Below are positions 1-64,000 of a stretch of 64,000 nt of DNA, one piece after another. A program made the position numbers and the translations under genes. Each line of letters begins with the position of its first letter. Position 1 is the stretch's first letter. Under the pieces are notes generated by a model, which searched no databases, had not been told where the DNA came from, and saw only the letters and a list, made by a program, of their open reading frames with translations. Source of the stretch: Antedon mediterranea (lineage: Eukaryota > Animalia > Echinodermata). The stretch covers positions 23,453,365 to 23,517,364 of the forward strand of contig NC_092678.1 in NCBI RefSeq assembly GCF_964355755.1. The letters are read 5' to 3'.

Positions 1-1378
1 TCCATATTTGGACATTAATTCTTTACTCTGATATTCTTGCAGATTAAGGTTCCGGGATTGTGTGACCGATGGAAGTGCTACACTCTTTTTAAAATAAAAT
101 GGAAAAAAAAAATTGTTTACGCAAACAATCAACAGCAATCAAATCTGGTCTAGTCTAGCCAATACATGTATGAATCAATATACATATAGGACAGAATGTG
201 GGCCTAGAATTGTCAAGGCCTAGGCTAGTTGGGTATATGTCCATCTCCACTGCAGTGAGTAGGGAGGAAGAGCATTCTCAACCGCGATGAGTAGTGCCCG
301 GATGACTGACTGATTGTATGACTAGGCCTAGCCTTCAGTGGGCTCCATTTGCCTAAATTTATAACATTTATTCAATAATTAAACGAATCTTATACGAGAC
401 ACTTTACTTATTAACATTTAAAAATAAAAATTAGAACCTGTCTCTGGAATAAGCAGGAACATCTCGAAAGTGTTCGTCCATATCTCGCAACGCCACTGCT
501 GAAGTTCGCCATGTTTTATTTTAGTACGCCACCAACGACAAACCAAGACAGGTATGGAACGCCATACATGCCACAAACATTTATTTTGATGTGAACAAAA
601 AAACAAAGGCAACGAAAAAATATATATAATGCGCTATTAATGTTTATTACATCTTCTGGGCTAATGTGTTCGACACACCAGGTTCTACAGATTTCAAAAA
701 TATAATATAATTTTATATAATCCCAAAAAAACTAGTTATTTAACAGACCATAACCCACATCCAGAAAAAAACAATATAAAATGCAATAATATAACCTATA
801 AAAAATTAGTTTGTCCAGAATGTTCTAAATGACATTTTACAATGGATATTTCATATTGGAATGGTTACTTTTTTTATTTTTACAATTCTATACCATAATA
901 AAAATATCAGTTGTTGAGCAACTTAGTTTTTGAAATTATTTAATGCACTGCCAAGATTAGATATACATCTTTATGCTTAAACTTGCTAAAAAATTGCTAC
1001 CATAATTCGAAAAACCGGTTATCATACTTTAAAATTATTAATTACACCTAAGGATAGTTCATGGGTTGACTTGCAATTTTTAATAACATTTTCATCAAAG
1101 GAGCATTATGTGAGAAAGAAAGGTTTTGGTAGCAACATTCTGGGGTAACAGCAAGTCTTCAGAATTCAAATTGCGAACAAGAATACGGTGGATAATTGTG
1201 GGTAATTCTTAGAGAAACTGCTTTCCATTCGAAAAATATTAAACTTTACTTATGGAATTGTTATTGCATGTGTCCATGGTTTCAATGACATTTAATATTT
1301 ATCCAAAGAATTTCTAAGCTACCAAGAAAACATTGGTGGTATATTTTTACCCTTAAGATAAATTACAAAAAAATGTGT

Positions 1379-4300
1379 TTAAAAGCCTTTAACAGCTTTA
1401 ACAATACAGGATGCACTGATCCCGAAGCGCTCAAGCAGAACCGTTGGTGGACCACTGTAGGGAATGTTCTGAACAGCCAATCGTCGTACTTTTACTCCTT
1501 CCTCAGACAGCGCAGCAGACACAGCCTCACCAAGTCCACCTATAAAACAAAAATCAGTTTAATACCATATTTTACATAATTATTGAATCACTGTTATGTT
1601 ATATTTTTTTTAATTATTTCATAAGCATCCAACAGCGAGCACAAAATCGTCAATTATTTAACATTTAATAATGTATCATGAGTGGAGTTACAAGTCACTA
1701 GTTACAACCCTGGCACAAGGTCAGAATTGAACCCTGGACCTTGGGATTGGAAGGCAATCATGTTAACCCTCATGTTCATGTTCTCACCTTCAGGGTAATG
1801 GTCTTCAACAGTGAGCACTTTGTTTCCACTGGCTTTGGCACAAGTGAGAAGTGTAGCCTTATCAATTGGTTTCACAGTGAAAGGATCAACCACACACACG
1901 TTGATACCCTCTGCAGCTAGAGTTACCGCAGCCTTCTCGGCTTCTGGAAGTGTTACTCCTGCAGCTACGATGGTCACCTGATCTTTATCACTTTGACGAC
2001 GAACCTACAGAAAAAAACAGATTATTACAAGAATTACTTGTTGACTTCATAAATAACAAAGCTCCCTTTTAACTAGTGAGTAGACCACATAGACATCTTG
2101 AATACTAGTGGGAACCAAGCTTTAACTACCAAATTTCAAATGTAGGATAGTAACTGGTACCAAGTATCAGTGAGTTGTATGAAACTTGATAAGAAGTTCT
2201 ATACAGTTGCTATGGCAACACAAGGGAAGTCTTTGATCTCGATAGTAACGCAAGTCAAAGAGGCAAAGTGTTGCGGAGTAAAAACAAACAAAATCTAACA
2301 AAAATGTTTAACAATTGGCATATTTAACTGGGCTGTTTTGAGCAGATAACCAGCTGATGTAGCATCTCAATTTTGCATGTATTGCAAAATATAAAGAGAG
2401 CATTGAAAGCCAGGAATATTATACCTTAGCCTTTCCAATCTTGAACTCCTCAGTGTTTCCATAAACCACTGGAGTGGTCGGCCTAGACGCACGAATAAAG
2501 CACATCCCTGGAGTGTTAGCTGCAAGTTCTACTGCTCTCTCCATGGCAACCGCATCACTTGGGTAGAATACTGTGCAGCCTGGAATTGCTCTGAACATGG
2601 ATAGATCTTCCAGTGCCATTTGAGATGGACCATCTTCACCTGATAAATAAAATACAGATGAATATCATTAAAGAACAAATAAAATTGTAGGCCTCAATTT
2701 TGTTATATCTGTAGAATTGGCTATCCACATGTGCAGATCACAGCATGTGACAATGTGCAGATCACAGCATGGGACAATGTGCTGTTAGCATACCCCGTAA
2801 CAGTCCTAGATTTTTTTTCATTATTCTGGAGAAACATTTATAGTATAACAAATCTAATTCACTCTTTTCAAAGCAATAATATTTATTTTATCTATTCCTC
2901 GCCAAATAAGGGCGTGTCTCTCCAATAAAATGTCTTACCAATGGAAATGCCGACATGGGATCCCATGAAGTTGACGTTGGACTGCGAGACAGCACCCATT
3001 CTAATCTGATCGTAAGCACGCGACAAGAAACATGCAAAAGTACTAGCAAATGCGACTGTTCGGTTGCGACATGCAGCTCCCATTGCAACTCCAACAAGAT
3101 TTTGTTCGGCGATGAAACACTCGATGAATCGGTCGGGGAATGCATCCCTGAATTTTATCGAGTAGGTGGAATTTTTCATGTCTCCATCAATGGCAACAAC
3201 ATGTTTGTTATCCTTGCCGATCTTTACAAGAGCTGTTCCGTAGGCAACACGAGTTGCAACCTATAAAACAATTGAGTAAATTACAAATCTGAACAGTCGT
3301 ACATGTTAACTTAAAATTAACAATCAAATCTCAAATGTAGGATAGCAATTGATACCAAATTTCGGCGAGTTGTGCGAAAATTGACTAGAAGTTGCATCCA
3401 GTTGCTATGGCAACACAAGGGAAGTCTTTGATCTTGATTGACAGGACAAGTCAAAGAGGCAAAGTGTTGCGGGAAAAAAAATAAATCAAACACAAAAATG
3501 TTTTTTTCTTTCAAAACCGGACACCTTGTGTCAAATGTATTTTAAAAAGAAGGTGCCTTGTAGTAGTTAGAAATAATATAAATAATAAATGGAGAAATTT
3601 TTACCATATCTCCCAATGAATAGCTTGGAGCCTCAAACAACTTGACTTCAGAGATATTAACTGCTGGAGCATCATCAACAGGTACTGGAGGAGTCAAGCT
3701 GTGTTTGTTGTTTTTGATCAATTTTGAGATGGCATCAATAGCACCCTCAGCTTTAGCACCAAGAGCTTTACCGTGCCAATTTTCAAGGTTTTCTACATCT
3801 GTGAAACGTAAAAGAAATGCTCATTTACTTTCTTGAAAAATCCAAATCATTGTAAAAAATTATTCAAATCATTTTAAAAAAAATGATTTACATCGAAAAA
3901 GAAAATTGTTTCTATACCTGGACAACCTTTTCCTTTGAAGGTCTTTGCCAGAATAGCTGTTGGTTTACCAGTAGTGACCGAAGCCTCATGGAATACCTTA
4001 CAAAGATCTTCAACATTGTGTCCATCAACCACAATGGCATTCCAACTATAAATAAAAATAACAATTTTAACCACTATAATGTCATTGATTATGACAACTA
4101 TGATGTCATCATTATTGATGATAAAAACTATGTTGTCATTATTGATGACAACAACTATTATGTCATCATCATTGATGACAACTATTATGTCATATCTTTG
4201 ATGACAACTATGATGTCATCAACTATGATGATTTTACTTATATGTTTATGATTACAATGTAGGATAGCAATTGATATCAAATTTCGGTGAGTTGTGCGAA

Positions 4301-7300
4301 AATTGACTAGAAGTTGCATCCAGTTGCTATGGCAACACAAGGGAAGTCTTTGATCTTGATTGGTGGACAAGGCAAAGAGGCAAAGTGTTGCGGATAAACA
4401 AAAAAAAACAACAAGAATTTATAATTATAATATAAAATACTATAACCTCAAAAAACCATATTTTTAACTAAAACTTGGCATCAGACCAAGATTAGGAATA
4501 TTCGCATAATGTAGCAGGTGCGAAATTTAAATAAATTTAATAAAATAGTTAATAAAATATACTCGGTACTTACCCAAAAGCATCAAATCGTTTCTGGTAA
4601 GTGTCCATCTGATGTCCGAGGGCTGTGGGTTGACTTTGTCCGAGTCTGTTTGCATCCAAGATGAGCACCAGATTGTCCAGTTTGTATTCACTGGCAAATG
4701 CGCATGCTTCCCAAATGGATCCTTCGGCACTTTCACCATCACCGATGAGGCAGAAGACACGGTAGCTATCAAAGATGAAAATAATGAGGTGAACAAAGAG
4801 TTGTAGCGACTACTTCTGCTTTACCACCAGAAATAAGGATCGTTAAAATGTTGTGTGTGTGTAGTGTAAAACTAGTTTGATAGTGTAGATAGAGCTTTAG
4901 ATAAAATATATTCTCTCTCCCTTCAGACTGAACATTAAGAGGTGTGATCTCCTCACCTTGCTTTGTCAAAGTATTTGCCAGTGTATGCCATACCACATGC
5001 ATTGCTAAGACCCTGGCCGAGTGAACCAGTGGCAACATCTACGAAATCCAGTCTCTAAAATAAACCAATAATTATATAATGTATTAAAAACCTATGTTGA
5101 AAGAGATGTCACTTCACACTTTATATTCTTCAGATAGCTGTGATGTATAGTAGTTAGAGAAAACCAATATTGAGGATAGGTGGTACATTTAGCAATGCAT
5201 TGCTAGGCCTAGTAAAGTTAGTATGGAGATTTCCTAGATTCTAGGTATTAGTAAGGGGCCTGATAGCCTAGTCTAACTGTAAACCCCTGCTAGGCCTAGT
5301 AAAGTTAGTAGTTTAAACAGAGGTTGAATAAAGGTTTCTTAGGTAGATTTCTAAGTATCACAAAGGGCCTCGTCATTGTCCACCATTGCACCAACGATAT
5401 ATCTTGCTTACCGGTGTTGGATGTCCTTCAAATGTATTGTCAATCTTGCGAAGTTCCATCAACTTCTGCTCTGGGTATCCGCCATTTTCTACCCAACAGG
5501 CGTACAGGATAGGAGCAGCGTGGCCCTAAAATTAAACAACAAAAGCTTAATTAATGTTAATTTATAACATGGATTAGATGACATGAATATTTAGTAACTT
5601 TTGTAGGATAGTAACTTTTGTAGGATAGTAACTGGTACCAAGTATCAGTGAGTTGTGTGAAACTTGATAAGAAGTTGTATCCAGTTGCTATGGCAACACA
5701 AGGGAAGTCTTTGATATCGATAGTAACGCAAGTCAAAGAGGCAAAGTGTTGCGGAGTACAAACAAATGTTTAAAAAATGTTTAGTATAAATTGATTAGAC
5801 ATGTTAATGTTTAGTATAAATTGATTAGACATATTAATGTTTAGTATAAATTGATTAGACATATTAATCTTTGCATTGTCACACCTATATAGTTTGACAG
5901 ATCTTTAGGAAGGATGATGCTCACCTTTGAGAGGACAAACCTATCGCTGTTGCAGTCTCTCTGGTCATTGACCTTGTACTTCATGACGTGGAAGAACAAG
6001 ACTGACATGATGTCGGCCATACTGCAACATGATGTTGGATGTCTAACAAAACGAAAGAAACATTGTCACCACTCACTGGTTAGGATACACATTGCAATAG
6101 TATTACATTTGTTTTATTCAAATATGTTGGATTTTTCAATTGAAGGAAGATCAGTGAATTGAACATTTAATGAGTGAGTGGGAGTGTGGGGGAGGGGATG
6201 GGTGCTACAGTATAATATCAGTCAGGGAGAAATGGAATAAGGCTTCCTACTTTCTAGGAGTTTTATCAGATAATCCATATTGTTTTGACAACTCTTGTAA
6301 CATGACCAAAGTGCTGATTTTGCCATTTTCCATTAACTCCGATATGAAAATATTTTTTGGGACAGTGTAATAAATAACTTTTTTATTCAATACAACTTTG
6401 ATTTAAATCTACAACAGTATTCTAAAAATAAAATTGCTCTTTTGTAAGTTATTCACTGAAAATTTAACAAGCCAGATTTTACAATTAAATAAATAACGCC
6501 GGCATTAGGCAACAGCACAGTAGGTTGGATTAGCAAACAATACCGTCAACTAAATTCCTCGATTCAGGATATCTAGTGTACTTTATTTCCATTTTAGTTC
6601 CTGGTTCGTAAACAATACAACATGCAAGTCATCCGAGGTGTGAAAGAAAGGGAAGTAATTTTGTTATTCCCCTAAAAATGTAAAACTATTTAATTTATAC
6701 ATGTTTGTAAAGTTGACAAAAAACACCACCATGTAATATTATTAAAGTCTGGACTACTGAACATTTTTTAACAATTAAACAAGCCCTAATTGTGTAGACT
6801 TTGAGAAGTAGTTAATTAAATCATTAGTTAAGCTCTATCTCCACTATCGAACTTTATGTGACAACAAAATTGATGTGCCCATATATGGACATCATATAAC
6901 TACCATGGGCACATCACACTTTTTTTGTCAAACTAGTTTGATAGTGTAGACAGAGCTTTAAAATGGTTATTGGAAAAAAACATTGCAAGATTAAACAGCG
7001 AATGAATGGAGGCCTAAGCGGAAGTGATACGGAAACAGAACCAGATTCATGTTGGTTTGGGTTTATAGTGAATATCATTGGTCCAAATTAAGCTACCCAG
7101 CTCACCTCATCCATGTACCTTTATTTATCAATTCAGATTTAACAAAAGAACATTGTAAGAAATTAATAGTAAAAAGAACAGAGTAGATAATATCTGATGT
7201 TTAAACCAAATTTCCTTCTTATTCATTCTTGTACAATGGGGTTGGTGTAACCTCTATTCACAGGGACCTGGCCTTCATAAATAAAGCTGAAATCAACTCA

Positions 7301-9709
7301 GTTTGTGATACACATGATTGGTTTTCAAGATAATTCGTAAGCAGTATCAATAAAGTGTATTGTTCAAGTTTGAAACTTATTATTCAGCATGTTTGTGCAT
7401 TCAATGACCTGTATGTGAGGAAGAGGTATGATAATAATGCAGTGTAGTTAGATAGGCTAGGCTATAGATTTTTAGCAGCAAAAAGCAGAAACCCAAGTGT
7501 TTTAAATTTCAGTAACAAATTGAACATTTAATGTAGTCAATGACACGACCATACATAGGCCTATATCATAATTAATAATATCACAATCTGTGGAAATAGG
7601 AAGTAACTGATGTAGAACAAACCAAGCATTAGTTTAAAAAAAAAATTATTTTTAATCTATCTAATTAATCTTATGTACTACACAGCATTATTAACCAAAT
7701 ATGATGCGAATATATATAATATTATTATTAATAATTAATATCCTTTTGTTGCAACGCAACATATAGGCCTAGCTCAGACCTGGCTGGTCACAAATACTAA
7801 GTTAGGCTCAGGGGTGGCGCCAGGATCTTCCCGACGCGGGGGCTACATTCCCCGACGAGGGGAATATGCGAGCGAAGCGAGCATCACTAGGCTGGGGGCC
7901 CGGGGGCCGCCAAGGGCCCCTGTGGGGGTCCAGGGGCGATGCCCCCGGAAGCAACGCGTTCTAGCGTCATTTGAGGTCATTTTAATCAGATTTAGGGTAG
8001 CCATTTTTTCCATTTTTTATAATGCATAAATAAACTACTGCGTGCAAAAAAACGATGCGCGATGACTGTTTCATTCAATCCATATTTTTCAATTTAAAAA
8101 ATAAAAGTTCAAAAAAAATTTAGAAAAATAGAGTTGGAGGTCCCGGAAATTGGACTTATTTATACTTCAAAACATGAAACAAAATATATAAGTCCCTATC
8201 ATGGTTGTGACTGAGCTAAGAAATGTTTGAAAAATAGAGATGTTAGGTCCCGGAAAATGCACTTCTTGTACTTCGAAATATGACCAGCTTTATTGTTGGG
8301 GCTGAGCTAAGAAAATTTTTAAAACTAGAGCTGCAGGTCTTCAAAAAATTGCATTTTATACTTTGGAAACATCAGGCCTAGAGGCTTAAAAAAACGCAAG
8401 CGTAGACCTTTTTCAGTCGGGGAAATAAGTTTATTCCTCCCAAGTGTATGCGTGCGTACCATCTGGACTTCCGAGTGGTGAGAAATTCATGACATACACA
8501 GGACATTGAAAATGTAATAACTTAGCTATAATAAGATGTTGGCTAAGCGAAAATTAAGTTGCATGTTTTTTTGTTTAGTAATGGATGAAAAATTTATTTC
8601 AGGTGCCCCACGGTACAGAAGGTTACTTGTAAATAAAAAAAATTGGTGAACATACGAACAATTAACATAATTCGTTTTTGCTGTAGTGTAGCGTACGTCG
8701 ACGCAGTACACGACGTAACCGTCAGTAAACTTCGCCTGGAAAATAACTACAGTACACATTTTGGTCGCTGGATGGAACATGATATCACGCGTCTCGACAA
8801 CGTTGAACGATTGGTACAAATGGATACCGCCAGACAAGTGCGAACCTAGCTATTGTTTTCTATAGTAAGTTAGATCGCTGGCAATAATGAATGCATATAA
8901 AGTGCATAATATCACTCTGACGTACTCTCACGGTCAATGAAACGTCGCGGTTTTCTAGGCGCTGAAGCTAGCTACGAAGTGAACGCGAACCCTTTTTACT
9001 GTATATTATATTCCCCGACAAAAAGTACCCGTGTTCCCTTCGGTAACCGTCGGTAAACTTCGCCTGGAAAATAACTACATTACACATTTTGGTACCTGGA
9101 TGGAACTTGATATCACGCGTCTCACCCAACGTTGAACGATTCGTACAAAGGGATACCGCCAGACAAGTGCGTACCTAGCTAATGTTTAGTAGTAAGTTAG
9201 ATCGCTGGCCATAAATGAATGCATAAAAGTGCATATTAGCCCTCTGACGTACTCTCACGGTCAATGGAACGTCGTGGTTTTCTAGGCGCTGAAGCTATGA
9301 AGTGAACGCGAACGTTTTTTACTGTATATTATATTCCTCGACAAAAAGTACCCGTGTTCCCCGACGAGGGGGCTAGAGCCCCAGTAGCCCCCCCGCTGGC
9401 GCCACCACTGGTTAGGCTACCAATATATAAAGCATAATCTGGCCCTCCCTCACGATCACTACTACTAGTCTACTAGCAGCTTAGACTAGGGGCCTATGTT
9501 TGAAAAACCACGTGTATGCATACCCTAACATTCAAATAAATCCATGCACCCACCCAGAGTACCCGGCGTACAAAAAAGACAAAACCGGCCCGAGAAACTT
9601 ACCCAGAACCTGCCGCACTGGTTGCTTTTATACTCAAAATTCGGAGTTTATTACCAATATCTTTTAGTGCTTGAATCTTCTCATTGTCTGGTTTATGATA
9701 TTTCGACAT
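1379..9709 (-). CDS. TKT: Transketolase, 11 coding exons, about 621 aa
   Basis: GT-AG exons at 9603-9709 ([36 protein letters not shown]), 5925-6042 (HPTSCCS...DRFVLSK), 5412-5525 (GHAAPILYA), 4957-5054, 4574-4765 ([11 protein letters not shown]-binding motif), 3918-4045, 3605-3798, 2939-3260 ([10 protein letters not shown]), 2425-2639 ([11 protein letters not shown]), 1788-2004 and 1379-1539. Phases are consistent and the total of 1866 nt is in frame. The protein closely resembles animal TKT. Confidence 0.97.
1712..1772 (-). mobile_element. Degenerate tRNA-derived SINE head fragment
   Basis: Minus strand reads ...ATTGCCTTCCAATCCCAAGGTCCAGGGTTCAATTCTG (B-box-like). A similar sequence lies at about 53635-53705 (+). 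Confidence 0.45.
2138..2277 (-). ncRNA. Intronic box H/ACA snoRNA candidate, copy A (TKT intron 9)
   Basis: Host-sense layout: hairpin (GCAACAC/GTGTTGC and TCTTTGA/TCAAAGA stems), H box ATAGCA, second hairpin, then ACA+TTT. About 140 nt. Pocket TTTGCC/CTTCCCTT is antisense to LSU rRNA AAGGGAAG..GGCAAA. Confidence 0.85.
3333..3472 (-). ncRNA. Intronic box H/ACA snoRNA candidate, copy B (TKT intron 7)
   Basis: Same architecture as copy A. The apical loop has diverged while the stems, pocket, H box and ACA box are retained. Confidence 0.85.
4070..4230. repeat. Degenerate minisatellite (ATGACAACTATGATGTCATCATTATTG-like)
   Basis: About 6 imperfect units of about 27-30 bp. Confidence 0.75.
4255..4394 (-). 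ncRNA. Intronic box H/ACA snoRNA candidate, copy C (TKT intron 5)
   Basis: Closest to copy B. H box ATAGCA, terminal ACA+3 nt and an identical first pocket. Confidence 0.83.
5616..5755 (-). ncRNA. Intronic box H/ACA snoRNA candidate, copy D (TKT intron 2)
   Basis: Near-identical to copy A. The 3' end (AGTTACTATCCTACAAA) is locally duplicated. Confidence 0.85.
5777..5869. repeat. 30-bp tandem repeat x3
   Basis: AATGTTTAGTATAAATTGATTAGACATRTT repeated three times. Confidence 0.85.
6831..6958. mobile_element. Harbinger/Tourist-like MITE (AGCTCTGTCTACACTATCAAACT TIR family), representative copy
   Basis: TIRs AGCTCT(G)TC(T)ACACTATC / GATAGTGTAGACAGAGCT with TAA/TTA flanks. Further copies or fragments lie at about 4868-4897, 13222-13323, 14665-14786, 15656-15777, 15800-15962, 18490-18665, 20158-20311, 31680-31842, 45576-45725, 53072-53195, 58979-59115, 59410-59505 and 59996-60121. 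Confidence 0.85.
7809..9410. mobile_element. Non-autonomous hAT-type DNA transposon in TKT intron 1
   Basis: TIRs CAGGGGTGGCGCCAG / CTGGCGCCACCACTG with a perfect 8-bp TSD GTTAGGCT (7801-7808 and 9411-9418). It contains an internal tandem duplication of about 325 bp (about 8715-9037 / 9044-9360) and no transposase ORF. Confidence 0.9.
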
Positions 9710-10213
9710 ATTTGGTTATGTTTTTAGAACTTTTTCAGACAAATCACAGTTCCTGAGAAAATTACTCACTGATGCTCTCTTCTCCTCGGTCGCGTTCAGA
9801 CTGCCGAGTCATCAACCACACGCGTTCGGGGTTTTAATTCGGAACAGATTCAGCAAAAAAAACAAGGGGCGTTTTATTCAATATCTACAAACAGAGGGCG
9901 ACAGATTAGTTTTTCACGCTGTCGAAAACTGTTGTCCAATCATTTTTACAGAGAAAGTTCAGATTATGCGGAACGACGAAACTCACTCACTTCATACAGA
10001 TTACGAATAATGCAAACTAATAATATCAACAAATAAAATTGCTGTTTCTACATTTTATTCAATAACAACAAATAATGTGATCACATAAGAATTACAGAGA
10101 GAGCATAGGCCTATCTAATAATGTTGATTGATGTTCACACGAAACATGAAAAGATAAGCTTTAAAGGTGTCGCGAGTTAAGATAAACCAGCGTCCGTTTG
10201 TCCATTCGGTGTT

Positions 10214-11261
10214 CTAGTTGGCATTTTGGATTGCCTTCTTCAACGATGCTTCTGTTAAGAAATACAAAATAATTTTAGAAAATTTCTACTCGATTGTATT
10301 TTTGACGGAAATTAAAACTCATCAACAACAAGTTAATATCACGGTCGTCGCAAATTATAACGAAAACTTACCTCGTTTAATTCTCAAGTTGTCAAGGGCA
10401 ACGACGTCATTGTCAAGCTCAGCAACGTTGTCAACATCTGTAATAAGAGGATTCAATTTACAAATGTAACAACATTTAATTTAAGCACATTTCAATTAAA
10501 TTCATTTTTTTTTAAAGCTACTGATGCCATCAATGGCAAATATCCAAGGAAAAAAAACAGACAATAAATATAGGTATCAGATAGGAGATGGGAGGAATGT
10601 CGGTATTTTCGGGGAAAAGATAACAGTAAAGTCTGGCAGCAGACCACGCATATACGGTATTGCTCAATAGACGCCAGAACTCAATTTACTGTACACTCAG
10701 CTCATCTCTATCCCTAAAAAAATACACGTAAAAATCAAATAAAACCACTACAAACCTCTTTTGCGTCTGGAGCTGTCGGCGCTGCTGTCGGGTGCAGATG
10801 TGGCCCCAGGATCAGATGTAGCCCCAGAAACCGATTCGGCACTACTACTTTGAGCTTCGCACATACTGACAATAACGGCTAAAAAGCAAACACACAGTAG
10901 TTTAAATAAAATTGAGAGTTAAGCGATCGGGAACAAAATGTAGCAAACTGTCACAAAAGGAAATGCAGCGTGTCTAAAGCTTGGTTCCCAGTAGAACGTA
11001 ACGCAAGCACGTAACGAAACGCAAAATGATTTGACGAATCTCAAGAGATGGATCATCATTCGAACAGTCGCGTGTGATTGGTCAACTCGCTTGCGTTGCG
11101 TCTACGTCCTTGCGTTGCGTTCTAGTGGGAACCAAGCTTAAGTACGCGACGCCCAGCGTGAATTCACTTGTTAGATGGTGGTGTTTTACCAATATTTAGG
11201 TCTTGGCTACATCAAACTTACCTCCAATAATGAGCAAAACGAGACAAGTTGTAGTCTTCAT
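10214..11261 (-). CDS. Small secreted prepropeptide (88 aa), unknown family
   Basis: Exons 11222-11261, 10756-10878, 10372-10437 and 10214-10251 are all GT-AG and phase 1, giving 267 nt in frame: MKTTTCLVLLIIGAVIVSMCEAQSSSAESVSGATSDPGATSAPDSSADSSRRKRDVDNVAELDNDVVALDNLRIKREASLKKAIQNAN*. On the minus strand there is TATAAAA at about 11358-11364 and AATAAA at about 10054-10059. Confidence 0.78.
10978..11138. mobile_element. Harbinger/Tourist-like MITE (second family)
   Basis: About 30-bp TIRs AGCTTGGTTCCCAGTAGAACGTAACGCAAG / CTTGCGTTGCGTTCTAGTGGGAACCAAGCT with TAA on both sides. A solo end lies at about 2105-2122. Confidence 0.85.
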
Positions 11262-14200
11262 GTTGATACGGTAGGTTGCTAAGATTCGACGATTGGTACG
11301 ATGATGTTATCTTGACGAAGTCAGGAACTGTGTGATGAATGTTGCATTTTACTGTCCATTTTATAGAAAATTTTCGAAGGGCAAATATTATTTGTTGTCT
11401 ACAAACACACAAACATAATAAACAAACGTATTTGAAACTATTGTTATTAATTAATATAGTTAATATTCGTGTTTCAAACATCACAAAGCATGGATTGTAC
11501 GACCGTGGACATATAAATGATTATATTGTATCGTTCTTACCTGACGTAATCTTGTTTTAGAATTGTTTGTATTTAATAAATAATCGCACATAAAACGCGC
11601 CAACTGGAACATAGAAACTCAGGGTCAATGGGATTAATGTATTTTATCCCCGTGACAACCGCGTTTTTTTCCATCTGTTGTTTTGGTCCAATGATTAATT
11701 TTAGTGACTACTGTATATAGAGTTTAAATGCTCGACTTATTTTTTTTATTGTATTATCATCGGAAACAAATTTGGGTGTTTTGGGTACATTCATCTCGGA
11801 ATTATATCGGGATTAGGCCTACGTTTATTCGGATTAATGTGAATTGTTATTCCACCCACAACGGGGTTACAACAACACAAAAAACGGAAGAATTTACAAA
11901 ATAATGAAAACCTATCATTGCACACCGGCTATTTTCAAAATAGAGGACCTATTCTAAGGCTCTCGATTTACAGATTTCTTGCCAGAATAATGAAAAGAAA
12001 ACATAAATTGTTTAATTGTATATAGTATGAATATGTTGGATTCCAGAATTTGTTTTAAATGGAGAGAGGCGATTTTGTTGATGGTTTTTACATATCATGC
12101 TTTGTATTTCTTTTCTTTTTCTTTTGTATTGTATTTATATATCATATGGACAGTTGTCTGAAATAAAAGTTGAATTGAATTAAATTAAATGAATTCGTAT
12201 GCTTAATGAAATTATTATAACGATAGTGCTATCTCTAGTGAATGATTAGTAAACTGTCAGTACAGAAATAGAAACGCACAATTAATAAAAAAGTGGCACT
12301 TTTTCAAATTTAGAACGGAGCTTTCATTTACACCAATAGTTAATTGATCGTAAGGTAATTAATATAGGCCTACTAAAGGCGTTGTACATTGTAATTTCAT
12401 GTAGGATAATTCATTTATAATATTTTGTATTCGATATTTTAAACAACCTATAGATACGTCCATCAATTGATAATATAGTATTAAGTAACCGATTAATATT
12501 GATACAAACCAGTTACAGTTGTTAGTATGTTGTGTATCAATCTTAGAATAGTAGATACGTTCTCACGTAACAATTCAAAAGTGTTGAAACACAGTTCTTC
12601 ATAAATGTTGTTCTTCTAACATCCATTTATAGAAAATTTGCGAAGGGAAAATATAAAAAACATTAAGATTCGTGTGGTGTATTTTAAGCATGGGAGTGTA
12701 CGGCCATGTACAAATCCTTATACAAACTCACTTGATATAATCTATTATTGTTTTTTCCCATAAAATAACTACATACACAAGACAAAGACTATAACATTAA
12801 TGTACAGTAATGTGTTGATGTCGACTAAATTCGGTCAACGATGCGATTAATGTATTTCCTAGTCTGATATCCATCTGTTGTTTTTGATCCAATTAATATG
12901 AACTTTGTAATTATCTTTGATTTAATTATTTTAATATGATATATGACGTAGAAAATATTGGGGTAGACAAAAAGAGAGCGACATACTAATAAACATTTTA
13001 GGTTGAAAAGCAACAGGGGACTAGCATACACAACGTGCGATTAGAAAGGCGCATAATTATATTGCAAAACAATTCTGCCTGACAGAAAATTATGTCATTT
13101 ACGATACAGTTGTTATTAATATTATAGAAGTAAATGTTGGGGTGTTTAAATTGGTGTACTGCACATATGAGGGGAGTTCTAGAGATGATGTTATATTCAA
13201 CGAGCTGTCTAATCTGTAAAGGTCTGTCTACACTATCAAAATATTTTGACAAAATAGTGTGATGTGCCTAAATATGATGTCATATTTTTGTCACATAAAG
13301 TTTGATAGTTTAGACAAAGCTTTAGTGTGAGCTATCAAAAAAGAGATGTCACATTTTTCGCATTAAACAGAATGCAACAATTCAAAATCATGAAAAATTC
13401 AAATCAAATTTACTATATACTTGCATTTATTATATTAATAATCTCATCCTAGATATATAATATATAGAAAAATAATCATAGTTTTACATTTTTTTAAGTA
13501 GATAACTCAGGTAAGCAATTAAATGAAAATGTTACTATGCTTATTCATATTAATTACATTAAAAATAGACTCTATACATTTATAGTACCAGCTATTATCA
13601 CAGCTATAAGCTTCTTATTTATATTCAGTAAAACTGATTAAATTGTACAAATTAGACATGGTTTCATGTCATAGCGTAAATATATATTGTACAGTACTAT
13701 ATTGTAAAAATATATTATATATTATACAAAAATGAAGTACTGTAAACATGGTAGAGAGTTATGTATACAGTTAATAAACAGTCAACCAATCAAATGATAG
13801 TATTGTATGCTAATCTATCACTGTAGCCAATCAAATTGCAGTATTCTAGTATATCACTGTACATACTCTAATACCATGGAGCTAATGTTATAGCTCCACG
13901 CTTCTACAAATTGCATTATACATTAATATTCCTATTGGTTCTCTAAAATCATAAAATATTAAAATAATACTAAAATAAAATGAATATATTTAAGAGTAAA
14001 AATTAAAATGAGTACATATTGTATAATCTTAAAAAAAAGTGATATTTAGCATTATTTTCAGTATCAAGGCCTTATAAAGTATTAAAGATATCTTGCATAT
14101 ATTAGTACTATGACTTGTATAGTGTACTGCCTGAAATACAGTGTATTATTAATATAGTATGCATAACGTATGTTAAAATAACGTAGATTTCTAAAGTGAC

Positions 14201-14452
14201 GGAACGTACAGTAAATGCTTCCAGACTGTAAACATGATAAAAAGTCATGGAAGGCTTAAAATAGCACACATTAGTATTTATTTATTCGAATGAGGCACTT
14301 TTTTTTATTTGGGAGGAGCAGTTATTGGAAGAATTACTTTATCCTCTACAATGTTACTCCATACACAAAAGACTTTAAACAGATTTTAAATACCATATTA
14401 TAATATGTATACATTGGTATATTTATTATTTATTTGTTGTATCTTCAATATG

Positions 14453-17400
14453 TTATAGACTAGTTGCACTGTGCATAGCATCTCTCCATCTACAAAAAAT
14501 AATTAAAATATTATATTAACAACAATAGAATGGGAAATTGATGATTTTAAAAGGCAATGCGTACAGTATATATACCCAAATTATGTAAGCCACAGATTTT
14601 TTACCGTTTTCATAGTAAATATTTTAAATTTGAGGTTATGCAATGTATACATGTATTGCTATTAAAATTGATGTGACCAAAACATTTGTTGTTCCCATAT
14701 GGATATGAAGATGTCATATCACTACCATATTTGGGCACAACAACTTTTTGTTTGTCAAACTAGTTTGTTAGTTTAGACAGAGCTTTCTAAAATATCTTGC
14801 TGATGCTATAACGAATCAAAAACATTATTTTATTAAAAAAAAACATTTTTTATAAAAACTTACTTTTCAGTCGCAACTTTACTCTCGGTTTTGAACATTC
14901 GAATCTGTCGGCCTTGATGGAATAACTGTAGTACAAGTCCAGGCTCTACACCTTCATAATACTAGAAACAACAAAATAAAAAAGTTTAGAAGCGAAAACA
15001 TATTTAATGCAGTAAAGTACAATAGAGAAGCAGAATGAAAACGTGTATTTTGCCTTGAAATAATTATACTAATTGTTCAATATATTAATTATCATTTTGA
15101 TATCATCATTGATTTTGTATCTGTGTGTTTTCTATATATTTATTTTAAGAACGCACCGTGTATGAGCGTGTGCCACTGTTGTAAAGGTGTAGCTTCAATA
15201 ATCTTAGATCCATAAGTTTCCACTAAGTTACATACTCATAAATATGAAATATTAGATACTTCATTCAATCTTTTATTTCGGAAACTCTGGTCCAGAGAAA
15301 GTAAAAAATTACATATAAATGAAATAAAATAAACAAGACTGGTGATAAATACAATCTGTAATACGTACCTCTTTGATGACTTGAATGTCGTATCCTAACA
15401 GCGGCATACTCTCCAGCGCGGCAACGTCTTCGCTAGCCTTGTACGTGTACAGTACTTTATCTTTTATCACGTACCAATACTTCTTCCATTGTTTTTTAGC
15501 TCCTTTCTGGAACAGATAGCCACTCATTGTAATGTTGCACTCATTAGCAGCAACCTGGCGATAACAAAAACAAGATTAAAAGTTAAAAAAAATTATTATT
15601 ACTACATAAACTTTCTAACCCCAAGAACCAGTAGGGCTAGAACAGGCACACCATAAGCCTTGTCCACACTATCAAACTTTATGTGACAACAAATGTGATG
15701 TGTTTATATATGGTAGTAATCATTATCATATCACATTTTTTTGACACATAAAGTCTGATAGTGTAGACAGAGCTTTAGATAGTGGTACACATTCCATGAC
15801 ACTAACACTATCAAACTAGTTTGACAAAAAAAAAGGGGATGTGATGCCCAAATAGTAAGTAGTAATATTCCCAAATATGGTAGTGATATGACATCATCAT
15901 ATCCATATATTGGCACAACAATTTTTTTGTCACATAAAGTTTGATCGTGTAGACAAGACTTTACACTCACTCACCAAACCTTATGTCACAAAAAAATCTG
16001 ATGTGCCCATATATGGCCACGATGATGTCATATCACTACCATATTTGGGCACAACACATTTTTTCGTCACATAAAATTGATATTGACAGAACATTATACT
16101 GAAAGAAAATTCATGGCATGAATACATTTAACACACCTTTTAAACACAACATTTAAATCATGTATAGAATGTGTTTACCTCTTTGAGTGCAGATGGTCTT
16201 GACATCTTGCGGTTTGCTTTTAAGTTTTTCTTTTTTGGTACATGCTTTTTCTTTTTTATTGTTTTATTGATAACTTCATCTTCTTTATCTTCCTCATCGG
16301 GGCACTCTGTAAATAAAATGAAACAAATTAATTGGGATGATGATGATGGTAAAGTTGTGAATTTATCTCTTACTGATACTATTTTTTTTTCTCAAGAAAC
16401 AAGCCCTTCCCATGATACATTAGATGTTTGTTTACAATAATTATGGTTAATTTTAGGTAAATAAAAGAAAAATTAACTAAATTAATTGGGATGGAAAGAA
16501 AGAAATCTAACCTTTTTGAAGAACAGAGTAACACTCGTCACAACATCTAGCCACTTTGCTTGAGAGGTATGACAGAGGTAGCTTGTTATCTGAGCAATTC
16601 CCACATACAACCTGTAAGAAATAAAAATAAAGTTATAATCTTATCAAAAAAACTACATTCTCATCATCTAATTCTCAGTGCTGTATCTCCATACATGACA
16701 ACATTTTCTCGTGTCATAGGCAAATGCCATAATACAGTGTCACATATGTTCACAAGTGGTGCCTGTATTACAGAATGGTAGGTGAATAGATAGGATCTGA
16801 TTCATGCTTTCACATGTGATGCTAAATCATGGAATTTGCCTATGATAGTAGACAAATAATTTCATTTCAGAAACATGACAAATGAATTTAAGCAGGCGTA
16901 CCTTTCCACAGGCCCTACAGTGGTGCCTCCTCCATGTGATGGTGAACTCACAGGTACAGATCATACACATCGTCACACGCCCATCTGGAATCCACACCGG
17001 TGCCTTACGGCCAAGACTCATCAAATTGTTCTCGGTCATCTAAACAAAAATAACAAAATTATTCAATAATTATACTATAATATAGTTGTGAAAATATATG
17101 AAACATAGGATTTGTACCCAAGACTCTGGAATTAGCGGTCAAGCATATTAAGCTATTGTGCCACTACACTACTTCTAAATCTCAATATATATCTTGTAGA
17201 TAGACTCTTTAAATTAGAAAGGGCAAGAAATGAATAACTTGACTCCAGCACACTGCAAAGATTACACTTATCTTCCTGGTGACTTTGTTGTAAATAATGC
17301 ATTTCACGAGATAACCGGTAATGTGAGTGTACCTTACCAGTATACCGCCTGAAATACACTATTAACAACAAACATTATAGCGACAGACAACTTCATCAGC

Positions 17401-20400
17401 TCAGCAGAAATTCCAATTTTACATCTTAGCTCCGAAACTTATAAACAATCATTTAACTATATAGTGACAGACCTTTTGATAAGGTCACAGGCTTCTATAG
17501 GAAGAACCAAGGACTGGAACCCAGGACGTAGTAGTTAGTAAGCAAGTTGAGATTGTACTTACAACTGCATTAGGTCCCATCAGGTTGAATGAACTCTTTT
17601 TCTGAGCATAGTCTGTGATAGCTGTCATAAGGGCTTCTATCCATTCATCTCTTAGCTCTGGTGTACTGAAAAAAAAAACAACATCAATTTATAGAAACTT
17701 TATTTACTCGTATATATACCATTCTGAGATGAGTAGTAGTAATTAGTACAGTCTTTATTTTTAATTCATTTATAAGTAATTTTACTTTCTACATATTCCG
17801 AAATAAAAGATTGAATGAATATATTGATTATTGAACTTTATTTTATAACTTCCTGAATTATTATATTTGCTTTAAAAAGAAAACTAATATTACATTGATA
17901 CATACCTCGCTGAGAGGGTGAACGACCTCTGTACGCTAATGATACTAAACTCATTTTGGAAGTCTTCTTGAACAGGTCTGCTGACCTAAAAAAAAAATAT
18001 AAAACCACGAAATTATATTTTTAGTATTAATATTAGCATTATAGATAAAAATTAAAAAAAAATCCACCGTGATCACAAGACTAAAAAAAATGGTTCTTAT
18101 GGATGTTGCCATTTGATTTTCTTTTATTTGATTTCCACAAATAATACATAATATATTTCTTTATAAATAATTAGTTAGTATAAATTAGTATATATTAGTA
18201 TAAATGTGAATGGTGGTCAAAATAAGTAGACTTTAAGCAGACACCACCATTAGCATTTGAGAGTGGGCCAAAAGCACCTTAAATTGAAAGAAAGTTGATG
18301 ACCGATTGGCTAGCTAGTCTAATTAAGTCTTACCTTCATTCCTGCTAAAGACAACTCATTGTTTAGTTTGAACTGGCCACTTGGATATGGTGTAGTATAC
18401 AATAAACAGTCACTCATCTGTAAACAAATATTACCATATTAAAAACTTATTTTGTTGATTAATAATTAAAATTATAGTATATGTATAAAACTCTGTCTAC
18501 ACTATTAAACTAGTTTGACAAAATTTGTGTACCAAAATATGGTCGTGATATGCCTAAATATGTTAGTTATATGCCCAAATATGGTAGGGGTATGACATCA
18601 TCATGTTCATATATGGGTACATCACATTCAGTTTTATATAAAGTTTGATGGCGTAGACAGAGCTAAAGCCAAAGTAAGTCTTAAATTCTGGCTTTTCAGA
18701 AAATTTAGACTTTTGGCCATCTTTATTTGGAAACTTGGGTGTGTAGAGATTTGAAATAAGAAAAACTTACTAAGTAGAACCTTCTCGGCTGCATCACCTT
18801 TCGCGACAGTTTTTGTAGAATTCCTTCCTTTTTGTAGATCTAAAGAAAACAAATTATTAATAAATAAATTATTATTACAATTTGGATATTTTTAATTAAA
18901 TACTTTTGAATAAAAGAAGTTAAGTATCTAGACAAGTGCGTTGGTTTCAGTATCTATGGCGGTATGACCTTTACCCTACATCTTATTTCCTGCTAGCTGC
19001 CATCGTCGGTGATTATTTTATAAGTATATGCAAGGTATTAGTAGTAGCTACTTCCTTTAGTTTACCCTCTGGGCCAGAAACAGGAAAACACAAAGCATGG
19101 CTGGGTATAGCGTGAATCATACCCAACGTTAACATGTTCGAAATCTAATCAATTAAGTAATTCACACTTATTTCAAAATGTTCACGCAAATAAATAAAAT
19201 CCATTGATTACTGTAAAGACACAGAGCACATTAAACATTATAATTTGAACTTTGAACTCACCCTTCCTGGTTTCACTATCTCATGATTTCCCATAAGGCT
19301 GTGCTGTATTTGAAGTAACTTTTCAAAATTGTCCTATAAGAGAAATACAATTTATGAATATATTAAGTTATATGTTTCGAGCATTTCGATTTTTAGGTGA
19401 AAGCTGATTGGTTTTTTGCCTTTTTATTAACCAGAGCAGCTGAACACCTTGAGTATAAATATGTATAACAATGTCATCATAATGTAGTTAGTATTGTGAA
19501 GAATTAGTCATTTGAAATACTTACACCTTGTCTCATAGTCTCATTTGCATGGTTGGCTACCTCACTCACAATTTTAAGTGCGGCTGTAAAACAATAAATT
19601 AAATCAATACATTTTAAAAATAAAAGGACAAACTAGGTATACTGAAGTTGTATATTTAATTTATGGTATATGAAAGTAGAACTCGTATAAGAGGATATTT
19701 AAGGGATACAAGAGAGTGTCCTCTTAATAGAGATGTCTCCTAAATAGTGTAGTGTTATTCATTGCCACTTATTTGTGTCACAGAAAAGTGTCCTCTTAAT
19801 AGAGATGTCTCCTAAATAGTGTAGTGTTATTCATTGCCACTTATTTGTGTCACAGAAAAGTGTCCTCTTAATAGGGGTGTCTCCTAAATAGTGTAGTGTT
19901 AAACTATTGCCACTTATTCGTGTCACAGAAAGGTGTCCTCTTAATAGAGATGTCTCCTAAATAGTGTAGTGTTAAACCATTGCCACTTATTTGTGTCACA
20001 GAAAGGTATCCTCTTAATAGAGATGTCTCCTAAATAGTGTAGTGTTATTCATTGCCACTTATTTGTGTCACAGAAAAGTGTCCTCTTAATAGGGGTGTCT
20101 TAAAGGAATTCTGCTATTGTTGTAGATTGATAACAAACGAAGTAGTTTTTTCTTTAAAGCTCTGTTTACACTATCAAACTAGTTTAACAAAAAGTGTGAT
20201 GTGCTCGAATATGGTAGAGATATGCCCAAATATGGCAGTAATATGACATTATCATTTCCATATAATGGGCACATCACATTTTGTTGTCACATGATAGTGT
20301 AGACAGAGCTTTAGTTTTTCAGCATCTAAATTTGAATCAGTAACCTTACCTTCTGTATCAGCAAAGTCATTGCTGGCTGGGTTCAATTTCTTGAGGTAGT

Positions 20401-23400
20401 CTGCAAAGAGAAAAATTCAACTTAGTTAAAATATAATCATTATGAAAGTTTACACTGTATTTTAAGTTTAATAAAAGGTTGGCGAGTGGGGTAAAAATAA
20501 CTACATCCAACAGACATACTATATAGTGTACTGCACACACACACACATATATATATATGTATACAGCATTATCACATAATAAGTAATGTTACAAAGTTTT
20601 GTGCGTCAAATCTTGCACAAAGATTGCACATACCTGTTAGAAGCAACTTATACTGTGGTATCCTCTGTATCGGTTTCAGCATGTAGTGCTTGACAGCAAG
20701 ATGCATACAACGTGGGCTAGCCTGTAACAAAACACTATTATTAATAATTCACATCATAATTTATGTAGCCTGTATGCTTTAATGCCTAAACACCAGCAGA
20801 CCTTGACTACTCTTTGAACTAGGATGCTTAGGTCTTGGAGGCATATATCAAAGACTGAGGCTTAAGAAACCTTTAAAAATGTAAGTGTATGATTAAGTGG
20901 ATTAACAGTTTAAAAAGAAATTCATATCTGGGTCTAGCAAGTCCTAGGGCTTGAAATAAACAAAGAGGATTTACTAAGAAAAATGGGTAACTTGCATTAT
21001 AAACTTTTTTCAAAAATGTTTTTACAATGTTATATGAAAGAAAAAAAGAAAGATGCTTTATTTTAAACCTAGTTAAAATTTGCTTGATTCGATTTTTTGA
21101 CTATTCTTAAAGTGACTCATGTGTATTGTAAAAAATGGGAGATTGAGGATTGGTTTTAACATGAAAAATGGCAGAAAATAGTAGGGATAATTTGTTTGCC
21201 AATTGTAGAAGTAAAATATTTATAAATGTTATATCATAATAAATTATGATAATAATATCTATGACTATCTTACCTCAAAATCCCTGACAACTTGCCCGAA
21301 GTAAGAATACTTATTACACGCTTCGTCAAAGATTGTACCAAGTCTCTCAAAGTCGCGGAAGTAAGATGTATAAAGCTTCAGATAAGGACCCTTCTTGAGA
21401 AAGATATCGGCTAATTTTGGATTCTCATCCCTGAAAAATTGATCACAAAGAATATTAATAATTCAGAAACTAATAATAAATTCATAATTATTTATTTAAA
21501 CATAATGTGAGCTGTTAAACATTTTTTGAAATATGGATATTATAAACATATGGCTTTTTTCCACAGGTTGTTTCCAAACCTACATGTATTTCACATAACT
21601 AAATACATAACTTTAGTATTAAGATGTTTTTTACCATTCTTCAATTCTTTTGTCGAGATCTTCCAGTAATGTTTCATTAAACATCTGAAGCTGCGGAAGC
21701 TGTCCAAGAATTTGATCAAGAATTTTTTCGTCAATCACCGGTCTGGACGTGTTGAAGCTGGCGTGCTCTATAGCAGATCGGAAATCCTTCAAAAACAAAT
21801 TTATATTAAAATTATGAAATATATTTACTATGTGTTCTACTGTATGTACAATTAATAATTTTCTTCATATTCCCCAATTTTGTCCAAGTACTCTCACTTG
21901 CACTGATAAAGAGCTAGTGTTGTCCTAAAGCTCTGCTAATTTTTCTGGCTTTATTACTTTATCGTTTTTATTTAGCTTTTTGCTTATTTTATTTTGTATC
22001 TCCATTGAGACCAAACCATTGATCATACCCATAGCATTGTAATTTTTCAGTAATTTGCCTTTTAATGAAAATAATAATTGTATATATATAGGAAAGTCTT
22101 TTTCCTATATTTATGACATAAATAATGGCAAATTTGCGTGCATTCCAATGTTTGGATTATATACACTATACTTTCATATCCATATTACATTGCAATATAA
22201 TTGTAAACAAAGTTTAAGTAATAAAGAATACTGTGCACATTAAATAAGTAATAAATAGAATCAGTATCTGCGATATCCGAATTGATAAAATATAATATTT
22301 ACCTCATTTAATAACTTCAAGACATCAACAAATCTGCAGAATAGTAAGAAATATAACTGTGAATATTTTTATGTAAAATATAATAATGTTTTAGTAAAAT
22401 GTTATTTATTAGTCACTGTTACATAACATTGATAAGATACCACCTAATAAACTAATGCTGGTAGTAAAAAGGATGCTTTAAACTTTAATATTGATTTTTT
22501 TATATTAAACTCGGAAATTGTTTTTAGTTTTTATAGTGTTTGCTGTTAAAAATAGAAATAAAGTATCTACTTAGTAACATAAGCTAATAATAGGAAAAAT
22601 TATATATATCACATATTTTATAGTATATTCATTATTATGTGAAATTTTTTTTTTTTTTGCTGAAAAATGTTGTCAGATAAAAGATGAAAACACTTACACT
22701 CTTTCCGAATCACGAATTTCGTTTGCGACAAGTAAAACTTTGCGTTTGTGTTCTGGCGTCATTTCTACATCCTCTCGCGGCATTTGTTTACCCGATGACG
22801 TCAGTTCACTGATTGGTTCATAATTTCTGTAGCCTTCGCTTTCTTCGCCCGACAACGATCCACCTTCTTCATCTTCGTCGCCGCTACTTTCTGTGAAGTC
22901 TGCACATCCACACTTTCCATCTTCATTCGGGGTGTGACTGCATGCTCTGTAAGTAAAAAAAGTTCATTTTTATTAAGGTATCTTTATTACAACTCTTTAC
23001 TTGTTTATCTTTTAACTTATATATATTGTATGTCATTGTATTTTTATGTGAGCAATTGTGCCTGTCATGAATTTCCGCAAGGACCGAATAAATCTGAATC
23101 TGTTAGATATAGCTATGTGATCAAGTAAAACTACGGTGTTTACTGCATGCTTTATATAAAGTAAACAAAACTATCATATTATATTTGTTGGGAAGCTTAG
23201 ATATAATATCAAGCCAATTTTTGTTGTTGACATTTTTACACAAAATGTTTAGATTTAGTAACTGCATGTTTGTTTTCTTAAAATGTATTCTTTTAAAGAT
23301 GATAAAAAACCATTATGTTAATCACAGATAACATTTATTTGGTTTAAATTATAGTCACCAGGGAAAGAGATTAGTAAATTCAATGGATTTGGATGATATA

Positions 23401-26400
23401 TGTATGGGCTAATCCATACGGTGTGTCTAATCTTTGTACTTTTAGAACTAAACTTAAATTATGAAGTCTCAACTTAAGTCTCCATGCTTAAACATAACAA
23501 AGACATTAATTACAATGTCTAACAAACCAGGATTAAATAAATGCTTAAACATTCAACAGCTGGTCAGCACTGACCAGAGCTGACCACTTGAAAACAATTT
23601 AAGCCCAGCACCAGTCTTTACTATTCAAGGTCTTTTAATTTATTTTCTAATCTATTTAGAATTGATTACATAATGTTACATAATACTGCAACAGATTCTG
23701 AGCATATTTACTATTCATTGATATCACAATGCTATTCAAGGCTATATCTTTGTTAGCTGTTGAATAGCTTTGAATTCTGGGTGGTGGTGGTGGTGAAACT
23801 AAAGACAAATGGCTGTAAGCAATTACTCTGTTACTAATTAATATTTGTAATTAGGTGTATAAACTATTCTAATTCAGAGACTGAAATGATTTTAAAGACA
23901 ATTTATTTATAATAAAGCTGTGATTACTGTATAATTAAGCTACTGGATAAAACACTTAACTTTTTAAATAACGGGCACGATTAGCTAATTTAAAAGTATA
24001 TTTCTTCTGAATGTGTTTTTTAAGTTTAAAAAATGTGGGACCTTTCAGACCTAACAAAAAAAGTTTTGGGAATGTTTTTTAGATTTCAGAAAAAAAATTT
24101 AATATATAAGAAAATGGAGGACAAAATACATTTTAAAATTGTAAATATAATATCACAAAAAAAAAAATGTGACTACAAAGAATATTATTACTACCTTCTC
24201 CACTCGGCAATCCCTCCACTCACTGCCAATGGCCAATCACTTTTGAATAACTTACTGATTAAATACAAATACTAATATATACTATCTTACTATGCATTAC
24301 ACCTTATTATAGTAGAGAGTGTTTTTTAAATGTCAAAGAAGTTAATTTATATATGTTTTTAGTTTAAAATTTAATAATGATTTAACTAAGTAACAGATAT
24401 AATTTTGATATATTAGGTTTCTTTATAAAAACTAATACAATCCAATAAAATGGTTAGTACACTCTGCTTACACTTGGTTGGGTTAAACAATGTAAAAACA
24501 TTCTACAAATTCTTAACTACTTATTAAGTCCTACAACTTTTTTAAATACAAACTATTACAATAAAAACCAACTGACCTCCTGACCAAGGATCTCCTGACA
24601 AATGCTTAGCTGAATGCTAACCCTGTTAATGCAGCCGACTCCAGCTCTTAAATGATACTCTACAATCCTGCCTGCCAGCATGGCCAAGCTGACTGATTAT
24701 GTAATGTTACATAACACACAAACAGGATGGATGATAATCAGTTGTTACCACTGATTACCATTCATGCATACATAAGTGTATAATTTATTCATGGATTCTA
24801 CTGTGTATTTTACTCTGGGTTGTACCATTATATTTAAAATGTGCCAATAGGATTGTGATTGTGTGGGAGGGTTAGGGCATTCAACATTACCATAACAAAA
24901 AGATAAAATCAAATAATGTAAATAACAATACAGTCAATTCTACCAGATAAGATAAGATAAATTTATTGAACAGACTTTCCTTTAAAAATCAAAAAATTAA
25001 ATAAAACAATTTCCAAATACTAGACTTTCGTGAAAACCAGACATACTGTACTTGGCCAGTCTAAAGTTGTCCGGTATTGGGAGAGTTGACAACACAATCT
25101 ATAGCACCAAATCTAATTCACTTAAACTACTTATGATGATTTTGTGAGAATAATAAATTGAATTGAATTAAAAAGAAATGCAATCATAAAATGCAAAGAG
25201 TATGTTATCTAAAAAATGATAATTACTGTCATTATTGTTAATTATTGTTCTAATAGTTAGTAATTGTCTACAGAGATACGTCAATCATTATATTGTACAT
25301 TCACTTTTATTTTCTTAAATTGAGCTGTAATGCATTTCAATATCAAAATTATAGATAGAGTAAAATTTGAGTACAAACTCTATGGTGATTAAAGTACAAA
25401 CAACTTGCTTGCTTCTTGTCTATGTGTGGTGCATAGAGAGGTATACATCTAATATGAAAGTAAATAATACACAAATATGCCTAGAGCTGAGAATGAAGTT
25501 TCACATAAGCTTAGTATGGTATTTCAAAAAACACTAGCCAACATTGTTGAGAATTCTAATTCAAACTTCAAGCTGCTACCAAAGTCAGCGATATCTATGC
25601 CCATGAAACCAACATTATTTTAAGGTAAGCAACTAAGCCTGAATGAGAAGTCTAACTCTGTGAAATTACACTGACGACAATCATGAATTGTATAGACATA
25701 TTGCTAATATCCCTAGCACTTCACAACATAGATACAATATTTGAACCATAGAGTAATCTTTAATCCATGTTTGAAACCAACCTGGTGACTGCAACCAACA
25801 TTTTTAAAGATATTATGCAATTTCCCTAAAAATGTGATGATGTTTTCACTCACCCAAAAACACTAAGTAGAGACTCACTAAAGTCCTCCAGACACAAACT
25901 TACTGTCCAATCATCCAACATTGTTTAACAATTTTTAGAATAATATTTATGAGATAGTGTAAATTCTTCCTTTTCTATTGAAACTGAAACTAGTACTTCA
26001 ATGTATAAATATAACACTTGATAAATAAATTTGGTTGTTAATATATATAACTACTTTGATATTCATGAATTTTACTGATGTTAAATTAAAATTATTGTAT
26101 AATTGAATATCGTATATCCTCTGGTGTAATCCCACCACAACCCTAGAACATTGGGCCGACTTTGGGGGCGGGGGGAATATACCCAGGGAAACATTTTTTT
26201 TCCAAATACTGTATCCTTTATTGATGTTAGTCAACTCATTTAATTTCGTTCCATTGCACTATTTTGAAACATTTTATGAATAAAAAGTGAGCTAGAAAAA
26301 CAGAAATTGTGATTTGGTTAAAAAAATAAATAAATTACCTTGGCACAGAATAGATATTCAACTTTGACATGTCCTCATATCCGTCCTGTTGCTCCGCATC

Positions 26401-29400
26401 CAATTGGTCACCAGTCAACGTGTCAGGTTTATCATCCGTCATTGGTACAGAACGTGTTCCAAGAACAGGTGAAACATGTTTGGGTTTCCTGTTTACATCT
26501 GGTGACGACGCGGCCATTTGATTAACGTAAATTTTTTCATCAACGTTTGTGTCCAAAGGTTTAATATCAGGCAACACGTAATCATCACTCAAACCGCTGT
26601 TTCTTTGTCCGTCTGCGGAGTTCCGATTCTCATTAGAAAGAAGACTCCCTCTACCGGAACTGCCGCTGTTATCGCGACTTAGTGGAGACTTCAACTGTTC
26701 AACAGTTGAATTTTCAAGTACTTCCAAGTTTTTGCTTTCAGTTACTTCTGATCCGGCAGAAGAGTCTTGTATTTCCACTGATGTTCTTGCAGTCATTTTT
26801 GAGGAATCTATTACACCAGATGGAAAAGAGAATGTATGCATGTCCGAAAGAACCATATGTGGTGTCGAAGGTTGTCTGGAGTCGGTTGCTGCTTCCTCAG
26901 ATTTCTTACTTTTTTGTGTACCTTTGCGATTCTTATCAACCACTGCATACGTGGTGTTTGCAACTAAAGAATATGATTTATCTTTTGCCAAACTGGATGC
27001 ATCACATGATTTACTCTTTGATGGTGGGGGAGGGGCTGGTCGCCGAGGTTTAGGTAACGACCCTTGGCTATGTTGTTTTATAGTCCTTTTACTGGAATCA
27101 GATTTTCCATTTATTTCATTCTTACTAGTTAAGTTTTCCAAAGTTGTTGAGGCATCTTGCTGTACTCTTATCTCAGGACTAGATGGAACATTAAATTTCT
27201 CTGTTGAAGTCCTTTCTTCAGATTTGCTCCGACTCTTTCGAGGGGGCGCTATAAGCGTTGGCGACGACTCTGATTCAATATGTTTACCTAGTAACTCTGC
27301 AGGAACAACTGGGTTAATAGTTTTGGAACGTCCCTTTTTATTTTTTCGTTTTGGAGGTTTTGGTTTTAGAGGAGGTTTTGAATTCTCCAACGGTGTTGAT
27401 AATTCTGCATCAAGAGCAGAATTTGCAGAAATTGCTCTTTGTCTTTTGAAAGATTCACTGATAGTCTTTGACTTCTTCTTTTTTACCGAAACAATTTTTT
27501 CTTTTCGTCTAGCAACCGGGCTGTTGGAAGATGTTCGGTTGGACGATCTAGCTGATTCAGGCGATGAAATGTCTTTACCGTATTTATCAACCTTTTTCTG
27601 GCGTCGAACAGGAGTTGGTCGGATATTACTATAAGGTCTTTCAGGATCAACTACGCAGTTATGATTATTTTCCAGCATTTGTGTATCTGTTGGTAGAGTA
27701 TGCAAGTTTTCAACTTGCTTTAATTTCTTTTGTGTGACTTTAATTTGCAACATTTGATTATCACATTTCAACGATTCTGAACGTCCCATTTGGTTCTGCT
27801 GTTTCGCTGTTGACATTTGTTTGTCACATGGTAGTGAATCCGAGTGTCTCACTTTATTTTGTTTCTTTTCTGGAAGTTTCGGACTAGAAGTTTTTGGTTT
27901 GGTAACATTTTTCTTTTTTTCTTTTGCTTTGGCAGCTTTCTCTTCAAAACTTTTAGTTCGACGTGGAGGAGGAACCGGAAGTTTATTGGACGGATCTTGT
28001 GAGACACGCTTGGAAGACGAACATTGGTTTGCAAACTCACATCCTGGTTCTAAATTCTCATAGACATTGTCGTCATCAAGACTAAAATCAACATTTGCAT
28101 AAGGGCGTTCATCACACCTGTGTACAGCGCAGGTGTCCATATCAGTAACATTACCATATGCATGATGGTCATCACACCTGTGTACAGTACAGGTGTGCAT
28201 ATCGGTAACATTACCGTATGCATGATGTTCATCACACCTGCGTACAGCAGCGCAGGTGTTCATATCGGTAACATTTCCATATGCATGTTCTGATAGTTCA
28301 ATTTTTGGAAAACAATCATTTTTCCCATCATTATTTATGTCCTCGCTTTTTCTCTCACTATCTATTGCATGAGGTTCAACCCCATTCTTTCCTTTATCAA
28401 CTTTTTTCTTTCCATCTATCTCTTCTATTTCTGCTATAATCACTGTATTTCTTCCTTCATTTTTCAAGTTGGTAAAATCCGTCGTGTCGGAAGATGATTC
28501 AATGAACATCGACTGTGTTGTACGTTCATCGTTGTCGCCCGCGACCCGTGCCAAGGTTGACGGATTAGAGTAATTTACAGGAGTTGTTTTGAAGTCTGCG
28601 GAGCGTATTCGATTTAGAATAAACTTTGAAATTGTTGGTTTTGGTTTTATTGGTGGTTTTGTCTGATTCACTGAAACATCTAAAAAGAATAATAAAACAG
28701 TTAGTTTAGCAAATGTAACACTATCTAAAGACAGGCCAGTGGAAGGAAAATAGTATTTTAAATTGGAAAAAGTTGTTAATAGTAGAAAACAAAAACAAAA
28801 AATCAAATTGAAGAGGAAAAATAGTTATAGAAGGGAACTGAAGAAGATTAAGATCATTATTATTATGGTTTGCAGGGCGAAATCAAATGTTATATCAAGT
28901 TTGCGTCGTGAGGTCAATTTCCCGATTGATCGTAATCAAAACGGTACTGGGTATGGTCTACTAGTTTTCCTGCTCCCAACCAGTACATCCATTCATAGAA
29001 GCTTTGATGAAGTAAGCCTACCTGGTGGTAACTATAGAACGGTTCCGAGATAAGTTTCTCAACAGTTTTTTTCAGAACTAATATACGTGGTGTACCGCAA
29101 ACTTGATATCAACATATTATGAATTTATGCTAAATCCTCAATTAATTTGCCTATTCATTAAAATTGGGTTTTAATAATACATTTTTTATACAATTCATTA
29201 AATGGACCTCAATTTCTAAACATTCTTTCTATACATCAGAGGTTTTTTTTAATCAGAAAACAAATATTTGTGATCAATACACACAAGCAGGAACCAATTT
29301 CAAAATCCTTACTATAATGCATGACAGAATAAATAAGTAAAAGTTACATAACACTACAATCAAAATAAGCTTCATTTCAATGCCCATCTGCTGTGAACAA

Positions 29401-32400
29401 GATTACAAGGGTTTACAATAATAGAGGGATTCCAATATGCAAATGAGCTGTTACATAATCAGATAAGATAAATTGTTTTTACTGACCATTTTGAATTGAT
29501 TTATTCCATTGCCACACAAAAAAAATTACAGAAAAATGTTTTGTAACGTTTAACGGTTATTTTATTATTCTTTTGTATTAATTTGTAATGTAAGTTGTAA
29601 CCGAGTAAAGTAAGGAAATAAATACAATGTAAAAAAAAACAATTACAGAAATATATACAAAACGATACAAAGCAAATTAAATTGCCATTTTTGACACCCG
29701 TTTTCTGGAGTAATATATCTGGATATAATGTGGTGTAACCTTAAAACTGTATTAGTTGTTTGTCATGCAACCTTCAAACAATATTGAAACAATTTGTTTC
29801 AATGATATCATTTAATTTATCTCACACAATAAATAAATGTTGAGCTTCTCCAACTTTACAGGTTGGAGAAATTTGAAACTTTTAAAGAAATTACAGATGT
29901 GTGTACACTTCACTATCAGTTATAGTAATTGAAAAATGAAAATAAACAAGGATCTAAACTGTATAATATAGAAATTCTGATATAATATTGTTTTAATGTT
30001 TAAATGAGGAATAATCACGCAGTATGTAAGGTTTTGTTTCTGTAAAAGAAAGTAAAGTTGGGAATGTCTTGACTTTTCAGTTGTTTTGCCTAACATTTAT
30101 TTATTTTTTATTTCAACAATAGGGACACTCAAAATATGATAAAAACATGCAACAACTAAAAATTAAAAAAGAACCAAACATAAAGTTTTTTTTTCATTTT
30201 TACTTTCCTTTTTTGGAGTACAGTACTGCAAACTTTAGTCTAATCCTAATAGAACTTTACTTTTAACACCTTACTTTAATATTTTACTTAAACCATGGAG
30301 GTTAAACTTAGGTTAAGATTTGGGATAATAATATGTTTACACATTGAGCCTATGTAAACTGCAGGTGTTCCTATAAGTGTCTTGAAATTAAGACTATAGA
30401 CCATTGTAATCATTGTAATGTTTGTGCTATTATATATTTTAAAATGGCTATTAAATATCTTTAATTAATAATAATGAATTTACTGACTATTTAGTTACCG
30501 TAAATGTAAATCTGCCAAATTTTAAATATCCATAAAACTTTTATTAACAATCACGTTATGATCCTTTAAATGCTGTCCTATTAAGCATCTACTATATTCA
30601 ACAATACGTTGGTAGAGGTGTCGGCATGTATATCCAACATAACTTGCATCACGCAAGTCACATTTAAATTTATACACAACACATTGTTGACTTATAATAG
30701 TTGGTTTCTTTTCGACTTTCCTAAAACTTTTAATTGTTAAATAAAAACAAATTACTAGAATGTTGGTAATAAAAATAGCCAATGTTGTATGTAACGAAAA
30801 ACTGCACAAATTTAGAAGAAGTGTAAAAATGGAAGTGTTTACATGGGTGTGGTGAATGAGAGGTACATACCACCATGGCATAGTGGAGGGAAACAACAAC
30901 ACCTTTTGTCAAAGTTTCTACAAAATCTGGGTTTTTCGTTTTTACCCTTTGTCCTTCAGAATGGTCAGCTAATTAAAGCTATTATGTAAGATCTAGAAAT
31001 GTGACCTGTTGCCATGCAATTCAAGGACAAGAAGGCTACATTTTAAACCAAATTTAAAAGCAAGACTGGAACAAAGAATTGTTAAGCTGTCAACACTAGG
31101 ATTAAACCAGAGTGAGAAAAACAAGAAATAAAGAGAAATTGATTATCATCACATAATGCTCTAATTCACACAGATTTTTTCCCATACAGTCATTATGTAA
31201 TTAGATGAGTTTAAAGCTCTGTCTACACTATCAAACTAGTTTGACAAACACAGTTTATAGGGCTAAGCTCTGTCTACACTATCAAACTAGTTTGACAAAC
31301 ACAGTTTATAGGGCTAAAGCTCTGTCTACACTATCAAACTAGTTTGACAAACACAGTTTATAGGGCTAAGCTCTGTCTACACTATCAAACTAGTTTGACA
31401 AACACAGTTTATAGGGCTAAAGCTCTGTCTACACTATCAAACTAGTTTGACAAACACAGCTTATAGGGCTAAAGCTCTGTCTACACTATCAACCTAGTTT
31501 GTCAAACACAGCTTATATGGCTAAAGCTCTGCCTACACTATCAAACTAGTTTGACAAACACAGTTTATAGGGCTAAAGCTCTGTCTACACTATCAAACTA
31601 GTTTGACAAACACAGTTTATAGGGCTAAAGCTCTGCCTACACTATCAAACTAGTTTGACAAAAACAGTTTATAGGACTAAGCTTTGTCTACACTATCAAA
31701 CTAGTTTTACAAAAAAAAGCGTGATGTGCCCAAATATGGTAGTTAATTCTCAAATATGATAGTGATATTACATCATCATGTCCACATGCAGGCACATCAC
31801 ATTTTAGTTTTAGTCCTAAAGTTTGATAGTGTAGACAGAGCTCAATACTACTCCATGATCTCAATCTTATGTAGTGACTACAGATTCCACAGGTATTGTA
31901 TACTGTATTGTCAAACCTTTTTTGAATGAAAAAATAGTGTCTAGCTTAGACCACCTTGGTTTCAAAAGATTGAACCAATATATTATTATAATTATATTAC
32001 TGAGTGGTAACTTGTGTGCGATTTTCATTTTTGTTCATTTAGGCGTGTCAGCTATTTTTAAGTTTTAGAAATCCCATATAATACAGGAAGGAAGTCCAAC
32101 AGAAAGTAGAATACTGATGAATCACATAGCAACAACTGACCATATGAAGTGACAACTGACCATTGACATCTGACCAGTGTACAGTAGTAGCCAATGAAGT
32201 GGGCGACCAAGGTGATAATTAATAAAAGATTTAAATAGATCAGTGATGATATATTATTAACAGACAATTAATATCAATTTGCAGTTGGAGAATTTTTTAA
32301 GAACACAATTTACTGAGCAATGTTGCACTTCTTAAAAAGCGCAGAAAATCCAAATTTAGATCAAAAATAGAGATTGCTGGATGTGTGATAAAATAATGTA

Positions 32401-35400
32401 CACAATTGGTGGACTAACAATGTGAAAGCTGAATAAAATGTTGTATGCAAATAAGTACATCATTACAACATTCATTAACAAAATAAAGAAAATTTTATCA
32501 TAGCTGTACTTAAAAGAAATCCAAAAAGACAATTCTTTGACGTTACATACTCGACCTTCTTACCTTTCAAATATAACGTAATTAATGATAATTAAGTAGG
32601 CGATGATGATTGCAAGATATGAATGCTGCACCAGCGAAAAAAAACGAGTGCGTCACATGACCTATGACCTGATGTTGAACTGTGATGCATACGGCATGAC
32701 AGATCTGTCCCAAGGTAGCCAACTAATATGAATGTGTCAGTTTTAAACATTTGAATGATTAATAACTAAAAAAATTATAATCATTAGAATATTTTAAATT
32801 AACTCCCGATTTAATTTAAAAAATATATTTTACTGCAGTTACTGCAGTACTACATTAAGTGATAGTTTATTTTTTAGCAAGCATTAAAAAAAAAATCATA
32901 CACACTGTTTTACAGTGACTGCCTTGAATCAAACTAAAATCATTCGTTTAATATCGCAGTAAAAAAAGATAAACTAACTAATCATTGAGGCAAAATGATT
33001 TTACCTCCATGATCTAATAGAGTATTGGGTTGGAGGGCGATTTGAAGACTTTATACAATTACACAATCACAATAGGCCCATTGAATGCATGGGACAGTGC
33101 AATAACAATCGCAATAGGTCTATTGCACATTTAACATTACAATATAAGTTGTTCGAAAAATAGTTGAGTTCAATGTTGGATGTAAAATTATCTGGTTCTT
33201 ATGAATAAAATCAATAAGCGTGCACTTAAGAGCAGCACGCCTCCAGACAGATAGAAAAAAAAAATTAATGACATAATACTATCGATGAATCACACTGTAG
33301 AGCAGCATAGCAGTAGGTCATGTGTCACATGGCGAGTGGACGACAAACTTATATCACGGAGAAACTTGCTTAAACTAATTTTTCCATACTTATTATTAAT
33401 TATATATTGTCACCTAAAAATTCTTCCTGTTTATTTTATTCATGATATTCGATGGAAGTGCCCTACTCAGTTATCTTTTAAATTTTAATTTAGATCAATT
33501 AAAATATTAATATTTTAATTACGGCATACATTAATTAGGTCATAGTTTTTATTAATATTAATAAACAAAAAATTATTGAGGTTTACAGATTGCTATCATT
33601 GTTCTTAAAATCTCATTCTTAATCTTGTAATATTAATTAATTAGTTAATTCAATTTTAGTCAGAGCATTTTTCATACTCTAAAATTGGGTTAGATTAAAC
33701 ATAATATTGAGGTGGTCAGAAGGTCAAACAATTCCTGTCTGGAATTTTTCTTGTATTTTGTTAATATGACCATTTTGGACAGTCCAGCATTAGTACTGTT
33801 AGCAGGTAGTTTTGGTTAACTAGGTTACTTAATATAGTCCTGTATGATGGGACATACGCTGCCTGCATGATCATAACATGGTTGATACCAGCAACAAAAA
33901 GTTTATTTTAAAGTCAATTTATCAAAAAAAAAAGCTATGAAAATAGCTTTGAAGTTAAGGTCAACAAATCATAAATTATATATAACTTACATGTGACAGG
34001 TGGATGGAATTTATAATTTACATAATTATTTGCATAATAATTCAATGTCTTTAAAACAGATGTTGTTACTAAATATCTCACAGATTTTCTATTTCTATAA
34101 AAGAAACTTTTCAAAACAAGTTAGAAGATATTATCTATAATTGCGAATGATTGATTTATTCATTTCCTACTTCATGTCGTTTCATTATGGTTTTTTTTAA
34201 AATTCTTAAATAACTTGAAAAGACAAGAACACAGTTCTGTGAGCTACAACAATAGAGTTATAATTTGGGTTGTATTGTCCAGGGAGTTGTAATTTACAAC
34301 TCCCTGTATTGTCCATTTTTTTGCTGGTACAGTAGCTTTTTAGGCTTTGTTTACATTGGTTACATCTACCACCTATTCAGGCCTATTGCCAAGATTTGCT
34401 AATGTAGTGAATTGCATCACAGTCTCAATAGCTAGTTATTTGTACAACTACACAATGCTGTAGATAAGACTTGAAATAACATTGTTATAATGCTCTACCA
34501 ACAGTTTTTACCAAATGACACAATCATGACCTTCAATAGGATTTAAACCCAGGACTGTATAACCACTCGTTCAACTTATTCTAGATTCTTAGATTTCTCT
34601 TATATAAAAAGACAGTAAAAAGTTTGCAAATATTAATTTATCAGTCCAGTTTGTACGACAAAATCTTAAAACACTTACTGTCATTTTGTGAGAATCTCTC
34701 CCGCAAAATCTCAATCCGAGTTCGCATATTTTCAAAACAAGAAAAAAAATTATCTTCCAAACGAATAAAATCCAAAGAAAAATAGTTGTGGAAAGGTTTA
34801 TAATATCCAAATCTAGAATATTAAGATTCTACGTCAGATAAATTTCCATTTTGTAGAAAGTTTCAGCAGCGCGTTTGTTGATGGTATTCACTGCTAGGAA
34901 GTGGCATGACTGCTGACTACTTTCAAGTTGAGATATAACAACACATTTCCTGACGCAGCTTGCTAGGTCTTCACGACGACGACGAGGACAGTCATCCAAT
35001 TGTAGCAAATCTTCATAACGTACAAACAAAACTTACATTTAATAGCTCACTAAAAACTTCGACAAAAACGCCAATATTGGAAACTTGCTTTAATTTCAAA
35101 ACTGAAAATGACATTACAAGATTCCGTTTGTTGTAAGAATGTTGTTATTAGTCATAAAGGATATAAGAAGTAATTATATGAATAATTTACTAATTAACGA
35201 AGCAAAGTGATTTAATTACTAAGTACAAAGTAATTTAAGTCCATTGACATAATGAAGATAAATTAGCAAAAATTCACTGATTTAGAGAAACACTCACACA
35301 ATTATTTTTTGTTACCACCCGGATGAATTTATAGTCACCACTTTTCTTGCATAAGTTGTGGGTAAGTTCTGACCTCATTATGACCATGCTACTTTTGTAA

Positions 35401-38400
35401 ATTGTGAGTTTATTTATAGAGATATTATAGTGAATAATATCTCTATGGTATATTTCAATGTCATCAGTGTTTTGCATAAGTTGGTACACATTTGATCACA
35501 ACCTTGATTGAAGTCAAAATGTATTTTTATACAACTTTACCATACATTTACAAAATTAGTACCGATAAAATATGTACCATTATTTGATAGGGATGTTCAA
35601 TGAATTTTTATGTATTTGAGTTGTATTGCTCTTTTTGGAGAAATAGGCCAATGTTAGTTTATCCGGGTAAAACTAGGCACGATATAGACTGATAAATTAA
35701 AAACAATGCAGTATGACTTTTTAAATTTATCAAACTGAAAGGGTAAATTTATATTGATATGATTCAATGTTTCAATCATTAATTGAAAATATTTAGGCAG
35801 GAAAAAAAAAACCACCATAATTAATGCAGAGATATAATAAATAATAATAAGAAGAATAATGTACATGAGAATAAAAAAAAAAAAAATAATAATAATAATC
35901 ATTTCTGTTTTTTATTTTGTATTGTATTGCTATGGAGGAAAATAAATGTCTTTTGAATTGAATTAAATTGAATAACAAAGGTGGAATAACAGGGGTGCCA
36001 AAACAAACAACTTTAAAGTTTTATTCAAGTTTTTTTATTAATATCTTTTACAATATCTCATCGGCGACATATTGCAAACCTAATTTCATTATTATTCAAA
36101 GAGAATTACAATTTCCTCTAGACTATATGAAAAGCGTATGAGTCAATGAATTCGTATTAATCATGCTAGTTTAATACTGACATCATCTACAAAGGTCACC
36201 AATCATCTTGTTGTTGGGATACATAATCATTATGCAAAAAATAGGCCTACTTACAATTTTTTTTTACAAGAAAAAAAAGATTTTATTGGCGAATTTCTAT
36301 CTGAACAAAAATTGTACTTAAAAAACAACTTTGATCAAAATATAATAAATTTATATCAGCTAACAATAGTCTTTTATATTATGGTTGTTAAATTTTAGAA
36401 AAACCTTGTAAATTATTCCAATTTAATCCAGTTTGTTACAAATATATTTCTAAATAATTTCTACAACATTTACAAACAACAAAGGTAGGTCTCACAGGCA
36501 CCCACTATAAAGAATAGAAGAAGTGGTTTTACGTTTGATATTCGTACCAACAAGAATCATAGTACAATTACGTAAAACTTTAAATACGTAATCACTAGAA
36601 TTTAATCTGCGTGTCAGATGAAACTAACTTATGATTTAAGGAATTGTAATGATTTCCTGGCAATCTTACTAAACTCCTAATTTCCAAGATATGATGAATG
36701 AATTCGGTTAAAAAAAAAAAATATTAGATCCAATAAACGTGAAATCACTTGAGAATATTCCGTAAGGTAACTTTTTACTCGTTTACTAACATAATGAAAC
36801 AAAATTAAAATCTAGAAAAGTAAAAAAATAATCGGTATAATATAGCGTAGAATAATCATACCAAGCAATGGAAAATACAAAATGTATTTTTGATGTTGTA
36901 GTTTCCATAGAGATAATAATATCTCTAAGGTTTTTCATTGTGGAAGTAAGGTACTTTGTTAAAAACTCTAAAAATACCAAAATCGCAAAATAAATGAAAT
37001 AAAATAAAACATTTTTAAAAACAGATGTTCTATGTCTTACTATTATTTAGAGCATAGAGCCAAGACGATATATGTTTAAAGTTAAAAAAATACATAAAGC
37101 ATGTCTAATTGCTTATTTCTTATGTCTTATCTTTATACCAGCAACTAGCACAAGTTACTGTACTGAATAATGGGTACCCAAAACACTTCCACCCTATAAA
37201 CTACTTTATACACTTCACTGGTTTCTTTACTTTGGTTATAATTGCGTTTGTTCCTCCATGACTGACGTTTCTCTACAACGGAAGCTCAAGAATTTTCAGG
37301 AAATAGTTGTAATTAATTACCTAAGATTTAATTTCTATTTTAAGAACTTTAAGGTGGTAAGATGTCCTACAAAGTTAATTTTTGTCCAAAAACTCATTAC
37401 ATATTTTTTTCAAAATCAGTTTCATTTTTTTTCACCCAGTTTGGTCTCAATATTTTCTTAATGTTATTTAATTGAATTAACTTTAAGGTATGTCCGGTCG
37501 CCTATGGGACGGAAGCTATCAGTTTAATATTTTGTAAACTATAGAGGGTGCTCTCATACATATTTTAACGAATAACACCAGAAGAATTTGAAAGCACCAA
37601 TAAGAAGAAAACAAGAATAAATTAAATAATTTTTGTTTTTGTAAGTTTTGTATTTTATATAAAAGGTAGTAATAGAAAAATATAAATTGTACGGGAGAAA
37701 AAAATCAAAATATCTAAATTAAACTCACTTAATTTTTATAAAAAAAACCATCTACTAAAAAGTTTGAGTACTAAAATATTATAGAGGGGGCTACATCAAA
37801 ATTACAATATGAAATGGAAAGCAAGATTTATTTAGTTGTCAAGGTCTTAAGGATTTCTAGGAACGAAAAGTCAGTTGCATGGTTGCCAGAATATTGTTTG
37901 ATTTTATGCAAATGCTCATCAAAAGAAAATATGTCTTAAGCAACGGAACTGATTTGTACTTTACATATCCTGTGGGACTCAATTAACACTAAACAAATGA
38001 CAATACCACAAAAGCATTCCTTCACAATTCATCATGACTTTTGTACTGTGAATGAATTAATGAATGGACTGAGCCTTTATCATTTATTTATCAGTGGAAA
38101 ATTATTTCCATTTATTGTCATTTGCATATAAAATATACATAGAAATTATGATTGCGTTGAGATATACAAAAACAGATAAATGAAAAAACTAACAAAAACA
38201 ATTCAAAGTGACATATCACTCTTGCACGGTATACTGACAAAAAATGGATAAAAACTGTTGTACGAGAAATGAACTAAACTTTCTTTTTTAACTACATAAA
38301 CATTATTATTATTATTTCCTTTGACTCTTTATACAGTAACCTAATTTTTTTTCTGGATATTCTTTAACGCAAATTATAGAAAATATAAAACAATAAACAA

Positions 38401-41400
38401 TACAGACATCTGTCAATTGTATTTGGAAGTTGATAACAATCTTTAGTGTCAATTTATCTAGTGCACAATTACTTTATTCTTTGAAATCAAGATTTGGATC
38501 TTCACGATTAAATAAAGTCTAAGACTAATCATGACAATCACCCCGTTTAAAAAATCCATGAGTTGCAAATGAAGTATTGTGGGATACATTGCGGGAAATA
38601 AACTTTGCACGGCACTATTATGATCTGTGGTTTTGTGTAGTCTGGAATTTACAAGACTACAGTAGCCCAGTACAGTTATAATGTGCGATGTACAATATTT
38701 TAAACGTACAGTATAGGCCATATTATGCCTTATACAGTGCTTTTAATACAGTATAGGCCATATTAGGCCAAATACAGTGCTTTACAGTACAGGCCATATT
38801 ATGCCCTATACAGTGCTTTTAATACAGTATAGGCCATATTAGGCCATATTCAGTGCTTTTAATACAGTATAGGCCATATTAGGCCATATAGAAGGCTTTT
38901 AAATATACAGTATAGACCATATACAATGCATTTTTTTTAAATGCCAATGACTGACGAACTCTAAGATTTGACCCTGAATGAAGAGCTTCCTGGACACGGA
39001 CATTATGAATCAATTTGTTTGTAGACATCAGCTTTTTAATAATTTTAAAAACTACACCCAGTCAAAGTACTTTTCAATCACATGGAACCAAAAACTCATA
39101 TTTGTTCATAAAAAATTGAGAAAATATTAATTTTATTTTTAATAATTTGAGTTTGAACTTACCTAATAACGTATTGGTATTTGTATCATTTTTCAAAGCT
39201 AATGAATAAAAAATATATATATTTGATTAGTTAATGATGGAAACATTCAAAGATATTATATACAAAGAAAAAAGAAGGGTTTAGTACACTATTATTTTAT
39301 TACATAATTGTTGACACATTTATTCATTACAAATACGAACATATACAGGTTTACTCTAACGCTAGGTTTATCCAGAATTAATATTTTACTTCAGTAAATA
39401 TGTGTATTGTAGGTATAAGTCCATGTTCTTTTTATGCTTTGTGTTATTTGTATGGCATTTAATGAAATAAATGTTTGTTGAATTTGTTGAATTTCTTGAA
39501 TATTTCTTGAATTGTTGTGTCTGAAGTTGTGTCTAAATTTGGAGTTTAACATATATTGGATGTTATTGTCATAAAAAGCAATAAAATACAATATAAAAGT
39601 GTAAGAGTTTTTATGGTTGTATGGTATACAGAAATGTTTGCTATTTTATGCACCATACACTTAGGGTCTCAAAATAAACACAATTTAAACCTCAAATTAC
39701 CCAACAGTAAACCTAATTTCTCACTCTAAGATTTATGTAAAACATTGCAAGCCATACAATGCCACTTTTGATACCATTTGTTCCCATAAGTATGCACTTA
39801 AGTTGGATACAATGTCTATTGTTTTATTAAGTACTAATTTAGCCTAAATTCAATTAGAAGTAGTGTTATGTAGTTGTGGCGATAGACTGGTGAATTTCAG
39901 TCAACAATGCTCCTCTGTGAAACCCATTAAAAGTATTACAAGGAAATACTTGTCAACATCTGTGACTTAATACTAATGTAATTCTAAAAAATAATAACTA
40001 AACAGTATGTCATATGATGTCAGCGTTTTAACTAGTCAATGTTTAAACATGGAGGATCTATTCAATTAGATAGGTCCATGATTTAAATACAACACATATT
40101 GGTCCGATCCTTTACTCAAGCAAACTGGGTTTGGATCATGGGCATTTAAATATTTAGTTGTTCAAACATATTATCTTCGTACAGTAGAAGAATTGTTAAT
40201 AATTTAGTCTAAGAACTTTCCAATCACGTGAAACAAAAAACACTTCAAATGTAAGTGTTTTATCTTATTAATAATATTTAAATACAGCACTAATTGGTCT
40301 GATCCTTGACTCCAGAATACTGGGTTCAAATCTTGAAAGGGGTACTTTACCATTTAGGGGTTCAAACCTATTACTGAATTTAACCAACTGGTCTATTGGT
40401 GGTAGACAGAACATAAGATGCTTGATAAAAAAACCTGGCATTGGACTGGAACCAATCCAATTGGATTTGAAACAAGAACTAGGTATTGCCAAGCAAGTAC
40501 CATGATACTCCACCTGAATGTACTAAATGTGAAACTGAAATTAATAAGAACTTACCTGTGATGGCCTCGGTTTTCATATTATTTTCCAAAGCTAATAAAT
40601 GAATCATAAAAAATACAACACATCAGTTAGTTTTTAAAAATTTGAAAATGAAAGTTTTAAATTAATAAGTTAAAATGGGTTGACATTAACTTACCTGTCA
40701 AGCTCTTGCTTTTCATATTATTCTCCAAAGCTACACAAAAGAAATATTTAAAAAATGATTAGTTTTTATGAATTGAGAAAGGTTAAAAAAAAGATGGAAA
40801 AAGTTTATAATTAAAAACAATACATAAAACAAATTATGTCTAATTACATGTTAAAGAGTGGACTTATATAGCGTACAGTACCTGCATAGAAATGATTAAA
40901 ATAAATGATACATCATTAAAATAATGCAACAGTGATTGTATTGTTTCATTGTTCAGTAACTGAACCATAGTCTGATCACCTCAAAAATCAATAATACCCT
41001 ATGCTAGACTGCCGCACCATTAGCTATAGTGTAAATAGTGAGAAAAATTCTTCAACTTTCAATCAATTGGTATTCAAATCAACAATGACCAATGTCAAAT
41101 ATCAGCGTGGATTCAAATATTTTCATTACAAAATTATTCATTCACTTAACAAAAAAAAACAGACAATATGACGATGAGTCAGAGAAGAGAAAGTCTCAAA
41201 TGGTACTATTGTGCTTATCCTTCCAGATGCGTAACGTGCGACGACTCATGTTACTAAAAATAGCATCCAGTTTGAGGAAACACCAATCATATTGAAGGTA
41301 ATGATTAAGGTAACCCAGGTACCAATTACCTGAAGCTGGCAAATCAAGGTGCCAATAAATGGTGTCAGATATTTGTCATACGGCCCCAGGTGATGAATTT

Positions 41401-44400
41401 AAATGTTACTTTTTGTTCTCTACTCTCTACTCTCTACTTTATATTTATCTACTAATAGCTACAGGAAACGTTGACTGTAAAATTATTATCGTTAAAAAAA
41501 GATTTTGGAAAGTTTTGTTACTCAACAAAACTAATCTAAAACGTTTTATTTACTCTACCCAGGGAGATGTAAAATAAATATCTTTATTAACCTTTTATTT
41601 AAGCTAATTTTATATCTCTACTCTACCGAAGGAAATAACATAGAAAATATGATTGAAAAAATGGGGAAACTATTTTAGACGTACAAACTATTGTAAACAA
41701 CTTTTATACTTTTTACTTTTTAAAGCCACTATAAAAATTATGTTTTAAGGTTTTTTTTAAAGTTTTCAATATACCAGTTACGATTTAAGTATTAATTTGA
41801 GAGTAAGAGCATGTTGATAAAGCTATTAGTGGTAAAATTTCACGTATTTGTCTTCTTTTTAATAATTGTGTTCTTAAAGATAATTCTATTGTTCTCTTTT
41901 TTGACCGTTATAATTGTTTTTGTAATAAAATTAGTAAAATTGTATAATTTTGTATTGTTAGATTTTAAGATTTATATATATTTTTATATGGTATAGTTTA
42001 TTCCATTCTGTAAGGGGCGGGTTTCCCGCTGTGGAATGAGTTTGAATAAAATAAAATAAATAAAATTAGTAGAAATGACTTCAGTAGGGAGTCAGAAGAC
42101 AGCAGGAACTTAATCACTAACAATAGTTAAAACATCTGGTCTGTGTATATGAATATAAATGATTGTTAGTACAGTAAAAGTTATTATTAAATAATATATT
42201 TCATTCTTTCTTCTGAGAAAACTTTGTTTAAAATGTAAACATTATTATACTGATGCATAAAAACTTTCAGTAACAATGGGTTTCTAAACATTTGCCCGTA
42301 TATGGCATTATTTATTTAAAACTTCAAATCCTGAAACATCTAATCTGTGTGAACATGCTATATTATATTTTTCCTTGTTTAACCTGTAAACATTATTATA
42401 CTGTAGCCCAGAATCTTTCAGTAACAATGGTTTTCTAAACATTTGCCCTTTTATGGCATAGTTCCTTATTTATCTCAAACTTCAAATTCTAAAAAATCTT
42501 ATCTAGCGTGAACAGACTATATTGGCACTTCATTTGAAATAGAAGCCTATTCACACTGCCTTTAAATCTTTCTAGAGAGATAACAAAAAATTTCAGTAAA
42601 AATGGGTTTCTAACATTTTCCCTTATATGGCATTGTTTTTTTATTTATTTCAAATCCTAAAAAATCTCATCTATAGTGTGAACAGGCTATATATTATATT
42701 GCTTCATTTGAAATCGAAGCAAATTCTCACTCCTGAGGACGATCAAAGCATATTGATTGAAACGTCGAGAAACTCAACAGTTCTTTTCAGAAATAAATAT
42801 ACATGGTGTACCGCAAATTTATATCAACATTTGATTTCGCCAAACAACATATTCACACTCTTTGTAAACATTTGTAGAGATATAATAAACAGAAACTAAA
42901 ATTGCTAATTTCATCCCACTCATTAGGTATACTCATTAGGTATCACTCATTAGGTATCACTCATTAGGTATCACTCATTAGGTATCACTCATTAGGTTGA
43001 TAGTTTCAGTTCGTTTAATACAATTAGTATTAGCATGTTTACATCAAAGAGTTTAAAAAGAAACCTCTCATTGAGAATATAATGTGGAATAGAAACCAAA
43101 CATACAAAATGGAAAGTAAAATGGAAAATAAAGCGTGGCTCCCACTTAGCGATGCAACATAATGCAACGGAGTGAGAATCAAGCTTTAGTAAAGAGAAGG
43201 CTCGGGAATGATGGCCATTATGTTTTCTTGTCATAGGCGGATTTGGCCCGGGCTTCCCTAAATTAAAAAAAATTACAATGCAAATGATAGGATATTTGGT
43301 TATGTTTAACACTCTATTTCACCGCTTTTAAGCCCTGTGCGCCCCCACTGCCTAATTCACAATCCTGTATCCAACACTATCCTGTATCCACCACAATCCT
43401 GTATCCACCACTATCCTGTATGCACCACTTACCTGTATCAGCCATGGTGTTTAATTGTTTGCCATTGACAGTACTTGACCAGCTTTCTCCTCAATAGTTC
43501 CTTTACCTAAGACCTCCTGAAGATAAGTAAAACAATGAAACAAGGAAATGTTTAGTTATTTTTTATTAAAGAATTCGTACATTTCAAGCATTTCCGCTAT
43601 GATTATGACATTTAGCAATTTTTATCAAATTTTTTTAGCAAAAAAATCAAAACAAATGTTTTGATTGACTAGCTACAGTACCTATTGTTCATTGAACCTT
43701 TTTTCACTGTTCAACAGTTCTACTTTCCTGCCGGTGATGGGCTTATAATGGGCCGGTGATGGGCTTATAATTGAATCATGGTAGTATATGAAGCATAAAA
43801 TCATATATACACAGTACAATGTATAGTAAACATTTCTTAGACTTTGCCAAGCGTGTAATTCCCTTTAAAAACCACTATAATACCAATATCCCAATTATTA
43901 TAAACAACAACAAAATCATAATCCGTCAAAGACTAAAGAATGAGTAATTTTTGTATAAGAAACCACGGTTTCCTAAAGTACGTCATTCTATTTGTCTGAC
44001 GTCTAAAATATATAGAACACAATTACAATATTCTATGACTTTTGTTTTGTTTCTAAACTTTTTATGAACCCATTTACAGTAATGTAAGATTACCCCCGCT
44101 TTATGTTTTTAGTGTTTTGTGTGATTTGATTTGTAAAGATAAATAAAGTTTAATTTTGTACAAAATTCGGCTAATTAAAAGAAAAAGATTATTTAAATTT
44201 TTAGATAAAGAAAATACAGCATTATTATTATTATATTATCTAAATTATTAAAAATATATAAAGTATAACAAATGATATATAAATGTATATTAAGATACAA
44301 TTGTAATTATATTCTCAGAAAAAATTCCATGGGTTAATGTCGTGGTTGACTGGTTACAGTGTTTACGGACTTCATTCAAGTCCGCAGTTTTAAATACAAG

Positions 44401-47034
44401 ATTTTTTTTTTTTTAGTCTCAATCAATCTCTGAATAATTTGGTTTTAAATTTAGGTTTTTTTGTTTGTAGTACTAGTAGAGAAAAAAACAGAAAAATATG
44501 GAAACAAATTGTGGAAAGCGGTATGTCTGAATGACGGAAAACATTTCAAAAGGAGAGGAGGTAGTAGAGAAATTATTTTGTCTAAGATGACCATGGACCC
44601 TGCATGGACCTACTCATTGATGTATGACGTTGGTGTTCGCCCGGACTTAGATAGAAACCTTGAGGAATAGAGCGAGGGTGCACAATTAATTTAAATATTT
44701 AACTTGTTGCTAGGTTTTAGCAAATTGATAGCTTTAGTAATGCTTTTGTTTGACCCAGCGATGTTTTGAAAATTTAATTTTTACAGAGCTTCTTACAAAG
44801 CTAATAAATACTCACATACGTTGTGTGCTAGGAAATGATAGAATTTGATCTGACTAGGAAAGACTCATGTATACAGTAAAAAGTAATACAACAGTCTACC
44901 ACTTCCTTCCTGGTACTCTGTGTCTTGGCGATTTAAAGTGTTTAATAACTATACATTAAAACACAAGCCTTTTAAACAAATGTCAAATAGGACACTAGGA
45001 ATAGGATTACACTATGTCTGTTTACAACATGAACACACATTCTAGTAGTCAAAAGCCTTGTCCGTAGCTTTACCCACTGTCATCAGAAGATTTGACCATC
45101 ATTCGCACTTTTCATGCAGTTAGCTATACTGTAATTTTACCAAAATTTAACTGTGATGTCGAAAACAACGATTGACTCATCACATGAGTCAACATGAGTC
45201 GAACGTTCGGACTGGACTTTTTAGCCACATGGTTAGTTTTACCGGGACCATGGTAAGTTTTATTGGCCAGGCAGTGGTCGGTAAAAGTAACTATTAGACT
45301 TGGTTAATTTAACGTTGTGGGAATTGTAGCCAGTGTTCAGATTGGAAACACAGTATCATAAAAATTAGAGCCGGTATACATGAAATACTAGCTTATTAGC
45401 TTATACTAAGTTATAAAGATAATAAAATGTTTAAAGCAAATAATATGACACTTTAAAATGAAATGAGGGCATTCAGATTGTGTAGAGAAAGAATGGCAGG
45501 GATAAAAAAATATAAACCAAGGAAAAGCAATGATTGCTGCTCCTCCTACCAAGACCGAATATCTAATGCATGTAAAGCTCTGTCTACACTATCAAATTTT
45601 ATGCGACAAAATCCCATATATGGACATGATGATGTCATATCACTACCATATTTGGGCATATCACTACCACATATGGGCACATCACACTTTTTTTGTCAAA
45701 CTTGGTTGATAGTGTAGACAGAGCTTAAAGCATTATTTCAATTCATTCAAACATTTAGGAGCCTTTTTTCAATAGTGTGATGAACTATAAGTAATACCAT
45801 GGAGTTGTAATTATCAACTCCCTGGTAATACTACAGTTTAGTAGTAAAACAATGATTTCATTGACTGGAAAAATGAAACTTGAATATAATTTCAAACATA
45901 TGGCACTTGAAAACCACTACAATAAATCTACCATGCTGTACAGTAGAAAATTAAAACACGGCACATTTCATTTGTTTTTAAAAATACGTAGAAAACATTG
46001 ACCTTTGACATCTTGTCAAGGCATCACTGATCTTTATCATGATTAGTTTTGATTGCAGTACATATTACTGTGTTTCCTCTAAAACATAAACATACCTGTC
46101 ACTGTACCATACTTTACTATATTACTTTATTTTGGTACTGTTGTTTAGTGAAATTATCAATCTACATTTTGGAAATTTATTATAATTATTAATAGCTACG
46201 TTTATTATTGAGAATTCTCCATAAGTTTTATCAGACCTTATCTTGTATTATATTGAACTTTGAAAGGGAAATTTCCCATTCAATTTTACAAACATATTAT
46301 GTTATTAGAAGATTATATCAGCAGAGAGAGTAAACAAGGCAATAATGATTCACTACATAATTACATTACAATCAGGAAATAATTGTGCGTTATTCTGGAA
46401 ATTTTAAAATAAATTGGTGATTAAAAAGACAGTAAAAAAAGAGGGATTTAGGGGATCAGGGGGAATTCCCTCCCCCCACATGAGGGCAAAATAAGTTTGG
46501 TTAAGGTGGTTGTATAAATCGTAAACTTTGTCTTTTCTCTCCATTTTGTTTTGAGGGATGTTAGATGTTAGATGGTAGATCGGCATAAGGATAGTCTGTC
46601 AATTATTCTTACATAACAGCATAGCCAGGACATTAATTTATTTTTGGCAACCTTTTAAATAATTTAATAAATAATAGGCCTATAAATGGTAATAAATAAT
46701 AATACTTAGGCTAAATTAATAATAATGATATTAATATTAAATTAATTATATTCTAATGACAACTGATAAATTGACAGTCATGAAAATATATTTCAGCAAA
46801 AGTATTAAAAAAAAACCACAAACTACATAGGCTATTGTCGATTGATGTACATACGAGTTAGGCCTAGGCCAAAAAGGCGAACCGTAACCGGACCTCTTAC
46901 AACACCCATACGTTGGACCTAATCCGGTCATATTTTATGGGAAGTCCACCTCCGCACCGGGAGGCTAGCTTTTTTTTTTGTTCTTTGCCAGATTTTCGAG
47001 TGACATACCATTAAAATAACTTACCTTCGTTCAT
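14453..47034 (-). CDS. FGD6: FYVE, RhoGEF and PH domain-containing protein (FGD5/FGD6-like Cdc42 GEF)
   Basis: Probable first exon 47025-47034 (ATG AAC GAA G|GTAAG), micro-exons 40695-40730 and 40556-40591, and a 2.3-kb low-complexity exon 26339-28679. DH-domain exons run from about 22946 to 19525 ([21 protein letters not shown]; [12 protein letters not shown]; [17 protein letters not shown]). PH1 lies at about 19333-17563, FYVE at 17039-16512 (WIPD...CMIC...RRHHCRACG), PH2 at 15554-14864, and the last exon at 14453-14489. The 5' exon joining is less certain than the catalytic region. Confidence 0.9.
19713..20100. repeat. About 72-73 bp minisatellite x5
   Basis: The unit GTGTCCTCTTAATAGAGATGTCTCCTAAATAGTGTAGTGTT...CACAGAAA repeats about 5.3 times. 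Confidence 0.9.
21940..22063. repeat. Dispersed repeat fragment (second copy about 49897-50000)
   Basis: Both copies share TTTTGTATCTCCATTGAGA...CATTGTAATTTTTCAGTAATTTGCCTTT. Confidence 0.7.
30525..30725 (-). mobile_element. Penelope-like retroelement remnant (GIY-YIG endonuclease fragment)
   Basis: The translation [38 protein letters not shown] carries the VVY...C..(C)..YVG.T.R.L..R..E signature of PLE GIY-YIG domains. It is degenerate. Confidence 0.8.
31213..31842. repeat. Tandem array (about 9 x 51-52 bp) built from the MITE terminal repeat, ending in a complete MITE
   Basis: Unit AAGCTCTGTCTACACTATCAAACTAGTTTGACAAACACAGTTTATAGGGCTA. The last unit runs on into a full MITE (31680-31842). 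Confidence 0.92.
38706..38928. repeat. About 40-bp tandem repeat x5
   Basis: TACAGTATAGGCCATATTAGGCCATATACAGTGCTTTTAA-like units. Confidence 0.85.
42724..42771 (+). ncRNA. Minimal type I hammerhead ribozyme-like motif (Penelope terminal-repeat fragment)
   Basis: CTC-CTGAGGA-C-GATCAA(AGCATA)TTGATT-GAAAC-GTC-GAG gives the CUGANGA and GAAA cores, stem II, a GUC cleavage triplet and a short stem I. Confidence 0.65.
42917..42977. repeat. 14-bp tandem repeat (CACTCATTAGGTAT)
   Basis: About 4.5 copies. An 18-bp repeat (CACWATCCTGTATCCA) also lies at about 43358-43440. Confidence 0.85.
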
Positions 47035-47725
47035 TCTTCTTACTTTCATTTATATCAATTATTATCATTATCAATTGTCAACAATTGAAGCGTAAAAACA
47101 TGTTATTTTAGGGGTACTATAGTATTATGATGACAACCCGTTCGTTCGTACGTGTAAACTTTTTCAATAACAAAAAGTAATCACAATAAAAGTCAGCTGA
47201 TTGATTACGCATGACTGCGTTTTCGTTTCATACGGAAAAACGCGTCAAATTGAAACGCAAAAATGAAAGTCCCTGCTGTCTGTCAGTCCCTCAGTGTCTT
47301 ATGTAGTTGTTTAAAAAAAAATATGAATTCTCAAATTATGACTACACTGATCATCTCAACATTATGATATATAATAATGTTTATAGTCCTGTCCATTTGA
47401 AGTTAGTCCTGGACTAAATCATAGGTTTATTCCTGCACTAAAGTTTGTCCTTTTTAAATAATACCAGCCTATATTCATTATACAGAAAGCTAGATGTTCT
47501 TGGCGCGATAGTCATTACATACAGTATTATACTGTAGTTTGTTTTATACAGACTAATGGGCATGTCACATTGATTTAAAAAACTAAACACCAAAGTACAA
47601 ATATTCTTATTTTATTCATATACAATATATATTACATATAAAAGAATTTAAAATATTAAATTCCGAAAACTAAAACGATCTAATAAAATGGCTATTATAT
47701 TTTAATGAATATTTGTTTATGTTTA

Positions 47726-49008
47726 TCATTTTACTGTGCAATCCTCAGTCATAGCGCCCTCTAGCGTACATAATGGTTGTTCGGAATCTGTTGCTTCCAG
47801 TATTTCAATACTTGGTCTTAGCTGATTGGTTAACGAAGTCTGTATATTAAGCTCTGTGATTGGTTCGTCGTCATCGCTAGAGTCATCTGAACTTGATAAA
47901 GCAAATTGTGTCAAATCCTAAGAAAAAAAAAATGTTTGTTTTTCCATTACTTGAAGTGAAATTCATAATACCATATTTATATGAATAGTCATCATACGAT
48001 AGAGACAATTTATTCGTTTTAGTGTACACAATTTCTAGCCATTTTGTGTTTGTCTAAATAAAGTGGGAGTGGGGGATGGGTGTGGTAGGTAAGGAATTGT
48101 TAATTGCAAATACTGACCATCTGGATAGCTGGACCGTCGTAATCATCAGGTAACTCTAGTCCACCAGTTCCTTCCTTCATGCTCAGTATAAGGTCTTCAT
48201 TAGCAGCTTTCATTGCTGGGAGAAACGACTTTACTTTGCTAAGAACTTTAAAACAAAACAAAAAGCGATTAAATTGTTATTGCAGAACTTGTATAAATCA
48301 TTCTTCTATTCATTAGTACTGGCCTCTGAATATAGCCAGCAAATATTGACTATTGGCAAGGTCGAGGGTGCTAATAGAACATTTTAAATTGTATGCACAG
48401 TACAGCTGCTGTGTGGATAGCCTCATTTAAAAAAAATTTAATATTAGTGATTTTATGCATTATACCAGTACCTGAACTTGGTGGCAATCTTGAAGGGCGC
48501 TTTGAGTCGATTAAAAGTGAATATGCTGAAAAAAAAAAGATTAAAAAAAAATGTTTATACTGTACTGTAAATAAAACGGTGTGAAAATATTGGTTTGGTG
48601 TTTTATTTTTAATAATGTAAAGAATCAATTCGTACAGACTAAGTTAAGCAAGATTAGATATGACTCCTTAGCCTAATAAGATGCCTCCTCAACTAGGTGG
48701 TAATCTTGAATGCCGACTAGCCTAGCCCTACTAGCAGTTGGCCTTAGGTTTAGGCGCGGTCTAGAGGCCTACTAGACTACTACTAGCTAGGCCAGAGAGG
48801 GCTAGCCTCCAGCAGGCTAGGCCTAGTTATTTTTAACGCATTTATAAAACCTAATGCAAGGCCTACCCATATTACTGTCATTTATATTTAGTGGGACACT
48901 CGAATGTGTCACTGTCTTTGAATTCTCATCTTCATCCTTCTTATCCTGCGGAAGATTAGTTAAACACTCAATAGTTTCACTTTCATCTGCTTTGGAAACA
49001 GAAAGCAT
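47726..49008 (-). CDS. NOPCHAP1: NOP protein chaperone 1 (C12orf45/DUF4598)-like, about 171 aa
   Basis: Exons 48867-49008, 48472-48525, 48118-48245 and 47726-47917 give 516 nt in frame. The core SSVLSKVKSFLPAMKAANEDL...AIQMDL, followed by an acidic S/D tract and PSIEIL, resembles C12orf45 (LDQVQTFLPQMARANEKL...VIQMDV). Confidence 0.8.
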
Positions 49009-49379
49009 GGTTGTTGTTGTTGCATGCGTCTCTCTCGCTTTTAGTGAGTACGGGAACTAGAACTTCACTGTATTGTCACTAGAGGGGGCAGTTGTCTTTT
49101 TGAATGCTATCATAATCTATATAATAATATAAATTAACTTTTTTCTGATTAAAATTAAGGCCGCTAAACATAAAAGTTACAACATCAAAAATACAGGTGG
49201 TGAAGCCACATAAAAACAAAAGATGTAACTAAGGGCTGCCACAGCCTTTTAGGGTAGTTTCCAGCACATCACCAGATGCATTGATGTTGTCGCCTCATGA
49301 TGTGTGTGGTGGAAAGGGGGACGTATAATTCTGTGAACCCCAAACACAGTAGCTCGCATAGCTTTTAACTCTATTCCAC

Positions 49380-49455
49380 CGACCAGCGTGGGAATCGAAC
49401 CCACGACATTCGATCGTGTATTAACACGACGCTCAGTCACCTGAGCTAACCAGTC
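49380..49455 (-). pseudogene. tRNA-Ile(AAT)-like pseudogene or tRNA-derived SINE head
   Basis: GACTGGTTAGCTCAGGTGACTGAGCGTCGTGTTAATACACGATCGAATGTCGTGGGTTCGATTCCCACGCTGGTC folds as a cloverleaf with A/B boxes. However, the anticodon loop is 6 nt, the D-loop and variable region are altered, and there is no immediate oligo-T terminator. Confidence 0.7.
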
Positions 49456-50402
49456 TTCTTGCTTTAAACAAGGTTAATATGTATATTTATGACGTAATGA
49501 TGAATTACGTAATACACGTAGGCCTATAATAGACTATTATCAGCTGTTCTGTCTTGTACTTTGTGGCGTAACCGGTAAATGCTCATGTTTGAGTGCTCTC
49601 AGTCCTAGAGTGGGTTAGAACCTCTACAGATATTTTGTTTTTAAATGGAAAATTAGTATTGTTTTTCTTTTATTTTAAAAGAGAGATATTTAGAGAGGGT
49701 TGAAAATGTCAGGCCTAGGCCTAAACAAGTGGACATTAAAAAAAAAGGAACAAAGTTTTCTTTAAAAAAAACTGGGTGCGTTCAAATAAAATAAATAAAA
49801 TCAACAGTAAAAGTATACATCAATTTAAAGTTTTTAAAAGTATATATATATAATGATAATATAATGATATATACATATATATATTTAATAATATAACTTT
49901 TCTGGCTGTTTCGTTTTAGCTTTTCAATTTTTTTTGTATCTCCATTGAGATCCAGCCACTGATACCCACAACATTGTAATTTTTTCAGTAATTTGCCTTT
50001 GGATTTATATATATAAAAAATTAATAAATGTCAGCAAATTATTATGGAAGAACCATCACAGAAAGAAACAAATATTATCGTATGCACACAAAAGAGCCAA
50101 TAAGCAAACAAAGGAAAGCCAAGTGCATTGTTAGCCTTTGTCGATTCTATTCATATTTAAATACTCTTTCAACAACATAATAGCTACAAAAAATCATTAT
50201 ATATAATTATTAAATCATAAATATTATAGTTAGCAGTACTATAAACTAAATTTATGAGGCGATAAGCTTACAGAGAATTTTACATCGATTCGTTTGATGT
50301 GTTTTTAACCTAGAAGAATCGCGTTAATTGAAATCGACATATATACATTGTTATATGAAATTTGGCAGTATACATATATAATATAATATTTCTGATATAA
50401 AT

Positions 50403-50427
50403 GTACTCGCTTCGGCAGTACATATAT

Positions 50428-50459
<32 letters not shown>

Positions 50460-50509
50460 GGCCCCTGCGCAAGGATGACACGCAAAATCGTGAAGCGTTC
50501 CATATTTTT
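50403..50509 (+). ncRNA. U6: U6 spliceosomal snRNA
   Basis: 107 nt full length, GTACTCGCTTCGGCAGTACATAT...ACAGAGAAGATTAGC...AAGCGTTCCATATTTTT. The ACAGAGA box and AGC triad are intact, the 5' stem GTACT/AGTAC pairs, there is a TATA-like run about 30 nt upstream, and it ends in T5. Confidence 0.97.
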
Positions 50510-51179
50510 AATAAAAAATTTATTTAATATTATTTTTTTTCGAAATTTAAACAAAAAAAATGAAGTAAGAGCATTTTAAAGAAGGGAACTATCAACTCGC
50601 GATTAAAACAATAAGTATTATGTGTTTTATACTAATATATTTGTTAAATATTAATAACCGTTCATACATTATCGATATGTTGTTAATTTAATAGAAAAAT
50701 GATGTAAAACGAGAAGGGGGTATAATTCTCAAATTTTATTCACCGTGTTTTTCAAACAAAATTATAGAGTTAAAATTACTTATGAAGGTTGAAACTAAGC
50801 TCTGATTAAAGACTAGCATATTTTAAGGAATGAAAAGAAATTAAATATTGATATATCTTAACTAAGACCATAGAGAAATGTCTGTGCTTAGACACAAACT
50901 TATATTAATTTAATATCAGTACGACGGGAACTATTGAACCATTTACGAATAGAGGGGGTTGTTGTATTTTTAAGGTATCAAAAAAGAAAAAAAAAGCTTT
51001 GTTTTCCCGCGCCGCGCCCTCTCTCGCCATGTTGATTGTTCGTTTGGTCAGCTTGTGTAGTAAATAATTTCTATGAAAAACTTGTTTTTTCCGATATAAA
51101 TTGTGCAGTTTTACAATAGATTGCACGTTATAAAATATCTATAACGTGTCTTAATTGTGTTTTGAGATTGCAAAATAAA

Positions 51180-62778
<11,599 letters not shown>

Positions 62779-62954
62779 GCCTTAGATTGTTCCAAGAAGC
62801 CAGGCCAGTCCATTCTTTACTTTGTTCACTGTTTTCTGTTTTTTTTAAAAATTCCATCATTTTCGAATGGAAATAAAATAATGTTGTAAATTGTCTTTTA
62901 AAAGTTTTATTGTTATTAACTGAACCAAAAAGATGTGTTCAGTGATTGATCTTA

Positions 62955-63202
62955 CACCCTACACATAGGGATTATCGATGACCTCTTAGACCCTACACAT
63001 AGGGATTATCAACAACCTCTTAACCCTACACATAGGGATTATCGATGACCTTTTACACCCTGCACATAGGGATTATCGACGACTTCGTATACCCTACACA
63101 TAGGGATTATTGATGACCTCTTAACCCTACACATAGGGATTATCGATGACCTTTTAACCCTACACATAGGCATTATCGATGACCTCTTACACCCTTTACA
63201 TA
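62955..63202. repeat. 33-34 bp tandem repeat, about 7.5 copies, with an internal hairpin
   Basis: Unit ACCCTACACATAGGGATTATCGATGACCTCTTA, with the inverted repeat CCCTA/TAGGG. Confidence 0.9.
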
Positions 63203-64000
63203 CATATTAGGGAGTTTTTGATTTGAGACAACCAAACTATGTTATGATAATTTAATATACGCATGCAATGATGTTGGGACATTGTTCCCGTGATTCCCCA
63301 TTTGACACAGTGCTTTCTAGGTCCAGACAATAAACTATGACACATCAATTGACATAGTTAGGTTGTCGATCGTAGGGAATCAAAAACACCCTCTTATAGC
63401 ACAGTGTTGTGTTCTGTAGTTACAGATTTTTCAATATATTCTTCATTACTTTTATTTACTGGATCTGGAGTCGAGGCTATGCTATGCCTATAAGCCCCTC
63501 TTGAAAATAACATCAAATCTTGAATACTCTTTTCTATTTTATTCACTTGTACAAAACGAACTGTAAACTGGAGTCAGCTGTATATAATTATATAATAACA
63601 ATTAGTTCTCTTGTAAAAAAAAGTTGTGTCCTCAGAGTGGCATTAAGTAAGTTGGTTTATTTCAAACTTAAAACATTAAATCTATCCGAGAAAAAAGTCG
63701 GACAAACAATTAAAAAGTGACTGTGAACTGGGATAGTGTCAACTGTACATAATGAACAACATTTAGAGGTTCTCCTGTAAGTTATATTTAAATTTTGCGG
63801 AGTTTTGTGTTCTTCTTCATGTTATTACACATTTCTATTAATTAGTGTGTATAAAATTGATAATTTACTAGATCCTGCAAATTAAATATTTAGACTGGTG
63901 TGAAGTTTCTTATTAATAACATTTTGCTATTTTCAGGCACAAAATTGGCCCCTGGGTTGCCAATGGGGAAACTTATAAATGTTAGTGTTACAGAATTAGA

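What the first reader, a model, noticed from the sequence alone, without database searches (positions are those of the whole stretch)
2138..5755. Transketolase hosts a four-copy H/ACA snoRNA family that guides a conserved LSU rRNA uridine
Seen: a unit of about 140 nt occurs once per intron in four TKT introns (9, 7, 5 and 2), always sense to the host. It has a hairpin-ANANNA(ATAGCA)-hairpin-ACA+3 layout. Apical loops diverge into two subtypes (A/D and B/C), whereas the internal-loop strands TTTGCC and CTTCCCTT are invariant. Established: H/ACA pockets pair on both sides of an unpaired UN, 14-16 nt from the H box, and eukaryotic LSU rRNA contains GUAAGGGAAGUCGGCAA. Here CTTCCCTT pairs with AAGGGAAG, TTTGCC pairs with GGCAAA, UC stays unpaired and the H box is 16 nt away. 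Inference: this is a functional pseudouridylation guide, amplified intron to intron in a metabolic gene that I do not know as a snoRNA host, aimed at a site for which I cannot recall a human or yeast guide. The target of the second pocket (CAACTTCT / CCAGTTAC, 14 nt from ACA) is unassigned.
Basis: partly seen in the sequence, partly recalled or inferred. Interest (0 to 1): 0.85.

Follow-up and report, generated by a model that had tools for sequence, protein, structure and literature searches.

The report
Five-copy intronic pseudouridine guide RNA family
Four introns of a feather-star transketolase gene and one intron of a neighbouring cohesin gene each carry a copy of what is likely an ordinary small guide RNA, predicted to modify one ribosomal RNA uridine that is already known to be modified in fruit fly and Arabidopsis but not in humans.

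Summary
Four 142-143-nt copies lie one per intron (2, 5, 7, 9) of a crinoid transketolase gene, sense to the host. Each folds as hairpin, H box, hairpin, ACA. The invariant 5' pocket pairs 8+6 bp around one LSU rRNA uridine, 16 nt from the H box; 0 of 2000 shuffled pockets did as well. The novelty claim mostly falls. The target is human U2852, which is Drosophila 28S-2149. Fly has an annotated, expressed guide of that name, and published sequencing maps show this pseudouridine in fly and Arabidopsis; the human map does not. It is 96% identical to two TKT copies over its 5' half but has a different 3' hairpin and ACA, so it looks mosaic. Read data suggest about five copies, also present in a related organism, which argues against a transposon. 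There is no Rfam hit, and no target was found for the second pocket. The mature RNA, the crinoid's own 28S and the modification itself were not seen. The scan holds no look-alike sequence, but noted similar multi-intron H/ACA paralogs in other genomes. New member of a known kind.

The parts
1380..9709 (-). Transketolase host gene, 11 coding exons (9709-9602, 6041-5924, 5524-5412, 5054-4957, 4765-4574, 4045-3918, 3798-3603, 3258-2937, 2637-2423, 2002-1785, 1536-1380)
   Evidence: tblastn of P0001, Pfam, splice joints in run X5
2138..2279 (-). Copy A, intron 9. Pocket strands 2267-2262 and 2229-2222, H box 2213-2208, ACA 2143-2141. One lower-stem pair of the 3' hairpin is broken
3333..3475 (-). 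Copy B, intron 7. Pocket 3463-3458 and 3424-3417, H box 3408-3403, ACA 3338-3336
4255..4396 (-). Copy C, intron 5. Pocket 4384-4379 and 4346-4339, H box 4330-4325, ACA 4260-4258
5616..5757 (-). Copy D, intron 2. Pocket 5745-5740 and 5707-5700, H box 5691-5686, ACA 5621-5619. A 17-nt tandem duplication of the 3' end repeats the ACA just downstream
61951..62087 (+). A/D-type 5' guide hairpin (pocket 61963-61968 and 62001-62008), H box ATAGTA 62017-62022, a different rod-like 3' hairpin, ACA 62082-62084
   Evidence: blastn/nhmmer, fold z -3.8 whole and -3.5 for the 3' hairpin, identity step, chance test
61720..62365 (+). Intron of SMC1 (cohesin subunit) that hosts copy E, sense to the host
   Evidence: GT..AG ends and reading frames; next exon matches SMC1A at E 3e-25

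Best explanation
These are five intron-borne copies of what is likely a box H/ACA snoRNA, whose invariant 5' pocket is predicted to guide pseudouridylation of the large-subunit rRNA uridine equivalent to human U2852 and Drosophila 28S-2149. Shown: the copies, their intronic sense placement, the fold, the boxes, the 14-bp complementarity to eukaryotic LSU sequences, and the identity of the site with the fly and Arabidopsis pseudouridine. Inferred from standard H/ACA biology: each RNA is trimmed out of the spliced intron and bound by dyskerin, NOP10, NHP2 and GAR1. CUUCCCUU then pairs with AAGGGAAG and UUUGCC with GGCAAA, leaving UC unpaired 16 nt from the H box. The 3' hairpin is probably structural. 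Inferred history: duplication from intron to intron inside TKT, plus one copy in SMC1 whose 5' half was later overwritten by, or exchanged with, an A/D-type copy.
For: Pocket 0 of 14 columns variable, H box 0 of 6, 5' stems 3 of 36, apical loop 7 of 10 among A-D. The best match in 6.7 kb of stand-in rRNA plus U6 is 14 Watson-Crick pairs at this U, and 0 of 2000 shuffled pockets reach that. The one base left free by the search pattern is the pairing A in 36 of 36 contigs; Rfam calls eukaryotic LSU in 3 of 3 of these loci tested. Fly old 2134 = new 2204 = human 2837, and counting 15 on in a published alignment lands on the target U, which is fly old 2149. Fly snoRNA:Psi28S-2149 is annotated, 144 nt, H/ACA and expressed. 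Fly Psi-seq at this U: stop ratio 0.40-0.61 versus 0.004-0.007 mock, 7 of 7 wild-type libraries. Arabidopsis 25S Psi1897 is the same U. The same B- and C-type loop letters and the SMC1 copy occur in two runs of a related organism, with no listed change over 61943-62035 against 11 substitutions in 196 adjoining bases (P about 0.005 with boundaries chosen after the fact). None of 119 unrelated metagenome matches to the pocket pattern has both stems (at most 5 closing pairs, against 14 here).
Against: The mature RNA was not seen, and the crinoid's own 28S was not obtained, so the pairing rests on other eukaryotes. Covariation is thin: 1 of 31 pairs has a double change among A-D. Part of the invariance may come from recent duplication or gene conversion rather than selection. 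No Rfam family matches. The 3' pocket varies (5 of 18 columns) and has no good target. The fly Psi-seq table calls very many sites (288 reproducible in 28S) and does not tag this one among the classical 57, although its signal has the top rank.
Confidence: 0.9

Rival explanations
1. Only some copies work. The others, most likely A (broken lower-stem pair) or E (foreign 3' hairpin), are redundant or decaying snoRNA pseudogenes kept alike by gene conversion. This is compatible with the main reading.
For: A has a broken pair in the 3' lower stem. E's 3' hairpin shows 4 substitutions and a 4-nt deletion in the related organism, and two substitutions and a 2-nt insertion in a run of the same organism. 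E shares even the apical loop with A, which points to sequence transfer.
Against: All five keep the pocket, H box and ACA. E's 3' hairpin, lower stem and ACA arise in 38 of 20000 random joins. Its listed changes spare the lower stem and ACA, and the one in the upper stem turns U-A into U-G.
Confidence: 0.3
2. The unit is a small non-autonomous transposon or SINE that happens to resemble rRNA.
For: It is repeated, about 140 nt long and found at two loci 56 kb apart.
Against: 5 of 5 copies are intronic and sense. The flanks show no terminal inverted repeats, target-site duplications or 3' A tails. Summed contig depth over the loop columns is about 4-7 times single-copy in three runs, while true repeats in the same introns reach 20,000 to 1.8 million against a base near 270; the tool warns that depth is not a copy number. 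The 14-bp pocket geometry is unlikely by chance.
Confidence: 0.03
3. The 3' pocket of the TKT copies is a second working guide, for an rRNA or snRNA site that my stand-in sequences lacked.
For: It has pocket geometry, 14 nt from ACA, and the three A/D versus B/C changes on its 3' strand are all transitions that could keep pairing by wobble. A weak 7+3 to 7+4 bp match with three wobbles to a conserved 18S stretch appears in 2 loci for copy D.
Against: Best scores were 0 to 8 on the stand-in set, within the shuffled range. B/C can pair the two strands with each other. U1, U2, U4, U5 and crinoid rRNA were not available.
Confidence: 0.25

Closest known systems
Drosophila melanogaster snoRNA:Psi28S-2149 (FBgn0086664)
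   Same: H/ACA class, similar length (144 nt) and the same target uridine by numbering and alignment.
   Different: Listed as one gene in fly, five copies here. Its sequence and host gene were not seen, so common descent versus convergence is open.
Intron-encoded metazoan box H/ACA guide snoRNAs with cis- and trans-duplicated paralogs (PMC2653536, passages read)
   Same: Hairpin-hinge-hairpin-tail with H and ACA boxes. Paralogs sit in different introns of one host and in a second host, with guide and structure conserved. Recombination of guide functions between snoRNAs is described.
   Different: In chicken about 90% of H/ACA snoRNAs are singletons, so five copies is high. I found no report of transketolase as a host. 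Copy E shows a sharp half-and-half boundary within one genome.
Vertebrate SNORA49 (28S Psi2826/2830) and SNORD34 (Um2824)
   Same: They act on the same short LSU stretch, 9 to 15 nt upstream.
   Different: They target different nucleotides. The human map lists nothing at 2839 (2852 in the new numbering).

Membership tests
Box H/ACA snoRNA | Hairpin-hinge-hairpin-tail fold | tested here: met
   z -3.6 to -5.3 for 5 of 5 units
Box H/ACA snoRNA | H box ANANNA in the hinge | tested here: met
   ATAGCA in A-D, ATAGTA in E
Box H/ACA snoRNA | ACA directly after the 3' hairpin | tested here: met
   5 of 5 copies
Box H/ACA snoRNA | Mature RNA of about 140 nt ending 3 nt after ACA | not testable with these tools
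   Only assembled contigs were offered, which cannot show ends
Box H/ACA snoRNA | Bipartite pocket pairing on both sides of an unpaired UN, 14-16 nt from a box | tested here: met
   5' pocket 8+6 bp at 16 nt, 0 of 2000 shuffles, tested on other eukaryotes' rRNA
Box H/ACA snoRNA | Intronic and sense to a spliced host gene | tested here: met
Box H/ACA snoRNA | Dyskerin binding and pseudouridine at the target in this species | not testable with these tools
   Needs experiments; the modification is documented only in fly and Arabidopsis
Any Rfam 15 family | Match at gathering score or a low E-value | tested here: not met
   No match over any copy
Orthologue of Drosophila snoRNA:Psi28S-2149 | Same target nucleotide | tested here: met
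Orthologue of Drosophila snoRNA:Psi28S-2149 | Sequence homology or shared host gene | not testable with these tools
   The fly sequence and host were not in the papers reached; two original papers are not held
scaRNA | Conserved CAB box (ugAG, recalled consensus) in an apical loop | tested here: not met
   None conserved in the alignment, read by eye
MITE, SINE or snoRNA retroposon | Terminal inverted repeats, or target-site duplication with an A tail; high copy number; random orientation | tested here: not met
   Flanks, depth, 5 of 5 sense and intronic

The most novel reading that the evidence does not exclude
Copy E is a working mosaic snoRNA caught after a hairpin swap: a TKT A/D-type guide hairpin fitted onto an older paralog's 3' hairpin in an SMC1 intron and kept in two species. 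The family is the first deuterostome guide for an ancient LSU pseudouridine shared with flies and plants and lost on the way to humans.
Probability: 0.45. Interest if true: 0.4.

Novelty: new member of a known kind. Interest (0 to 1): 0.27.

Why it matters
It adds an uncatalogued snoRNA family in a phylum for which I found no snoRNA study. It extends a fly and plant rRNA pseudouridine to a deuterostome, which would place the loss on the line to humans. Five copies in two host genes, one of them a half-and-half mosaic, make a compact example of how guide hairpins spread and recombine. It does not reveal a new mechanism.

Tried and rejected
No whole genome is held, so no direct copy census was possible. 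No RNA holder was listed on record. Run X5 behaves as RNA but is contigs only: a 274-nt, depth-7 contig spans copy A and its flanks, against 2273 for the mRNA, which says nothing on the mature snoRNA. Rfam gave only chance hits on AT-rich or inverted repeats. The viral scan for the target motif gave 120 matches, 1 rRNA-like by eye. The 3' pocket scan in many registers found no conserved target; the 1800 nt of L156 used as LSU 3' part were not checked with Rfam. Rfam was run on 3 of 36 rDNA loci. Paper searches: '28S-2149' had 0 main texts; U2852 terms had 0; snoRNA with transketolase had 7, none on topic by title; crinoid terms had none with snoRNA among the 15 listed of 130. The Xenopus snoRNA paper shows no human-numbered 2839 site in its text or in the 2 of 7 supplement hits shown. 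A 2026 fly preprint and a mosquito paper do not mention the site in their text; preprint supplements are closed and may bear on it. That budding yeast lacks this pseudouridine (position 1903) is recalled, not checked.
Full report
Observation. The repeat finder gives one family of four 148-nt copies at 2141-5766. On the minus strand the units are A 2138-2279, B 3333-3475, C 4255-4396 and D 5616-5757. The host is transketolase: Pfam Transket_pyr, with the largest exon 100% identical to a protein named Antedon mediterranea transketolase-like. That protein maps to 11 coding exons, which puts the copies in introns 9, 7, 5 and 2, 74-209 nt from the 3' splice site. Contigs of run X5 join nine of these exon borders at canonical ends.

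Anatomy. Each unit folds into a 5' hairpin with 7-bp lower and upper stems around a 6+8 internal loop, then ATAGCA, a second hairpin and ACA. Z-scores against 300 shuffles are -3.6 to -5.3 for whole units. Among A-D, 0 of 14 pocket columns, 0 of 6 H-box columns and 3 of 36 stem columns of the 5' hairpin vary, against 7 of 10 in the apical loop; the 3' pocket varies at 5 of 18. Covariation is slight, with 1 of 31 pairs showing a double change. Rfam has no match over any copy.

Target. No crinoid rRNA was available, so I used eukaryotic rDNA contigs found as contaminants in prokaryotic assemblies. The pattern fixed the motif up to GGCAA; the next base, which the pocket also reads, is A in 36 of 36. 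Rfam confirmed eukaryotic LSU in 3 of 3 loci tested. On 6.7 kb of stand-in rRNA plus the window's U6, the best site is AAGGGAAG[UC]GGCAAA with 14 Watson-Crick pairs, and 0 of 2000 shuffled pockets reach it. The pocket starts 16 nt from the H box. The 3' pocket found no convincing target.

The site is known. Supplement rows of PMC11014333 equate Drosophila old 2134 with new 2204, human Um2837 (2824), yeast 1888 and Arabidopsis 1892. In the human-fly alignment in supplement 2 of PMC13228274 (part 2 of 3 read), the target U lies 15 nt further on, at fly 2219 (old 2149) and human 2852 (old 2839). The same paper's tables list snoRNA:Psi28S-2149, 144 nt, H/ACA, expressed in S2 cells. Table S3 of PMC9997552 (rows read) shows a strong CMC stop at this U in 7 of 7 wild-type fly libraries, ratio 0.40-0.61 against 0.004-0.007; that study calls many sites. 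Table S3 of PMC6793436 (rows read) lists the same U as Arabidopsis 25S Psi1897. The passage of the human table in PMC6182160 runs Um2824, Psi2826, Psi2830, Cm2848, with nothing at 2839. I could not see the fly guide's sequence or host gene, so orthology is untested.

A fifth copy. blastn and nhmmer of the window find one more match at 61946-62031. It lies in the intron 61720-62365 of SMC1, sense to it. Over alignment columns 3-81 it is 75 of 78 identical to A and to D, apical loop included; over columns 82-140 it is 19 of 59. Its own 3' part folds as a rod (z -3.5) closed by the shared TGGAT pairing with ATCCA, directly before ACA at 62082. Random window sequence joined behind the shared part gives such a stem, ACA and energy in 38 of 20000 trials. 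The simplest reading, which is inferred, is an older paralog whose 5' half was homogenised with an A/D copy.

Copy number and conservation. On 61860-62160, summed contig depth over the loop columns is 1221 in X1 (single contigs 258-301), 217 in X7 (30-41) and 932 in X8 (144-236), that is about 4-7 copies; beyond 62036 a single contig remains in X1. True repeats in TKT introns reach 20,000 to 1.8 million in X1. The tool warns that depth is not a copy number, so this is weak support. X7 and X8, a related organism about 4% apart in one exon-rich contig, carry the B- and C-type loop letters and copy E with its flanks. No change is listed over 61943-62035, while the adjoining 196 nt hold 11 substitutions and several gaps. 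The amplification therefore predates the split of the two organisms. The flanks show no A tail, target-site duplication or inverted ends; A, B and D share a short T-rich stretch upstream, which fits DNA-level copying.

Mechanism. Shown: copies, placement, fold, boxes, complementarity and equivalence of the site. Inferred from established H/ACA biology (recalled): release from the spliced intron, assembly with dyskerin, NOP10, NHP2 and GAR1, and isomerisation of the unpaired U. The 3' hairpin probably serves stability. Not shown: the mature RNA, the crinoid 28S sequence and the modification in this species.

Comparison and verdict. Passages of PMC2653536 describe cis-duplication into other introns of one host, trans-duplication into a new host, and recombination of guide functions. 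I found no paper on transketolase as a snoRNA host or on crinoid snoRNAs (listings only). The scan's notes hold no look-alike sequence but list similar multi-intron H/ACA paralogs in other genomes, which I did not test. This is a real, uncatalogued member of a well-known RNA class, aimed at a site already known in fly and Arabidopsis. The mosaic SMC1 copy is its most interesting feature. Interest 0.27.

Noticed in passing
window 50403-50509 (+): U6 snRNA gene, Rfam 118 bits.
   Followed up: no
window 5602-5635: A 17-nt tandem duplication of copy D's 3' end creates a second ACA box just downstream.
   Followed up: partly
window 1700-1768 and 4865-4901: High-copy repeats inside TKT introns 10 and 4, with very high contig depth and many loose ends; used as a contrast to the snoRNA copies.
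   Followed up: partly
window 4084-4243: Low-complexity ATGATGAC-type repeat next to copy C that draws spurious miRNA and C/D snoRNA hits in Rfam.
   Followed up: partly
window about 52900-62780 (+): SMC1 gene in many exons; several introns hold a repeat like the one at 4865-4901.
   Followed up: partly
window about 15300-28830 (-): Exons that look like a DH-PH-FYVE (FGD-type) protein with a long low-complexity exon at 26338-28824; the label is recalled from motifs and was not searched.
   Followed up: no
window 8715-9361: A tandem duplication of about 327 nt, 93-96% identical, in TKT intron 1.
   Followed up: no
window 52200-52450: Inverted-repeat array that gives many sub-threshold miRNA and snoRNA hits on both strands.
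   Followed up: no
L121-L156: At least 36 contigs in prokaryotic genome assemblies carry the eukaryotic LSU motif; the 3 tested are eukaryotic rDNA, so probably contaminants.
   Followed up: partly
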